Shown: positions 1 to 64,000 of the stretch, piece by piece
Layout: every line of letters starts with the position of its first letter
Numbering within the stretch: the stretch's first letter is position 1
From: an uncultured archaeon
GTDB taxonomy: Archaea; Asgardarchaeota; Heimdallarchaeia; Heimdallarchaeales; Kariarchaeaceae
Reading direction: 5' to 3'
NCBI GenBank assembly: GCA_964645535.1
Contig: CAZYCQ010000001.1
Coordinates: forward strand, 32,001-96,000
Length of the DNA: 64,000 nt
Translations under genes and position numbers: made by a program
Notes under the pieces: model-generated
The model's input: only the letters and a program-made list of their open reading frames with translations
Told to the model about the DNA's origin: nothing
Database searches by the model: none

Positions 1-765
1 AATCATGTCAAATGACTTGGGCTCTTCCTTCAGTATTTGCTGGAGCCTGTCAACATCTGATTCAATTGAAGCTTTGAGATAAGCCGTTGAAATGGGTTTG
101 TTTCTTAAGAGTTGAGGTTGGTCGTAGCTAGGAATATGAATCTCGGTCGTTGCCTGCTGGATGAATTCCAAACCTTGGAAATACTGATCTAAAGATGAGG
201 AGAGATCGAGATAATAGAAATTTGGATTTAATGGAGTTAGGGACAGGAAGACCCCTGAGAAAAGCGCTTTATGTGCAGTTGAATAAAGAAAAGTGTGACC
301 TCTATGTGGTCCCGGGAAGGGTATGATGAGGAGTTTTGTCTTCCCAGTCTGTAGGGTATCTCCCCGATCTATTCCTACCAAACCTTCTATTTTCTTGGGG
401 AGATGTTTTTCTATCTCCTTCAATTTCGTGTGGTTGATGAAATGGTGTTGCAGATATTCGGATCGAGGTCTAGCAATTTCCTCCAGAATGGTTTTGTAAA
501 CGTGTATCTTGATATCCTTATATTCTTTTCTGAATTCCTTGATGGTCAGAAGTTCTGTAACTGTTACATTTGGAAGGTAAACTCTGAATTCCCCAATGTC
601 CAGATCAGAAATGGTTTCTGTCAGGTTATCAACCAGTTTTTTTCCCGATATCCCTATGAGAATGGCAGGATCATCTTTAATCAAATAGGCACCAAAGTTT
701 TCGCCACCGTCACCAAAACCACCAGAAATCTGGTAAAGGTTGTCTTTGATTGCTTCATAGCTCAT
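1..765 (-). CDS. Metallo-beta-lactamase-fold protein with degenerate metal ligands; runs off the window edge (not in the ORF track)
   Basis: Manual translation from ATG at 765 is open to position 1: MSYEAIKDNLYQISGGFGDGGENFGAYLIKDDPAILIG...LLIIPFPGPHRGHTFLYSTAHKALFSGVF...IHIPSYD. This is the MBL layout (AYLI, PG..GH..LY, LFSG), but HxHxDH is absent. Confidence 0.6.
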   Translation of the reverse strand, partial: MSYEAIKDNLYQISGGFGDGGENFGAYLIKDDPAILIGISGKKLVDNLTETISDLDIGEFRVYLPNVTVTELLTIKEFRKEYKDIKIHVYKTILEEIARPRSEYLQHHFINHTKLKEIEKHLPKKIEGLVGIDRGDTLQTGKTKLLIIPFPGPHRGHTFLYSTAHKALFSGVFLSLTPLNPNFYYLDLSSSLDQYFQGLEFIQQATTEIHIPSYDQPQLLRNKPISTAYLKASIESDVDRLQQILKEEPKSFDMI

Positions 766-827
766 ATTAGAATAAAATCATGCATAGTATAAAATTGATT
801 TCTAGCCCATATGAACGTTTAGCTCAT

Positions 828-1268
828 CTAAGCTTCAAGCATATCAATAGTGACTGAGGCCACACCAGGAATGGATTTGAACTCTTGTTTGATGGTATCA
901 ATGGACACGTTTTCAAGTTCTGAACTGTCGAAATAGCCTTCATAAACACAGGCATCTTGTGTGAAACATAATCCAGTGGAGTATAATGTTTTGATTCCTA
1001 GCCGGATAAAGATCGACCCCATCTGTCTCAAGAAATCAGGAGATAATTTCCCAATATTGATATTGATCTTGGCAACCGATGAGGAATTTGTTGGAATAAT
1101 CCGGATTATTCTAGTATTGGGAGCCAAGATAATGACCGCATATCTTCCCTGATCTGGTTGAAGGGCCTCAATGAATTTATCTGGCAATTTAATCGGATTA
1201 TTCTCGTCAATGACAGTCATATGGGCAATGGTTACTTCTGCTGGTTTTTTGGGTTCTTCTTCGCTCAT
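828..1268 (-). CDS. Putative AbrB-like N-terminal plus ACT-like domain regulator
   Basis: The N-terminus VIDENNPIKLPDKFIEAL resembles the AbrB/SpoVT hairpin. The C-terminal beta-alpha pattern ends in KSIPGVASVTI, typical of ACT domains. Confidence 0.5.
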   Translation of the reverse strand: MSEEEPKKPAEVTIAHMTVIDENNPIKLPDKFIEALQPDQGRYAVIILAPNTRIIRIIPTNSSSVAKININIGKLSPDFLRQMGSIFIRLGIKTLYSTGLCFTQDACVYEGYFDSSELENVSIDTIKQEFKSIPGVASVTIDMLEA

Positions 1269-1454
1269 CAGAATTCCTCGTCTAACTATGCATATTATTG
1301 ATTTATTCTTTTAAAGCTATTCCCCATTAAGTGAAGAAGAAAGCTTAGTTTTTGTATCGTTTTAGCAGATGCCCTAAAACCAATTTATGATTCCTTTTAA
1401 AAAATGGCACCAGAGTAGCCAAAAAGCTATAACTGGAGGATTTCAACATCAAAT

Positions 1455-2597
1455 ATGAATCTTCCAATCTATTGGACCGATCCTACAAACGTTGGTCCGT
1501 TCTCGACTGTTGTAGAGGAAAAGGAAGGGACAAAAATCAAGCTGAGAGACAAAATTCTTTATCCTGAAGGTGGCGGGCAACCGGCAGACAAAGGAATTAT
1601 AGAAATGAATGGAGCGAAAGTAGAAATCCTAGATGTAACGGAAATTTCAGGAGACATATGGGTAATAGTGGATAATCCAGATATTCTCAAAATAGGAAGT
1701 CCAGTAACCATTTGGGTAGATCACGAAAGACGACAGATCCTAAGACAAATGCATAGCGGTCAGCATTTGTTTTCAGCCATTCTGGAAAGTGAGTTCAACG
1801 CAAAAACCACAAGAGTTCAGATGTCTGAAGAAGAAAGTGAAATCAACACAGATGTGAAGCTGTCAGAGAGTCAACTAAATAAGGCAGAAGATTTGGTAAA
1901 TCAGAGAATACTGGAAAACCATCCCATTATCTCACAATTTGTCAAAAAGAACCAAGTTGAACTTGGGAGAATAAGAGGTGAAATGAAAATTGGAGAAATT
2001 GAGGGAGATGTGGTACGATTGGTGCAAATTGGAGAAAACGCGTCAATTGATCTGAATCCCTGTGGAGGAACACATTTGCATTCCACCTCAGAAATTGGCT
2101 TGTTCCTCATCACTTCAGTAGATGGAAAAAGAATAAAGTTCAAGTGTGGCAAACCGGCATTCCAATATGCGGTAAAGATTGCCCAAATGACTCGAAAATT
2201 AAGAAACGAGTTGTCTACCAAACCTGATAAAATGATCGAAAAAATCAGTTCAATGAAAGAAGAAGCAAAACGGGCTCGAAAGTCCCAAGAGAAACTGGCA
2301 CTTGACCTTCTTGAGAAACATTTGGTTTCAGATTATCCCTCCTCGGTTTTCATTGAGTTAGAACACATTCCAAGAGAAATATTCCAAAAATGGAAACCAA
2401 GCACTATTCCTAAGCAACCGATCTTTTTTGGACTTGAAAATAAATTCCTCGGAATTCTAGGTCATGATGATATGCTCGAGAAAAAAATAGACCAACTGAA
2501 GCAGATGGGATTCAAAGGGAATGGGAAAAAAGGAAAATACTTGTTCAAGTACTTGGGAAAAGCGCCAAACTATGATATCACTAGGGTTATAGAATAG
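1455..2597 (+). CDS. alaX: AlaX-type alanyl-tRNA editing protein
   Basis: LYPEGGGQPADKG motif plus Zn-binding editing motifs HSGQH and PCGGTH. Confidence 0.85.
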   Translation: MNLPIYWTDPTNVGPFSTVVEEKEGTKIKLRDKILYPEGGGQPADKGIIEMNGAKVEILDVTEISGDIWVIVDNPDILKIGSPVTIWVDHERRQILRQMHSGQHLFSAILESEFNAKTTRVQMSEEESEINTDVKLSESQLNKAEDLVNQRILENHPIISQFVKKNQVELGRIRGEMKIGEIEGDVVRLVQIGENASIDLNPCGGTHLHSTSEIGLFLITSVDGKRIKFKCGKPAFQYAVKIAQMTRKLRNELSTKPDKMIEKISSMKEEAKRARKSQEKLALDLLEKHLVSDYPSSVFIELEHIPREIFQKWKPSTIPKQPIFFGLENKFLGILGHDDMLEKKIDQLKQMGFKGNGKKGKYLFKYLGKAPNYDITRVIE

Positions 2598-2648
2598 AAC
2601 AATACATTACCTTTCACTAAGATGATTTATTAGATAAAACGAATTAAG

Positions 2649-4493
2649 ATGCTTATGGCCTATTTCAACTTGTATTGTGTAGACACCAACTTTTTCATTA
2701 CCCTTTATTCAGCTCAACCCAAGGATTTCAAAAGACTTGTTGCAGTCTTGCGTAAATTAAGGATTAAATTTGTCATCTCAGATTTTGTTCAAAGGGAAAT
2801 GAGATGGTATATGAGGAGACATATTGAACCTCATGTCAAAATTGAGGCAGTTGACAAAAGGAAACTTGCAGAATATGAAGCCAATTTGAAAAGAAAATTG
2901 GGGAGTTTGCCTCAAACTCCAGATGTCTCAGTGATTTTTGTGGCTGAAAAGCTTAAAATTCCAGTTGTGTCTTCAGATCTCAAACTTGTTGAAACAGCAG
3001 AAAAAATAGGAATTAAAACGTTCATGAACAGTGCCTTTGCCATTTTCTTGAAAAATCAATTGGAAGATGCTGAAGACAAGGCGTTACTAGATGAAGTCTA
3101 TTCAAAATTGTTCGCAGAAGAAATTTCCTATTCAGTTAAAGGTCAGCATGTTTACGATCCAGTTGTACGAATCAAAAAAATCATGGATTCTGCTTTGGAA
3201 GTGGTCAAATCACAGCAAGAATTAGAACAACTGTCCACTGTTCATGTCGCAGAGACCTCTTCCGAAGGGAAGTCGGAACCACAATTTGAATATCAAGAAT
3301 ATGAGGATCTCAAACAATTGACAACAGAGACCAGAACTGACCTCAGTGATTTTTTGGAAATGTTCGAGGAAGGAAGATTCAAAGACCTTAAGGTGGTTTT
3401 AGATGACCATTCCGATATGCTCATGGACAGATGTACAGAAGTCCGTCTATTGGGAGTCCCCGAAACTGATCTGGTATACAGGGAAGCAATTACTACTTTA
3501 GCTCATCTGCTTCTTCTTGGTGCAGCAGTAGATTTGAACCTTCAAAACCTGAAGGAAGCCGAAGCAAAAGTGGACCTTCTTCTTCTTCTAATATTTGAAA
3601 TACGGGAAGCAGCAGACCGACTTGAAATAGAGGTGCATCTCCAGAGAATCATTATATTTTTCTTGACAGGACAACTGAAAAGACTGAACATATATTTCTC
3701 TCCTAATTTCATGCAAAGATGCAGAGAAAACAATCGAGAAGATGTTGTCGAATTATTACGGACTTTTGCTATCATATCTGCCGTCTTGACAAACAATGAA
3801 GCCGAGAAAAGCGCTCAAGCACAAGACCTCTCGGAAATTGAATTTATTATTCAGCTCGGTTATCAATTTGTTTCAATAGGAAAACCGAAGAAAGCATGGT
3901 TATTGTTTGAGCAGGCAATTTATATGAGTATCAATTCAAAGATGACTGGACTCCTTTATGCTTTGTTCGAGATTATGCTGCCACTTCATTACTCTTCTGA
4001 TGGATTTTCTCCCAGTTTACCAGACCTTCTTGCATATACTAAAAAACAGATACAGGGAATTGATCTCAAAAGCTATGAACAAAGGTTAAAATTGAAAACC
4101 TCCTTCGATCCGTCCATTTTGATTAGGAGGCAGAAATCGGTCAATGCCCTTCCATCTAGTTATCAAGGATTTTTGGATGTGCTCTCTGTTGAACAGACTT
4201 CATTCAAAAATTTGGGACGGGCAAATTTGGTGAAGGTTGTTGATTGGCAAAGTCTCACACTAGTTGGAATAATTGATCCATCCTTAACCTTAGGGGAAGA
4301 CCTGACGGTAGGAACAAGCGTTAGGATTGTTTCAGGAAAAGTCAGGTTGGTGGAACCTCCTAAACGTCTCAAAGAGAGAACCGGAGTGACTCTTCTTATT
4401 GTTTGCATGAAAGACCCACGTTTCATTGTCAGAAGAGCAGGAACCATTTCTTTCGCAAAGCCCAAGGAAAAGATTGCAAGCTATGACCTATAG
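2649..4493 (+). CDS. PIN-domain protein with central helical/TPR-like region and C-terminal OB-fold-like domain
   Basis: PIN motifs VDTNFF, VQREM, PDVSV and SSDLKL. TPR-like LGYQFVSIGKPKKAWLLFEQAI. Beta-rich C-terminus resembles an OB fold. Confidence 0.6.
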   Translation: MLMAYFNLYCVDTNFFITLYSAQPKDFKRLVAVLRKLRIKFVISDFVQREMRWYMRRHIEPHVKIEAVDKRKLAEYEANLKRKLGSLPQTPDVSVIFVAEKLKIPVVSSDLKLVETAEKIGIKTFMNSAFAIFLKNQLEDAEDKALLDEVYSKLFAEEISYSVKGQHVYDPVVRIKKIMDSALEVVKSQQELEQLSTVHVAETSSEGKSEPQFEYQEYEDLKQLTTETRTDLSDFLEMFEEGRFKDLKVVLDDHSDMLMDRCTEVRLLGVPETDLVYREAITTLAHLLLLGAAVDLNLQNLKEAEAKVDLLLLLIFEIREAADRLEIEVHLQRIIIFFLTGQLKRLNIYFSPNFMQRCRENNREDVVELLRTFAIISAVLTNNEAEKSAQAQDLSEIEFIIQLGYQFVSIGKPKKAWLLFEQAIYMSINSKMTGLLYALFEIMLPLHYSSDGFSPSLPDLLAYTKKQIQGIDLKSYEQRLKLKTSFDPSILIRRQKSVNALPSSYQGFLDVLSVEQTSFKNLGRANLVKVVDWQSLTLVGIIDPSLTLGEDLTVGTSVRIVSGKVRLVEPPKRLKERTGVTLLIVCMKDPRFIVRRAGTISFAKPKEKIASYDL

Positions 4494-4522
4494 GAAAGTC
4501 ATTAAGCTTGAATAAATGAAGG

Positions 4523-5623
4523 GTGATTGAAATGGAAAAAAATGATGGATTGTATGGAAATTTCAAGGAGCCACCCGAATTTAGGGCAGATCCATTGCAA
4601 TCATATCAGATTGATGATGGAATCGTTGTTGGTTTTGTTACGGTTGTTGTTCCCGCTCGTGGAAAGAGACCAAGAGAAATCCATCCTGAAAAAAAGCAGG
4701 TCATGGATACGCCGAAGGATAATCTCCTATTGAAAATATCAAATGGTGAAGAATCTGCTATTGTGGTCTCAACCAATCACGAATTTGTTTCAAATCCTTT
4801 TGACATCAAATTGAAACCTAGCAAGAGGGAAATTAAAGCTGAAGCAGTAACTATCTTGAACAAATTTCCGATGTTTACTAAAAATGACAATGTATTCCCT
4901 CATGGTGTCATGCTAGTGACCTTTCCCACTAAGCAATTGTATTATCCCAGACATAATCCTGAAGCAGTTTATTGGATGCTAAAATCCATCCAAAATGCCT
5001 TGGAAGGATTGAAATCAATTAAGAAAAGTGGCTATCAAGTTTTGAACTTCTTCAATGTGGGACCAAATAGTGGAGCAAGCCTTCGACAACTCCATTCTCA
5101 GACCTATGTTTGGCGTCATTCGCTACCCGTTTATGGGAAGGAAGCAATGGCGTTTTATGAGGCATATAAGAGGAATGGCTGTTTAGCATGCCGTTTTATT
5201 GAAAATGGAATAATCTCGGATCCATTTGGAAATGAGGTCAGCATTGAATCTCTGAAAATTTTTGAGGATGAAAACGTAATTGTAATTTTTGCATTTGCCC
5301 CAATACGTCTCCTTCAAACCAGGGTCATTCTTAAAAGTCACAACGCTAATCTGTACACTCTTTCAGCCTCTCAATTGAAATCTTTGGCCAAAGGAATCGC
5401 CATTGCCGATGATGGTATTTTTGAGGTAAGTAGTTACATCAATTTCAGGTTTGAAGATAGATCAATTGCATTCAGGGAAAAATATGATGGTGATTTCCAT
5501 ATGATTGTTGATGTTCTGCCTGCATGGCCCCTTGCAGGTGCAGAATTGGTCTCTTCCATGACATTTGCCAGTCGCCCCCCAGAAAAAGCCGCCGAAATCT
5601 ATCGAGAACGCAAGCAAATATAA
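4523..5623 (+). CDS. GalT-like HIT-superfamily nucleotidyltransferase
   Basis: FFNVGPNSGASLRQLHSQ matches GalT N.G..AGAS..HPHxQ. Also CLAC, IFEDEN...FAP and DFHMIVDVLP...AGAE. Confidence 0.7.
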   Translation: MIEMEKNDGLYGNFKEPPEFRADPLQSYQIDDGIVVGFVTVVVPARGKRPREIHPEKKQVMDTPKDNLLLKISNGEESAIVVSTNHEFVSNPFDIKLKPSKREIKAEAVTILNKFPMFTKNDNVFPHGVMLVTFPTKQLYYPRHNPEAVYWMLKSIQNALEGLKSIKKSGYQVLNFFNVGPNSGASLRQLHSQTYVWRHSLPVYGKEAMAFYEAYKRNGCLACRFIENGIISDPFGNEVSIESLKIFEDENVIVIFAFAPIRLLQTRVILKSHNANLYTLSASQLKSLAKGIAIADDGIFEVSSYINFRFEDRSIAFREKYDGDFHMIVDVLPAWPLAGAELVSSMTFASRPPEKAAEIYRERKQI

Positions 5624-5666
5624 GTTGTCATCAATATCCTTATTTGCTGGAAGGAAATAACAAATT

Positions 5667-6005
5667 ATGAGCAAAAGACCAAAGCTGGAAATCGATGTTC
5701 CTGACGATGTGGCAGAATTTTTTATAACTGGAGCATTTGGGGGATTGAGCCCTGCAGGTGGCAACATTCTTTTCTATGTTGAAGACCCTGAAATCGCTAT
5801 GGATGAATTTGATCAACAGATCAAGGTTCGAAAGGTTGTTCGAAAGGGAAAAGTCATTTTGAGAATGTCGCCTTCAACTTTCAAAAGTATTGCATTATGG
5901 ATGAATGCAAATCTGGCGGCGTATGAATCTAAATTTGGTGAGATTTTTGTGCCAGAACATCTGAAATCTCAAAACAAAAATACCCCAATGGAAGATTTCC
6001 ATTAA
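5667..6005 (+). CDS. DUF3467-like small protein
   Basis: 112 aa; FFITGAFGG...ILRMSPSTFKSIALWM...YESKFGEI pattern. Confidence 0.55.
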   Translation: MSKRPKLEIDVPDDVAEFFITGAFGGLSPAGGNILFYVEDPEIAMDEFDQQIKVRKVVRKGKVILRMSPSTFKSIALWMNANLAAYESKFGEIFVPEHLKSQNKNTPMEDFH

Positions 6006-6012
6006 GTGGAAA

Positions 6013-6297
6013 ATGATGTGCCTGAAGATTGTAAAGGTTGAAGGGAGCAGTATGGAGCCATTTCTCCGACCAGGACAATTCGCAATTATCCGAAAAACTA
6101 AACAAGTGAAAATAGGGGATGTCATTTGTTTTCCAGATCCTCAAAATCCAAAATTGCTTTTGATCAAAAGAGTCCAAGCGATTAATGACAACTCTGCTTT
6201 TGTTATTGGAGATAATCTTACAAAAAGTCGGGACAGCAGGCATTTTGGAATGATAAGTAAGGGATCAATCATCGGAAAACTCCTATTCAAGATCTAA
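6013..6297 (+). CDS. sodX: Nickel-SOD maturation peptidase (S26 family)
   Basis: VEGSSMEPFL (Ser), LLIKRV (Lys) and GDN...SRDSRHFG motifs; no transmembrane anchor; lies directly upstream of sodN. Confidence 0.9.
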   Translation: MMCLKIVKVEGSSMEPFLRPGQFAIIRKTKQVKIGDVICFPDPQNPKLLLIKRVQAINDNSAFVIGDNLTKSRDSRHFGMISKGSIIGKLLFKI

Positions 6298-6340
6298 ACA
6301 TTGAGATTACCCGGTAAATCACTCAAAAATTAATTTATAA

Positions 6341-6390
6341 ACGAAAAGATTTATATAAATCCCCATTCAGATTTTTCTCGCTAGAGGTGA
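6341..6390 (+). promoter_or_regulatory. Archaeal BRE/TATA promoter and Shine-Dalgarno site for sodN
   Basis: CGAAAAGA followed by TTTATATA (6350-6357), within the palindrome ATTTATATAAAT (6349-6360). GAGGTGA at 6384-6390, 4 nt before the ATG. Confidence 0.6.
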
Positions 6391-6394
6391 AATC

Positions 6395-6889
6395 ATGAAC
6401 CTGATAAGAAAGACTCTTGAAATAGCAGATAAGTTACTTCACTTTGATGTCGCAAAGGCTCATTGTGACGTCCCCTGTGGGATCTATGACCCGCACCAGA
6501 TGCAAGTCGATGCCCATACGGTTCTTAGAATGATACAACTGATGCAAAACTTGGATCAAAACAATCCAGAGTATGCCCAAACCTACGCACGATATGTTGC
6601 TGTCAAGGAACATCATGCTGAAAATCTTAAAAGGGAGGTTAGAGTTCTTTGGGGAGACTACTTCAAACCCCAACATCAAGAACAATTCCCTGAGCTCACT
6701 GATTTGGTCTGGGACATCATGCGAACTGCATCACAGGCTCGCCAGCATGTTGACATGGATGCAGCAAAAGACTTGTTAAAGAAAGTACAAAGACTTGCTG
6801 AGATCTTTTTTGAAACCAAAGGCAAATCATACGCAAAACTTCCTGCCCCATATCCTACTGGAGAAACCATTGTAGTGCAGACAAACTGA
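6395..6889 (+). CDS. sodN: Nickel superoxide dismutase precursor
   Basis: 22-aa leader ending AKA, then the Ni-hook HCDVPCGIYDP; also VKEHHAE and VLWGDYFKP. Confidence 0.97.
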   Translation: MNLIRKTLEIADKLLHFDVAKAHCDVPCGIYDPHQMQVDAHTVLRMIQLMQNLDQNNPEYAQTYARYVAVKEHHAENLKREVRVLWGDYFKPQHQEQFPELTDLVWDIMRTASQARQHVDMDAAKDLLKKVQRLAEIFFETKGKSYAKLPAPYPTGETIVVQTN

Positions 6890-6934
6890 GAATTTAAGAA
6901 AAGAATGTCTTATTGAAATTCTTTTTAAGTTCTC
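6888..6934 (+). terminator. Imperfect inverted repeat immediately after the sodN stop
   Basis: GAGAATTTAAGAAAAGAAT...ATTCTTTTTAAGTTCTC can fold into a hairpin; T-rich sequence follows. Confidence 0.35.
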
Positions 6935-7041
6935 AAAGCCTATTTTTATCATGGAAATTTATAAAACATATATCTCTAAAATTTCAGACCAAGAAGAAAT
7001 ACCAACTAACCGTCAATTTCTTGCTCTGACCAAGCAGGAAA

Positions 7042-8913
7042 ATGAAGAGACCACATGGAGAAGGTTGGATAGACGAGAACGAGATGAGGAATTTCTGTTA
7101 CGGTTGGATTCCTCAACTTCAAGTTAAACGGTTGGCGGTTAAGATGCAAACCTCCATTGAAGCAGAAGCGAAGCTTCCACCACTTCTAGAAATGAGGTGG
7201 AAGTACTTGAAGACAGAAATGCACCGAATATGTGTCCATCATGAAAAGAAAGCTCTTATTAGAGCACTGCTTGCAGAAAGAGAACATCACACCACTGCAC
7301 CGACTCTTTCTGAAATCACAAAACTAACAGGGTTTGATGTTGCAATCCATACCATTGTAAATTGGGATTGGGAACCCAAGGGACAAGGGAATCTAGAAAT
7401 CGATGCAAAAATGATTGGGGATGTTGGAGCTGAGCTGATGGTTTTGCATGCCATCAGAGAATCAATTAAAAATCAGCTAATCAAGTTCGACGAAAATGAC
7501 TTGGAACTAACACCGCTAGGTTCAAGACATTTTGAAACTGTTAATTCTTTCAATGTGGACATAACGGGAAACAGGATTGATATAGCAAAAAAGAGGTTTA
7601 CGATTTCAAGAATGAATAAAACCCAGAGAGAGATGGATCCCGTCAACAAATTGAGGTCGGTAAGGAGACTTTATTGGGAAAATTCCATCATCATGCTCCT
7701 AAGGGCACCATTACCATTTTATAGGGCAATGAAATCCTTGACGCCAAAAGAGATTGATTTGACCATAGAACTCCTCAACAAGTTAACCGAAAAAGAGGAA
7801 AGCAATACAACTGGATTGAAAAAAGTACGTGTCCCCACGAAATCCACGATTTGCACTACTCTTCGGAAGTTGTCTCCAGAAAAAGGAGAGGACCGAAGAC
7901 CAAAGTTTGTAGCTTGCATCGAAGAAGAGGAAAATGAATCAAAGACTGAGTTTTCAATTGGAATTGGCGCACTAACCATGTTCGTCATGTTCCTCCAAGG
8001 GTTTAAGCGTGATCAACTTGATGAAAAAGCCAAACGGGCAGAATATGCAGTCAAAGATGTCATAGAGTTTTCAGATTATTGGGAAGTCGTTGAAACAAAC
8101 ACAGAAATCGTTGATGAGGGAGGAGAGACTGTAACCGAAATTGACATCATTGCTCGTTCCAAGAAGGATCCCGACCAATGGGTTCACTGCGAAGTTAAGG
8201 ATTTCAGTTACTGGAGAGGATGGATTTTTGGCAGGAATATCGAAATCAGAAGGCAATATTATGAAAAGGCTGTAGAAAAGTTGCCCATTAAGGAACAATA
8301 TATCAAAGAAAAATTTTCGTGCAAGAAAATAAAGTCATTTATTGTCACAAGCATCCCTGAAGCATTTGAGGAAATAAACGGGGTTCCATTGGTGTACCTG
8401 AGTGATCTCAGGGAAGTTCTTGCAAGCATAAATCACAGGCCATTTACTCCACGAAAAAGGTATTCCAGTCAAAATTTCCTGATACGGTACTTCAGAAGGT
8501 TGAAAAATGATTATGAAACCGCAAAAGAATCTGACAGCAAATTAAAGAAACTAGAAAAGAAGTATCGGGAACTGAAAAAAGAAGAAAACCAAATGAAAGA
8601 AAAATTTATCGAGAAAAAATCGCTTTTGGAAAAACACAATTCAACCTTGGCTACACTGAAAATGAGTCAAAAGTTTACCACGAAGAGACTGCTAAAAGAC
8701 GATGGATCAAAGCATTTCCAAATTGAAGAGGAACTTGCAAAGATCAAAAAGGACATCAAAAGAGTTCGAAGGGAGATGATCATTTGCCAAGAACGATATA
8801 AGGAAGTTGCTCTTGCCCTTAAAACAAAGCAAGCAGCCCTTAAGAAAATTAAAGAAGAAATTAACAGGCTAAAACAGAAAAAAGCAAGACTTCTTGCACC
8901 TAGAGGAATTTAA
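7042..8913 (+). CDS. Hypothetical protein with PD-(D/E)XK nuclease-like domain and long C-terminal coiled coil
   Basis: TEIDIIARSKKDPDQWVHCEVKD fits the restriction-endonuclease-like (E)xD...ExK core. The last ~135 aa are K/E-rich heptads. Confidence 0.6.
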   Translation: MKRPHGEGWIDENEMRNFCYGWIPQLQVKRLAVKMQTSIEAEAKLPPLLEMRWKYLKTEMHRICVHHEKKALIRALLAEREHHTTAPTLSEITKLTGFDVAIHTIVNWDWEPKGQGNLEIDAKMIGDVGAELMVLHAIRESIKNQLIKFDENDLELTPLGSRHFETVNSFNVDITGNRIDIAKKRFTISRMNKTQREMDPVNKLRSVRRLYWENSIIMLLRAPLPFYRAMKSLTPKEIDLTIELLNKLTEKEESNTTGLKKVRVPTKSTICTTLRKLSPEKGEDRRPKFVACIEEEENESKTEFSIGIGALTMFVMFLQGFKRDQLDEKAKRAEYAVKDVIEFSDYWEVVETNTEIVDEGGETVTEIDIIARSKKDPDQWVHCEVKDFSYWRGWIFGRNIEIRRQYYEKAVEKLPIKEQYIKEKFSCKKIKSFIVTSIPEAFEEINGVPLVYLSDLREVLASINHRPFTPRKRYSSQNFLIRYFRRLKNDYETAKESDSKLKKLEKKYRELKKEENQMKEKFIEKKSLLEKHNSTLATLKMSQKFTTKRLLKDDGSKHFQIEEELAKIKKDIKRVRREMIICQERYKEVALALKTKQAALKKIKEEINRLKQKKARLLAPRGI

Positions 8914-8951
8914 ACCAAAAGAAATTAAGAAAGAGAGCTCAATTTAGATTA

Positions 8952-9593
8952 ATGAATAAGGAGAAGACTACAGAAGTTATTGAGAAATTAAAGAAAGCAT
9001 ACCCCAATTCCAAAGTTTCTCTTGATTTCAATAATGCCTACGAATTGTTGGTTGCCACCATTCTTTCTGCTCAAACTACGGACAAAGCAGTGAACAAGGT
9101 TACCCCTGATTTATTTAGCAAGTTTCCCAATATTGAGGCATTGGCAGAGGCAGAAGTTGAAGAAGTAGCCCAAATTATCCGTACTCTTGGCTTTTACAAG
9201 ACAAAGGCAAAGAATCTGGTAAAAATGGCCAGAAAGGTTGTAGAAGAATTCAATGGAGAAATTCCTAGAAACATGGAGGATTTGACAAGCTTGCCAGGAG
9301 TCGGCAGAAAAACAGCCAATGTTGTTTTGGGAAATGCATTTGGGATTCCCGATTCGGGAATTACGGTTGATACGCATGTCAAACGGATAACTCGTAGACT
9401 TGGATGGACCAAGGAAGAAAAACCAGAGAAAATAGAAAAAGATCTAATGAAAATCATCCCCGTCAAATATTGGGTTGAATTTACACCCTTGATTATTGAT
9501 CATGGGAGGGCAATTTGTAGAGCACGAAAACCCATGTGTGAAAAATGCCCAATTGAGGAAGATTGCCCCAGTTCAACAATCCGCCAAGTATAG
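8952..9593 (+). CDS. nth: Endonuclease III
   Basis: LLVATILSAQTTD, HhH motif LPGVGRKTANVVL, VDTHV, and 4Fe-4S motif CRARKPMCEKCPIEEDC. Confidence 0.97.
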   Translation: MNKEKTTEVIEKLKKAYPNSKVSLDFNNAYELLVATILSAQTTDKAVNKVTPDLFSKFPNIEALAEAEVEEVAQIIRTLGFYKTKAKNLVKMARKVVEEFNGEIPRNMEDLTSLPGVGRKTANVVLGNAFGIPDSGITVDTHVKRITRRLGWTKEEKPEKIEKDLMKIIPVKYWVEFTPLIIDHGRAICRARKPMCEKCPIEEDCPSSTIRQV

Positions 9594-9767
9594 GGAGTAA
9601 GAAAAATGCAATTTAATCAAGCTTAAACTTTGATTTAACATTGGATTTTTTATCAAACAGCGGTTTAGAATATTGAACATCTTCATTGTGTCAGTCTAAG
9701 CACATTTAAAACAGTCTGAACGAACAAGAACTTAGTTAGCAAAAACCACTTCACAGGGAGTCATGAA

Positions 9768-10781
9768 ATGGCAGAAAACAAAGCAATGGACAAGGAAGAT
9801 ATTCTCATAGTTGACGACCTTCACACATATTTCTTTACAGAAGACGGTGTGGTTAAGGCAGTCGATGGTGTAACCTTTACAGTAAAAAGAGGGGAAGTAT
9901 TAGGTCTTGTAGGTGAATCAGGGTCTGGTAAATCAGTCACTGCAATGTCGATCTTGAGATTAATCCCTCAACCGCCCGGAAAAATAATTAGTGGTGACGT
10001 GATTTGGAAGGGACAGTCAATCCTCAATATCCCAGAAACAGAAATGCGGGCCATTAGAGGTAACCAGATAGCGGTCGTTTTCCAAGATCCGATGACATCT
10101 CTCAATCCAGTCCTCACCATCGGAGATCAAATCAAGGAAGCCATCAAGCTTCATCAACAGGTTAGCGACATCGAGGCAGAAGAGAAGACACGAACCCTGT
10201 TGGAACTCGTGGGAATTCCAGATGCAGGAAAACGTCTCAAGGACTATCCTTGGCAATTTTCAGGAGGCATGAGACAAAGGGTAATGATCGCTCTAGCCTT
10301 GTCATGCAATCCTGATCTTCTTATTGCAGATGAGCCAACAACTGCATTGGATGTGACCATTCAGGCTCAGGTTCTTGATTTGATGCGAGATCTGAAGACC
10401 AGATTCCAGACTTCAATCATCTTGATCACTCACGACATCGGAGTAATTGCAGAAATGTGTGACCGGGTAGCGGTCATGTATGCAGGAAACATTGTCGAAT
10501 TGGCAGACGTGATTACGATCTTTAAGGAACCAAAACACCCCTACACTAAAGCATTGTTGAAGGCTATTCCTTCAGCTTCTGCAAGTAGGGAAGAAGAGCT
10601 GTATGCCATCCCAGGAACAATTCCCAATCTAATTAACCCGCCATCGGGTTGCAGATTCCATCCCAGATGTGCAGAAGCAAGACCTGAATGCTCGGAAATT
10701 GTACCTGAGACCATTGAACTTGAACCTGGGCATTTTGTTAGATGTCTTCTTTATACCGGACAGATTGAGATAACCAAATAG
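9768..10781 (+). CDS. oppD: Oligopeptide/dipeptide ABC transporter ATPase (OppD/DppD)
   Basis: [30 protein letters not shown] and GCRFHPRC. Confidence 0.92.
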
Positions 10782-10861
10782 TGCATTGTCATCATACGAA
10801 GGTTCGAACTAACAACATTATTAAAAAGGTCTGAGTTATTCAAGGAAATGAGGTTAGCAAC

Positions 10862-11968
10862 TTGTCTTCTACAAAGGCTGAATTAGAATCTTCGGTTGAA
10901 GGTAAAACAGGAAATGGACCAAGCAATGATCCCGATGTGGTGTTGGAAGTTATTAATCTTAGAAAATACTTCCCACTTGAAGCAGGTTATCTTTTCAAAA
11001 GAAAGGTAGCCGATATTAAGGCTGTTGATGGAGTTTCTTTCAAACTCAGAAAAGGGGAAACTCTTGGACTAGTGGGAGAATCCGGTTGTGGGAAGTCAAC
11101 TATAGCAAAAACATTGACCTTCCTTCACAAACCAACTTCCGGGGAAATTTGGTTCAAAGGGAGAGATCTAAGACTGCTTTCTAGGAAGGAACTGAGGGAA
11201 GTTGCAAGAGATTTGACCATGGTTTTTCAGGATCCGGCTGCTTCATTGGATCCACGGTTTACAGTGATGCAATCGATCTTGGAGCCATTGGAAATCCATA
11301 ATCTGGTTGATGAAAGCGAAAAATATGGGATCGTAAGAGACCTATTGCTAAGGGTGGGACTGTCTCCCCACCATGCCTATCGATATCCTCATGAACTTTC
11401 AGGAGGTCAACAACAGAGAGTTGGTATTGCACGTGCATTGACCCTCCAACCACAGGTGATTATTCTTGACGAACCAGTAAGTGCTCTTGACGTTTCGGTG
11501 CGAGCATCTATCATCAACCTGCTCATTCAATTGCAGGATGATTTCAAGTTCTCGTACATTTTCATTGCACATGACCTGTCAGTTGTTCGAAAAATTTCGC
11601 ATAGAGTTGCAGTCATGTATCTAGGAAAATTGATGGAATATGGGGAAGTGGAAAATGTCTATGATGACCCAATGCATCCATACACTCAAGCATTGATGTC
11701 AGCGGTTCCGATTCCGGATCCAACTGTAAAGAAAGAGAGAATCCATCTAAAAGGAGAAGTTCCAACACCCATTAATCCACCAGTAGGATGTAGGTTCTGT
11801 ACACGCTGTAGATATGTAAGACAAAAGTGCTTCCTTGAGGAACCGGAACTCCGGGAGTTTGACAATGGCCATCTTGTGGCATGTCATTTCGCTGAAGAAA
11901 TCAAAGCAGGAACCCATAAATTGGCTGACGAATTGGCAGATGCCGAAATTGCCGATCAACAAAAATAA
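10862..11968 (+). CDS. oppF: Oligopeptide/dipeptide ABC transporter ATPase (OppF/DppF)
   Basis: GESGCGKS, LSGGQQQR, DEPVSALDVS, HPYTQAL and GCRFCTRC. Confidence 0.92.
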   Translation: MSSTKAELESSVEGKTGNGPSNDPDVVLEVINLRKYFPLEAGYLFKRKVADIKAVDGVSFKLRKGETLGLVGESGCGKSTIAKTLTFLHKPTSGEIWFKGRDLRLLSRKELREVARDLTMVFQDPAASLDPRFTVMQSILEPLEIHNLVDESEKYGIVRDLLLRVGLSPHHAYRYPHELSGGQQQRVGIARALTLQPQVIILDEPVSALDVSVRASIINLLIQLQDDFKFSYIFIAHDLSVVRKISHRVAVMYLGKLMEYGEVENVYDDPMHPYTQALMSAVPIPDPTVKKERIHLKGEVPTPINPPVGCRFCTRCRYVRQKCFLEEPELREFDNGHLVACHFAEEIKAGTHKLADELADAEIADQQK

Positions 11969-11994
11969 GAAACGCCATATTGACATACAATTGT

Positions 11995-12333
11995 ATGGAT
12001 TTAAGAGAAATACAAAAAAAACAAAAGGAATTTATCCTTTCTCGAAGATGGGATCGATTTTCTGCAACCCAAGTTTTCAGTCATCTGATTGAGGAGCTCG
12101 GAGAAGTAGTCAAATTCTTTCTCTATGAAGAAGGTTATAAGGTCAAAGGAGCAGGCCATGAAGGGATAAATAGGGAAAACATGGGCTCTGAATTCGCCCA
12201 AGCGTTCAATCTTTTCCTTCAATTAGCGATTGCAGCAAACATTGATCTTGAAGAGGTATGGAAAAAAGAAATGAAAAAAATGGAACAACGTTTTTCAGAA
12301 CAGGTTTGGAAAGATCTTGCAGAAAAGACCTAG
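11995..12333 (+). CDS. MazG-like nucleotide pyrophosphohydrolase
   Basis: HLIEELGEV...EFAQ...LAIAANIDLEE. ATG at 11995 preferred over the TTG at 11980. Confidence 0.75.
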   Translation: MDLREIQKKQKEFILSRRWDRFSATQVFSHLIEELGEVVKFFLYEEGYKVKGAGHEGINRENMGSEFAQAFNLFLQLAIAANIDLEEVWKKEMKKMEQRFSEQVWKDLAEKT

Positions 12334-12935
12334 GAAATCATCTTCAAAAAGTATTGATGAATGCCTGTATTGCCAGAAAGTTCTGGGTGAAATGTTGATG
12401 CGAGGATTTTTTCTTTTTGCACAATAACGGGATGGCCATCAAAACTTGCAAGAACATCCAACTCCTCTCCTATCTCCTCAATGATTGGCGCACGGATGAA
12501 AATAGCATCTAAATCCGTTTCTATTTTTGAGATATGCAGTGGAACGGAAAAAGAATCTTTTTGCCGGCCGTAGCCATTTCGTAAAATGGTCATATCAAGG
12601 ACAGGAAAGGCACCTTCCTTGATTTCACTTTCAGCATTCCGTTTGACCCGCTTTGCCAAAAGGATTGCACCTGCGCAAGTGCCAAAGGCAGGAAATCCAT
12701 TTGCAAGGAGATCCCTTAGTGCTGGGAGCAACCCCGATTTTGAGCCCTGCTTGATCATGGCGGTACTTTCGCCCCCTGGCATTATTATCCCGTCTAAACC
12801 ATCAAGATCTTCAGGAAGCAGAACCTGGCGAATTTCGATATTTATTCCGAGGTTCTTCCCAGCTTCTTTGACAGTAGCTTCATGTTCTTCGATGGCTCCT
12901 TGGAGCCCAAGTAAACCAATAGTTCGATCCTTCAC
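12330..12935 (-). CDS. pdxT: Pyridoxal 5'-phosphate synthase glutaminase subunit
   Basis: LQGAIEEH, PGGEST, GTCAG, RNGYGRQ, FIRAP and FHPEL. Confidence 0.96.
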   Translation of the reverse strand: MKDRTIGLLGLQGAIEEHEATVKEAGKNLGINIEIRQVLLPEDLDGLDGIIMPGGESTAMIKQGSKSGLLPALRDLLANGFPAFGTCAGAILLAKRVKRNAESEIKEGAFPVLDMTILRNGYGRQKDSFSVPLHISKIETDLDAIFIRAPIIEEIGEELDVLASFDGHPVIVQKEKILASTFHPELSGNTGIHQYFLKMIS

Positions 12936-13877
12936 TTAGAGATTTGCACCCCTGAGCTGTAATTTCTTGTCTTCATCCAGATTTGAAACATCAAGCCCAG
13001 GCATAGAAGCCCTTTCACTCACCATGCTTTGAGCTTCTGCAACTTTTTCTGGGTTTTCCCAGTGAGTGACAGCCATCACTATTGCTTCAGCTCTTGCTTC
13101 AGGATCTTCGGATTTGTAGATCCCAGATCCGACAAACACCCCATCACACTTCATCTGCATCATCATTGCTGCGTCAGCTGGTGTAGCGATCCCACCTGCT
13201 GCAAAATTCACCACAGGCAATCGTCCAAGTTCTGCTACTTTGAGGACAGTCTCATAGGACACACGCATTTCTCTTGCCAAGATCATCAGTTCTTGTGGAT
13301 TGTCTTTTGCGGCAACCACTTGACGAATTCCGTTGTTTACCATTCTCATGTGACGGATTGCTTCGGCTACATTTCCAGTACCCGCCTCCCCTTTTGTTCG
13401 GATCATGGCACTTCCTTCCTCAATACGGCGAAGCGCCTCTCCAAGGTCTCTGCATCCATTCACGAACGGGACCGTGAAATCCCATTTCCATACGTGGGAG
13501 GCCTCATTTGCGGGAGTGAGGACTTCAGATTCATCGATCATGTCAACGCCGATCTCTTCAAGAAGACGTGCTTCCATTGTATGACCAATCCTGCATTTTG
13601 CCATAATAGGTATGCTGACAGTTTCCATTGTTTCTTTTATTGCCTGTATGGTTGCCATACGAGCAACACCTCCTCTAGCTCGGATATCGGCAGGCAACTT
13701 GTCGAGAACCATTACTGCAACTGCACCAGCATCCTCTGCAATGCCTGCCTGAGTGGGATTGGTCACATCCATTACAACTCCGTGCTTGACCATTTTGGCA
13801 AATCCACGTTTAAGGTTAGTGGAACCAAGCGTAATTTCGACATCCCCATATTCCCTGAGGATCTTTCTGTCTTTCAT
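12936..13877 (-). CDS. pdxS: Pyridoxal 5'-phosphate synthase lyase subunit
   Basis: [32 protein letters not shown] and [13 protein letters not shown]. Confidence 0.98.
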
Positions 13878-13946
13878 AGGATGGCTTCTGTTAATATTAT
13901 TTAATTCCTTTTACTTTGAGAAATCAAAATTCAGCCCAGACATTTT

Positions 13947-14402
13947 CTAATCCAAATCTTTAGTCCGAACCATATGCTCTTTGGCTATTTCTGTCTCATA
14001 AGCAGCAATTGTGAAGAAACCTCCTATTACGAACCCTATATTGAACAAGGGAACTTGGAATCCTTTTGGTTGGAGAATGATGCCAAGTAAAGTAAGGATA
14101 ATGAAAATCAAGGCAAACCGAAACAAGAAGGAAGGGGCAATTTCGTGAATGTCCCAAACTTTGTTGATATACGGTCGTATCAAAATACCAATCCCAATGA
14201 GAATGCCTACAATTATCCCGATAAAAAGCCATATAGTAATTGTTCGAAACAGCGCCAGAGTCGCGGTAGGTGATGGATTCAGAAGAAAAACTAGTAGGTA
14301 CGTGAATAACACCATGCCAAATTGAATCACGAGGACTATGCGGAAGAAACGTGCATATTCAATTCTATTTTTTTCAAAGAATGTATTGAGCGCCTGCATC
14401 AA
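13947..14402 (-). CDS. Membrane protein (about 4 TM), unknown function
   Basis: Four hydrophobic segments; in a chain with the neighbouring minus-strand genes. Confidence 0.6.
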   Translation of the reverse strand: MMQALNTFFEKNRIEYARFFRIVLVIQFGMVLFTYLLVFLLNPSPTATLALFRTITIWLFIGIIVGILIGIGILIRPYINKVWDIHEIAPSFLFRFALIFIILTLLGIILQPKGFQVPLFNIGFVIGGFFTIAAYETEIAKEHMVRTKDLD

Positions 14403-14406
14403 AATC

Positions 14407-15561
14407 TCACTGATCAGATTTTACAAGTTTTTTGAGAATTGCAAGAAATATCCAAGCAATCAGTATATTCCAAATGAAGGAGGTCCAAATCTCTGTGAAA
14501 TAAACTGGGAAGAGTTCCAAGGCCACAAATGTTCCGCCAGGATAGGAAAGGTCTTGAATTGGTTTCAACCCGAAGAAAAAGAAAAGAACTACGAAAATTG
14601 AGGGAGCAAGAAGTATCATGTCGTAATCTCCTTCTCTCCATGCTAGAGTATCCTTTTTTGATGCAATCATCCTTAGAAGTATTCCCATGTTAAAGAAAAG
14701 AGTGGAAAGAACCGATGCAAAGAAGACATTTGCCGGAGATATCATCACAGACCCCATAGAACCTTCTGTGAACAGATCATATAGTGGTTCCAAGTAAGTT
14801 GGAGAAGAAAGGTCAGAAAGCAAAGAATGATCCAATCGATGGACAAACAAGAGAGCAGGTACCAAGGTTGAAAGGAAACCCAATATTACAAGTGCAGTTC
14901 CAAGGAAGGAAAGCTTTGAAGCAACATCACTACTGTATATATCCTTAGAACGAATTCTCAAGAAGAGAAAGAACATAAGTAAAATAGCAATCAGGGATAA
15001 GATTAAATCAGCTAAAGGTAGAGGACCTCCAAAAAGCATTATTTTGATCCCGCCAATGGTTCCACCAATGCCTAGATCTACATCGATTGCCCAGTAATCT
15101 GGTGCAACAACTCTTCCAAAATGTCCAAGTGTCATCACGAAAATCGTGAAAGCAATGGTGTGAATCATCAAAATTGTACTCCATGATGTAATTTGGGAGA
15201 ATTTGGTGACTAGCATACCTGTCAACAGGGTTGTGAGGATCAATGTACCTAGATAGGTTTCGAACAAAGCAATTGAAGGAGAACCAAAGTTATTGGTTAA
15301 TCCCAACCCCGCTGCCAATGTTACCAGCAATGTTGATGTAGCATTTTTCGTGTAACCCACAACAATGAAAATTACAGCTAAAGTAAATACCAAAGTTGAA
15401 GGGGCAACATCAAAGCCAAAAATGTTTTTTAGATCAAACCAAGTTACATTGAATGATCCTGTCACAAAAACAAGAACCATTCCAACTATAGTAAGGAGTA
15501 AGTTGTCTCGTCTAAGGGCGAAATCCACATCCCTAAAACGAACTCTGTTTACAGCGCTCAT
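14407..15561 (-). CDS. Polytopic membrane protein (about 10 TM), unknown function
   Basis: 384-aa ORF with many hydrophobic helices. Confidence 0.65.
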   Translation of the reverse strand: MSAVNRVRFRDVDFALRRDNLLLTIVGMVLVFVTGSFNVTWFDLKNIFGFDVAPSTLVFTLAVIFIVVGYTKNATSTLLVTLAAGLGLTNNFGSPSIALFETYLGTLILTTLLTGMLVTKFSQITSWSTILMIHTIAFTIFVMTLGHFGRVVAPDYWAIDVDLGIGGTIGGIKIMLFGGPLPLADLILSLIAILLMFFLFLRIRSKDIYSSDVASKLSFLGTALVILGFLSTLVPALLFVHRLDHSLLSDLSSPTYLEPLYDLFTEGSMGSVMISPANVFFASVLSTLFFNMGILLRMIASKKDTLAWREGDYDMILLAPSIFVVLFFFFGLKPIQDLSYPGGTFVALELFPVYFTEIWTSFIWNILIAWIFLAILKKLVKSDQ

Positions 15562-15676
15562 ACAATTGTGAGAGCCAGATTAATATATTAACTCTTTTCA
15601 GAGGTCACGGCGCACACAAGGAAATATTCCATGGAATTTTGATTGCTGTTTTTATCTGAAGAGAAAATGAACCAAT

Positions 15677-16246
15677 ATGGAAACAATAAAGTTGATTACA
15701 TCAAACGTCCATAAATTCGAGGAAATTCAGGTAAGATTTTCTGATCTTGGCATCAATCTTGAACATATTCAATTTCCCTATCCGGAAGCTCAAGCAGAAA
15801 CCATCAGAGACATCGCCATCCAAAGTGCCGCGACAATTTTAACCTATATTCAACCCCCTTTTCTGATAGAGGATTCAGGAATTGCGATCGAACAGTTGAA
15901 GGGATTTCCAGGTCCTTACAGTTCATTTGTTTTTAAAACGGTAGGTTGGAAGGGAATTTTGAAATTGATGAGAGACGAAAAAAATAGAAAGGCGAGATTC
16001 ATCTCGGTAATTGTTTTCATTGATTCTTTTCGCCAGATGCATGTGTTTGAAGGAATTCAGGAAGGGCATATTGCAGAAGAAGGGCGTGGCAACAAAGGAT
16101 TTGGATTTGATCCTATCTTCATTCCCGAAGGATCAAAACTGACCTTTGCAGAAATGGATATCCAAACAAAGAATGAATACTCACACAGAGGAAAATCCTC
16201 AGGACAACTATACCACTTCTTGGCAGAAAAACAAATGAAAGGATAG
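15677..16246 (+). CDS. rdgB: Non-canonical purine NTP pyrophosphatase (Ham1/RdgB)
   Basis: TSNVHKFEE, EDSG, GFPGPYS, GFGFDPIF and KNEYSHRG. Confidence 0.93.
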   Translation: METIKLITSNVHKFEEIQVRFSDLGINLEHIQFPYPEAQAETIRDIAIQSAATILTYIQPPFLIEDSGIAIEQLKGFPGPYSSFVFKTVGWKGILKLMRDEKNRKARFISVIVFIDSFRQMHVFEGIQEGHIAEEGRGNKGFGFDPIFIPEGSKLTFAEMDIQTKNEYSHRGKSSGQLYHFLAEKQMKG

Positions 16247-16342
16247 TTCAACAAATGTAAGTAAAATGGGAAATGTGGATTTGATGCAATAATTCTTGGA
16301 GAATCAAGAAGGCTTTTATCTCAGAATATAGCAAGGAAAGAT

Positions 16343-16741
16343 ATGGGAACATTTGGAACAGTACTAGGTTCAATACTTGGAGTTGGAGGCCTTGTAGTTG
16401 TTATCTATGCAACAGCAGTCCTTACATCCGGCTTTTTACCATTCCTATGGTTCGGTCTTTTTGGATTTATAGGAGGAGCCGCTTTAGGCGCACTGAATTC
16501 AAGAAAAGCTAAAACTCAGGCAAAATACAAGAATGAATATGTGTTCTATGCATCCTCTGCTTTTGTAGCAACAATTGCCTTATTGATCTATTATTTGGTG
16601 TTTGCACTTGACAAAGTCAGGGAAAAGGCAGCAGACCCCTCAACATTTCCTGCTGAAATGTTGGTATCTACCGCGGCAGGGGCAGCCATTGCCATGATGA
16701 TTGGGTTCGGATTGGTGATTGCAAACTCAATCGCGGACTAA
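16343..16741 (+). CDS. Small membrane protein (4 TM)
   Basis: Hydrophobic, Gly/Ala-rich helices. Confidence 0.6.
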   Translation: MGTFGTVLGSILGVGGLVVVIYATAVLTSGFLPFLWFGLFGFIGGAALGALNSRKAKTQAKYKNEYVFYASSAFVATIALLIYYLVFALDKVREKAADPSTFPAEMLVSTAAGAAIAMMIGFGLVIANSIAD

Positions 16742-16790
16742 ACTCAACAAAAGGTTTTTAGGAAATTCTAGATCAAATTCAAACAATCCT

Positions 16791-18074
16791 ATGATTGATC
16801 CTAAACTAATTCGAGAAAATCCAGATTTTGTCAAGCAAAATCTTGCTCGACGACAAAATGAAGAATACCTGAAAATGGTGGATGAATTCCTAGAGAAAGA
16901 TGAGAAATGGAGACACATAACCAAAGAGGTTGAAGCCCTCAGAAGAGAAAGAAACACCTTTTCCAAAAAAATACCTAAACTTCAAGGAGAGGAGAGAACA
17001 CAAGCCGTCAAAAAGATGAAGGATCTTAAGGCACAACTTGACCAAAAGGAAAAGGAACTGCAGGAAATAGAAGAGAGAAGAAAATGGTTACTTGATAGAA
17101 TTCCAAACCTTCTCCATGAAACAGTACCATTTGGTGAAAGTGATGAGGACAATGTACCTATAAGAACATGGGGAGAAAAACCAACCTTTGATTTTGAACC
17201 CAAAGACCACCATGAACTTCTTGAATTAAATAATCTTGCAGATGTCGATCGTGCAAGAAAAGTTTCGGGAGCACGGTTCTATTACCTCAAAAATGAAGCC
17301 ACAATTCTTGAACTTGCTTTGATTCAATTTACCTTGAACATTCTGAAAGAAGAGGGGTTCACTCTTTTTACCCCACCCACTTTGGTGAGAGAAAGAGCCC
17401 TATATGGTACAGGTTTCCTGCCAACAGGAGCTGAAGACATTTACCGAATTGAAGGAGAGGATTTGAATCTAATCGGGACAAGTGAAGTTGCTTTAGGCGC
17501 CTACCATATGGATGAGACACTTCTAGAGGATCAGTTGCCCCTGAATTATTGCGGTATCTCAAATTGCTATAGAACTGAGGCATCCGCCTCAACAAAAGAT
17601 GATAAAGGAATTTTCAGGGTTCATGAATTCAAAAAGGTGGAAATGTTCAAGTTTGCTCACCCAGAACGTTCATGGGATGAACAAGAAGAGATGATACGGA
17701 TTGCAGAACGGGTATTTCAAGAATTGGGAATTCATTATCGAGTTGTCAATATCTGCACGGGAGATATTGGAGCAGTTGCAGCAAGGAAGTATGACATAGA
17801 AGCATGGATGCCAGGACAGGGACGATACAGGGAAGTCGTGTCCTGCTCGAATTGTACGGATTATCAGGCAAGAAGGCTGAACGTCAAGTACCGTGAAAAA
17901 GAAGGTGCTCCTCCAAAAGGGTTTGTTCATACTCTGAATTCAACCGCCATTGCAACAACACGTGCAATTGTTGCAATTCTCGAGAATTACCAGCAAAAGG
18001 ATGGAAGTATTGTTATTCCTGAAAAACTAAGAAGGTACACTGGATTTGACAAAATCAGTCCAATCAACGCTTGA
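16791..18074 (+). CDS. serS: Serine-tRNA ligase
   Basis: MIDPKLIRENP start (ATG 16791), coiled arm, GTSEV, YRTEA, FRVHEFKKVE, SCSNCTDYQARRL and HTLNSTA. Confidence 0.98.
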   Translation: MIDPKLIRENPDFVKQNLARRQNEEYLKMVDEFLEKDEKWRHITKEVEALRRERNTFSKKIPKLQGEERTQAVKKMKDLKAQLDQKEKELQEIEERRKWLLDRIPNLLHETVPFGESDEDNVPIRTWGEKPTFDFEPKDHHELLELNNLADVDRARKVSGARFYYLKNEATILELALIQFTLNILKEEGFTLFTPPTLVRERALYGTGFLPTGAEDIYRIEGEDLNLIGTSEVALGAYHMDETLLEDQLPLNYCGISNCYRTEASASTKDDKGIFRVHEFKKVEMFKFAHPERSWDEQEEMIRIAERVFQELGIHYRVVNICTGDIGAVAARKYDIEAWMPGQGRYREVVSCSNCTDYQARRLNVKYREKEGAPPKGFVHTLNSTAIATTRAIVAILENYQQKDGSIVIPEKLRRYTGFDKISPINA

Positions 18075-19896
18075 ATTTTCTTTTTATCCAGACTAGAATT
18101 AATGGAGCAATTAGAATTGCATAGAAGGGAATAGGACTAGAATTGGCAGAATCGGGAGTAGCTAATCTTGTTAATATTTCAACCTGATCTGCCCTTCCAG
18201 TAAATATTTCTGTTGAATCTCCATGGCTATTTTGATCTGGGATCAAGGTGGAGAGGATCATTGCAGTATAATCTGGGACTAGCAAACCATATTGAATTCC
18301 AAGCGAGACAATCTGTTGTTTGAATTCGTCGGTACCAATCAATGTGTTCAATCCAACCAAGTACTGTATCCTTTGGAGCGCCCACATCTTTTCAGCATAG
18401 GGTTGTCCGCCTTCCGTTATCAGGGCATTTTCAGAGACACGAAACGTCTCATTCCCTATCCGGTAATTAGCGGTGATGGTAACATTTTGTTCCACAAATT
18501 TTCCAGAAACAACAATTTCACTGCCATTTGATAAAGCAAGGAAACCGGAGGTAAGATTGATATTAAGACTTTCAAGAACGACACCTGCGGTAAAGGTGAA
18601 GGATATTTGATCGATTGGGGGTACATAAAGTTGTGAAAAGAGTGCAGAAATGGCATCACTTATCTCTTCATCGTTTCGAACCAATACGAATGTTCCATTG
18701 TTATCCAATGCAATTCCTTCTAGGAGTGCCTCCACACCAGATTCACCGATCGCAATAGTTGAAATGCCCACTCCCAAGGTATTGCTTTCTCTTGTATGAG
18801 ATCTGATGGCGTCGGGATCAGTAATTCCAGCAGTTGGTACACCATCAGATATGAGAATCATCAATTTTTCAGCATCTGATTCAAAAAATTGATTGAGCGA
18901 GACCGTAACGGCATCATAGATGTTCGTACTTGTCTGCGCATGGAGGGTTTCAACGAAACCGATTGCATCTTCTTTATTTTGTTCTGTTGCCGCCCTAACT
19001 TCCGCCCACATGGTTGTTGCCTCATCGCTGAAGGGGACAATATTGAATTGGTCATTAGGTCCCAAAGTTTCAATGATTTCCGTTAAGGCAAGCTTTGCCT
19101 GATCCAATCTAGTTCCACTCATTGAACCGGAGACATCAATGGTAAATATAATCTGCCTTGTTGATGGAGAATCTGCCAATTCAAGTTTCGGAGCCAAAAA
19201 GAAATTGAAGAATCCATTCGTCCCGTCTGAATAGGAAACTATGGAAGCACTAAGATCATAGTCTGAAAGGACATAATTCAAGGAAACAGCACTTGTGGGA
19301 AGTGCATCGTTCACAACCAATTTAAAACCATTTCCGATCCGCGTGAGAGATTGGCCTTCCAAACCCTTGACCTCTATTGCAAGCACGGTAGAGACTGTTG
19401 AAGTTATTTCCAAATCCACATCAAGTTGGAAGGACAAAACCGTGTCAGGGAGCAAGGGCAATAGATACCGTCCGAAGTCTCTTGTTAGCATACCCTCAAG
19501 GAATAATTTTACTTCCAAAGATTCTTTGACAGGGTTATTTATTGAAATAAGGTATTTGTCTTCGACAGGATCAATAAGCATTCCGACCTCTTCTGCGGTC
19601 ACAGTTTCATTGTAGATTTGTTCGGCTTCTTTGGCTTCTGTAACTCTACCCCATAGAGTAATGTTGGAATTGGATAGGGATGCATTACTCAGAAACAGAC
19701 CTTCTTGTCGAGGAAGAACGATGGTAAAATCCCTCTGTTCAGGCGCTACAATCAGACTATAAGTCAGATTGGCATAGTTGTCTTTTACTGTTCCCGAAAT
19801 GGACAAGTCCAGCCTATCTTGGCCTTGAGTGATTTGGGGAACAGATACGGTAATCATGAACACGATGATAAGGATTGAGAGTACTTTTTTTTCCAT
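18064..19896 (-). CDS. Secreted VIT-like/VWA (inter-alpha-trypsin-inhibitor-type) protein with C-terminal membrane anchor
   Basis: Signal peptide, MIDAS DVSGSM, STNIYDA, LISDG, KMWALQRI and YGLLVPDYTAM; hydrophobic tail followed by KRKFKR. Confidence 0.85.
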   Translation of the reverse strand: MEKKVLSILIIVFMITVSVPQITQGQDRLDLSISGTVKDNYANLTYSLIVAPEQRDFTIVLPRQEGLFLSNASLSNSNITLWGRVTEAKEAEQIYNETVTAEEVGMLIDPVEDKYLISINNPVKESLEVKLFLEGMLTRDFGRYLLPLLPDTVLSFQLDVDLEITSTVSTVLAIEVKGLEGQSLTRIGNGFKLVVNDALPTSAVSLNYVLSDYDLSASIVSYSDGTNGFFNFFLAPKLELADSPSTRQIIFTIDVSGSMSGTRLDQAKLALTEIIETLGPNDQFNIVPFSDEATTMWAEVRAATEQNKEDAIGFVETLHAQTSTNIYDAVTVSLNQFFESDAEKLMILISDGVPTAGITDPDAIRSHTRESNTLGVGISTIAIGESGVEALLEGIALDNNGTFVLVRNDEEISDAISALFSQLYVPPIDQISFTFTAGVVLESLNINLTSGFLALSNGSEIVVSGKFVEQNVTITANYRIGNETFRVSENALITEGGQPYAEKMWALQRIQYLVGLNTLIGTDEFKQQIVSLGIQYGLLVPDYTAMILSTLIPDQNSHGDSTEIFTGRADQVEILTRLATPDSANSSPIPFYAILIAPLILVWIKRKFKR

Positions 19897-20037
19897 ACAT
19901 TAATCATTTGTTTCAAACATATATATCCCAATCGGGTATTATTGACATCCCCATAAATTGTATATAATGGATAAATTATTCCAATTCAAGCCATGTTGAG
20001 ACTAAATATAAATACAAGTTGTTCCGAGGGAGTATAG

Positions 20038-22230
20038 ATGCAGAAAACCGTACCTGATTCCCTTTTCAATTTATTTTATCGAGTAGAAGAGTTGAACTCA
20101 AATATTTACAAGAGTTCTGCATATCACGAGACTGCATCAATTTCCGATATTTGGGAGAAATTCATCACGGATGTTTTTCCTTTGTTGGTTAAGTTGCTTG
20201 AAGAAAGTTCTTTGCTCTTTGAACGATATTATGACGAGTTTCGGATCATCCAGGAAAACCAAGAGAATCAAGACATGAAGATTTTGACTCGTCTAAAAAA
20301 TATCATTGAATTAAGAGCTCATCTGGTTTTTCTTGCCTTTACATACAACAATTTTCTATCTGAAGGAATTTTTGATTTCAGATCTGAACATGCAACGGAT
20401 GGTAAGATTAAAGTCATCTCAAACCTTCATTCAATGCTTGATCTTTTTTTTGATATTAAGCTTCCCTTGGAACTATTCGAATCGATTTCGGATATTGCCA
20501 AACGTGCGCTTCATACCTTGAAAAATGAAAAACTAATCCCGATGATTGAGAGTACCTTGATAAGCAATCCAGATAACATTTTTTCTCTTTTGGAAGGCTG
20601 GCAGGAAATCGGGGATTTTTATAATCTCTCCCTCCCCAATCAAATCAAATTAATTGCAGAAGATTGGTGGTGGGAAGATCCTTTGGCTCTCTACCACCTT
20701 CATGATCAGGGAGAACGTTATTACCTGAAGATATTGGAGGTAATTTCCGCGTATCCTGACTTTGAATATAAAGAAAACTTGAAACAGGTAAAAGAACGCA
20801 GTATTCCCATTTCCAAAACATTGGCTTTTTACAACCTCTCCCGACATCATCTAAATGTAGCCATGGCGGCATTGCGTGAGGGAAATTTCAAAACCGCACG
20901 GGAATTTCTTGAACAGTCCTCAAATTTTGCACGGGTGGCATACGAAAACGTGATGAGCATAAGTTATTTCAAAGGGAAGGGTGAGATTCTTGAAGAAATC
21001 ACGGAACATCTCAGCCATGTTGAAAATCTAGTCAACCTTTCGGAAATTGCCTTGAAGTTTCAGGATCTTTTTGAAACCTATGATGTGAAAAAGCCGGAAA
21101 ATACATTGAATCTGATTAAGGAATTGATTGTCGATTTGGAAGGATTTTCAACGTATCAATCAAGAGATTATGCAACCATTATTCTATTATACAACATTTC
21201 ACTTTCAAACGGACAATTTGTCCTCTCCCGAAGGTCAAACCCTTCAACTTTCAGAAAAGAAATTCTCAAGCCATTTGAAACGTTCAAGCACACTGTTTAT
21301 AGCCGACTCCCCAATTTCTTTAATTTGGAAAATCCCCTTATTGTTCGAAAACATCAAGAGGAAATGGAAGAGATTCATTTTGTGTCGCTTTTTTTCCCAG
21401 GAGAGGTAGATGAAAAACAGAGTTTTGTGAAATTGGTTGAATCGATACAAAGGGTGCTAAAAGCAAAGGAATTAGATGAAAAAGTAGAAATCATCCAGCA
21501 GGACAATATCATTCTCTCAATTCTTCTTCAAACCCGGGCATACTTTTATTTGGTCTCTTCAGGAAAAACATTGGAACCATTGCTCAATGAACAGCTTCAA
21601 AAGATATTCCAGAGGTACATCTTTGAAACACAAAGCAAAGTGTTTCTCTTCCAAAACGATTTCAACCAGCTCATATTGCAGTATATTACCATTCATCAGA
21701 TTCTGCAAAGGTTTACTCTCATCGCAATTGGTTTACTTGAACAAAACCAACAAAAAGATGATACAATAATAGTATCAATAAAAAATGCAATAGAGGATGA
21801 CCAAAAGTTCTCCACATATATTGACCTTGTCCAAGAAGGGTATCTGAATTTGCTGAACATTGCATCAAATCAAGAAGACATTCCACCAGACCTAGTGGCA
21901 AAAATCAAAGCCAAGCTTGCATTGATAGATGCCATAAAAAAATTTTATGGAGCATTAAAAAATTTCTTTCTTGGATTGGCAACCACCATCCATGGAAAGC
22001 CAAGTAACGCCTTACAATTTTTCGGGAAAGCAAAGGATCAAGCCTTTGAAGCCGCAAGAATATTGGAACGAAATAGTACGGAGGAACCCCAGGAACAACT
22101 CCTGGAGGATATTTTTTCATTCGGTGTTCTCTCGCAACACCATGAAAATTCCCCGTCACAAGTTACAGTAAATATGAAAAACGTTGAGAAAATATTGCTT
22201 CTGCTTAAGGGAATAATTTTCAACCTCTAA
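20038..22230 (+). CDS. Large all-helical hypothetical protein (TPR/alpha-solenoid-like)
   Basis: 730 aa of amphipathic helices; TPR-like segments AALREGNFKTAREFLEQS and HGKPSNALQFFGKAK. Confidence 0.55.
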   Translation: MQKTVPDSLFNLFYRVEELNSNIYKSSAYHETASISDIWEKFITDVFPLLVKLLEESSLLFERYYDEFRIIQENQENQDMKILTRLKNIIELRAHLVFLAFTYNNFLSEGIFDFRSEHATDGKIKVISNLHSMLDLFFDIKLPLELFESISDIAKRALHTLKNEKLIPMIESTLISNPDNIFSLLEGWQEIGDFYNLSLPNQIKLIAEDWWWEDPLALYHLHDQGERYYLKILEVISAYPDFEYKENLKQVKERSIPISKTLAFYNLSRHHLNVAMAALREGNFKTAREFLEQSSNFARVAYENVMSISYFKGKGEILEEITEHLSHVENLVNLSEIALKFQDLFETYDVKKPENTLNLIKELIVDLEGFSTYQSRDYATIILLYNISLSNGQFVLSRRSNPSTFRKEILKPFETFKHTVYSRLPNFFNLENPLIVRKHQEEMEEIHFVSLFFPGEVDEKQSFVKLVESIQRVLKAKELDEKVEIIQQDNIILSILLQTRAYFYLVSSGKTLEPLLNEQLQKIFQRYIFETQSKVFLFQNDFNQLILQYITIHQILQRFTLIAIGLLEQNQQKDDTIIVSIKNAIEDDQKFSTYIDLVQEGYLNLLNIASNQEDIPPDLVAKIKAKLALIDAIKKFYGALKNFFLGLATTIHGKPSNALQFFGKAKDQAFEAARILERNSTEEPQEQLLEDIFSFGVLSQHHENSPSQVTVNMKNVEKILLLLKGIIFNL

Positions 22231-22286
22231 TCATCAGGACCATAACGTTAAGTAAAAAAACAGGGAAAGAATAGAAGAAACAGCCT

Positions 22287-22359
22287 GCCATAGTAACTCA
22301 GTTGGTAGAGTGGCAGATTCGTAATCTGCAAGTCGCGGGTTCAAGTCCCGCCTATGGCT
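22287..22359 (+). tRNA. tRNA-Thr(CGT), no intron, no encoded CCA
   Basis: Cloverleaf: GCCATAG/CTATGGC acceptor stem, ACTC/GAGT D-stem, GCAGA-TTCGTAA-TCTGC anticodon arm, GCGGG-TTCAAGT-CCCGC T-arm. Confidence 0.97.
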
Positions 22360-22371
22360 TTACTAGTTTGA

Positions 22372-23088
22372 TCAGAGAGATGTGATCAACCTCTTTTCGT
22401 TTCCGTGTCGAATTTCAATAACCTTGCCTTTCTTGATATGTACAATCCTGTCTGCCTTTTCAGCCAAGGAGGGATCGTGGGTAACCAAAACCACTGTTGT
22501 ATTTTTCTCTTCATTCGCCCTGATAAGAAGATCAAATATTCGAGTTCCTGTATCAACATCAAGGCTACCTGTCGGTTCGTCTGCAAAAATAATCTGGGGT
22601 TCCGTCACCAATGCGCGAGCAATTGCAACTCGTTGCTTTTCCCCTCCAGAAAGCTCTTCCGGGCGATGATTTGCCCGTTCATCAAGACCAACCAATTCAA
22701 GATATTCCTCTACTTTCTGTTTCCTTTGGGAAGAAGTCATTTCCTTTAATCTCAAAGGAAGCTCGATATTTTGATAAGCAGTCAATACCGGGATCAAATT
22801 ATGGTCTTGGTAAATCGTGGATATGACATTTCTCCGGATTTCAGTCCTTACCGATTCTGGCGCTTTTGCAATTTCCTTTCCTTTGATCCAGACTTCACCG
22901 GAACTTGGACGGATCATGCAACTGAGAATATCAAGAAGTGTAGTTTTTCCTGATCCTGAATGCCCCACGATTGCGAGAAACTCACCATTCTCTATTTGAA
23001 AAGAGACATCGTCAAGAGCCCTGACAATATCTTTTTTCCTTCGGTATTCCTTGACCAAATTCTTAATTTCTATTGCAGGTTGCAACAA
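22372..23088 (-). CDS. ABC transporter ATP-binding protein (LolD/MacB-like)
   Basis: GHSGSGKT, LSGGEKQRVAIARAL, ADEPTGSLD and VTHD. Confidence 0.92.
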   Translation of the reverse strand: MLQPAIEIKNLVKEYRRKKDIVRALDDVSFQIENGEFLAIVGHSGSGKTTLLDILSCMIRPSSGEVWIKGKEIAKAPESVRTEIRRNVISTIYQDHNLIPVLTAYQNIELPLRLKEMTSSQRKQKVEEYLELVGLDERANHRPEELSGGEKQRVAIARALVTEPQIIFADEPTGSLDVDTGTRIFDLLIRANEEKNTTVVLVTHDPSLAEKADRIVHIKKGKVIEIRHGNEKRLITSL

Positions 23089-23129
23089 TATTTCATTTGT
23101 AAAATCGTTTAAAAGGACTCATATCATTT

Positions 23130-23747
23130 CTAGTCTGCTTCTGGAAACTTCAGAACCTTAACTTTGTTGACTTCAAATACTTTGACGGGGAAATATTCCT
23201 CAACCTTTTCTTGGATTTGCTCTGCGAATTTGTTTTGGAGCAAATTAGTAACAAAGGATTGGAAAGTAAGATCACCCACTAGTTCCATTAGGGTTTCTTG
23301 CATGATTTTTCGGATTACCTTCTGTTCCGATGTTTTAACCCGAATAGGTGTAACACAGGTGAGCGTGATTCTCAGTTTAGATTTGTCTTTGAGTGTAAGA
23401 TTGTAAATTCCGTCAATTCGGGATCGGTGATTTCGGACTTGGGAACGGATGAAATCTCTTGAAAGCTCATAACGGAAGAATTCAGTATGAGCCACATTGC
23501 CTTTAAGATCAACGATTTTGAAAGTGATAAGTTTGTTCATGTCCTTGAAATTGGCGGTCAAGGTCATGAGGTCAATTTTCACCGTTCTTCCTATAATACT
23601 CTCCTCAGAACTTGATGGGGTTTCCCCTATCACCTTGTCATCAATGTACAAGGGGGTCTTGATTTCTACCCAAATCTTGTTTCTCCATTTTTCAATGGAG
23701 GACATTACTTTCTTTTTTCTGCGGGTTGCGCCTCTTCTTGCACTCAT
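23130..23747 (-). CDS. rps3ae: 30S ribosomal protein eS1 (S3Ae)
   Basis: KWRNKIWVEIKTP, IGETP, IIGRTV, ELSRDFIRSQVRNHRSRID and YFPVKVFEVNKVKVLK. Confidence 0.93.
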   Translation of the reverse strand: MSARRGATRRKKKVMSSIEKWRNKIWVEIKTPLYIDDKVIGETPSSSEESIIGRTVKIDLMTLTANFKDMNKLITFKIVDLKGNVAHTEFFRYELSRDFIRSQVRNHRSRIDGIYNLTLKDKSKLRITLTCVTPIRVKTSEQKVIRKIMQETLMELVGDLTFQSFVTNLLQNKFAEQIQEKVEEYFPVKVFEVNKVKVLKFPEAD

Positions 23748-23854
23748 TGGACTATTCCTCTAGTCGATGTATAATTGAGGATGAGATCGATTCCATTTTA
23801 AACTTACCATAAGTCACAGATCGAAGCTTTCAATTCTCCTGCCCAATAGGTGGT

Positions 23855-24043
23855 TCAGTATTTTCCCTCATATTGCCTGATCAAGTCACGCAGAGCCATC
23901 CGAATTACTTCCGATCTATTGGCGTACCGTTTCTTCCTAACCAATTCATCAATGGCATTGATCATTTCTGGTCTCATTTTTGCGGATGTGGGTTTCAACT
24001 CAGCTTTGGGTTCTTCATCGACAATATTTTGTTTTGGAGCCAT
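23855..24043 (-). CDS. Ribbon-helix-helix (CopG/MetJ/NikR-like) regulator
   Basis: TSAKMRPEMINAIDELVRKKRYANRSEVIRMALRDLI. Confidence 0.85.
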   Translation of the reverse strand: MAPKQNIVDEEPKAELKPTSAKMRPEMINAIDELVRKKRYANRSEVIRMALRDLIRQYEGKY

Positions 24044-24089
24044 GATTAGTATGAGATATCAGAAAATTTAAACCTAGGTTTTACAATTT

Positions 24090-24323
24090 TTGGGGTCAAA
24101 AACATATTTAACAGCTTTTTCTCCATGGGGAATTGTGTGGTTTGTGATTCAATGCAGCAGGTATGAGTGTGCAAAATTCCTAGTGACTAAGGGGGGAACA
24201 AAAACAAGAAAATGTCCATATTGTAGGAGGGTGAATAAGGTGACGGATCGTCTAATTGCCAGATTCCAGACACAGGAAGAGGCGAGGGAATACGCCAAAA
24301 AGAAAAACATGATTGTTCCATAA
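24090..24323 (+). CDS. Small Zn-ribbon protein (DUF1922-like); true start probably a few codons downstream
   Basis: VIQCSRYEC...KTRKCPYC...EEAREY. Confidence 0.65.
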   Translation: MGSKTYLTAFSPWGIVWFVIQCSRYECAKFLVTKGGTKTRKCPYCRRVNKVTDRLIARFQTQEEAREYAKKKNMIVP

Positions 24324-24390
24324 CGTTACGGGGATAGCCCATCAGTAGTTCATATGTATATAGTTTCAAATATATCGCAAAGAAGTGTAA

Positions 24391-24999
24391 ATGATGAACC
24401 TCGCAAATTTCTTGAATGATGTATTTGTCATTCATGAAAATGGATACTGCCTTTTTCATGAGAGTTATGGCAATTCTGATTTCAAGGTCGATGGTGTGGT
24501 TATCAGTGGGTTTTTGTCTGCGATTGATTCTTTTACACATAATTGGGATTCCGGTGCAAGAAAGTTAGAAACCGATAATTACCGATTGATATATCATCGA
24601 AGAGAAGACCTGATCTACGTTGCTCGAGTTCCTCGAACCGTTGATGAGGAAACGATCTTCAATTTTCTTCAGGAAATCTCAATGAAAATGGAAAAACTTG
24701 TCCCAAAATCCTTAGAGCTGAATGGAAATGTTGAACCATTCAAGATTATTAGCCAATTGGTATATCAATATTTCAGCGGTATACGTGCGCCATTGACAAT
24801 GGAAACATCGCTGGAAATTAGTGGAAAGACCTTGAGAATCAAAAATCCCTATGAGGCTAAAATTTTCTCCTATCTTAGACTGAAAGGACGGGTGAAGCTA
24901 AGAAAAGTTGTTGAAGCCTTGAAAATCCCTGAGGAAAAAGCCATGCTTGCTACCAAGCAATTGATGGAAAAAGAGCTGATCAAGGTCGCAGTCTCTTAA
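24391..24999 (+). CDS. Longin-like domain fused to a C-terminal winged helix
   Basis: VFVIHENGYCLFHESY...VISGFLSAIDSF...YRLIYHRREDLIYVA...FLQEI is a longin/sedlin-like pattern. C-terminal KIFSYLRLKGRVKLRKVVEALKIPEEKAMLATKQLMEKELI is wHTH-like. Confidence 0.7.
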   Translation: MMNLANFLNDVFVIHENGYCLFHESYGNSDFKVDGVVISGFLSAIDSFTHNWDSGARKLETDNYRLIYHRREDLIYVARVPRTVDEETIFNFLQEISMKMEKLVPKSLELNGNVEPFKIISQLVYQYFSGIRAPLTMETSLEISGKTLRIKNPYEAKIFSYLRLKGRVKLRKVVEALKIPEEKAMLATKQLMEKELIKVAVS

Positions 25000-25087
25000 A
25001 TTCCATAAAAGCAGATTTTTATGTTTGATTAATGATGTTTTTATTTTCTTGACTCACCTATTAGAATGGAACAGCCGAGTGGACACA

Positions 25088-27175
25088 ATGAGTACGGAAA
25101 GGATTCTTGAACCCATGAAGTTTATGGAGCCATACTTGGATGAAGAAACCACGGAAATTGATGTTGAAGCTTTGATTGGGCTTTTATTGATTTCAAAAGA
25201 AACAAATGTCAAAAGCATTTCCAGAACCCTCGGAAGGAAACAAATCGAAGTAGAGGAACTGCTTGGACGAATACTCCAATCGGGACTTTTCAAATTGAAG
25301 TTTGATGGATCCAAGGTGATCGTTCAAGAGAAAAAATTCAAGCCCAAGACAAGTAATGCTCCCTTGACTGTTCAAGATCAATTCTTTCTGTCCTATGTTA
25401 AAGCTCGGCATATGCTAAGTCTAAAAGAACTTGCAGAGGTTTTTGAGGCAAGAGTGTCTGAAATTCAGAAAAAAATTGCCATCTTTGCCGCACGAGGACT
25501 CATAGAAATAATCCACCAAGATGGAGATTCCTATTTCTTCATTGTGAAATACCTAAGGGAGAAAAAAACACCAGAAACCATCTCGGTAATGGACATTATG
25601 ATTATTGGGTATTTGATGGTGAAGGGGGTAACCACAATCGAAGAAATAAGTCTTGATCTAGATGTTCCAACCCATAGAGTTCAATCCGTGTTGGTTGATC
25701 TCCTCCTTTCTGAAACTATCATTTGTGTCTTTGAATATCAGAAAAACTTTCTACGGGAAAACTCATTGACTCTCAAAATCCGCCAAGTCAACATTACCTT
25801 TCCGACCAAGGAGATATCTGCCCTCAATGAACACCAAAGAACACTCATCGGATTGGTGGGACTCGCCCAAAAAATATCAATGGATAAGCTCACCACAATT
25901 ACCGGACTTTCACGAACAAGAATCATGGAGCTTCTGTGTACATTGACTGTGATGACAACCTACCGGTTTATAATGGACTTCGAAGAGGATGTCATGCTAG
26001 AAGAACCACCAATTTTCTATCCAGCCCGTTCATTGGAAGAAATGGAGGATTTGAACTTCTTCAATTACAGGGAGCTACTTGGGAGAATTTCAACCTCCAA
26101 AAAAATTAGGTTGAGCCAGCTTTCAAGAAAAATGAAAATTCCAAAAGATGAGCTTTACTTACGCTTGATTGACCTTTATGTGGAGGGTCACCTCAAGGGA
26201 AGATTAATCTCAACTGATGAATTCGTTGTGGAAACAATACGGAAGTCAGAAACTTCACAGGTTGAAACTTTATCCAGTGAAGAAAAAATCATTTTAGGAG
26301 GGTTGATTGCTTCAAAAAGACTTACTTGGCCAGAAATAGGAGTTCTACTGAAAATTGATAGAGAACAGTCGATTACCCTTGCATATTCCATGGTGGCCAA
26401 AAACATTGGTGTGATGGAAATCAGAAATGAGAAGGAACTTTTCCTTTTGCAAGAACCATCATTGCCACCATTGGTGACTGTTGAGGAATTGAGTTTTGAG
26501 GATCAAGTCTTGCTAGGATATATGGCTTCTGCTACAAACCCCAATTTAAAAGAAGCCAAGGCGATTCTCCGCAAACCAAGGGTACATCTGCTCTCTCACA
26601 CCTATCTTTTGATAGGATCAGGTCTTCTTGTAGCAAAACAATTGAAACAAAGGTTCAATGTTCATAGGATCCGGATAGAACAACCGAAATCGTCAATTGA
26701 AACAAAATCATTCATTGTTCAGAAGGTTGCTAAAATTTTAGATCAGAATGTAGGATCCAAAGTTTCTCTTAAGAAAATTGCGAAGGAGATGGGGGAGGAA
26801 CCGCGAGTGATCTTTCAAACAGCCCTATTTTTGGTGGCCCAAGGATACATTGTGGGTAAACTTAGAGGAAATGATTTTATTGTGACTCGTTCCTTTGTGA
26901 AATTCAAGGTAGACCATTATTGCTATTTCTGTAATTCTAAGATTGAGAATAAGGATGAACCGTGTCCAGTATGTGAAAATGCCCCAATCAATTGCAGTGT
27001 GTGCAGAGGTTTTATCTCAGCCACAGATGATGTCTTGAAATGCCCGACATGCCAGAATCTTGCCCATCCTGAGCATCTTGAGGAATGGCTACGAATGAAA
27101 GGAGAATGCCCCATTTGCAAGATGAAACTTAGGGCAACACAATTTATCAGAATAGAGGCACCCCTGAAAATCTAA
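25088..27175 (+). CDS. Tandem winged-helix (about 8x) / Zn-ribbon / RING-finger protein, putative E3 ubiquitin ligase
   Basis: Repeated ~70-aa wHTH units, then CYFC..CPVC, then CSVC-x12-CPTC-x4-HPEH-LEEW-x6-CPIC. ATG 25088 preferred over TTG 25025. Confidence 0.8.
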   Translation: MSTERILEPMKFMEPYLDEETTEIDVEALIGLLLISKETNVKSISRTLGRKQIEVEELLGRILQSGLFKLKFDGSKVIVQEKKFKPKTSNAPLTVQDQFFLSYVKARHMLSLKELAEVFEARVSEIQKKIAIFAARGLIEIIHQDGDSYFFIVKYLREKKTPETISVMDIMIIGYLMVKGVTTIEEISLDLDVPTHRVQSVLVDLLLSETIICVFEYQKNFLRENSLTLKIRQVNITFPTKEISALNEHQRTLIGLVGLAQKISMDKLTTITGLSRTRIMELLCTLTVMTTYRFIMDFEEDVMLEEPPIFYPARSLEEMEDLNFFNYRELLGRISTSKKIRLSQLSRKMKIPKDELYLRLIDLYVEGHLKGRLISTDEFVVETIRKSETSQVETLSSEEKIILGGLIASKRLTWPEIGVLLKIDREQSITLAYSMVAKNIGVMEIRNEKELFLLQEPSLPPLVTVEELSFEDQVLLGYMASATNPNLKEAKAILRKPRVHLLSHTYLLIGSGLLVAKQLKQRFNVHRIRIEQPKSSIETKSFIVQKVAKILDQNVGSKVSLKKIAKEMGEEPRVIFQTALFLVAQGYIVGKLRGNDFIVTRSFVKFKVDHYCYFCNSKIENKDEPCPVCENAPINCSVCRGFISATDDVLKCPTCQNLAHPEHLEEWLRMKGECPICKMKLRATQFIRIEAPLKI

Positions 27176-27286
27176 ATTAGATAAGAATGTTGTCAATTGG
27201 ATTTAATAGAATCATGCTTACATGGGAAGATGTATAGAATTCCTTTTTAATTATCTTTCAGGCAGGGGAATCGAGAATTTCAAAAG

Positions 27287-29149
27287 ATGGCGTTTCTTAT
27301 GAAAGGAAGGATTATTGTCTTATTATTATTAATGTCCATATTTGCTGCGGCCATTCCCACAACAGTCCTAGGTCAGGAACAAGAGGGAATACCTTCTCCC
27401 GAGTTTACAGGGATAAGTGTGGATGGCAATACTGTCACTAGGTATGTATTTGATATAAATACAACAGTAAAGATTTCCTATACTGCAGACCGATTTGCAG
27501 TTGATGGAATTTTGCTGTTGGGTCAAGGAAGCAACTTGACTGAAGATATCGCCACCGCCAAATCTTCGAACTATTCCATGACCTTGGACGACCAGTTCAG
27601 AGACAAGAAATTTTTCTCAATTGAAATCAATGTAACGGAATTCACAAAGTTCTACGCATGGGCATGGTTCGGAGATATCACCAATGGAACCCGGGAAGTT
27701 ATAGACAATTTTGATGTGGATCGAGAAGGTGGTAATGGATACCATTATCTTTGGATCAAACAAGGCGAACGATATCCAGAATTCCAAATCATCAGAAATG
27801 CTACATTATATGAAGGTTCAGCAACAGATTTTGTGACAGAGCTCGGTACAACAGTCACTATCGAGTACAGAGTTTATAATCCACAAAATGCGACCAATGC
27901 TGTGATTGCCTTTAGCGACAACAATACAAATGTGTATAACAAAACCACCTCTACACAATTCAACATGACGTTTATTGAATTTGACCAGGCAACCAACTAT
28001 ACAACCTTTGCATTCAACTATACTCTTAATACAAGGGTCGTTTTCTTCTCTGCTTACAATTCAAAAGGTTGGGAAAGAAATGGTATCGATTCGAGAGCAG
28101 GAGTTGTCCACAAATTATCTGCCTATTTCAAATTCAATTCAACCCTTTATGATCTTGACACAAGGGAATTTACGGATTTAGACATTATTGCTCTTAATGT
28201 GACGACGTACAACCAGACTCAAGACGATCTGGTCTTCATGAGATACAGAACATACGACAATCTTACCGATACAGAGCCCACAAACTGGACTGAAGTGCAA
28301 CTGTTCAATATTTCCAACCCATATGAGGTGAACAAAACTGTCAACAATGTCACAGTTGCAACAACATTGGTCACGGTTTATGGATTTCAAATGAACGAAA
28401 CACTCAAATTTGACCAAAAATTAGAAGTACAACCGTTCGTGAAAAATAAGAACTTTACTGAATATTTGGATAAGAAAATTTTCGAAATAGTTGATTCAAG
28501 ACCATCTGGAGAATTGTTCATTGGAAATAACTCATACACAAATGTAACGGATTACACTGTCTTTTTCAAGGCAATCACTGAAAAAGGAGATCTCAAGGAA
28601 GTTGCAATTCTTTACGGTACTGATCCTGAAAACCTTACGAAGACTGTGGTCACCAATAAACCAAAAATAAAACAACGGGCAAATACAACAATAACATTAG
28701 ATCAGGAAGGAAATTACACATTTATTCTCAATATCACCAACTCTTTGAATCGAACAAGAATTTATACATCATTCCTGATTGTAGATCACACTGCCCCAAC
28801 AGTTTCAATTTCTCAGAAAGGTCAAGCTTCTCAAGGAATGATTGAAATCACTATCAATGTGGAGGATGAAAATGGCATATTGATAACCTATATCGATTGG
28901 GGTGACGGATTGGTTCAAGATGTCACAAATATGACAGAAGAAAGCCATACATACCGGAAATCAGGAGAGTATCAAATAACCCTCGTGTCAATTGATAAAG
29001 CAGGCAATATTGCAACCACAAGCATTAATGTGACAATTTCATTACCCACAACTACCGAAACACCAGTAAACACCAATCCAATTGGACTGGTTTCAATCCT
29101 TTCTGCTATAGCCATTGTTCCTTTCATTGGCAAAAAGAGGAAGCCTTGA
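27287..29149 (+). CDS. Secreted, sequon-rich cell-surface protein with C-terminal Ig/PKD domain and membrane anchor
   Basis: Signal peptide, about 30 N-x-S/T sequons, PKD motif IDWGDG...SHTY...GEYQITL, Thr-rich linker, hydrophobic tail and KKRKP. Confidence 0.8.
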   Translation: MAFLMKGRIIVLLLLMSIFAAAIPTTVLGQEQEGIPSPEFTGISVDGNTVTRYVFDINTTVKISYTADRFAVDGILLLGQGSNLTEDIATAKSSNYSMTLDDQFRDKKFFSIEINVTEFTKFYAWAWFGDITNGTREVIDNFDVDREGGNGYHYLWIKQGERYPEFQIIRNATLYEGSATDFVTELGTTVTIEYRVYNPQNATNAVIAFSDNNTNVYNKTTSTQFNMTFIEFDQATNYTTFAFNYTLNTRVVFFSAYNSKGWERNGIDSRAGVVHKLSAYFKFNSTLYDLDTREFTDLDIIALNVTTYNQTQDDLVFMRYRTYDNLTDTEPTNWTEVQLFNISNPYEVNKTVNNVTVATTLVTVYGFQMNETLKFDQKLEVQPFVKNKNFTEYLDKKIFEIVDSRPSGELFIGNNSYTNVTDYTVFFKAITEKGDLKEVAILYGTDPENLTKTVVTNKPKIKQRANTTITLDQEGNYTFILNITNSLNRTRIYTSFLIVDHTAPTVSISQKGQASQGMIEITINVEDENGILITYIDWGDGLVQDVTNMTEESHTYRKSGEYQITLVSIDKAGNIATTSINVTISLPTTTETPVNTNPIGLVSILSAIAIVPFIGKKRKP

Positions 29150-29197
29150 ACCCTGCTTAAGATAGCCATTTTATATTCGATTGAAACGATTATATAC

Positions 29198-32100
29198 ATG
29201 GATTATAGAATAATTACAGTTTTTGTTATAGCGTTAATCGCCATTCCACAGAATGGAGTGGGGAATGTCCCAGTTAATGACAATAATTTAGGAAATTTTC
29301 AGGAATATGATTGGGATCATAACAAGATTGAGGATAGTATTGAAGGTTTTTTTGGTTCAGGTGAATTTCTGGTAAGAACTAATGGTCCTATTGACTGGTA
29401 TGCCTACGGCTATAAATTGAAATATCAGACAGGTGATAGGTCAATCTCATGGATTAAAGGAAAAGGAAACAATCTAAGGATACTTGCACAGAATGAAAAC
29501 GTTGTTTTCATTGAAGGAGTCAAAAAAATCGAACCACATTTGTTTTATTCTTCAAAACAGATTGGAGTAAACCCAGGCATTTGGGATCTTGGATACACAG
29601 GATCGCAGGAAATGTCGGTTGCAGTGCTTGATACAGGAATTGATGCGACACATCCAGCTTTTCAAAACAAACAGATTACATGGGTGGATTTGGCAGGCGT
29701 TTCTCTTTCAGTCGATGGAGATGAATATGCAAATCCTGTTGACAAAGGAGGTCATGGAACCCATGTTGCAGGAATAATTGCCGGTTCCCCAACTTCAAAT
29801 TTGGAAGAAGGGTTTGTCGGTCAAGTTCCTCCTGTATCCTCTTTTCAAATCGTGAAGAGTGTATCTGACCATCAAAACAATATCGTACTGAACTTTACAA
29901 TTGATTGGGGAAATGCAGGAGATGACAATCCGGGGAATCATTTGACAGTCATTGCCACACCAAGTAACAATGTGGGAAATGTTGTTGCATTTTTGGATAC
30001 TGACACAAGTGGGTTGTTCCAAGGTACATTAACTCTAAGTCCTGGAGAGTACCTTATCGGAGTAGCCAATCAGGAGACAAACGGCCCAAATCCGGAAGGA
30101 TTGCCATATTCAATAAAGACTACAATAATAAAGGATTCAAACGAACCAGAGACGGGGTATAAAAATTGGCGAGGGATTGCACCGGATGTTAACCTTGTAG
30201 CGATTAAGGTCTTTGATGATTCCGGGAACGGGAACACAGGATCTTTACTTCAAGGATTAGATTGGATCAAGAACAATTATGACACCTACAACATAACAGT
30301 CGTAAACATGAGTTTGGGAACAGATTCAATTTCATCAGTTATTGATTCTGAAGTTGAGAACCTTGCAAATCTCGGAATACTTGTTGTAGCTTCAGCAGGT
30401 AATGAAGGAGTGAACGCAAACGGAATTGGATCGCCAGGGTCGGCTCCTTTTGCATTGACTGTTGGGGCAGTGAATCGAATGAATGAAATCGCATATTATT
30501 CCAGCAATGGGGATCCGAATGTAAATACAGTGACAAAACCAGATATCTTGGCACCTGGTGGGTCAGCGGCAATTCCAGGTTTGGGAGATGTTTCAGGATA
30601 TACCGCAGGAAACGGTTTGATATTATCGGCAATGCCTTTTGGGCAGACGCCATTCGGGAATGCATTAATTACGGGAAAGCAAGGAACAAGTATGGCAGCA
30701 CCCCATGTCAGTGGTGTTGCAGCCATTCTCTATCAGATTTTGAATGAAAAAGGAGAATTGACGCACAGTATCAATGATGTCAAACGGGTTAAACAAGTTC
30801 TTGAATTATCTGCGTTTGAAGTTGGAAATATTCTTAATGGAGGGGAAAAAATCCAAGGTGGTACACAACAAAATCCACCAATTGATCCAGAAACAAAAGA
30901 TTTTGTGGAAGGATGGGGGGCAATCAATCCTCTTGCAGCAGTTTCTCTTGTTTTGGAAACTGCTTCTCCAAATTCGCCCAAGGCAGATGAATTGAGTTTA
31001 GAAAATTCTTTCATTCAAAATAGTGTTGCCCGAAAAATTACCCTCTCAGGAGGAATATCCTATACATTTTGGTCAACCATTCCCCAAGGAGCAAGTGTGG
31101 ATTTCATACTATATGATGGTAATCCAGATCAATATGGAGATCCTGTTCCATTGGTGCATAGAAATATAGATGCAAGTTTACAAGAGGGAATTCTGAATCT
31201 TCCTGTTTTAATCAACCAATCAGGAGAATACTATTATTCTCTGAAGCTTCGGGATTCTGTGAACGCTATTGACCGGATACACCATGTTGTCCTTGAAGAT
31301 AATTTTGTTCCATTCATTAACCCTCTTTCTCCAGTTCCTGATGGTTATGTCAACCAAACCAATCTAGAAATTCGGTTTGAATCCATGACAAATCAGGTTG
31401 ATGCTTCGATTGACGGGAACAATATCGGCGTGATATCAGATGGATACGTAATTTCTGGGCTTTCACAAGGGGAACATAGTCTCTCTTTAGAAGAAAGAAA
31501 TGAAAATACAGGTACAAAGGCAAATACAACATTCACCTTCACTGTTGATCTCACACTTCCTCAATTAGTTTCAAACCTGACATCCATTACCACTGATCAA
31601 GCATTATTAATTGAATACAATGCAACGGATAACATGGGAATTGACTTTGTAAGGGCAAGAATTGGTAACAGTATTCTTGCACAATCTAATGAGAGTTCAG
31701 GAACACTGACAGTAAATCCACAACATTTGCCTCCAGGAACCTATGATTTGGTGGTTGAAGTGTTTGATCATGCAGGGAACGTTGCAAGGGAAAGTGCACA
31801 AGTCACCTTTGTGCATGATATTTTCATTGAAGGAGAAGATTTGATGGAAGTCGAATTCGCCGATGCGATCACCTTGCGTTGGAATGCAGGATCACAGAAA
31901 CCCTCACAATTCAAAATATTTATTGACGACGTACTTGTTCACGAGGAAAATTGGAATGGAGGAGACATAGTCTATTCATTTTCTCCAGTTTCATTAGGTG
32001 AATACAATATTACTGTAATGGTGATCAATACTGATGGTGATACGGCAACAGCAACCACAATAGTCCAAGTTCAGGATACCACACCCCCAGTCATACATAT

Positions 32101-32722
32101 TTTAGGAGATATGATTTTAGATGCGACAGAGCCTCAGGAACTTAATCTTTCCATAATTGAACCTTTCCCCCACTCAATTCAGATCCGCTATAAAGAACAG
32201 ACAATTCTATTTTTAAGGCCATGGAATGGAAGCATGTTTTTCCAGCCATTAATGATTACTGGAGAACCCAACACATTTGCACAGGTGGATATCGGTGTTG
32301 TAGATACTTCTGGCAACATTGCCAATAAGTCAGAACTCATTCAATGGAAAGATCTTACACCACCTTCAATCCAAGATTTAGAGGACATCACCATAACTGT
32401 GGGTGAAACGAGAGATTTGACATGGACATGGGAAGAAAAATTTGTTGAAAAAGTAACAATGTACAAAAATGCAGAGATAATTTTTGAGACAACGGAATTT
32501 ATTTCTTCAATTGAATTTACAGTTGGCGAGGCCAGTCCAGGAACAGTGGAATACAAGATAGTAATTGAAGATGCAGGGAACAATACAGCAATCAGTACAG
32601 TTAATGTTGCCGTGATCGACATTGTAACCTCAGAAGCCTCAGGTCAAGCCTTCCTATCATTTGAAATCATCTGGTTTGCAGTCCCCATCATCCTTGCAGG
32701 CAGAAAAAGACTTAGGCTTTGA
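29198..32722 (+). CDS. Secreted subtilisin-family (S8) serine protease with Ig-like repeats and C-terminal anchor
   Basis: Triad VLDTG / GHGTHVAG / GTSMAAPHV, oxyanion SAGN, KPDILAPG; Ig-like repeats with D.TPP and D.AGN; tail ending RKRLRL. Confidence 0.93.
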   Translation: MDYRIITVFVIALIAIPQNGVGNVPVNDNNLGNFQEYDWDHNKIEDSIEGFFGSGEFLVRTNGPIDWYAYGYKLKYQTGDRSISWIKGKGNNLRILAQNENVVFIEGVKKIEPHLFYSSKQIGVNPGIWDLGYTGSQEMSVAVLDTGIDATHPAFQNKQITWVDLAGVSLSVDGDEYANPVDKGGHGTHVAGIIAGSPTSNLEEGFVGQVPPVSSFQIVKSVSDHQNNIVLNFTIDWGNAGDDNPGNHLTVIATPSNNVGNVVAFLDTDTSGLFQGTLTLSPGEYLIGVANQETNGPNPEGLPYSIKTTIIKDSNEPETGYKNWRGIAPDVNLVAIKVFDDSGNGNTGSLLQGLDWIKNNYDTYNITVVNMSLGTDSISSVIDSEVENLANLGILVVASAGNEGVNANGIGSPGSAPFALTVGAVNRMNEIAYYSSNGDPNVNTVTKPDILAPGGSAAIPGLGDVSGYTAGNGLILSAMPFGQTPFGNALITGKQGTSMAAPHVSGVAAILYQILNEKGELTHSINDVKRVKQVLELSAFEVGNILNGGEKIQGGTQQNPPIDPETKDFVEGWGAINPLAAVSLVLETASPNSPKADELSLENSFIQNSVARKITLSGGISYTFWSTIPQGASVDFILYDGNPDQYGDPVPLVHRNIDASLQEGILNLPVLINQSGEYYYSLKLRDSVNAIDRIHHVVLEDNFVPFINPLSPVPDGYVNQTNLEIRFESMTNQVDASIDGNNIGVISDGYVISGLSQGEHSLSLEERNENTGTKANTTFTFTVDLTLPQLVSNLTSITTDQALLIEYNATDNMGIDFVRARIGNSILAQSNESSGTLTVNPQHLPPGTYDLVVEVFDHAGNVARESAQVTFVHDIFIEGEDLMEVEFADAITLRWNAGSQKPSQFKIFIDDVLVHEENWNGGDIVYSFSPVSLGEYNITVMVINTDGDTATATTIVQVQDTTPPVIHILGDMILDATEPQELNLSIIEPFPHSIQIRYKEQTILFLRPWNGSMFFQPLMITGEPNTFAQVDIGVVDTSGNIANKSELIQWKDLTPPSIQDLEDITITVGETRDLTWTWEEKFVEKVTMYKNAEIIFETTEFISSIEFTVGEASPGTVEYKIVIEDAGNNTAISTVNVAVIDIVTSEASGQAFLSFEIIWFAVPIILAGRKRLRL

Positions 32723-34475
32723 TCCAAACCTCTGTTTTTCCCTCAAATATTTTGATGATGAACCAACCATCTTCAACCAATGTTTCAAAAAGATCGTCCA
32801 TTTCAAAATATCGATATCTAGGAAGGACTATGTAATTGTACGTCCCTTGATTTAACGCAGTTTTTAGCTCAAGCGTATAAGTCGAATTGACCCAATATAT
32901 GGGAACATCATTATGAAGATAAGTATACGCACCTGTCAGGAACCATCTTTCGACAATGATAAGTCCTTCCAAATCATCTTGTTGTCCTACATAGGAGATA
33001 GCAGCATTGATATCGGAACCGAATTGGAAAACTGGTGTATAATACATGTGAACAAATGATGAGAAAGTGATTGAAAAAATAAAAAGGAAAACTGTTAAAT
33101 TGTAAATTCCTTGGGGATGAAAATTTGGTATTTTTCCTTTTGGAACCTTTTGAAGTTTGGAAAGTACGTTTTCCAAAAATTCCGAAAATAGGAAAATGAA
33201 CATGCTTATAGCAACAAAGTAAATGACATAAATGTTCATCATGAATCTTTCTTCCTTATGGCTTGCAGAATTCCAAAACAACAATCCAGCCCTCCATGGT
33301 GTCTCGTACAACAGCCAACCCAAGAAAATGGAGAGCATTAAACGGACAAATTCCTTGGTAAGGTGGTGAGATGGAAAAAATTGGTCAAATATTTTCCTTC
33401 TTCTGAAATACACATTACCCATGAAAAACAGAAAGGATAGGAGAAGAACAGAAATTAAGCCCAATCCATTTTCTATGACAAGTCTATAGGCATACCAACC
33501 AAACGGAGCAACGCCAAAGGAATCGGAATTTCCTTCAAGAACGTTGAATTTAAACCATTGAACTGGAACAATGCCAAAATCCTGTATTCCTTCATACATG
33601 AAAGCATCAATCGACATTCCCACAATCCATCCTCCAAGGGAAGGGGTCAAAACAACACTAAGATCTTCCAGAAATTGTTCCTTTTTCCCCTCCATAAAGT
33701 CAAAAACTTGGTGCACGACTGCCATGGAAAACAAAATAATTAGGAAATCAATCCTGACGTAGGTTGCAATTCCAAATCCAATGAAATAAACCAATTTTTC
33801 CTTTATAGTTTCATCTTCCGATGCGGCGGAAAGTCGTCTTTCATAAAAAGTCGCAATTGCATATATGAATATGGGGAGAAAAAAGACATTGAAAAGCGGC
33901 CGAGTCGTAATGTAAGCAATTTTCCACCAGATAGCCACAAGGAACCCACTTGTATAACCGATTTTTTTGTCTTGACTGATGACATCTCCCAGTCTTTTGG
34001 TGGCCGGAATTAGCATGAATGAAATGCAAGCCATTGTCAGCCGAATGAGGGGCAATGTGACACTCCAATATGGCAAATGCGAAACCTTGGCAATCCAAAA
34101 TATTGCCGCAAAGAATAGAGGAATAATCCATGATCTTGCTTTTGCATAGGATGGCGTATCAGGATTTGAAAGTTGAAATTCAGGAGGAACAAAACCATAA
34201 CCATAAACAATATAATGACCCATTTCTAGTGATTGAAAAATTTCATCAGGATGATATATCCCCGTTCCAGTTAAAGCATAAAAAATCCTCAAAATCAATC
34301 CTAAAACTACACCAATGTAGTATAATTTTCTGAATACACTGACATCGATTTCATTGATGAAATTTAGGTAGTGCTTTGATCGGTTAGCCATCAAAAAACC
34401 TGACGTAATCATCAATTTATAGCTTTTTTCATTACCCAAGATATCCCATATGAAAATGGGAAAATTTGGTTTCAT
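32712..34475 (-). CDS. GT22 (PIG-B/ALG9/SMP3-like) polytopic mannosyltransferase; true start may be downstream
   Basis: HPDEIFQSLEMGH matches the PIG-B-type PDE..QSLE.AH motif. Also FKFNV...S..FGVAPFGWY and HKEERF (GT22 HKExRF); about 11 TM helices. Confidence 0.8.
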   Translation of the reverse strand: MKPNFPIFIWDILGNEKSYKLMITSGFLMANRSKHYLNFINEIDVSVFRKLYYIGVVLGLILRIFYALTGTGIYHPDEIFQSLEMGHYIVYGYGFVPPEFQLSNPDTPSYAKARSWIIPLFFAAIFWIAKVSHLPYWSVTLPLIRLTMACISFMLIPATKRLGDVISQDKKIGYTSGFLVAIWWKIAYITTRPLFNVFFLPIFIYAIATFYERRLSAASEDETIKEKLVYFIGFGIATYVRIDFLIILFSMAVVHQVFDFMEGKKEQFLEDLSVVLTPSLGGWIVGMSIDAFMYEGIQDFGIVPVQWFKFNVLEGNSDSFGVAPFGWYAYRLVIENGLGLISVLLLSFLFFMGNVYFRRRKIFDQFFPSHHLTKEFVRLMLSIFLGWLLYETPWRAGLLFWNSASHKEERFMMNIYVIYFVAISMFIFLFSEFLENVLSKLQKVPKGKIPNFHPQGIYNLTVFLFIFSITFSSFVHMYYTPVFQFGSDINAAISYVGQQDDLEGLIIVERWFLTGAYTYLHNDVPIYWVNSTYTLELKTALNQGTYNYIVLPRYRYFEMDDLFETLVEDGWFIIKIFEGKTEVWIKA

Positions 34476-35410
34476 CTGAAATAATGAGCTTGGGAAATCA
34501 TGTCATCAATTTTGACAAAGTGAAGACGACCATTTTTTCCGAAATCTCTGATGATTTCATGGGGTTTGTCTGTATGAATGTGCAATTTTGCCAATTCCCC
34601 TTCAGAAGTAAGCATGAAATATGACCCTCTTTCAGAAAAATCTTGCCTGAGCTTGTCTATTGGTGATGAAGTTTTGATCAATGCTTCCGTGCAATATCTG
34701 TTGTCCGTCGATGTTTCAACTTCTTCCAGATCAATATGGCTTTTCAATCCTTCAAGACCAGAAATGATTTCCTCCTGCACCATAACTTTTGAAACATGTT
34801 CTTCAATCGTAAGAGCCCACCCTTGAAGGACATAAACTACACCAAGGGCACCTGAATCTACAACGCCACCATCTTGGAGAACATCCATCATTTCTCTTGT
34901 TTTCAGAGTTGCCTCTTGGCTAACTTCAAAAATTTCGTGGATAAAAGTTGACCAAGAGACGGAATGTAACTTTTGGGCATGATCTGCAATGAAGCGGAAC
35001 ACTGTTAACATGGTTCCCTCCTTAGGATCCATCATTGCGCGGTATGCTTTTTTCTTTCCTGCTTCCAACGCTTTTGCAAAGCTTTCGGGAGTTATGTGTT
35101 CCGATGTATTCAACTCATGGATCCAGCCTCTCAGAAACTGGGATAAAATTGTACCAGAATTGCCTTTGGCACCAATGAATGCACCTTGTGAAATGGCTTC
35201 AGTAATGCCCTCTTTGTCGTCTTTATCAATTTCATTGACCCTTTTGACGATTTCCTTAAGCGTAAGGTACATGTTTATTCCAGTATCTCCATCAGGGACT
35301 GGGAAAACATTAATTGAATCCAGATAATCTTTTTTCTCCTCAAAAATTTCAATGGATTTTTTCATCATCTTCGGGATGATTTCCCATGGCAAATGTTGTC
35401 CATTATCCAC
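34472..35410 (-). CDS. DAK2-domain protein, fatty acid kinase FakA/YloV-like
   Basis: INVFPVPDGDTGINM, GAKGNSGTILSQF, PKEGTMLTV, GVVDSGALG, RYCTE and KLHIHTDKP. Confidence 0.88.
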   Translation of the reverse strand: MDNGQHLPWEIIPKMMKKSIEIFEEKKDYLDSINVFPVPDGDTGINMYLTLKEIVKRVNEIDKDDKEGITEAISQGAFIGAKGNSGTILSQFLRGWIHELNTSEHITPESFAKALEAGKKKAYRAMMDPKEGTMLTVFRFIADHAQKLHSVSWSTFIHEIFEVSQEATLKTREMMDVLQDGGVVDSGALGVVYVLQGWALTIEEHVSKVMVQEEIISGLEGLKSHIDLEEVETSTDNRYCTEALIKTSSPIDKLRQDFSERGSYFMLTSEGELAKLHIHTDKPHEIIRDFGKNGRLHFVKIDDMISQAHYFR

Positions 35411-35468
35411 ATCTTGGAAAAAGATCGAATTATTTTATGGCTTTCCGTTAAGTGAGTGAAAAGAATTG

Positions 35469-36452
35469 TTAGTTGTCATCTTCATTTGTAGAAACAAACT
35501 CTTCTTCTTCGAAAATTTCCTCTCCGTTCTCATTCTTTTCTTTTTCAGAATCATCTTGAGAAGGTTCAACCTCTTCAACAGATTTCTTATTCTCTTCTTC
35601 CAAAGTTTCAAGTTCGTTTATATCGAAAATATCAGACCAATATTCCTTGTAATTTGGATTGATTTCGACTCCAAAGGCAAATCTCCGATAGCGTTGGGCA
35701 ATACGGACAACCTCACCGGTTCCTGCAAAAGGGTCAAAAATGACATCGCGAGGACAGGACCAAAGTGAAAGAGCTCGTTTTACCAAATGCTCAGAGAATT
35801 GTTCATACAAGGTACCATCAATATCCACTTTTGTAAAACCATCAATAGTCCAGACGGAGTTCAGATAATGAGGACGGCGTTTGCCCTTGCATCTTCTGTT
35901 TTTTTCTCCTCGTTTCAGAACAATGAGGTGCGAATGGATCAGAGAGTTTTGGACATTTGGGGCAAGGTGTATCAACTTTGATTGCGATTTTTCCGGAATG
36001 CTGACAATAATAACTTCATCCCAAAGGTTCCATCCAATTTGTCGTGCAATTGATATGAGATCGCCTACCATGGGGTAATAGCCCGTGATATTTTCTTCTT
36101 CGTCAAGTATGGGATCATTTTGAACAGAAAAGATAGCAAAACCGCCTTCTTTTGTTGCTCTAAATAGACCTTTAAAGATTCTACCCATGAATTCCAAATA
36201 CCCTTCATAGTCTTCCCAAAGCAGACGTCGTTCACCATCACGTTTCTCGACATATATTTTGTCTTTTGGTGTTGGTGGTCTTGTCAATGTCAGAGAAAGA
36301 AGATTCGTAGGAATTTTCCTGATAAAAAACTGTGAATCTCGGATATGGATCTTCCCAAGTAGATATTCCTTTTTCAAGGGTCTGATCCGGAATCTTCTTC
36401 TTCTTTTGCCTCGTGTAACACTTTGCTCTGACATCAATCTCCATTTTTCCAA
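35469..36452 (-). CDS. N4/N6 DNA methyltransferase-family protein (beta order) with degenerate catalytic motif
   Basis: SAM-binding IFDPFAGTG and GVEINPNY are present; the motif IV position reads LTLTRPPT instead of TSPPY. Also NSVWTI and an acidic tail. Confidence 0.7.
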   Translation of the reverse strand: MEKWRLMSEQSVTRGKRRRRFRIRPLKKEYLLGKIHIRDSQFFIRKIPTNLLSLTLTRPPTPKDKIYVEKRDGERRLLWEDYEGYLEFMGRIFKGLFRATKEGGFAIFSVQNDPILDEEENITGYYPMVGDLISIARQIGWNLWDEVIIVSIPEKSQSKLIHLAPNVQNSLIHSHLIVLKRGEKNRRCKGKRRPHYLNSVWTIDGFTKVDIDGTLYEQFSEHLVKRALSLWSCPRDVIFDPFAGTGEVVRIAQRYRRFAFGVEINPNYKEYWSDIFDINELETLEEENKKSVEEVEPSQDDSEKEKNENGEEIFEEEEFVSTNEDDN

Positions 36453-36500
36453 TCCTTTTATTAATACATCCGTATGTGTTCGTTCCAGAACCGATTTTAA

Positions 36501-37181
36501 TCAATTATCCCTTGTAGGAATGCTGAAGAACAACCAAGAACCAAAAAATACCAAGATCACAAATGAAACGGTTGAAGTTATTGGATTGAAAATTCTTGGA
36601 AAGAAGGTACCTAAATAAACTACTAGATTGACTATTGCAAGGATACCTGCAACAATGGTAATCCATCTAATACGATCCTCAAAATAATCCTGAAGCAAAC
36701 TTATTAGAGAAGGATCTATCTCTCTTTCTTCCTCAAGAACCATATCGATCCGACTGAAGTAAAATTTCTTGATTGTCAGTTCAGTCAGTTCATGGATGAT
36801 TAGAAACGATAAAGTCAAACTTATGGGCAACAAAATCACATGTTCAAATACAATATGCATAATGAGACCATCAACAATTGAAAAAGAAAGCAATCTACCC
36901 ATGAAAGGATCTTGGAAAAGATTTTTGCTCTTTAAAGCGACAATCAGTCCAAGAGGAAACAAGACCCAAGTGGAAAATCCAAATATCTTTTCGAAAATTG
37001 GAATACTGTCAGGCAATAGGATGATGGCAATGAGGAAATTTAGCATATTTCCGAAAATCTGGAAATAGGAAGAAAGAACAGCCAAGATTTTTGCCCAGCG
37101 GTTTAATTTCATGATAAAACCTTTTTGTTCGAAAATGTTGTCAATCGTTCGAGAAGTTTGAAAAGCACTTAATGAGCTCAT
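36501..37181 (-). CDS. Membrane protein, last gene of the MoxR operon
   Basis: Several TM segments; 4-nt overlap with the DUF58 gene. Confidence 0.6.
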   Translation of the reverse strand: MSSLSAFQTSRTIDNIFEQKGFIMKLNRWAKILAVLSSYFQIFGNMLNFLIAIILLPDSIPIFEKIFGFSTWVLFPLGLIVALKSKNLFQDPFMGRLLSFSIVDGLIMHIVFEHVILLPISLTLSFLIIHELTELTIKKFYFSRIDMVLEEEREIDPSLISLLQDYFEDRIRWITIVAGILAIVNLVVYLGTFFPRIFNPITSTVSFVILVFFGSWLFFSIPTRDN

Positions 37182-38455
37182 TGTTTCACCTCCGAAATTG
37201 CTCGAACACGATCAACATTGTAGGCCAACGAACGATCTAGACCCAAATGCGGATCCCAATTGTACACTCGAACTCCCTTTTTCTTAACCTGATTTTCAGT
37301 CAGTTCCCTCTTCATTTTGACAAGGGTCTTGGCAGTTCGTTCTTCCACAGAATCATGTTCTGATATGGTAAGTTCATTGTAGTTTGGAGAAAATACAGTA
37401 AGTCTACCCATCAGTGAAAGTTTATCAATTAAAATATGGTTAAGAGCCTGATCACGCAGAGGGGAGAACAAGAGAACTTCGTTCTGTGAGCCTGCCTTTT
37501 CTAAAACCGCGTGTAACCGTTGCTTGAACAAGTTCAATTCGGTAATTTTCATAGGCTTGGCAAGAGCCAAATAATGGCTAATTTGCAACAATTTTTTCCT
37601 GTTCGAAGTCGGCGGGAAATAAGCTGCGACATTCGAAACGACCAGAAGACCAGTTCGGCATTGGTTATTTATGAAGAAATCCAAAAGACCCATTACAGTT
37701 TTACTTGTCTCTTCAATCAATGTCTCATTGGCTTGAACCATATCGACAACGATCAAGATTTTTGTGGACTGTTCAATTTGAAATTCATTGGAATGAAGTT
37801 TCCAATATTTGGAGGTCACTTTCCAATTGATCCGTTTCAAGGTATCAGTAGGGACATATTCCCTAATACCTGCGAAATCCCAACCCTCTCCAACTAGTTT
37901 GGTTTGGAAAGGCCCCCCATAAGACCTGAGAAATTGAGCTGTGAATGGCGTTTTTGAAATTTTTGCAGGAACTGGCAAGACGATGATATCAAATGTGGTT
38001 TCCACTTCATAGACACTCGTTCTCAATTCCGAAAAATCATGGGAGAAAACCCGGACAGGACCAATCTTAAAAGAGCCTAGTTTGGGTATTGAAATTCCGT
38101 ACCGAATTTCAAATGTGCTGTTCGGCTCTAATTTAATGAGAAAGTTGTTTGTGCCTTCAATCAACCTGGCATATCGAGGGATGATGTCATAAATATTTCC
38201 TCTGAATGGTTTAGAACCTTTATTTCGAATTGTTAGGGTAATGGGAATTAAGTTTTCATTATGAAAATATTTTTGGGGGATATGTCTTGTGATTTCAAGT
38301 TCAGGTAACTCATGGGATAGAAGGAACTTCAGGAAGACAATTGAGCCAATAGATAGCAAACCCATTAACCAAACAGGATTTCCAGTGATCACGCTTAGAA
38401 TAATGAAGAGTGTTGCAAAACCCCTTGCAGGGATGATTTTTTGGCCGAGTCCCAT
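37178..38455 (-). CDS. DUF58 (VWA-like) MoxR partner
   Basis: GEGWDFAGIREYVPTDTLKRINWKVTSK. Start placed at the ATG of MGLGQK to avoid overlap with moxR. Confidence 0.88.
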   Translation of the reverse strand: MGLGQKIIPARGFATLFIILSVITGNPVWLMGLLSIGSIVFLKFLLSHELPELEITRHIPQKYFHNENLIPITLTIRNKGSKPFRGNIYDIIPRYARLIEGTNNFLIKLEPNSTFEIRYGISIPKLGSFKIGPVRVFSHDFSELRTSVYEVETTFDIIVLPVPAKISKTPFTAQFLRSYGGPFQTKLVGEGWDFAGIREYVPTDTLKRINWKVTSKYWKLHSNEFQIEQSTKILIVVDMVQANETLIEETSKTVMGLLDFFINNQCRTGLLVVSNVAAYFPPTSNRKKLLQISHYLALAKPMKITELNLFKQRLHAVLEKAGSQNEVLLFSPLRDQALNHILIDKLSLMGRLTVFSPNYNELTISEHDSVEERTAKTLVKMKRELTENQVKKKGVRVYNWDPHLGLDRSLAYNVDRVRAISEVKQ

Positions 38456-38465
38456 AAAAATCCAC

Positions 38466-39425
38466 TCAAACAACTCGTGGAGCTGGAATACGATGGAAGA
38501 TTTCCGTAAGGATCGTTCCAGCATTAACACCACTAATTATATCACCTGATCTCAATATAATTCGGTGTCCCAACACAGGAATAAGGACATCTTGGATGTC
38601 TTGGGGATTGACAAAGTCACGACCGTTAAGCAATGCCCAAGCCTTTGAGGCTTGGATTAAACCCAAGCTTCCTCTAGGGCTGGCACCTACAGCAATTTGT
38701 CCATGATTTCGTGTCTTTTCAACAATGGTGACTGCATATTCGATTATCGGATCACTGACATGAACTTCTTCCACCAATCTCTGTAATGCCAATACATCTT
38801 CTTTAGTAGCTACGGTATCAATATCAACTTCTTCTTTTTTCCTATCCACTCGGTTTCTCACGATTTGCATTTCATCCTTCTTCGATGGATAACCAACACT
38901 TAATTTCATGAGAAACCTATCAAGTTGAGCTTCGGGAAGTGTGAAGGTTCCCTCATATTCCAAGGGGTTTTGGGTTGCCAAAACGATGAAGGGTGGATCC
39001 AATGAATAGGTGTTGCCATCTACAGTCACTGTTCTTTCCTGCATGGATTCCAAAAGAGCAGATTGTGTTTTGGGGGTTGCACGGTTGATTTCATCCGCCA
39101 ACAGTAGATTTGTAAAAACAGGACCTTGCCTGAATTCGAATTGGTTGGAAGACATGTTGAACATGGATATCCCTGAAATATCAGCAGGGAGAAGATCCGG
39201 AGTAAATTGGATTCTAGAGAAATCCAACCCAGTCGCTTGACCAAAGGTCCTGATCATGAGAGTTTTCCCCAAACCAGGTAGATCTTCAAATAGAATATGG
39301 CCGTTAGATAAAATCCCAGCCATAACGTATTTCAAAACCTCATCTTTTCCGATGATGGCTTTTTTGACCTCATTCAGTATTTGATTTATTTTTGTTGATG
39401 CTTGTTCAAAATTCATGATCATCAC
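38466..39425 (-). CDS. moxR: MoxR-family AAA+ ATPase
   Basis: EDLPGLGKT, RIQFTPDLLPADISG, LADEINRATPKTQSALLE and TQNPLEYEGTFTLPEAQLDRF. Confidence 0.96.
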   Translation of the reverse strand: MMIMNFEQASTKINQILNEVKKAIIGKDEVLKYVMAGILSNGHILFEDLPGLGKTLMIRTFGQATGLDFSRIQFTPDLLPADISGISMFNMSSNQFEFRQGPVFTNLLLADEINRATPKTQSALLESMQERTVTVDGNTYSLDPPFIVLATQNPLEYEGTFTLPEAQLDRFLMKLSVGYPSKKDEMQIVRNRVDRKKEEVDIDTVATKEDVLALQRLVEEVHVSDPIIEYAVTIVEKTRNHGQIAVGASPRGSLGLIQASKAWALLNGRDFVNPQDIQDVLIPVLGHRIILRSGDIISGVNAGTILTEIFHRIPAPRVV

Positions 39426-39933
39426 CTATATTTGGATAAATATGCTTAAGTTTCTCTATTAATTTATAAAGCTCGACCTTTACTTTTTCCTCATCTACCT
39501 TACGGAAAAGGAAGGAGCTTGAGGATCCTACTGAGTTCATCCAAAGAGCGGGATTGAAAAAGAATAGACGAATATCTTTGTCAGGAATTATCTTTTTCAT
39601 CTCTTCAGAAGAGCTTCGTATGGCAATAAATTCACTGTCAGACATTCCCAGCATAGCAGCAAGGATTGAGGATAGTTCCCGTCTAATGAGAAATACGTAA
39701 CCTTTGATCTCAGATGACCGCAACATATCAACCAATAGACCCAATTCTTCCAACGGTCGCCCTCGTGGACTGGCATCTGTATTCAAAACTTGGTCATAAG
39801 GAAGCCATTCATCGGTCTCTTGGTTTTGAAGGTAACTCAAAATGAAAAATATCGAAAGGGCAATGGAAAATAGCCATAACCAACCTTGGTTGAATATCAA
39901 ATCCAGAAAGGCAAGTAAATCCTCAGTTGCCAC
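39406..39933 (-). CDS. Single-pass membrane hypothetical protein in the MoxR operon
   Basis: N-terminal TM; overlaps both neighbours. Confidence 0.6.
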   Translation of the reverse strand: MATEDLLAFLDLIFNQGWLWLFSIALSIFFILSYLQNQETDEWLPYDQVLNTDASPRGRPLEELGLLVDMLRSSEIKGYVFLIRRELSSILAAMLGMSDSEFIAIRSSSEEMKKIIPDKDIRLFFFNPALWMNSVGSSSSFLFRKVDEEKVKVELYKLIEKLKHIYPNIGDDHEF

Positions 39934-40825
39934 TCAAAGGCACCTCCTTTTTCAGCAAAGACAAAACTTGATCAGCAGCTTCTCGTGCTTCTTCAACATG
40001 GCTTTCAGTTAATTCATGGGAAGAGAACCGAGCAAGTTCATACAGTTCAGTTAATATTGAGAAATAGTCAGACCCAGGAGAACCAAGCTCATCAACTAAC
40101 TCCCATAAGAACCTTGAAGGAGTATACCATGTTGGAACTCTTCCAATTTTTCCCTCAATCCGGTAACAGGTTGATCGGTAGATCTCAATTATGTCTTTTT
40201 GGAGTTTACTGACTTTTGATTGGTATGGGTCTTCCTCAATGAGTTCAAGATCCGCCTTGTTCTTGACAATAACTGCAAAAAAGAGCAGGTATATGAAAAA
40301 TATGGCCACAATTATAGTCACGAGAATATTGAACCACTCGGTTGCATTGACCAACCAACGAGGAGGAGCTTCAGTCACCGTAACCGTTCTGGTATAGGTG
40401 AAAAAAGACCCATCTGTCACGTTAGTAAATGTTTCTGTGACAACAGAAATGTTGTCATCACTTACGGTTCGACTTGTGGGGAAACGGTTTTGGCTTTCGT
40501 CGAAAAGGAGAGAGGGACGATAGCTAGCCAAAAAAGCCAACACTATGCCTGTGAGGACAATCGGCAAAAAGATTGCATCAAACCGATCAATTTTGAGACC
40601 CATTGATCTTAATGCGAAAATCAGGAAAAGGTACATTGCAATACCGAAGGGAAGCAGGATCTCAACCGTTGGATTGCTCACCAACAGCTCGATCTTACCT
40701 TTGATAAGCAATTCCGAAAGGAGGATATAGAACCCTAAAAGGGAAGCCCCTCCTTTTGCAAGCATTCCACGGTTAAGATCGAGATCTGAAAAACTCATCT
40801 GACAATTGCTCATTCGTTTGGACAA
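39923..40825 (-). CDS. Membrane protein with C-terminal DUF4129-like domain
   Basis: TP..F...LTELYELARFSSHELT pattern; typical MoxR operon member. Confidence 0.75.
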   Translation of the reverse strand: MSKRMSNCQMSFSDLDLNRGMLAKGGASLLGFYILLSELLIKGKIELLVSNPTVEILLPFGIAMYLFLIFALRSMGLKIDRFDAIFLPIVLTGIVLAFLASYRPSLLFDESQNRFPTSRTVSDDNISVVTETFTNVTDGSFFTYTRTVTVTEAPPRWLVNATEWFNILVTIIVAIFFIYLLFFAVIVKNKADLELIEEDPYQSKVSKLQKDIIEIYRSTCYRIEGKIGRVPTWYTPSRFLWELVDELGSPGSDYFSILTELYELARFSSHELTESHVEEAREAADQVLSLLKKEVPLSGN

Positions 40826-40915
40826 TTTTTAATGTTCGCCTTCAACTGAAAGAGGATATGAATTTTTATAGACATTTATACGAGGAATTTAATTGAGAAA
40901 TACCAAATATGCAAT

Positions 40916-42244
40916 ATGCTCAATTTCCGTTTGGGATTAGATGACACAGACAATCCAGAGGGAGGATGCACAACCTATACCTTGACAAAAATAATTGATG
41001 CATTATCAAAAAAAGATCCAAAATTTACACTATTGGATTTCCCAAAATTGATACGATTGAATCCGAATGTCCCATATAAAACGAGAGGAAATGGAGCATT
41101 GGCGTTGCATGGACAAACCAACCTTTCTTTGAAAGAAGTGGAGAAAATTGTCCAACAGATCATAGAAAAGGATACTAGTACATGGCAAAAAGATAGTCGC
41201 ACTGAGCCAAGCTATATTCTGATAGATGAAAAGGATGTTATTGAGAATTCTGAATTTTATTGGTCAGCACTCAGATCTCTTAAACATCCTGATGAAATAA
41301 CCTCATTGCTGAAAAATTCCAAACATTGGTCGAGAAACGACAATCGAAGCTTAGTAGGAAGTTATGCAGCAATTATTGCAGACCTATCGGAAGATTTCAC
41401 TTATGAACTAATTGCTTACAGAAAACCAGAAAATTATGGAAGGAAGAGAGAATTCAATGAAAAATCATTGAAATCACAAATAATGGAAAACAGGGATATG
41501 TTGTTCTCAAACTATGACTTTATTGAAGATAGGGAATTGATTGCCCCTAGTGGACCAGATCCAGTATTTTGTGGAATTAGGGGAGAAGATCCAAGAATAT
41601 TGGTTCAGGTTTTCAAAAACCTCGACATTGCGGAATCATTGGAAGGGTATACGATCTTCAAAACCAATCAGGGAACCGGACATCATTTGAAGAGGCCACA
41701 TCATTCATTTCTTCCCAATTCAGTTCATACGGGAACCTATAGGTTAAGAGAGAACCCAATGATTTTGAAAGGAGGACATGTTAAACTTAAGTGCAGAGAT
41801 GTTTACAAGGCAAGATCTGTAGATCTAATGGTTTTTGAGCCTACCAAGACAATAGTGAAAACTGCTCAAAAGTTGAGGAAAGATGACATCATTCACATTC
41901 TTGGAGGGGTGAAACAAAATGACTTTGGAATTTCAATAGCTGTTGAAGAATTGTTTGTCATTCACCTTGCAGAGCAGATTAAAATCGAACCACCGATTTG
42001 CATTAATTGTAACAAAAGAATGACAAGTGCAGGCAGGTTCAAGGGATACAAATGCAGGAATTGCGGATACAAAATGATGGCAGGCATTCCCAAAAAACAG
42101 AAACGACCAAAAATCACAGCATTTTCCAGATTGCTTCCTGTAGCTTCAGCACAAAGACATCTTACAAAACCATATGAAAGGTACGGAAGAAAACCAGTCA
42201 CCATATCCCCCCATCATTTGAAGGATGTAAGAGTAATATTTTGA
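40916..42244 (+). CDS. tiaS: tRNA(Ile2) 2-agmatinylcytidine synthetase
   Basis: GLDDTDNPEGGCTTY, LIRLNPNVPYKTRGNGA, PDPVFCGIRG, TNQGT, Zn ribbon C..C...SAG..KGYKC..C and RHLTKP. Confidence 0.96.
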   Translation: MLNFRLGLDDTDNPEGGCTTYTLTKIIDALSKKDPKFTLLDFPKLIRLNPNVPYKTRGNGALALHGQTNLSLKEVEKIVQQIIEKDTSTWQKDSRTEPSYILIDEKDVIENSEFYWSALRSLKHPDEITSLLKNSKHWSRNDNRSLVGSYAAIIADLSEDFTYELIAYRKPENYGRKREFNEKSLKSQIMENRDMLFSNYDFIEDRELIAPSGPDPVFCGIRGEDPRILVQVFKNLDIAESLEGYTIFKTNQGTGHHLKRPHHSFLPNSVHTGTYRLRENPMILKGGHVKLKCRDVYKARSVDLMVFEPTKTIVKTAQKLRKDDIIHILGGVKQNDFGISIAVEELFVIHLAEQIKIEPPICINCNKRMTSAGRFKGYKCRNCGYKMMAGIPKKQKRPKITAFSRLLPVASAQRHLTKPYERYGRKPVTISPHHLKDVRVIF

Positions 42245-42285
42245 AGAGATAACTGCCAAAGCCTTTCCCGAAATGATATAAACTC

Positions 42286-43683
42286 ATGAAAAATACAGCC
42301 TCAGGGATGAACGAGAACTTTGACTATGATGTAATCGTGGTTGGTGGAGGTCCAGGTGGAGCTATTGCGGCATTCACCCTTGCAAAAGCAGGTTACAATG
42401 TTTGTATTTTGGATAAGAAAAAAAGAGAAAGAATCGGGGATAAAACCTGTGGAGACGCCCTTGACAAGGCAACAGTGGATTTGTTGAAAAAGGAAATCGG
42501 AATTGATGAGCCTCAAGGGGATGAAGTTTCAGACATCATTAGCAAAATGAGCATTGCTGCTAACAATATTGAAACAAAAGCAACCTTGACAGCCCCAGGT
42601 TACGTTGTCGACAGATTGAATTACGGTCAGAGACTATTGAAGGATTGTGAAGAAGCAGGAGTAACGGTTATATCACAGGCACCGGTTAGGGACATCATTA
42701 TAGAAAATGAGTTTTTGAAAGGGGTAAAGTTCTATCATGAGGGAGAAACAAAGGAATTGAGAGCTAAATTCACAATCGATGCTTCCGGATCATATGCTGC
42801 AATAAGATCTAGGCTACCTGAAAGTATGAGGTTTGGAAACATAATTGAAAAAGATTTGAAACCCTCTATGGTATGGCCAACATATAGGGAAATAATAGAA
42901 CTCAATGAGGAGAAAACACCCCATCCTTGGTTAGGGGAAATAATACTCCTTTATGAGCGAGAAATTCCAATACCAGGGTACTTCTGGATTTTTTCAAAAG
43001 GACCAAACCGGCTCAATGTTGGTTTGGGTTGGCTCAAAACTGAGAAAAATCAACCACCACTGAAAAAGGCATTGAGAAAAGAATTAGAAAAGTACTACAA
43101 GGAAGAAGATTATCGGGTCATCCGATCAGGAGGAGGTCAGATCCCAATCAGACCTCCTTTTGACACTCTTGTTTTTGATGGAGGAGCTTTAGTTGGAGAT
43201 GCAGGATGTTTGGTGCATCCAACTACAGCAGAAGGTCATGGTCCTGCCTTGGAAAGTGGTTTTTATTGCGCAAAAGCCATGATAAAGGCGCTTGAGAAAG
43301 AGGATTATTCACACAAAGCAATCTGGCAATATAATTTGGACATCATGCATCATTTGGGAGAAAAACATGCTAACGCCCTTTTAATCAGGGAGTTTCTAGA
43401 AAAGGTCGGAGCTGATAGTCTGGAATTCCTTTTGAAAAAGAGGTTTCTTACCAATGATGATTTGGACAAACTAGTTAGAGGACAAGCCGTTCAGCTGTCA
43501 TTGGGGGAGAAAATCAAAAGATTGTTGAGAATTTTTCCGATTTGGAGCCCTGTTTTTCACCTTGTTAAATTACTTAGAAAGTCTGAAGAGGTCAGAAAAC
43601 ATTATCTCGCATATCCAAAGGAGCCAGATCATTTGGAGGAATGGAGGAAGATGCGCAATTCAATTACAGGATGGGGCTTTTAG
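42286..43683 (+). CDS. Geranylgeranyl reductase-family FAD oxidoreductase
   Basis: GGGPGG, KTCGDA, GYFWIFSKG, LVGDAG and HPTTAEG. Confidence 0.88.
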   Translation: MKNTASGMNENFDYDVIVVGGGPGGAIAAFTLAKAGYNVCILDKKKRERIGDKTCGDALDKATVDLLKKEIGIDEPQGDEVSDIISKMSIAANNIETKATLTAPGYVVDRLNYGQRLLKDCEEAGVTVISQAPVRDIIIENEFLKGVKFYHEGETKELRAKFTIDASGSYAAIRSRLPESMRFGNIIEKDLKPSMVWPTYREIIELNEEKTPHPWLGEIILLYEREIPIPGYFWIFSKGPNRLNVGLGWLKTEKNQPPLKKALRKELEKYYKEEDYRVIRSGGGQIPIRPPFDTLVFDGGALVGDAGCLVHPTTAEGHGPALESGFYCAKAMIKALEKEDYSHKAIWQYNLDIMHHLGEKHANALLIREFLEKVGADSLEFLLKKRFLTNDDLDKLVRGQAVQLSLGEKIKRLLRIFPIWSPVFHLVKLLRKSEEVRKHYLAYPKEPDHLEEWRKMRNSITGWGF

Positions 43684-43752
43684 GTTAGACAGAAGGGGCA
43701 ATGAAAGAAATAATAAATAATCAATATCAAATGGGAATTAAAGGAAGAGACC

Positions 43753-44586
43753 ATGACCAACAACGTCCGCAAATTTCCATTGGTTATTCTTGCAGGTGCA
43801 GAAAAGGAAGATTCTGTCAACTATAAGAAAGATAAATTATTAGAATATGCCAACGTTGACTATAAAGCCTTAATCGAGTTGAATGGGAAACCAATGATTC
43901 TCTATGTGATCAAAGCATTTGTGGAAAGTGGAAGAGTTTCAGAAATATTGATTGTCGGACTTCCAAAGGAGAGATTGACAATCCCCGATTCTCTTAAGAA
44001 AGTACCCATACACTTCATTGAAACAGATGCCCCACATGCAGAAAAATTGATCATTGCCAGTGAATTTCTGATGAAGCAAAATCTTGATACCGACTATGCA
44101 ATGTACATCGGAGGAGACGTCCCAACAATCACTCCTGAAGCCATTAATGATTTTTTGGACAAGTGCAAGGATTTGGACGCAGATTTCTTTTTCTCAATAA
44201 TCCGAGAAGAGACCATGAACAAGATGTTCCCTGAAAACCGAAGAACCTATGCTAGAATGAAGGAAGGCAGGTTTTGCGGAGGAGACCTCCAATTGGTCAG
44301 GTATACACTTGCTCCAGAACGGAAGGAGATAATTGAAAAAATCTTGAATAATAGAAAGAGCGTAATCAAACAAGCATTTTTCATCTCACCTTTAACATTC
44401 TTCAGATTCATCTTGCATAGAGTCAGTATAGAAGAAGCTGAGAAGTTGATCTCAAAGGTTATCAAAGCAAAAATGAAAGGGGTCATCTCATCCTACGCTG
44501 ATCTTGGCTTTGATGTGGATAAACCCAACCAATTGGAACTTGTGAGAAATCTCTTACAAGAGGGAAAGATCAAGTTGAGTTTATGA
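43753..44586 (+). CDS. MobA/NTP-transferase-family nucleotidyltransferase
   Basis: VILAG, KALIELNGKPMI, GDVP and GFDVDKP. Confidence 0.75.
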   Translation: MTNNVRKFPLVILAGAEKEDSVNYKKDKLLEYANVDYKALIELNGKPMILYVIKAFVESGRVSEILIVGLPKERLTIPDSLKKVPIHFIETDAPHAEKLIIASEFLMKQNLDTDYAMYIGGDVPTITPEAINDFLDKCKDLDADFFFSIIREETMNKMFPENRRTYARMKEGRFCGGDLQLVRYTLAPERKEIIEKILNNRKSVIKQAFFISPLTFFRFILHRVSIEEAEKLISKVIKAKMKGVISSYADLGFDVDKPNQLELVRNLLQEGKIKLSL

Positions 44587-45095
44587 TGCTTGCTCGAATA
44601 TTGGATTTTGACCAATCGGTTTCTTCATCGATTGCCGCCACATTTCGGTCAATTTCAGGGGTATTGCGGTATGTGAAATATACAGCCAATCAATCCAGTT
44701 ATTGGATGGTAATTATTTTCCTTTGGTTTTTTGCCAAGATGAAAATAATGGCAATTCTTTATCTGACGGTGACAATTATTGCAGTTACAGTAATTCTGAT
44801 GCCGCTGAAACTTAACATTAGGAGAAAACGACCAAGGGACAAGATTCAAAATTCACATATTTTCGATGCATATTCTTTTCCTTCAGGACATGCAACAAGA
44901 GTTGGTTTGATTGCTACATTTTCAATTCTCTACGGAACAGAACCTCTCATATCATCAATACTGTTAATTTGGGCAGTCTTGATAAGTCTAGAACGAATTG
45001 TTTCTGAGGAACACTATTTTTTGGACGTGCTTACAGGGATCTTATTGGGAACAATGTCAGGGGTTCTCTCCAATCACCTGTTGATCGGATTTTGA
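44583..45095 (+). CDS. PAP2-family lipid phosphatase
   Basis: K..IRRKRP, SFPSGH and ERIVSEEHYFLDV. Confidence 0.88.
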   Translation: MMLARILDFDQSVSSSIAATFRSISGVLRYVKYTANQSSYWMVIIFLWFFAKMKIMAILYLTVTIIAVTVILMPLKLNIRRKRPRDKIQNSHIFDAYSFPSGHATRVGLIATFSILYGTEPLISSILLIWAVLISLERIVSEEHYFLDVLTGILLGTMSGVLSNHLLIGF

Positions 45096-45103
45096 GGAAA
45101 TCC

Positions 45104-45760
45104 TTAGTGTGATTTGTATCTGACCCTTTCATCAATCTTTCGCATACGTTTCAAAATCCTGTGCCCATCCCTTGCAATCTCCAGATATTGGCCAATAAAG
45201 TTGTCCCATGCAGGTGCCCAAACAGTCGGGTGTGTACTTTGAAGGGTTCGGAGCAAAACATTGATGTCAACTGCTTTCTCCTCAATATGACTCGAGAAAA
45301 GCGCCAAACCAAAATCAATCAGGAAGGTCTTTTCTGTCCTGTTTTCAATAACAACATTGGAAGTAGTCAAATCCCCATGAACAATATTCAGATTGTGCAG
45401 TAGAGCCACTTGTCTCCCAAGATCGGACAAGAAATCAATGCCATGCGGAGTTTCAATGATTTCTTTCAAAAGGGTACCATCTATTTTTTGTATGACAACC
45501 GAAGTTTCTTCCTTATCAATGAAAAAGACAAAAGGGACATTAAGTCCATTCTGTTTGGCTTGAACCAGAACCTTTACCTCTCGAATCAATCTAGCATTCC
45601 GAATTGTTTTATCAAGATGGGGGTGACGATATTTCTTGGGGATACGTTGTTTGATGACGATTTTCCGACCCAAATACTCTCCAGAAAAAATCAATGCCTC
45701 AGCATTCTTTGAAATCAACCTTTCTTTTTTTGGTTTTAACTCATTAAGAGAGTATTTCAC
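45104..45760 (-). CDS. bud32: KEOPS complex kinase/ATPase Bud32
   Basis: AEA, KQRIPKKYRHPHLD, VHGDLTTSN, IDFGL and EKAVD. Confidence 0.93.
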   Translation of the reverse strand: MKYSLNELKPKKERLISKNAEALIFSGEYLGRKIVIKQRIPKKYRHPHLDKTIRNARLIREVKVLVQAKQNGLNVPFVFFIDKEETSVVIQKIDGTLLKEIIETPHGIDFLSDLGRQVALLHNLNIVHGDLTTSNVVIENRTEKTFLIDFGLALFSSHIEEKAVDINVLLRTLQSTHPTVWAPAWDNFIGQYLEIARDGHRILKRMRKIDERVRYKSH

Positions 45761-45921
45761 AGTATTTCAGGACAGTTGCATTTTAAAGAGATGTCGTTAG
45801 GGACATCTAACCTTAATTGATCATTTATTTTGTGCATATGATCATTCATTTTAACTTAATAATGAAAATTCACCAAATGTTTATACAAAATTTAAAAATT
45901 CAATTCAGATGGAGATAGGTA

Positions 45922-46401
45922 ATGACAGGGCTTGATGAGCTCGATAAGCGTCTGATTTATGAATTAAGAATAGATAGTAGAAAAAGCGTGCGTGAACTCG
46001 CAAAATCATTGGCAGAATCGCCAAGCACCATTTATAACAGACGAAAAAGGCTAGAGGACAAAAATATCATAACCCGTTTTTCGGTGAATTTAGATTTCAG
46101 TCAGATTAATCTAGGAAAATCAGTTTATTTTCTTGTGAAGGTTCGATGGGATGACGAAACATCAGCCCATTCAGTGGCAGAAGAATTGAAGAACAAAAAT
46201 TTCGTCTATCAAATATCGTTGATATCTGGACGGTTTGACATCCTATTGAAGGTGAGACTGCCCTCTGTTGATGAAGTGTCGAATTTTGTTTGGAATGAAC
46301 TCAGGAAAATTCCTGGTGTTGAAGAAATTGAACAATTGCAGGTTTTTGAGGAAGTTTTGAAAGAAGAAGATATCTTGGATCCGTTTCAGCATGAAGATTG
46401 A
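45922..46401 (+). CDS. Lrp/AsnC-family transcription regulator
   Basis: LDELDKRLI...DSRKSVRELA...STIYNR and ISGRFDILLKV. Confidence 0.92.
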   Translation: MTGLDELDKRLIYELRIDSRKSVRELAKSLAESPSTIYNRRKRLEDKNIITRFSVNLDFSQINLGKSVYFLVKVRWDDETSAHSVAEELKNKNFVYQISLISGRFDILLKVRLPSVDEVSNFVWNELRKIPGVEEIEQLQVFEEVLKEEDILDPFQHED

Positions 46402-46466
46402 AAATTGATGCCAATTGGAATTTTATCTTAGCCAATATTTTTAATCATAGACTTCTTGGTTTACAT

Positions 46467-46799
46467 ATGGCTGGAAACATTGTCCAAATGGACGATTCGA
46501 ATTATAAGGAGATATTGAAATCCCATCCATTGGTAATTGTGGATACTTGGGCGGAATGGTGCGCCCCATGCAAGGCAATTGCACCTGTTTTTGAAAGATT
46601 GGCCGCACAATATTCAGACAGACTTACATTTGCAAAAGTAAACACCGATGAGAATCTTGATTTTGCAAGATCGTTCAAGGTACTTTCAATTCCTACCTTC
46701 CTCGTTTTCAAGAATGGAGAACTGGTTAACAAATGGTCTGGTGCTAAACCCGAAAAACTTACCAAGGAAGTCAAGAAACTAGCAGAAGACGATAAATAA
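46467..46799 (+). CDS. trxA: Thioredoxin
   Basis: WAEWCAPCK and SIPT; start at MAGNIV. Confidence 0.93.
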   Translation: MAGNIVQMDDSNYKEILKSHPLVIVDTWAEWCAPCKAIAPVFERLAAQYSDRLTFAKVNTDENLDFARSFKVLSIPTFLVFKNGELVNKWSGAKPEKLTKEVKKLAEDDK

Positions 46800-46877
46800 G
46801 TAAAATTTCACAAAAAAAATCAACTTTTTTATCACTTCCAGAATTTTTACACACGAGTGCTTAAATAGTGACAATTG

Positions 46878-46934
46878 CATATATAAACATAACACCAGAG
46901 AAAAAGTACCACCAACGGTGGTACATTTGGGTGA
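46878..46934 (+). promoter_or_regulatory. TATA box, perfect 8-bp inverted repeat and SD upstream of tfb
   Basis: ATATATAAA near 46879-46887; GTACCACC-AAC-GGTGGTAC at 46906-46924; GGGTGA just before ATG 46940. Confidence 0.5.
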
Positions 46935-46939
46935 TTATC

Positions 46940-47911
46940 ATGAAGGAAACATGTTCTGATTGTGGCAGCACAAAAATCATTGAACGCTATCGTGAGGGAA
47001 CTCTTGTATGCGGTGACTGTGGACTTGTAATTGATCGTATAATCGACACAAGTTCAGAAATAAGAAGTTCCATCAGTTCTACAGGAACCGTGATTGAAAG
47101 GACAGGCAGCCCCATTTCTAACCTGCGACCGGATCTTGGGTTCTCAACTGAGATTGGAAATCAATCAAGGGATGCCTATGGATCCAAATTGACCGTATTG
47201 ACCAGAGAGAGAATGAGAAGACTCAGGTGGTTGAACTCACGGACATCGAAATCTGAGATTAGAAATTTGAGAGTGGCACTGAGAGAGCTCAAACGTCTGG
47301 CTTCTGCACTTCAAATTTCTCAGGACACTGCATCAACTGCATCGATGTATTACAGGAAAGCACTTAAGGCAAAGTTAATTCGTGGACGCTCAATTAATTC
47401 AATGATAGCGGCAGCCGTCTATTTAGCCGCACGAAAGCACAATTTCGCAATTGTCATCAAGGATTTGGAAGAGGTAAGCACTGTCCCCAAGAAAATCATT
47501 GCTCGATGCATGCGGGTCTATATGCAGGAATTGAACATCAAACCAGAACCAACCAATCCTGAGATGATGGTGTCTCGATTGGCAAGTAAGTTGGACATTA
47601 CCCCAGCAACTCAGAAAGAAGCAATCAAGATCCTCAGACAAACAAGGAACAAAAGATTGGATATGGGCAAATCACCTATGTCAATTGCTGCTGCCGCGAT
47701 TTACTTGGCTTGCCTTCGAACTGGTGAACGAAGAACACAGCAGATGGTGGCACAGGCCGCAATGACAACACCAGTAACCTTGAGAAACCGTTATCGAGAA
47801 ATTTCAGAAGCATTGACCATTAATGTCGAAGTGAAAAGAGGAGCCGCTGCAACACCAGTATATTTCAAATCACCATACAAGAAAGAAAAATCAATTTCAA
47901 AGAAAGATTAA
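46940..47911 (+). CDS. tfb: Transcription initiation factor IIB
   Basis: Zn ribbon CSDC...CGDCGLV and two cyclin repeats (LIRGRSI, GKSP..IAAAAIY, RTQ..VA). Confidence 0.95.
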   Translation: MKETCSDCGSTKIIERYREGTLVCGDCGLVIDRIIDTSSEIRSSISSTGTVIERTGSPISNLRPDLGFSTEIGNQSRDAYGSKLTVLTRERMRRLRWLNSRTSKSEIRNLRVALRELKRLASALQISQDTASTASMYYRKALKAKLIRGRSINSMIAAAVYLAARKHNFAIVIKDLEEVSTVPKKIIARCMRVYMQELNIKPEPTNPEMMVSRLASKLDITPATQKEAIKILRQTRNKRLDMGKSPMSIAAAAIYLACLRTGERRTQQMVAQAAMTTPVTLRNRYREISEALTINVEVKRGAAATPVYFKSPYKKEKSISKKD

Positions 47912-47997
47912 GCATATCGGAACAGTTCCTTCACGCTGTCAACAACGAATTACCTTTATATTCGAATATCTTGGATGGGAATGTAAGAGGATTTACC

Positions 47998-48795
47998 ATG
48001 GATGTATTTGCAATTGCAACACAAAAACCAATTACCTGCAAGCCCACAGAAATATTGGGAAATGCAGTCGTCACGATGTCGTCCAAAAAGTTCAGAAGGT
48101 TACCCGTCGTTGTTGATGAACAACTTGTCGGGATTTTGACTGCCAATGATGTGTTGAATGCACTTAAAAATGAAGGATTGGAATGTCTCAAGAATCCAGT
48201 TAAGCAGTATATGGTGCTGGATCCCATCGCAGTAACCAAGGAAACACCCTTGGGTGAAGCAACTACAATAATGTTTGAACATGGCTTTGGTGGTCTCCCC
48301 ATTGTTTCTGATTATGAAACCTACATTTTGGTAGGCATCATTACTGAGCGAGATCTTGTTAAAGAGTTTGTACACAAGATAGTAGATGCCAACCTTTCTG
48401 ATTTTGTTGCAGAACCAATAACTGTTAACTTTTCGAGGTCAAAGTTACGAAAGGTAATTGAAAAGATGACTGAAGAAAGAACAAGTAGGGTAATTCTAAC
48501 AGGATCAAAAAATTCACTCAAGGGAATAATTTCCTCTTCTGACATTCTTAAGTTAGTTGCAGACAAATACATCCGGGAACAGCTCGAGGAGGATATTCTT
48601 AACTTACCCGCCAAGGAATTGGCTGCGACAAAATTAGTCACGGCTAATATCAATTGGTCTGTCAAAGAGGTCGCAGATCTATTGACAAAATATAATTTTG
48701 GAGGAGTACCAGTAGTTGATGATAATGGCAATCTTGTCGGGATTTTTTCCGAAAGAGACCTCCTTCAAATAATTGGATTGTATGGGTTGTTTTAG
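47998..48795 (+). CDS. Four-CBS-domain protein
   Basis: Repeated LPVV...LVGILT..D, GIITERD, GIISSSD and GIFSERD. Confidence 0.9.
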   Translation: MDVFAIATQKPITCKPTEILGNAVVTMSSKKFRRLPVVVDEQLVGILTANDVLNALKNEGLECLKNPVKQYMVLDPIAVTKETPLGEATTIMFEHGFGGLPIVSDYETYILVGIITERDLVKEFVHKIVDANLSDFVAEPITVNFSRSKLRKVIEKMTEERTSRVILTGSKNSLKGIISSSDILKLVADKYIREQLEEDILNLPAKELAATKLVTANINWSVKEVADLLTKYNFGGVPVVDDNGNLVGIFSERDLLQIIGLYGLF

Positions 48796-48797
48796 AG

Positions 48798-49463
48798 GTG
48801 GATCATTCATCGTTTATGGAACAAGTGCGAAATAAATTAGCGAACAGAAAAGAGAGACTTGTCAATCGTAACAATTTGAATGATCCTAAGGAAGGAGCTG
48901 TTTTGTTTCCTCTCCTTTATGCACCAGATGAGGAAATCCATCTTCTTTTGGTGAAACGTTCAAACCAAATGAGAAATAACCCAGGAGACATGGCATTTCC
49001 AGGGGGTAAACTGGATCTAGGAGAGACACCAATTGAAGGAGCATTAAGAGAAGCCGAAGAGGAAGTGGGAATTAAACCTAACCAAGTCAAAATACTGGGA
49101 ACCATGGATGAATATGTTTCGAGGAATCATACCGTCGTGCGGGCAGTTGTTGGAGCAATTGAAGTCAATCCCTCAGGAAATTTAAGAGAATGGGCAGAGA
49201 GGGTTTTTGCCCCAAAAACAGAAGAAAATTTAGTGACGCTGGTGATTCCACTCTCACACTTTCTGAATCCACAAGTCTATTCTTCTAAAAAATATATTGG
49301 ATCGAATAATCGAGTGGGATATATTCGCTATTTTGATATTTCCGAATATCTCCCAACAGAAAAAGTTTGGGGACTTACCGCCACGATCATCAGAAGGTTT
49401 GCAGATTTATTTTTTGCACACCAGCTACCTGAAGAGCCTTTGACTCAAGGAATCCAATCATAA
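48798..49463 (+). CDS. Nudix hydrolase, CoA pyrophosphatase type
   Basis: PGDMAFPGGK...ALREAEEEVG Nudix box and VWGLTA. Confidence 0.9.
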   Translation: MDHSSFMEQVRNKLANRKERLVNRNNLNDPKEGAVLFPLLYAPDEEIHLLLVKRSNQMRNNPGDMAFPGGKLDLGETPIEGALREAEEEVGIKPNQVKILGTMDEYVSRNHTVVRAVVGAIEVNPSGNLREWAERVFAPKTEENLVTLVIPLSHFLNPQVYSSKKYIGSNNRVGYIRYFDISEYLPTEKVWGLTATIIRRFADLFFAHQLPEEPLTQGIQS

Positions 49464-50494
49464 ATCAATTTTTCACCGGTTTGGATATATTGGAATTTGA
49501 CATCTCTTATTTTAAGCAATAGCTGTTCCTGTTCTTGTTTTTCAGGGATAATTTCATTCAAGAGGGTTTTTCCGCTTATAATGGAGGCAATTCCTGCACT
49601 AGAGAGTGAATAGGAAGAATCTCCTTTTGCGATAGCATTTGGATTTTCCTCACCAGTTAAAAGAAGACGATTGTAGTAATCTGGATGAGCTGAAAGAATA
49701 CTGAACCCATGGTGAGGTCTGAAGGACTCTGGATCTTTAATGACCGTATTGAATGCATCTATGGCGGCCTTATTGGGAAGGAAAATATTCCTTGAGATTA
49801 CCCCCCGTAACATTGCCTGGATGGAATATGCCTCTTCAATAATCGAAAATGGGATCATCGTAATAAGTTCATTTATTGTACTTCCATGAATATCTCCCTC
49901 AAAAATAGGAGGTGCATTCATCAACTTTTCAAAATGATCCATGGGAAGAAGGATCATATTAATTTCCCTTACATTCGTAATGAATTTTCCCTTATCCAAA
50001 CTGAATTCAGTGAAGAGTATGCCAGGCCCTGAGATCATGGCCAATTGAACACCCAATTTGTCCTGAACGATTTCAATTTCATTGTTCAGCATGATAATTG
50101 TATCCTTTCGGATTTCAACAACCGGACGATTCAAATAGAAGCCCAAGGTTTTCTTTTCAAGAAGGGCAGACCAAGATGGAATAATCAGCAAGGAATTGAG
50201 GTTCTTCTTTTCAATTTCTCTTAGACGAGCCAATTTCAGTTCTTTGTCAATTCTTTTGATCTCTTCATCGATCGTGTTTATTATTTCATCTACGTTTGTA
50301 GCAAATTGCCTTTTGGGAAAGCCGAAATCACTCATGAATAAAAGCAGATCACGAATGGAGAATTCGCCAAGATCCATTTCATCGAACCGATCTGTGCTAC
50401 TATAATAATATCGTAACAACTCTAGTAGCCTTTTTGTGCGAAGTGCATCTTGGTATGAATCTGTTTTCTCTATGTCTAACGGGATGACATCCAC
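49445..50494 (-). CDS. Hypothetical soluble protein downstream of the SNARE-like gene
   Basis: 349-aa ORF with an SD-like GGAGG upstream on the minus strand; no family recognised. Confidence 0.6.
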   Translation of the reverse strand: MDVIPLDIEKTDSYQDALRTKRLLELLRYYYSSTDRFDEMDLGEFSIRDLLLFMSDFGFPKRQFATNVDEIINTIDEEIKRIDKELKLARLREIEKKNLNSLLIIPSWSALLEKKTLGFYLNRPVVEIRKDTIIMLNNEIEIVQDKLGVQLAMISGPGILFTEFSLDKGKFITNVREINMILLPMDHFEKLMNAPPIFEGDIHGSTINELITMIPFSIIEEAYSIQAMLRGVISRNIFLPNKAAIDAFNTVIKDPESFRPHHGFSILSAHPDYYNRLLLTGEENPNAIAKGDSSYSLSSAGIASIISGKTLLNEIIPEKQEQEQLLLKIRDVKFQYIQTGEKLIYDWIP

Positions 50495-50555
50495 CTCCTA
50501 TTTATTTTGGTTTCCTTCCTTTTATCATTACCCACAGGGATTAATAGATTTGAAA

Positions 50556-51284
50556 TCACTTCACCATCCCACTAAGCATTACGGTGGAAATCGCAGTGAT
50601 TGCAATCAAGATTATTACCCGATTTCCAGTAATTTTCCTACTTACCTCCTTGATAAGCTTCTGCGCTTTATCCAATTTGCTATCAAGGACATCAACTTTT
50701 TCATCAATTCCCCTGATTATTACACCCTGTTCCTCCAATTGACCTGCCATGTTATCTAGAGAGTTTTTGATCAATCCTATTTGGGCAGTTAATTGGCTCA
50801 TTGCCTCAGCAATATTGCTTTCCATCTGATTCATCCGTTCCTCCACCTTTTTGATGGCTTCATCCTCTTTACCTCCAGCCTCAAGCTTTACTAGATTGAG
50901 ATATGCATCACCTATTTCCTCATAATTTTGACGCGAGGTTCGCAATGCAATATCTAATTTCGCAATTGAATCTTCAAGGGCAGCCAAGGTGGATTTGTTC
51001 CGTCGTATTTTTTTTAGTCTTTCCTCTTCCTGTTTGATTTCAGCCGGCTTGATAAACGAGGGCAGTGTCGATTTCAGCCTCCCAAATCCCCCGCGTTTTT
51101 CCTTGAGTGTTTCCGAATATGATTCATCGAATTCCTCAAATACTTCCTTCATTGACCCAACTATGTCCTTCAATTCCGTCAGTGTTTCTTCGATGAGATC
51201 ATCAGTTGTATCCTTTCGGCTTAGCTTCTCCCCTATTTTTTTAATAAGAGACTTTTTGCTCTTTTTCTTATGGGTAGCACTCAT
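50556..51284 (-). CDS. Tail-anchored Q-SNARE-like (syntaxin-like) protein
   Basis: Helical N-terminus; residues 162-214 form a SNARE heptad with zero-layer Q186 (MAGQLEEQGVIIRGIDEKVD); basic linker; C-terminal TM 223-240 with almost no luminal tail. Confidence 0.75.
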   Translation of the reverse strand: MSATHKKKSKKSLIKKIGEKLSRKDTTDDLIEETLTELKDIVGSMKEVFEEFDESYSETLKEKRGGFGRLKSTLPSFIKPAEIKQEEERLKKIRRNKSTLAALEDSIAKLDIALRTSRQNYEEIGDAYLNLVKLEAGGKEDEAIKKVEERMNQMESNIAEAMSQLTAQIGLIKNSLDNMAGQLEEQGVIIRGIDEKVDVLDSKLDKAQKLIKEVSRKITGNRVIILIAITAISTVMLSGMVK

Positions 51285-51353
51285 CTGATAGATTTAGGAA
51301 GGAACGATAATAAAACGTTCCTAATTTGAACCACGCTTTTTTCCACACTTGCG

Positions 51354-53651
51354 ATGATATTTCACAAGTTATTACTTTGCTACATAGAGTTTTTAATCGT
51401 CTTTTGGGACACTTGTCTTGTGGAATTTCCACCATACCAAAATGATTTTGCATTTAGCCTTCCACATGAAAGGTTTCTTGGAAGTTGTAAAGTCAATGAA
51501 ATAAACTATGACCTTTTATTAATGGAGATTCCAGTCCTAATTCTTTTTTTGAGCTTTTTCCAATTCATTTCTTTGCCTTTCAGAATATTTACTGCAACAA
51601 TTGTTTTTCTGCTCACAACACCTTTTGTATTTAGAAAGTGGCATTTTGAGTTGACAAACAAACGTTTGGTTGTTCGTAGATGGTTTGCTGGACTTGAAAG
51701 ATTTCTTTCTTGGATATCCATTAAACTTTCAATGATTGAAACACTGGAAACATCTCCGAGAATTAAAGCTGGACCGCTCCTACTAGGATATTGGATTCTC
51801 ACATCTTATGCCTTGCCACTGATAGAGTTTGGGTTAAGTGGAGAAATCCCTCTCCCATTTGCCGTCAAGCTTGCTTTTTTTCTTGGATTGTATTCATCGA
51901 CTGTTGAAGGGTATGAGGAAGATTTTACACACATATTCATTGAACCGATTTTTGAAACCTTTGCCGATGTTTCCTTGATGGCAGGGACAGTCATGCTGAT
52001 CATTGGTTTGTTTCTTTTCTTGGCAGGATTGCCATATAGAAAGGAGTTCAGATTGATAACTATTTCTGGACATAGTTTTTCTGTCCGTACGGGTCTTCCA
52101 AATGACTTTTTATTTCTCTTGGATGGAATTATGCGGAAACATCACATACAGGGAGAATTTGAAAATGAAGTTCACTTTCCGAAACTTATTGATGAAGAAC
52201 TGAAAGCCAAAGGCAGATTGGGTCTAATAGATAGAAAGAATCAGTTGATTGGATTACTTTCCCTCATTATGTTTGTTAGAGGGTTCGCAAATCTCTTAAG
52301 CAGGTTACAAAATGCTGATCAAAGAGATGTCATTTTTCTTTTTCTGAATCTAATTGATTTTCTTCTCATTCTATTTTTAATTGTTTTTGCCAAAAGATTT
52401 CAGAAGATATGGGCAACAAACCACAGAATAATTTTTCAGGACGAACGAAGAGGAATATCTGGCCTATGGGGAAGAAGGATTTTCACATATCGTGATCTAC
52501 CGTTTTCACAAATCCAAGGGTTCAAGGTTTCCTATTACTCCGGATTTTCGCCTTACTCATTATATTTTGGAGTGGGAATCCTCTTGGCAATTCAAGCGAT
52601 TGCCACATCACTTGCGGTTAAATTACCTTCCAGCCCACATTTTTTGATCTATTCAGTTGGGGTTATTATTGCCGGTCTGTATCTTCTATTGAATTTCCGG
52701 ACATTTGGTGAGTTGACCCTATTTTCATTGGGTGGAAGAGTACATCGCTTAAGATTCAGAACTCCCTATATTGTATCCAAATTGTCACATAGACTCGAAG
52801 GAAAAGAAGGATTGGCCGAAAAATTCTTTCCAAATCTTTTGAGTGATGCGGAAATTCAGAAAATATGCAATGTAATTAGAGGATACAATGAACCAAAAAG
52901 ACCTTTGACAAAAAGGGAACATTATCTTGATGCATTTAGTTTTATAGGTAAAGATGAAAAAATACTTTTCAGCGTCGAGAAAATAAAACCCCATCCATTT
53001 TATTGGCTTTTTGCGATCGTATTCATTCTATCTGGTGTTACAGTGATTTATGTCTTCATGGTTCTTTTTGAGAAATTTGATTTTCCCAGTGTGGTTGCAT
53101 CAGGAATTCTGATTGCATCAACTTTATTTCTTCTTGTTCGAACTGTTGCATTTGCCATCATTAAAAGAAAATCCCTTATTCTAACTGAAGACCGATTAAT
53201 TGACCAATCTGAAACAAATCCAACCAAGTTGGCCAAATGGCTGGGATATTTGCCAATATGGGAACTTCGAGAAGTCAGAAATGACTTTGTAACTTCAATA
53301 AGACAGCAAATATTGTTTCATAGGTTCAGGCCTAAAGGTATCTTTTCCTTAGTGCTAATCTCCCTCTTTTCGGTCAAGATTGTTGTTCTCCTTGATTATC
53401 CATATTCTTCTTTTGACAGGAATCCTGTTTTTATTGTCCTGATGCTTTCACCATTTTTGTTGATTTCTTCCATCAACCATTTCCTGTTGGCACTTATGGA
53501 AACCATTCCCCGTTATGGACTCAAAATAGAAACACGAAAATTTACATTATCATACTCTCATTTCCCAAAATCAAAGCAGTTCGAACAGATTTTTTATCAA
53601 GCAGTAAGGAATCGAAACACCTACAATCAAATGATTAGGGAGGGACTATGA
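51354..53651 (+). CDS. Polytopic membrane protein with three bacterial-PH-like repeats (start uncertain)
   Basis: Three units of TM pair plus LTNKRLVV..IKLSMIETLE / ATNHRIIF..DLPFSQIQGF / LTEDRLI. Confidence 0.6.
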   Translation: MIFHKLLLCYIEFLIVFWDTCLVEFPPYQNDFAFSLPHERFLGSCKVNEINYDLLLMEIPVLILFLSFFQFISLPFRIFTATIVFLLTTPFVFRKWHFELTNKRLVVRRWFAGLERFLSWISIKLSMIETLETSPRIKAGPLLLGYWILTSYALPLIEFGLSGEIPLPFAVKLAFFLGLYSSTVEGYEEDFTHIFIEPIFETFADVSLMAGTVMLIIGLFLFLAGLPYRKEFRLITISGHSFSVRTGLPNDFLFLLDGIMRKHHIQGEFENEVHFPKLIDEELKAKGRLGLIDRKNQLIGLLSLIMFVRGFANLLSRLQNADQRDVIFLFLNLIDFLLILFLIVFAKRFQKIWATNHRIIFQDERRGISGLWGRRIFTYRDLPFSQIQGFKVSYYSGFSPYSLYFGVGILLAIQAIATSLAVKLPSSPHFLIYSVGVIIAGLYLLLNFRTFGELTLFSLGGRVHRLRFRTPYIVSKLSHRLEGKEGLAEKFFPNLLSDAEIQKICNVIRGYNEPKRPLTKREHYLDAFSFIGKDEKILFSVEKIKPHPFYWLFAIVFILSGVTVIYVFMVLFEKFDFPSVVASGILIASTLFLLVRTVAFAIIKRKSLILTEDRLIDQSETNPTKLAKWLGYLPIWELREVRNDFVTSIRQQILFHRFRPKGIFSLVLISLFSVKIVVLLDYPYSSFDRNPVFIVLMLSPFLLISSINHFLLALMETIPRYGLKIETRKFTLSYSHFPKSKQFEQIFYQAVRNRNTYNQMIREGL

Positions 53652-54604
53652 TCATGAATTGGGATGCCAAGCTAAAAGTGGTAATTTTTGGGAAATACGA
53701 TCTCAAGAGTATTTTTGAAAAGCATAGAATTCCTGGAGAAAGGCTAATCGCAGAACAAGACATCCTATATTATTCTGAAATTCCCCTGTTCCTTGCTTTA
53801 ATTATAGGGATTGTATCTCTTTTCCTCTCTTTGTTGCTGGATCCCATTTTTCTTGTTGGAATACCAATAATAATTCTAATTACGTATTTTTCCATTTCAA
53901 TGGAGTTTGTGTTTCTCACCGACGAAAGGATTCTTATTGAGAGAAGGTATCTGCTGGATAAAATACTATCAACCCGGACAATAATAAACATTGCATTGGA
54001 TCAGATCTCTATTGTAGAGTCAGGAAGAGCGCCTCCTAATTGGCCAGTTTCATTTGTCACTATGGGAACCCTCCTTTTATCTGTCTTTTCAGCCATGATT
54101 ACTTCCAATGTTTTTACCAAGTTAATATGGGGATATGTAGGATTAATTTCAACATTCATCTTGATTTATTCGTTACGACTATTCAGACGAGCAGTTTCAT
54201 TATTTGTTGTTGGAAGTAGACTTCCTATTGTAATTGGTGCAAGAAAAGGGATATCTGTGTATTGGGTGAAGAAACTTCATGAAACATTGTTTGAACGAAT
54301 TCACCACGTAGAACATATTTATTCATCTCACAAGGAACTTGACACCAAAATCAATGAATTCCCGTTGGAACTTCCCCAAAATCTCAAGAAAGTATTGGTC
54401 AATCTTTCACAAAATGTGGAAAAAGAGATATACAAACTACTTTATTTCGAGCCCCGAACAAAGAAAGAATTGTACTCTGAATTAGAAGATTTCGACAATC
54501 ATCTAATTGATAATGGCCTATCCCATCTCTCCAAGGAAGGGATGATTGTATATGACCGGAGCAGAAGAGTCTGGACAATTACTGGAAAGGTCCCAAATTC
54601 ATAG
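53648..54604 (+). CDS. Membrane protein with bPH-like domain and C-terminal winged helix
   Basis: GERLI...LTDERILIE...IALDQISIVE; C-terminal EIYKLLYFEPRTKKEL...LSKEGMIVYD...W. ATGA-coupled to the upstream gene. Confidence 0.6.
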   Translation: MIMNWDAKLKVVIFGKYDLKSIFEKHRIPGERLIAEQDILYYSEIPLFLALIIGIVSLFLSLLLDPIFLVGIPIIILITYFSISMEFVFLTDERILIERRYLLDKILSTRTIINIALDQISIVESGRAPPNWPVSFVTMGTLLLSVFSAMITSNVFTKLIWGYVGLISTFILIYSLRLFRRAVSLFVVGSRLPIVIGARKGISVYWVKKLHETLFERIHHVEHIYSSHKELDTKINEFPLELPQNLKKVLVNLSQNVEKEIYKLLYFEPRTKKELYSELEDFDNHLIDNGLSHLSKEGMIVYDRSRRVWTITGKVPNS

Positions 54605-55652
54605 CCTTCCCAGAGGAGGAAGAGGATTGGAGGGCAGTCAAAACCCTTTGGAGATTGTAGGCATCCACAAAATTCGGGTTCAAGGAGCGTCCCATTTTTA
54701 TTGCTCCTGAAAAATCATAAAGAAGTTTCATAAATGGTCCGACGAGAGGATGGGCACCTTCTATTTTGGGGATGGAGAGACTTTGAGGGATTTCAAGGAC
54801 ATGGGGTTTTTCATCTTCACTTAATCGGGCTCCCCAAAGACGTCCTTGTTCATCAATCCCCAAATATCCTTCGTTCCCAAAAAACTCGATCCGGGTTCCC
54901 CTTCCAAATGGGGAAACTGAGCTGATTTGGACGATTCCGGTTGCACCGTCCCCTATTTCGAAGATACCGGAAAATGAATCATCTGCGGTTACCCTTTTCA
55001 TCTTGCCTGTTTTTTTATTCAATCGTCTTCCAACAAGGGTTGATGGTTTCCCATAGACCCTATCTATTCGGTTGAATACCTGGATGAGCATATCGATATA
55101 ATGTGCACCGACTGAGAAAAGAACCCCTCCTCCTTCGGATCGCTCACTCCACCAATTATATCCTTTGTCTCGGGGATTTAATCTACTTGGATTTCTTAAG
55201 ATAATGGTGAAATCATGAACCTTTCCGATATATCCGGATTTCAATAGCTCAACAAGATATGCACGGTTCGGAATATATCGAAATTCTAAGTTAACCATTC
55301 CCACACTCCCATGTTCCTCAATAGCCAAACGCATTCTTTCAGCGTCTTTAAGAGTTACACTGACAGGTTTTTCGCAAAGTATATGCTTGTTAGCTTCAAC
55401 CGCTGCCAATACCATCTCCAAATGATGTTTGGGTGGAGTTACTATGCTGACGACATCAATGTCAGGATTTTCCATTATTGATCTCCAATCAGTAGACCAA
55501 TTTGGTGCCTTGAGTCGTTTCGCAATAGCCTTGGTTTTGGATGCGTCCTGACCAACGATAACGGCCGGTTCGAAATCCGGATGGTGATAAAAACCCGGAT
55601 AGTGGACAAGGGAACCAAAACCAGTTCCGATTATTCCAACTTTTAAGCCCAT
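54579..55652 (-). CDS. Gfo/Idh/MocA-family oxidoreductase
   Basis: VGIIGTGFG, VTPPKHH, KHILCEKP and GGGVL...HYID. Confidence 0.92.
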   Translation of the reverse strand: MGLKVGIIGTGFGSLVHYPGFYHHPDFEPAVIVGQDASKTKAIAKRLKAPNWSTDWRSIMENPDIDVVSIVTPPKHHLEMVLAAVEANKHILCEKPVSVTLKDAERMRLAIEEHGSVGMVNLEFRYIPNRAYLVELLKSGYIGKVHDFTIILRNPSRLNPRDKGYNWWSERSEGGGVLFSVGAHYIDMLIQVFNRIDRVYGKPSTLVGRRLNKKTGKMKRVTADDSFSGIFEIGDGATGIVQISSVSPFGRGTRIEFFGNEGYLGIDEQGRLWGARLSEDEKPHVLEIPQSLSIPKIEGAHPLVGPFMKLLYDFSGAIKMGRSLNPNFVDAYNLQRVLTALQSSSSSGKAMNLGPFQ

Positions 55653-55793
55653 CCTATCCCAAAGTGAGCTTTGAACTACTTAAACTATATGAACAAAATA
55701 AATTTATACGAGCACTTCTAGTATTAAACTTTTTGGCTTTTCAAAAAAATAGTAAGTCTAATACACTTTTATAGAAAAGCGTTCAACGATTTT

Positions 55794-56978
55794 GTGATGT
55801 TTGAGGGAGGAATCTTCTCAACCGATAGAAACCTGAATTTTGGAGGGACAGTCCATGGTTCAAATGAAACAGAGTCTAAAATCATGGATCAATACAGAAT
55901 TGTTATTGTTGGATACACAAAATCGTTTTCGCAGAATCCAAAGTTGTTCAAGTTCAATGAATGGAAACCCAACATATTCAAGCAATTCAAGAAAATTCTT
56001 TTCATGGGGATTAAGAGGAGGAGAATTAAGACCTCAACCATACCGAAATCCAAGCGAATTAGAATTGAAGGCGGAACAATTGAAATCGATTCAACCATCA
56101 AGGCAGTGAGTTTAGAAATTCATAATTCGAAGATCATGGTCAATAATCACATTAGATCAGCTAGCCTGAAACATCTCGAATTGGTTAATGTAGACATTGA
56201 CTTTGAATTCCCGTTTTTCAATCTCTTCCCCAATGTCCATACATTGCATCTTGACAACATACAAATCTCGAGGAATTCGGGATTAATAGATTTACCCTCT
56301 TTAAAATTCATAGAGATCGTAAATTTAGAATTACCATGGGATCTAAGTTTTCAGCATTTGCCATTGAAAAGATTGACCATGGTCAATTCCAAATCTCAAA
56401 AAATCCCTCCACTCCCAAGGAAAATCAAGACAGTCAGCATTGTGGATTGCAGGGGGTTGATCGTTTCCAAAACCCTCTTGGATAAAAAAATTGCATACCT
56501 TTTATCCAACAGGAATGTCATATATCCATCACACTTATTAAGAATCTCACCAATTTTTGAATCAATCTGCTGGAGTTGGGTCGATTTACCCCAACTAATC
56601 AGATTTCTTGAGTTTCTTTCAGCGAACCTTCAACCTTCTACCAGAAATGGACAAAAAAAACAATTGATCAATTCCATTCATATGATCAGAAGGGATTTAT
56701 TTCTGGTCAAGAACCGAAAACCAAGAAAGGACAGATATCCAAGTTTTGGGGAAATATTTATCCTGCAATCAAAAAATACTCCAGAAAGCCTTACTCTGTA
56801 CCTATTCTATGATTATGATGAAGAAAGTCTTCCTGTTGTCATGATCAAATTCAAGAATATAGAAATGATGGATTTGATCAATCTATTCTATAAGGCAGAC
56901 TTTGTTGAAACAACAGAGCAGTGTTATTGGGAACGTGATTCTCAGGAGAAAACTCTTAAAGCACCATGTCATGAATAA
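55794..56978 (+). CDS. Hypothetical protein with degenerate leucine-rich repeats
   Basis: LKHLEL, FPNVHTLHLDN, LPSLKFIEI, LPLKRLTM and LPRKIKTVSI at ~21-23 aa spacing. Confidence 0.5.
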   Translation: MMFEGGIFSTDRNLNFGGTVHGSNETESKIMDQYRIVIVGYTKSFSQNPKLFKFNEWKPNIFKQFKKILFMGIKRRRIKTSTIPKSKRIRIEGGTIEIDSTIKAVSLEIHNSKIMVNNHIRSASLKHLELVNVDIDFEFPFFNLFPNVHTLHLDNIQISRNSGLIDLPSLKFIEIVNLELPWDLSFQHLPLKRLTMVNSKSQKIPPLPRKIKTVSIVDCRGLIVSKTLLDKKIAYLLSNRNVIYPSHLLRISPIFESICWSWVDLPQLIRFLEFLSANLQPSTRNGQKKQLINSIHMIRRDLFLVKNRKPRKDRYPSFGEIFILQSKNTPESLTLYLFYDYDEESLPVVMIKFKNIEMMDLINLFYKADFVETTEQCYWERDSQEKTLKAPCHE

Positions 56979-56983
56979 CTTAA

Positions 56984-57084
56984 GGGCTTGTGGTGAAGTG
57001 GAATCACACTGGCCTTCGGAGCCAGCGTCCCGGGTTCGAACCAGACTATCTTGCGGGATAGTTGCGGAAGTCCCGGCAAGCCCT
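56984..57084 (+). tRNA. tRNA-Arg(TCG) with a 30-nt intron (57041-57070) in the T-loop, position 59/60
   Basis: GGGCTTG/CAAGCCC acceptor stem; GTGA/TCAC D-stem with A20; CTGGC-CTTCGGA-GCCAG; CCGGG-TTCGAA[intron]T-CCCGG. Junctions form a bulge-helix-bulge. Confidence 0.9.
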
Positions 57085-57219
57085 CTTCCAAGTTTTCATG
57101 GATTTGAGTATGTATCCATAGAATTATTATTGCAAATCATGAAAGTAATTTGGCGATGACGAAAAAACCCCAGAAGGAGCCTTTTGGCGATGAATTCCAC
57201 ACGACAATTCCGAGCCATT

Positions 57220-57834
57220 TCAACTGATATACTTGATTGCCATAAGGGAAAGGACTTCTCCGGCATTCTTGATTTTGGCAATGATGGACTGTGCTCGTTT
57301 ATGCATATTCTCCAATGCTGCAAATTGTTTCCAATCCTGCGATTTTTGGAAGTATTCAGCTTCCAGTTGCATTCCTTTTTCCATCACCTCATCTCGACTG
57401 TTTTCAATCTTTTCAACAAGGTCGATGGCATTGTCGAAACTTGAATAGACCTCTTTTATTGCTTGGGAAAGTGATTCTGATGTTGATCGTATGGTTTCAG
57501 AAATGAATGCACCTCTTTCTGCAAAATCAGTGGGCAGGAATTTCCCATATTCTTTTACAGTCCTTGCTGTCCGTGCATATTCATCAAGGACATCATCAAT
57601 CCGCCTCAAGAGTTTGGCACGGTCAAGAGCAAGATAAGGGACGGACTGCTGTTTGGCGAAATGCTCATTCAAACGATCCCTTATTTTATCTCCCTCTTCC
57701 TCCACTTCAAGTACCCTATCGATTTTTTCCTGAACCGGCTCTGGTTGAAAAATAATTTCTCCGATGATTTGACCAGCAGTCTGAAGTAAGTCTGCGAGTT
57801 TAAAGAATTGTTCCTTTTCTTCTTTTTTGTTCAT
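57220..57834 (-). CDS. DUF47/PhoU-like phosphate transport regulator
   Basis: VEEEGDKIR...DRAKLLRRIDDVLD...IENSRD; ATG at 57834 overlaps the pit stop codon. Confidence 0.85.
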   Translation of the reverse strand: MNKKEEKEQFFKLADLLQTAGQIIGEIIFQPEPVQEKIDRVLEVEEEGDKIRDRLNEHFAKQQSVPYLALDRAKLLRRIDDVLDEYARTARTVKEYGKFLPTDFAERGAFISETIRSTSESLSQAIKEVYSSFDNAIDLVEKIENSRDEVMEKGMQLEAEYFQKSQDWKQFAALENMHKRAQSIIAKIKNAGEVLSLMAIKYIS

Positions 57835-58829
57835 ATGGCTATACCTCCGAATTCGACAAGTTTCCAAAGGACATAGGTTGTCAGACCTGCGGCAAATGGA
57901 GTTCCCACGGCAGATGCCGCGATCCTTCCGACAGTCCGCTTATTCACGGTGCTTCTATTTGCAATCGCAACTCCAAGGAAAGAAGATACAAGAACGTGAG
58001 TTCCTGAAATGGGAATCCCCAGACTTGCAGAACCGGTGGTCACAATTGCCGTGGCCACCTGAACTGCAACTGCCGTAGTCGGACTCAGTTCGACAATATC
58101 ATTCCCCAAGGTAATGAGAACACGTCGTCCAATAATTATCAATCCAATTGCCATAAAACTCCCACCTAGAACGAGAGGAATACGTACAAAAAGACTGTCT
58201 TCTGTTCCGGCAAGAGACTGGAAAAGCGGGAGTAAAGGAGCAACTGCATTGGAGACGTCATTTGCACCTCTTGAAAAAGCGGTAATGCACACGGCTATCA
58301 GGAGACCATTCGCAAAAATCATTTCCAAACGGTCGACATCATCAAGACCTTTGATATAAGCCCGTTTCAACCTTAAAATCAGCTTCATGATTATGAAGGA
58401 TCCAATAAAACCCAAAATAGGGGAAAGAATCCATGACAAGACTATTTTGGTGACCACAGAAATCTGAAGTGCATCACTCCGCCCAAGAATTAAAGACATG
58501 GCAATCGTGCTCCCTACCATCGTATGTGTGGTAGAAAGTGGAAGCCCTTTCAAAGAACCCACAATCAGTAAACTTGCCACAGACAGAAGAATCACCAAAA
58601 CCTGTAAAGTCGTGTACTCAGTTTCCGTCAGATCAGAGCCCACTGTTTTCGCAACTTTGAACCCTAAGGTTGATGCACCCAATATAACAATGACACCGCC
58701 CAAAAAGACCGCCTGATTCACGGAAAGACGTTTTGAACCGATGGCAGGAGCGAACGTCTCGTCATTTGCACCAATTGCTATTGCAAGCAACATAGATATT
58801 GAAGTCAGCAGGATTAGGAAACTCTCCAT
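57831..58829 (-). CDS. pit: PiT-family inorganic phosphate transporter
   Basis: GAND repeated twice (IGANDE, RGANDVSNA), GLPLSTTH and GIPISGTH. Confidence 0.93.
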   Translation of the reverse strand: MESFLILLTSISMLLAIAIGANDETFAPAIGSKRLSVNQAVFLGGVIVILGASTLGFKVAKTVGSDLTETEYTTLQVLVILLSVASLLIVGSLKGLPLSTTHTMVGSTIAMSLILGRSDALQISVVTKIVLSWILSPILGFIGSFIIMKLILRLKRAYIKGLDDVDRLEMIFANGLLIAVCITAFSRGANDVSNAVAPLLPLFQSLAGTEDSLFVRIPLVLGGSFMAIGLIIIGRRVLITLGNDIVELSPTTAVAVQVATAIVTTGSASLGIPISGTHVLVSSFLGVAIANRSTVNKRTVGRIAASAVGTPFAAGLTTYVLWKLVEFGGIAI

Positions 58830-59421
58830 TTTGCTTTCTCCCAAAAAAACCCAAGAATAATAAATCCATCGGGTTAAGCCCGTAAAATTGGTTTATCTGA
58901 TTTGGAAAAAAATAGGGAAGAACGGGAATAGTTCAGACAAGCAAGTCAAGGGTTCTGGATGCAAAACAGCGGTTCATCCAGTGGATCTCAAACTGAGAAC
59001 AAATCTGCATTTAATTCCTTCAACTGCATTTTTTTTGGTCTGTGCATAGATTCCCAATGTACCTACCCATTGCCAGATTCAATATCAATAATTCTTATAC
59101 CTATTTTTGCAAATTTTTTACCATTCCAGAAATCCATAAGCATTTCTATTAAATAGAATAAAACATCCTTTCCGTCTAATCTTGTTGGTTTTCTTACCAA
59201 CTTTTCCTTTTTCATATAGCTGATGAGTGCTCTTATACCTACCTCACTTTTTCCAAACCATTTTCGGGAAGGTTTCAAGGAGATTGATTGCAAAAGGAAC
59301 TTTGTTGTCTTCTTTGTGTTAATTTAACTATCTAGACCCCAAATTAAAAGCTGATAGAAAGATTTGTCGTATAGCAGCCACTATACGCGAAATAAACGGG
59401 AGATTAATCATATCTCTTCGC

Positions 59422-59742
59422 CTATTTCATATATACTCCAATCAACAGAAGTAAGGATCCCAAAATTGCAAGCAGATTTCCTGCGACCAATGCAAGGACA
59501 AGCAGTACAATTCCCAATAGTGTCAAGTCATTTATTTTGATCTTCCTTATGCCAATGAGAACAATAAGTAGATTAACTCCGAGATTGATTATCGTTCCCA
59601 CTATTCCCTCATTTCCAAAAAATCCTCTTGAATTACTGAAGCCAACTGACAGTGACAATGTCTGTAGAACAATTTCAAGAATGGAAAGCACGCCACCTAT
59701 AATTGCAATGATCCTACCGATTTCAACAACTTGCCTGTTCAT
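59422..59742 (-). CDS. Small membrane protein
   Basis: 106 aa, almost entirely hydrophobic. Confidence 0.6.
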   Translation of the reverse strand: MNRQVVEIGRIIAIIGGVLSILEIVLQTLSLSVGFSNSRGFFGNEGIVGTIINLGVNLLIVLIGIRKIKINDLTLLGIVLLVLALVAGNLLAILGSLLLLIGVYMK

Positions 59743-59806
59743 GGCTCACTGATTGATTGGCAGTTAAACTATTTTCCTTTTCCTTCTGGATCATCATGAT
59801 TTTGCT

Positions 59807-60277
59807 TCATGCATTTTGAAGTGTGATGGAATAGGCTGATCCGTTCCATTGGTAGAATATTGAAGGAGCAACGGAATTTCCATTGATCGTTCCTGAAAAT
59901 GCGATTTCTGAAGTGTTGAACCCTAGGAGGTAGGTGGTGACAATCGTCTCTGAAATGGGGTCAATTCCTGAAAGCACTGCGAAATCATTTTCTGAAGTGG
60001 CGTTGATCTGGTAGTTCTTGTTTGCTATTTCATTGGGTAGGTTGAGCACAATCGAGAGGCTAAAGGATGAAGTTGAAGGATTGCCACGTAAGGCATCCCC
60101 TCGTTCGATCAGATCCAATATTTTTGCCCCTATGTCTGCAAGGGTTTCAGAAAGATTTGCTTCCAACACATTATCTTCGGCCCTATTTTGGAAATTGTTT
60201 AGGGTTAATGCAAAAGCGCCAAAAGCCAGCATTCCCAATAACAGGAGGCTTTGATACATGACAGTTTCATCAGCCAT
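59807..60277 (-). CDS. N-terminally anchored exported protein, archaeal pilin-like architecture
   Basis: MADET, then a hydrophobic helix, a long amphipathic helix and a beta domain with LNLPNEIANKNYQI; several sequons. Start moved to ATG 60277. Confidence 0.45.
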   Translation of the reverse strand: MADETVMYQSLLLLGMLAFGAFALTLNNFQNRAEDNVLEANLSETLADIGAKILDLIERGDALRGNPSTSSFSLSIVLNLPNEIANKNYQINATSENDFAVLSGIDPISETIVTTYLLGFNTSEIAFSGTINGNSVAPSIFYQWNGSAYSITLQNA

Positions 60278-60341
60278 CTCAAAATATACACAGAATTTCT
60301 CATTTAATAATTTGATCGATGAATGAAGGTGAAAAGAACAT

Positions 60342-61268
60342 TCAATCCCGGATTTGTGTACCTTCCACCAATTTTCGGATATGATTGAGAATTGCATATT
60401 TGACACCGATTAATGCCTCTTCGGAAAGGGCGTCTGCGTCTGGCAGGATGTTCTTCAATTTGGGGATCACATCCATCATTTCAGGAATGGGGGGAAAGAA
60501 TGAAAGGTAATAGCTTGGAACAAAGATGCACAGCTGAAAATACCCGACACGAATTCGGTCATCGGTTGCTTTAGGATCATCAAGCCGGAAACTGAAAACA
60601 AGAACCACGTGCGATTTGGCGGAACCTGCTGGAAGGATATAAACGGATTCATGATATGTATGTCCCTGTCCGGTCAGGATCAGGTATTCAATAGCCAGTT
60701 TATCCAGAAAATGATTGATAGGAATATCCACATCCAGATTGGGAATTTCATGGAAATCCTTCATCAAGACTGCCGGACCTTCACTTTTCAGCTGGAACAG
60801 GGCTGCAGGGAAGTTGTCAGGAAAGAAGATCTCATCTAGAGCCTTTTGTTTGAATCGATATTGTTCAATTTTTGAAACAGCATTTTCAATAACTTGGGCA
60901 AAATCCGCCAAGAAAAACCGTCCTTTATAGACCAAATGGTCGGCTCCGTATTCAAGCCATTTCAGAGTTTGCCTGATATTGTTGTCGTCTACAAGTATTA
61001 TTATTCGCATGGAAGGGAAGCTGTTCTTTATTTCCATACCGAATTTCTTGAAGTCGAATCTTTCTTTTCCCAAATCCATTATCAAAAGGTTCGGCCGGTA
61101 TTGGGTTAAAAGAGAAATGGGATCAACGAAATCCCGCAGTGGAATTGTGGTGATCTTGGTTTTGTAGCGTTCTGCAAGGGAATCTGAAATAATTGTCTTG
61201 ATGGGGATTCTTCCCTCCTCTGCTCCGTCAATCAGCATAAATGAGAGTTCGGACTTTTCTGAGATCAT
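60342..61268 (-). CDS. Response-regulator receiver domain fused to a longin/uDENN-like domain
   Basis: REC motifs MLID, PNLLIMDL, IIIL and GADHLVYK. C-terminus has LFQLKSEGP...GQG...VFSFRLDDPKATDDR. Confidence 0.6.
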   Translation of the reverse strand: MISEKSELSFMLIDGAEEGRIPIKTIISDSLAERYKTKITTIPLRDFVDPISLLTQYRPNLLIMDLGKERFDFKKFGMEIKNSFPSMRIIILVDDNNIRQTLKWLEYGADHLVYKGRFFLADFAQVIENAVSKIEQYRFKQKALDEIFFPDNFPAALFQLKSEGPAVLMKDFHEIPNLDVDIPINHFLDKLAIEYLILTGQGHTYHESVYILPAGSAKSHVVLVFSFRLDDPKATDDRIRVGYFQLCIFVPSYYLSFFPPIPEMMDVIPKLKNILPDADALSEEALIGVKYAILNHIRKLVEGTQIRD

Positions 61269-61387
61269 GTGGATTGAAAAAACCTCTATTTACTATTAGA
61301 TTCGTATCTTTTAAGAATAAAAGCATTTTTGTTATTTGTCTCCGCTAGAGATAAAATGAGAAGGTCTCCACAACAATTAGGCTTTTA

Positions 61388-62047
61388 TTGGCAGACTTGT
61401 TCTTTCTGATTGTGGTGGACTTTGACATCATCGAACCTGAAGGGGAGGTTCCATATAAGGTCGGACTGGATCTTCAAATGGAGTGTTGGAAGGAAGTTCA
61501 AGAAGGCGGAAAAAGTAAAGTAATCTTTCTTGAACATTCCCCTACAATTACGCTTGGAAGAAGAACGAAACAGTCACATCTTTTCCATACGATTGATGAA
61601 TACAGGGAAATGGGGATTGAAGTCGTGAAGGTGGATCGAGGCGGTTCAGTCACCTATCATGGCCCCGGACAACTTGTCGGGTATATCATCACAAAAGTCT
61701 CCAAACATGGAGGAACTCACAACCTAGTCACAAAGACAATGGCGCTTCTTGAAAAGGCAATCCACGATTTGGGCATCCAATGCAGAAAAAACAATGAATT
61801 TCCGGGAATTTGGACAGAAACCAAACCCATGAAGAAATTGGCGGCAATTGGAATGCAGATTAAATCAGGAGTTTCTCTTCATGGGTTCGCAGTTAACGTT
61901 GATCTTGACCTTGAACCATTTACCAAAATTCTTCCTTGCGGTTTACCTGAACCAGTGTCGACACTGAGCATTGAATTGGGTAGGAAGGTGAGGGTACAAG
62001 AAACAAAATACAAAATCTCCATGCTTCTACCGGATTTCCTCTTTTAA
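61388..62047 (+). CDS. lipB: Lipoyl(octanoyl) transferase
   Basis: LEHSPTITLG, DRGGSVTYHGPGQLVGY, KLAAIG, HGFAVN and ILPCG. Confidence 0.94.
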   Translation: MADLFFLIVVDFDIIEPEGEVPYKVGLDLQMECWKEVQEGGKSKVIFLEHSPTITLGRRTKQSHLFHTIDEYREMGIEVVKVDRGGSVTYHGPGQLVGYIITKVSKHGGTHNLVTKTMALLEKAIHDLGIQCRKNNEFPGIWTETKPMKKLAAIGMQIKSGVSLHGFAVNVDLDLEPFTKILPCGLPEPVSTLSIELGRKVRVQETKYKISMLLPDFLF

Positions 62048-63726
62048 AGCAGGTCTTGTTCAGAGCCAGGGTTCTGAAGCATCATTTTACGTAAAAGGCT
62101 TATTGGTGGACTACCATAGCTGAGAAGTGAATCATGGAAAGTTTTCAGATTGAATTCTCCGCCTTTTTCTTGTTCATAATCCCTTCTCAATTTTTTGATT
62201 AGAAGTTTGCCAAGTGTATAATTAAGATACATAGGATTGACAGTCCCTCTTGAAGCTTCAACCATGGCCGCCGGTTCAGTCATGAAAGCCTTTTCCATGA
62301 ACAGTTGCTTGGCTTCCTGTACTGTCATTCCTTTTGTATGCATTTTGATTGCCGCTACGTAACGGCAGTTGCGGATCAAAGCACCCAGAAGTTGACCGAC
62401 ATGCAACTTTGTCCTGTCAAATGGATCATATCCTTCTTCATAGACCATTTCCTCAGTATAATGAGCATATCCCTCTATCATTGTGACAGATCTGGCGAAC
62501 ATCTTGATCAAGTCAGATTCTGCAGATCGATTGTAGAGAAGTTGTAGGTAATGACCTGGCCAAACTTCATGGATAGTGACCATCTCCAAAAACGCATGGG
62601 AAAAAAACCTGAGAAAATCCTTTCGTTTTTCCTCAGGCCATGCCGGATCAGGGGGTGTCACCCAATAGTACGCTTCAGAGGCTTCATCCTTTTCGAAGGG
62701 ACCTGGTGTTGACATAGCGGCAAATGCAAAGCCTCGGGCAAATTTTGGAGTCGGAACAACATTGCATTGCTGTGTTGTGGGCAATGTCACGATATCCTTT
62801 TTGATCAGAAAATCTCGAGTGCGGTCAAGTGATTTTAACACAGTCGGAATCAAGTCCTCTTCAGAAGGATGATCGTTTTGCACAGCATGAATGTAATCAG
62901 CCCCCCTTTCGTCCAATATTTTCTTCATTTCGTAATAATTGCTCTCTAAATCTTCTTCACCCACTTTTAGAAGGTAATCAAGATCCAAATTGATCGATTC
63001 TGTCTTACTTAGCAGTTTTGAGAATTTCTCGGCACCCATAGCAAAGTCATCATGAGATTTAGGTAGGTAGTCTTTTGCCAAGCTGTCGAAAAATTCGGAT
63101 AATGCCCCTACTGCACGGATGTTGGCTTCTGACCATTCTTGGATAAGGTCTTCATCATCTGCTTGAACTATGAAGGAGATGAGATTATCTTTAAGAAAAG
63201 TCATAACTCCTTTAAGAAATTGCATTGCCATGTTTAGTTTTGCGGAAGGCAAGGATTGTTTCAGGTTTTCTTTTGCAGTCATCAGATATCGGGGGATCTG
63301 TTTTTCCATGGAAATGATTGACCTGATTCTATTTTCGACGGTATCAAAAGATCTGGCAACGTACGAAGTTTCAATCATCGTCAACGGAAAAATATAGATC
63401 AACGGATTTTCCTCAAACTCTCTGTGCTCGGTGAGATAGAACAGTTCTTCCTCTAGTCTCATTCGAACCAGTTCAAGTTCAAATTCTTCAAATTTATTTT
63501 TGAAAGGAAGCCGACTTACATATTCTATGTCATTCTTTAGTTCTTCAACCCTTTTTTCGATCCTTTCTTTAGAATAATCTGGAAGAAAGCCATCATATTC
63601 ATGAATGCCTAGGGAGTGAGCTGTTGAAGGATTGGCAGATAGCCACCGTTGAACTACACCATGAAGATCCTTCCGTATTGAAAAATCCATAGGATGTCTT
63701 CCTGTAGTAGTTCTTAAATTTTTCAT
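62044..63726 (-). CDS. DUF885-family putative metallopeptidase (start possibly 63690)
   Basis: P..A..LG.HEYD..LPD, HEVWPGHYLQ, EGYAHYTE and YTLGKL. Confidence 0.85.
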   Translation of the reverse strand: MKNLRTTTGRHPMDFSIRKDLHGVVQRWLSANPSTAHSLGIHEYDGFLPDYSKERIEKRVEELKNDIEYVSRLPFKNKFEEFELELVRMRLEEELFYLTEHREFEENPLIYIFPLTMIETSYVARSFDTVENRIRSIISMEKQIPRYLMTAKENLKQSLPSAKLNMAMQFLKGVMTFLKDNLISFIVQADDEDLIQEWSEANIRAVGALSEFFDSLAKDYLPKSHDDFAMGAEKFSKLLSKTESINLDLDYLLKVGEEDLESNYYEMKKILDERGADYIHAVQNDHPSEEDLIPTVLKSLDRTRDFLIKKDIVTLPTTQQCNVVPTPKFARGFAFAAMSTPGPFEKDEASEAYYWVTPPDPAWPEEKRKDFLRFFSHAFLEMVTIHEVWPGHYLQLLYNRSAESDLIKMFARSVTMIEGYAHYTEEMVYEEGYDPFDRTKLHVGQLLGALIRNCRYVAAIKMHTKGMTVQEAKQLFMEKAFMTEPAAMVEASRGTVNPMYLNYTLGKLLIKKLRRDYEQEKGGEFNLKTFHDSLLSYGSPPISLLRKMMLQNPGSEQDLL

Positions 63727-63810
63727 ATTTCGGTGGGCAAGAATGTTCCATAAACTTCCTTATATAATAGCTAGGTAATTAATATTAGAGAACAGAAAAG
63801 GAGGATCAAA

Positions 63811-64000
63811 ATGAAACTAAAAACCAATTACCTTTTTGTTCTGCTAATTATTGCAGGATTGATTTTTGCCGCGGTTCCTTCAAAGCAGGTGCTTGCGGAT
63901 GAAAATGACACAGATCATACTGAAACATCAGATGACCACTCAGATGATCATTCAGATGACCACTCAGATGATCATTCAGATGACCACACTGATGACCACT
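63811..64000 (+). CDS. Secreted protein with Asp/His-rich repeat, truncated at the window end (not in the ORF track)
   Basis: AGGAGG SD; MKLKTNYLFVLLIIAGLIFAAVPSKQVLADENDTDHTETSDDHSDDHSDDHSDDHSDDHTDDH. Confidence 0.75.
   Translation, partial: MKLKTNYLFVLLIIAGLIFAAVPSKQVLADENDTDHTETSDDHSDDHSDDHSDDHSDDHTDDH
63928..63999 (+). repeat. Coding 12-nt tandem repeat (6 copies) encoding (S/T)DDH
   Basis: TCAGATGACCAC and TCAGATGATCAT alternate, followed by ACTGATGACCAC. Confidence 0.9.

Follow-up and report, generated by a model that had tools for sequence, protein, structure and literature searches.

The window analysed here is a 64,000-nucleotide stretch of the genome of an uncultured Kariarchaeaceae archaeon (assembly GCA_964645535.1, contig CAZYCQ010000001.1, positions 32,001 to 96,000), and coordinates refer to it unless another contig or locus is named. 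On its minus strand, an open reading frame encodes a protein of 242 residues that combines a SNARE-type motif with a C-terminal membrane anchor, next to a gene for a soluble protein of 349 residues. The features of the locus, with the evidence behind each, are as follows:

49445 to 50494, minus strand: neighbouring gene, whose 349-residue soluble product belongs to a functionally uncharacterised pan-Asgard family (genome surveys)
50556 to 51284, minus strand: gene for the 242-residue protein, assigned as a Heimdall prototypic SNARE (HPS2 orthologue, Kari clade; homology, tree)
50562 to 50618, minus strand: residues 223-241, single C-terminal transmembrane helix, the tail anchor (hydropathy)
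50619 to 50642, minus strand: residues 215-222, short basic juxtamembrane linker (alignment)
50643 to 50801, minus strand: residues 162-214, 16-layer SNARE motif, 66% identical to that of HPS2 (layer scan, alignment)
50727 to 50729, minus strand: Q186, layer 0 (layer scan, 38 orthologues)
50802 to 50867, minus strand: residues 140-161, predicted coiled-coil extension with hydrophobic layers 144, 147, 151, 154 and 158 (tetramer model, alignment)
50880 to 51044, minus strand: residues 81-135, predicted long helix 2 of an N-terminal hairpin (model, alignment)
51045 to 51092, minus strand: residues 65-80, hairpin-tip turn, conserved, with a near-invariant P75 and the motif L-P-x-F (alignment)
51093 to 51203, minus strand: residues 28-64, predicted long helix 1 of the hairpin (model, alignment)
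51213 to 51263, minus strand: residues 8-24, predicted basic amphipathic N-terminal helix, hydrophobic moment 0.83, net charge +3 (low-confidence model, alignment)
51307 to 51315, minus strand: TATA-like box, 23-31 nt 5' of the ATG (sequence; several relatives similar in spacing)

When the motif is re-derived from the translation, Q186 (codon 50729-50727) occupies layer 0, and layers -7 to +8 read M162, L165, I169, I172, L176, M179, L183, Q186, I190, I193, V197, L200, L204, A207, I211 and V214, with all 15 non-zero layers hydrophobic. The frame, the codon and every layer residue agree with those given in an earlier, sequence-only reading of this DNA, which had also described a short basic linker, a single C-terminal transmembrane helix and no signal peptide. 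A hydropathy scan recovers the same arrangement, with the tail anchor as the one transmembrane segment (Kyte-Doolittle 2.46); since the best 19-mer within the first 150 residues reaches only 0.50, a signal peptide is not expected. As a check on chance, the stop-to-stop ORFs of the whole genome were scanned for the layer pattern (1.2 million scan windows in total). Among some 40,000 Q-centred windows, 15 of 15 hydrophobic layers occur in one, that of the 242-residue frame, and no other Q- or R-centred window of the genome reaches this number, while windows with 14 of 15 layers are nearly all membrane segments. Upstream of the gene, the TATA-like box suggests a promoter of the leaderless archaeal type; it is flanked by a 7-bp inverted repeat (51300-51322), a palindrome that shows no conservation among the relatives compared.

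Among 13 full-length relatives retrieved by a protein search, those with names come from Heimdallarchaeota or Kariarchaeaceae. Aligned with HPS2 (OLS22354.1, from Ca. Heimdallarchaeota archaeon LC_2; Neveu et al., Curr Biol 2020, bioRxiv 10.1101/810531), the protein is 48% identical across 230 residues without long gaps (E 2e-79). In a tree of 38 family members, the query and HPS2 nest in a 14-row clade (support 99/98) that is separate from the Hodarchaeales branch, a placement that points to Kariarchaeaceae as the host family, and the gene tree broadly parallels the host families. Full-length homology, 16 layers with a polar layer 0, a linker and transmembrane helix, a Heimdallarchaeia host and the grouping in the tree are the marks of the Heimdall prototypic SNARE (HPS) family, to which the protein almost certainly belongs. 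The sequence-only reading, which had seen a tail-anchored, Q-type SNARE-like protein of a kind known from Heimdallarchaeota, was therefore right, the protein being a full-length HPS2 orthologue. It is a new copy of a published family and not itself new; about 52 Heimdall SNARE-like proteins have been listed, mostly single-copy and outside the Qa, Qb, Qc and R groups (bioRxiv 10.64898/2026.10.19.760048). With HPS2 it has length, layers, linker, tail anchor and a well-supported clade in common, while it comes from another genus of the same family, and no functional difference is evident.

The other member studied in vitro, HPS1 (PWI47941.1, B3-JM-08), has a crystal structure (Bentahar et al., bioRxiv 10.64898/2026.10.19.760048), in which four chains run parallel as a homotetramer and layer 0 consists of four Gln. 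HPS1 and the query share family, architecture and Gln at layer 0. The HPS1 sequence itself lies outside our alignment, and its numbering (F155, Q183) fits the 239-residue Hodarchaeales branch, which is about 25% identical to the query overall and 36-43% in the motif. Gene order in that branch is unlike that at the present locus: in the Hodarchaeales loci compared (L016-L030, groups f5 and f6), a same-strand Roadblock/LC7 gene follows the SNARE gene in 14 of 15 cases and a TFE alpha gene comes next in 13 of 15.

The gene belongs to the archaeal genome in which it was assembled. Its neighbours are archaeal, among them TFIIB and a Bud32-like kinase, the contig is 163 kb long, and the GC3 of the gene (0.42) is ordinary for the genome (0.40 +/- 0.05); it is therefore native, and eukaryotic contamination is excluded by these observations together with orthologues in 37 other genomes.

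Layer 0, whose conservation the sequence-only reading had named as a test, is Gln in 34 and His in 4 of the 38 orthologues. The entries with His in place of Gln (L006, L015, L022, P0012 and P0029) sit on three separate branches of the tree. The most conserved segment of the family is the linker, residues 215-222, with a mean conservation of 0.73. The segment equivalent to the hairpin tip, residues 65-80, is deleted in P0044, a tandem paralogue from another genome.

The best solved sequence match is the Qc-SNARE syntaxin-6 (PDB 2NPS chain D, residues 159-219, E 1.5e-4), which was likewise the best match found by Neveu et al. (bioRxiv 10.1101/810531). The two share the register of layer 0, whereas syntaxin-6 has Ser at layer -3 where the query has Leu, forms part of a heteromeric QabcR complex, and carries an Habc domain and linker. 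Together with published trees that place the family outside Qa, Qb, Qc and R, this match leaves the label "syntaxin-like" or "Qa-like" given in the sequence-only reading without support. The Qa-SNAREs syntaxin-1, -7 and -13 do have Gln at layer 0, a bulky layer -3 and a tail anchor in common with the query, but their matches to the family profile are weak (E 0.0016 to 0.035), none is the top match, and neither an SM protein nor partner SNAREs were found in the genome (89% complete). The bulky residue on which the label had leaned is real, layer -3 being L176 (Ser in syntaxin-6, Phe in syntaxin-7) and Leu in 34 of 38 orthologues, but it is not diagnostic of Qa. R-SNAREs too have a bulky layer -3, and such a residue is to be expected of a symmetric homotetramer, which needs no small partner residue. 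Among the SNARE profiles scored against the query, Pfam SNARE (E 0.7) and V-SNARE_C (E 0.068) both lie below cut-off and below generic coiled-coil families, while 18 of the 38 members match SNARE at E 0.01 or better, compared with 20 for the generic coiled-coil family DUF1664 and 16 for V-SNARE_C. Matches in the ESM Atlas all score below 0.9 and serve as leads only. With the signal from sequence profiles marginal, the case for a SNARE is carried by the layer register, the architecture and the structure published for HPS1.

The sequence-only reading had proposed models of four-helix bundles, and residues 138-222 modelled in four copies give a parallel bundle. Its ipSAE is 0.81, where the best control reached 0.03, although this score may reflect likeness to solved SNARE bundles that the model has learned. 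In calibration, the ipSAE mark was attained by 20 of the 30 solved homo-pairs, as against 1 of the 23 single chains, and it holds only roughly for four copies. Across the four-copy runs at least 94% of contacts agree and partner pLDDT is at least 85, with modelled contacts running from residue 139 to 219, in register and parallel (197 with 197, 204 with 204), as in HPS1, which is a tetramer by SEC-MALS and in the crystal (bioRxiv 10.64898/2026.10.19.760048). Against a homotetramer stands HPS2, the closer relative, which eluted at about 70 kDa in published work that did not fix its oligomeric state. On balance, a parallel homotetramer is very probable, and it is likely that the protein is both a single-copy HPS2 orthologue and homotetrameric. 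The bundle may also be longer than the canonical one. Because positions 144, 147, 151, 154 and 158 are hydrophobic in nearly the entire 38-member family and fall within the modelled contacts, in register with the SNARE motif, the bundle may extend about five layers N-terminally beyond the canonical 16.

The monomer model (pLDDT 70, pTM 0.56) predicts helices at residues 8-72, 81-135, 140-185, 193-219 and 225-241. Here, the N-terminal part consists of the two long helices 8-72 and 81-135, which pack with the motif. A fold search with this model retrieved generic up-down four-helix bundles over approximately residues 25-220 (best Z 12.1, rmsd 3.3, 134 aligned), and the span of these matches suggests a motif folded back against the hairpin at the N-terminus. 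Such a fold-back could represent a closed state, or be an artefact of folding a single chain of an oligomer. The Habc-like bundle that the sequence-only reading had thought possible finds no confirmation: the 50 best structural matches of the pLDDT-70 model include no syntaxin or Habc chain, an absence from a list that does not exclude an Habc domain. The basic amphipathic helix at residues 8-24 may contact a membrane.

The sequence-only reading implied R, Qb and Qc partners, and none came to light. The SNARE gene occurs once in the genome (89% complete), as it does in nearly every carrier; a profile search of the genome gave no match to a synaptobrevin-like protein, and none of 33 candidate ORFs encodes a second SNARE-like tail-anchored protein. 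The four-chain, 3Q:1R set of the eukaryotic QabcR machine was thus not found in this 89% complete genome, and a search for a Sec1/SM protein, run without a positive control, gave no match either. Searches for general SNARE machinery, which had likewise been suggested, recovered one Get3/ArsA-type ATPase gene (C4:8357-9295) and three Cdc48 genes, in a search that does not tell NSF and Cdc48 apart. Because Get3 and Cdc48 are general archaeal proteins, as the controls show, they lend no specific support. SNAP models gave partial coverage in long ORFs and matched bacteria as well, so these matches are probably generic TPR proteins.

The 349-residue neighbour invites the reading that the two genes form a module in which the neighbour is a dedicated SNARE regulator, either a chaperone or a disassembly adaptor. 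Its gene is the direct neighbour of the SNARE gene at 12 of the order's 15 loci, a pattern that spans two families, and in one further genome the two lie 2.8 kb apart; at the present locus the neighbour is downstream on the same strand, with a gap of 61 nt. However, in most relatives the two genes are divergent, and there they do not form one operon. The neighbour's gene is unlinked to the SNARE gene in a Hodarchaeales genus, and it also occurs where the SNARE was not found, in many other Asgard lineages as well as in 30 of the 31 Heimdallarchaeaceae genomes. Adjacency is in any case often retained between the genomes compared, with a background of 18/53 and 28/103. A regulator of this kind is quite improbable, and a dedicated partnership of the two proteins unlikely. 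The neighbour's family, present in 118 of the 251 Asgard genomes searched, has paralogues in Hodarchaeales, forms a domain of 460-700-residue proteins in other Asgard groups, keeps the short invariant motifs PSW, GPG and SAH, and is a candidate Asgard-wide domain. The protein has no match in Pfam, NCBIfam, PDB or the Atlas, and its model is poor (pLDDT 51). In Heimdallarchaeaceae (loci L044-L060), its homologue is flanked by a PfkB-like gene on one side and, on the other, by an AMP-phosphorylase-like or Cgi121-like gene, as named by eye. On the other side of the SNARE gene and divergent from it, two overlapping genes on the plus strand (51354-54604) encode multi-pass membrane proteins of 765 and 318 residues without a Pfam or NCBIfam match; as SNARE partners they were set aside, being beside the SNARE gene in no other locus compared.

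In a survey of 400 genomes of the phylum, orthologues are confined to the class (f1 10/11, f2 1/1, f4 3/3, f5 20/22 and f6 2/2), with none found in f3 (G011-G041, 0/31) or f7 (G080-G091, 0/12) in searches that use a loose first look, a result that wider profiles left unchanged. Divergent orthologues in these two groups were considered and rejected: their weak matches (E 1e-4 to 1e-2) are short or anchor-less coiled coils, as compared to E < 1e-29 for true orthologues. Because it includes Ca. Heimdallarchaeum aukensis, f3 is taken to be Heimdallarchaeaceae; two of the f3 genomes consist of a single contig. Carriers occur both in the order of this family and in the other order, so loss of the SNARE in Heimdallarchaeaceae appears to be the simplest reading. 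The count of 0/31 agrees with the report of an isolate of that family with abundant internal vesicles and no SNAREs (bioRxiv 10.1101/2025.11.06.686947), while it conflicts with a listing of Heimdallarchaeaceae among carriers in a study whose clade names are stated not to be taxonomic (bioRxiv 10.64898/2026.10.19.760048). Conversely, two Hodarchaeales isolates in which no endomembrane system and only rare vesicle-like structures were seen (bioRxiv 10.1101/2025.02.26.640444) carry the gene (bioRxiv 10.64898/2026.10.19.760048). With a vesicle-rich isolate that lacks SNAREs and internally simple isolates that have the gene, gene presence does not track internal vesicles.

A few loci elsewhere depart from the single-gene pattern. 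Tandem SNARE paralogue pairs occur at L063:2978-4470 and L061:219-1639 (35% and 27% identical, with P0044 a long branch), and possibly mark the start of a heteromeric bundle. In a single case (L062:5001-8092, on a 2.85-Mb contig), the SNARE gene P0033 adjoins genes for a TPR protein and an Arf/Ras-type small GTPase on the opposite strand. At L065:6110-6553 (G064), the SNARE ORF matches the profile from about position 79 onwards, and its 5' end may be broken or truncated.

From these elements a working mechanism can be proposed. The C-terminal helix would be inserted post-translationally, leaving the N-terminus cytoplasmic, probably by the Get3/ArsA-type ATPase of the genome; HPS1, for its part, targets the ER in mammalian cells in published work. 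Four identical chains would then zip together in parallel, their helices forming one bundle with a layer 0 of four Gln, as shown for HPS1 and modelled here. If their anchors sat in two apposed membranes, zippering would draw these together for homotypic tethering or fusion, an outcome to which we give about an even chance. Membrane fusion has been demonstrated for no member of the Heimdall SNARE family (bioRxiv 10.64898/2026.10.19.760048). More speculatively, the N-terminal hairpin might pack on the motif and hold the monomer closed, and a Cdc48-type ATPase might dismantle spent bundles, both of which are doubtful.

A tail-anchored coiled coil could also have converged on SNARE features without common descent, as the below-cut-off SNARE scores, the slight lead of DUF1664 across the 38 members and the lack of an Habc match to the N-terminal domain might suggest; with the family profile, a designed coiled coil and reovirus sigma-1 even score above SNAREs. 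The signal nevertheless falls exactly in the layer-0 register (E-E-Q with syntaxin-6, H-E-Q-G with syntaxin-7), motif length, linker and anchor position are all SNARE-like, and syntaxin-6 served as the search model in solving the HPS1 structure. In a search of 1.8 billion proteins, moreover, the nearest sequences outside the family include, as judged by eye, eukaryotic-type SNARE-like tail-anchored proteins (E 3e-4 to 7e-4), and convergence is accordingly improbable. Another reading, towards which the sequence-only reading leaned, makes the protein a Qa or syntaxin-type chain within a heteromeric QabcR-like complex, the remaining chains having diverged past detection. The bulky Leu at layer -3 and the weak syntaxin profile matches fit this, the tandem paralogues of two genomes could mix in bundles, and the genome is 89% complete, leaving some room for missing chains. 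Very little credence can be given to it, however, with a Qc-SNARE as top match, a single copy with no second candidate, no Sec1/SM match (in the search without a positive control) and a homotetramer in HPS1.

A more serious rival keeps the same bundle and removes the fusion. Here, the four chains assembled within a single membrane would make a very stable cis stalk, some 21 layers long, which would hold the hairpins out in the cytoplasm as a scaffold or tether, and the amphipathic, basic helix at the N-terminus might take hold of a partner or of another membrane. Fusion would then be a later eukaryotic invention built on the scaffold, in competition with zippering in trans. Published work gives melting above 90 C and resistance to NSF, nothing obvious would stop a homomer from zipping in cis, and five extra layers are conserved. 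Layer 0 tolerates His, which occupies it on three separate branches; internally simple cells carry the gene, while searches of the family with the vesicle-rich isolate did not find it; and Neveu et al. (bioRxiv 10.1101/810531) leave room for tethering or bending as a role. On the other side, the link between layer +8 and the transmembrane helix is the most conserved part, as expected if the force of zippering reaches the membrane, and HPS1 and HPS2 can join neuronal SNARE complexes in published work. We regard a cis stalk as a real possibility, a little short of even. Further still from the data, the protein might be a self-regulating one-protein fusogen, in which the hairpin-closed monomer opens and a homotetramer of about 21 layers zips in trans. 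Because the gene seems lost in Heimdallarchaeaceae, its role would lie outside internal vesicle traffic, for example in protrusion or cell-cell fusion; taken as a whole, this combination is rather unlikely.

The HPS family is the best candidate ancestor of the eukaryotic membrane-fusion proteins. With some 52 members catalogued, two studied in vitro and one crystallised, the present copy adds little by itself, and what is added lies at the level of the family: the apparent absence from Heimdallarchaeaceae, the five extra layers, His at layer 0 and the pan-Asgard spread of the neighbour. This apparent absence separates the family from the vesicles seen there, and so weakens the vesicle-based argument for a fusion role in cultivated Heimdallarchaeia.
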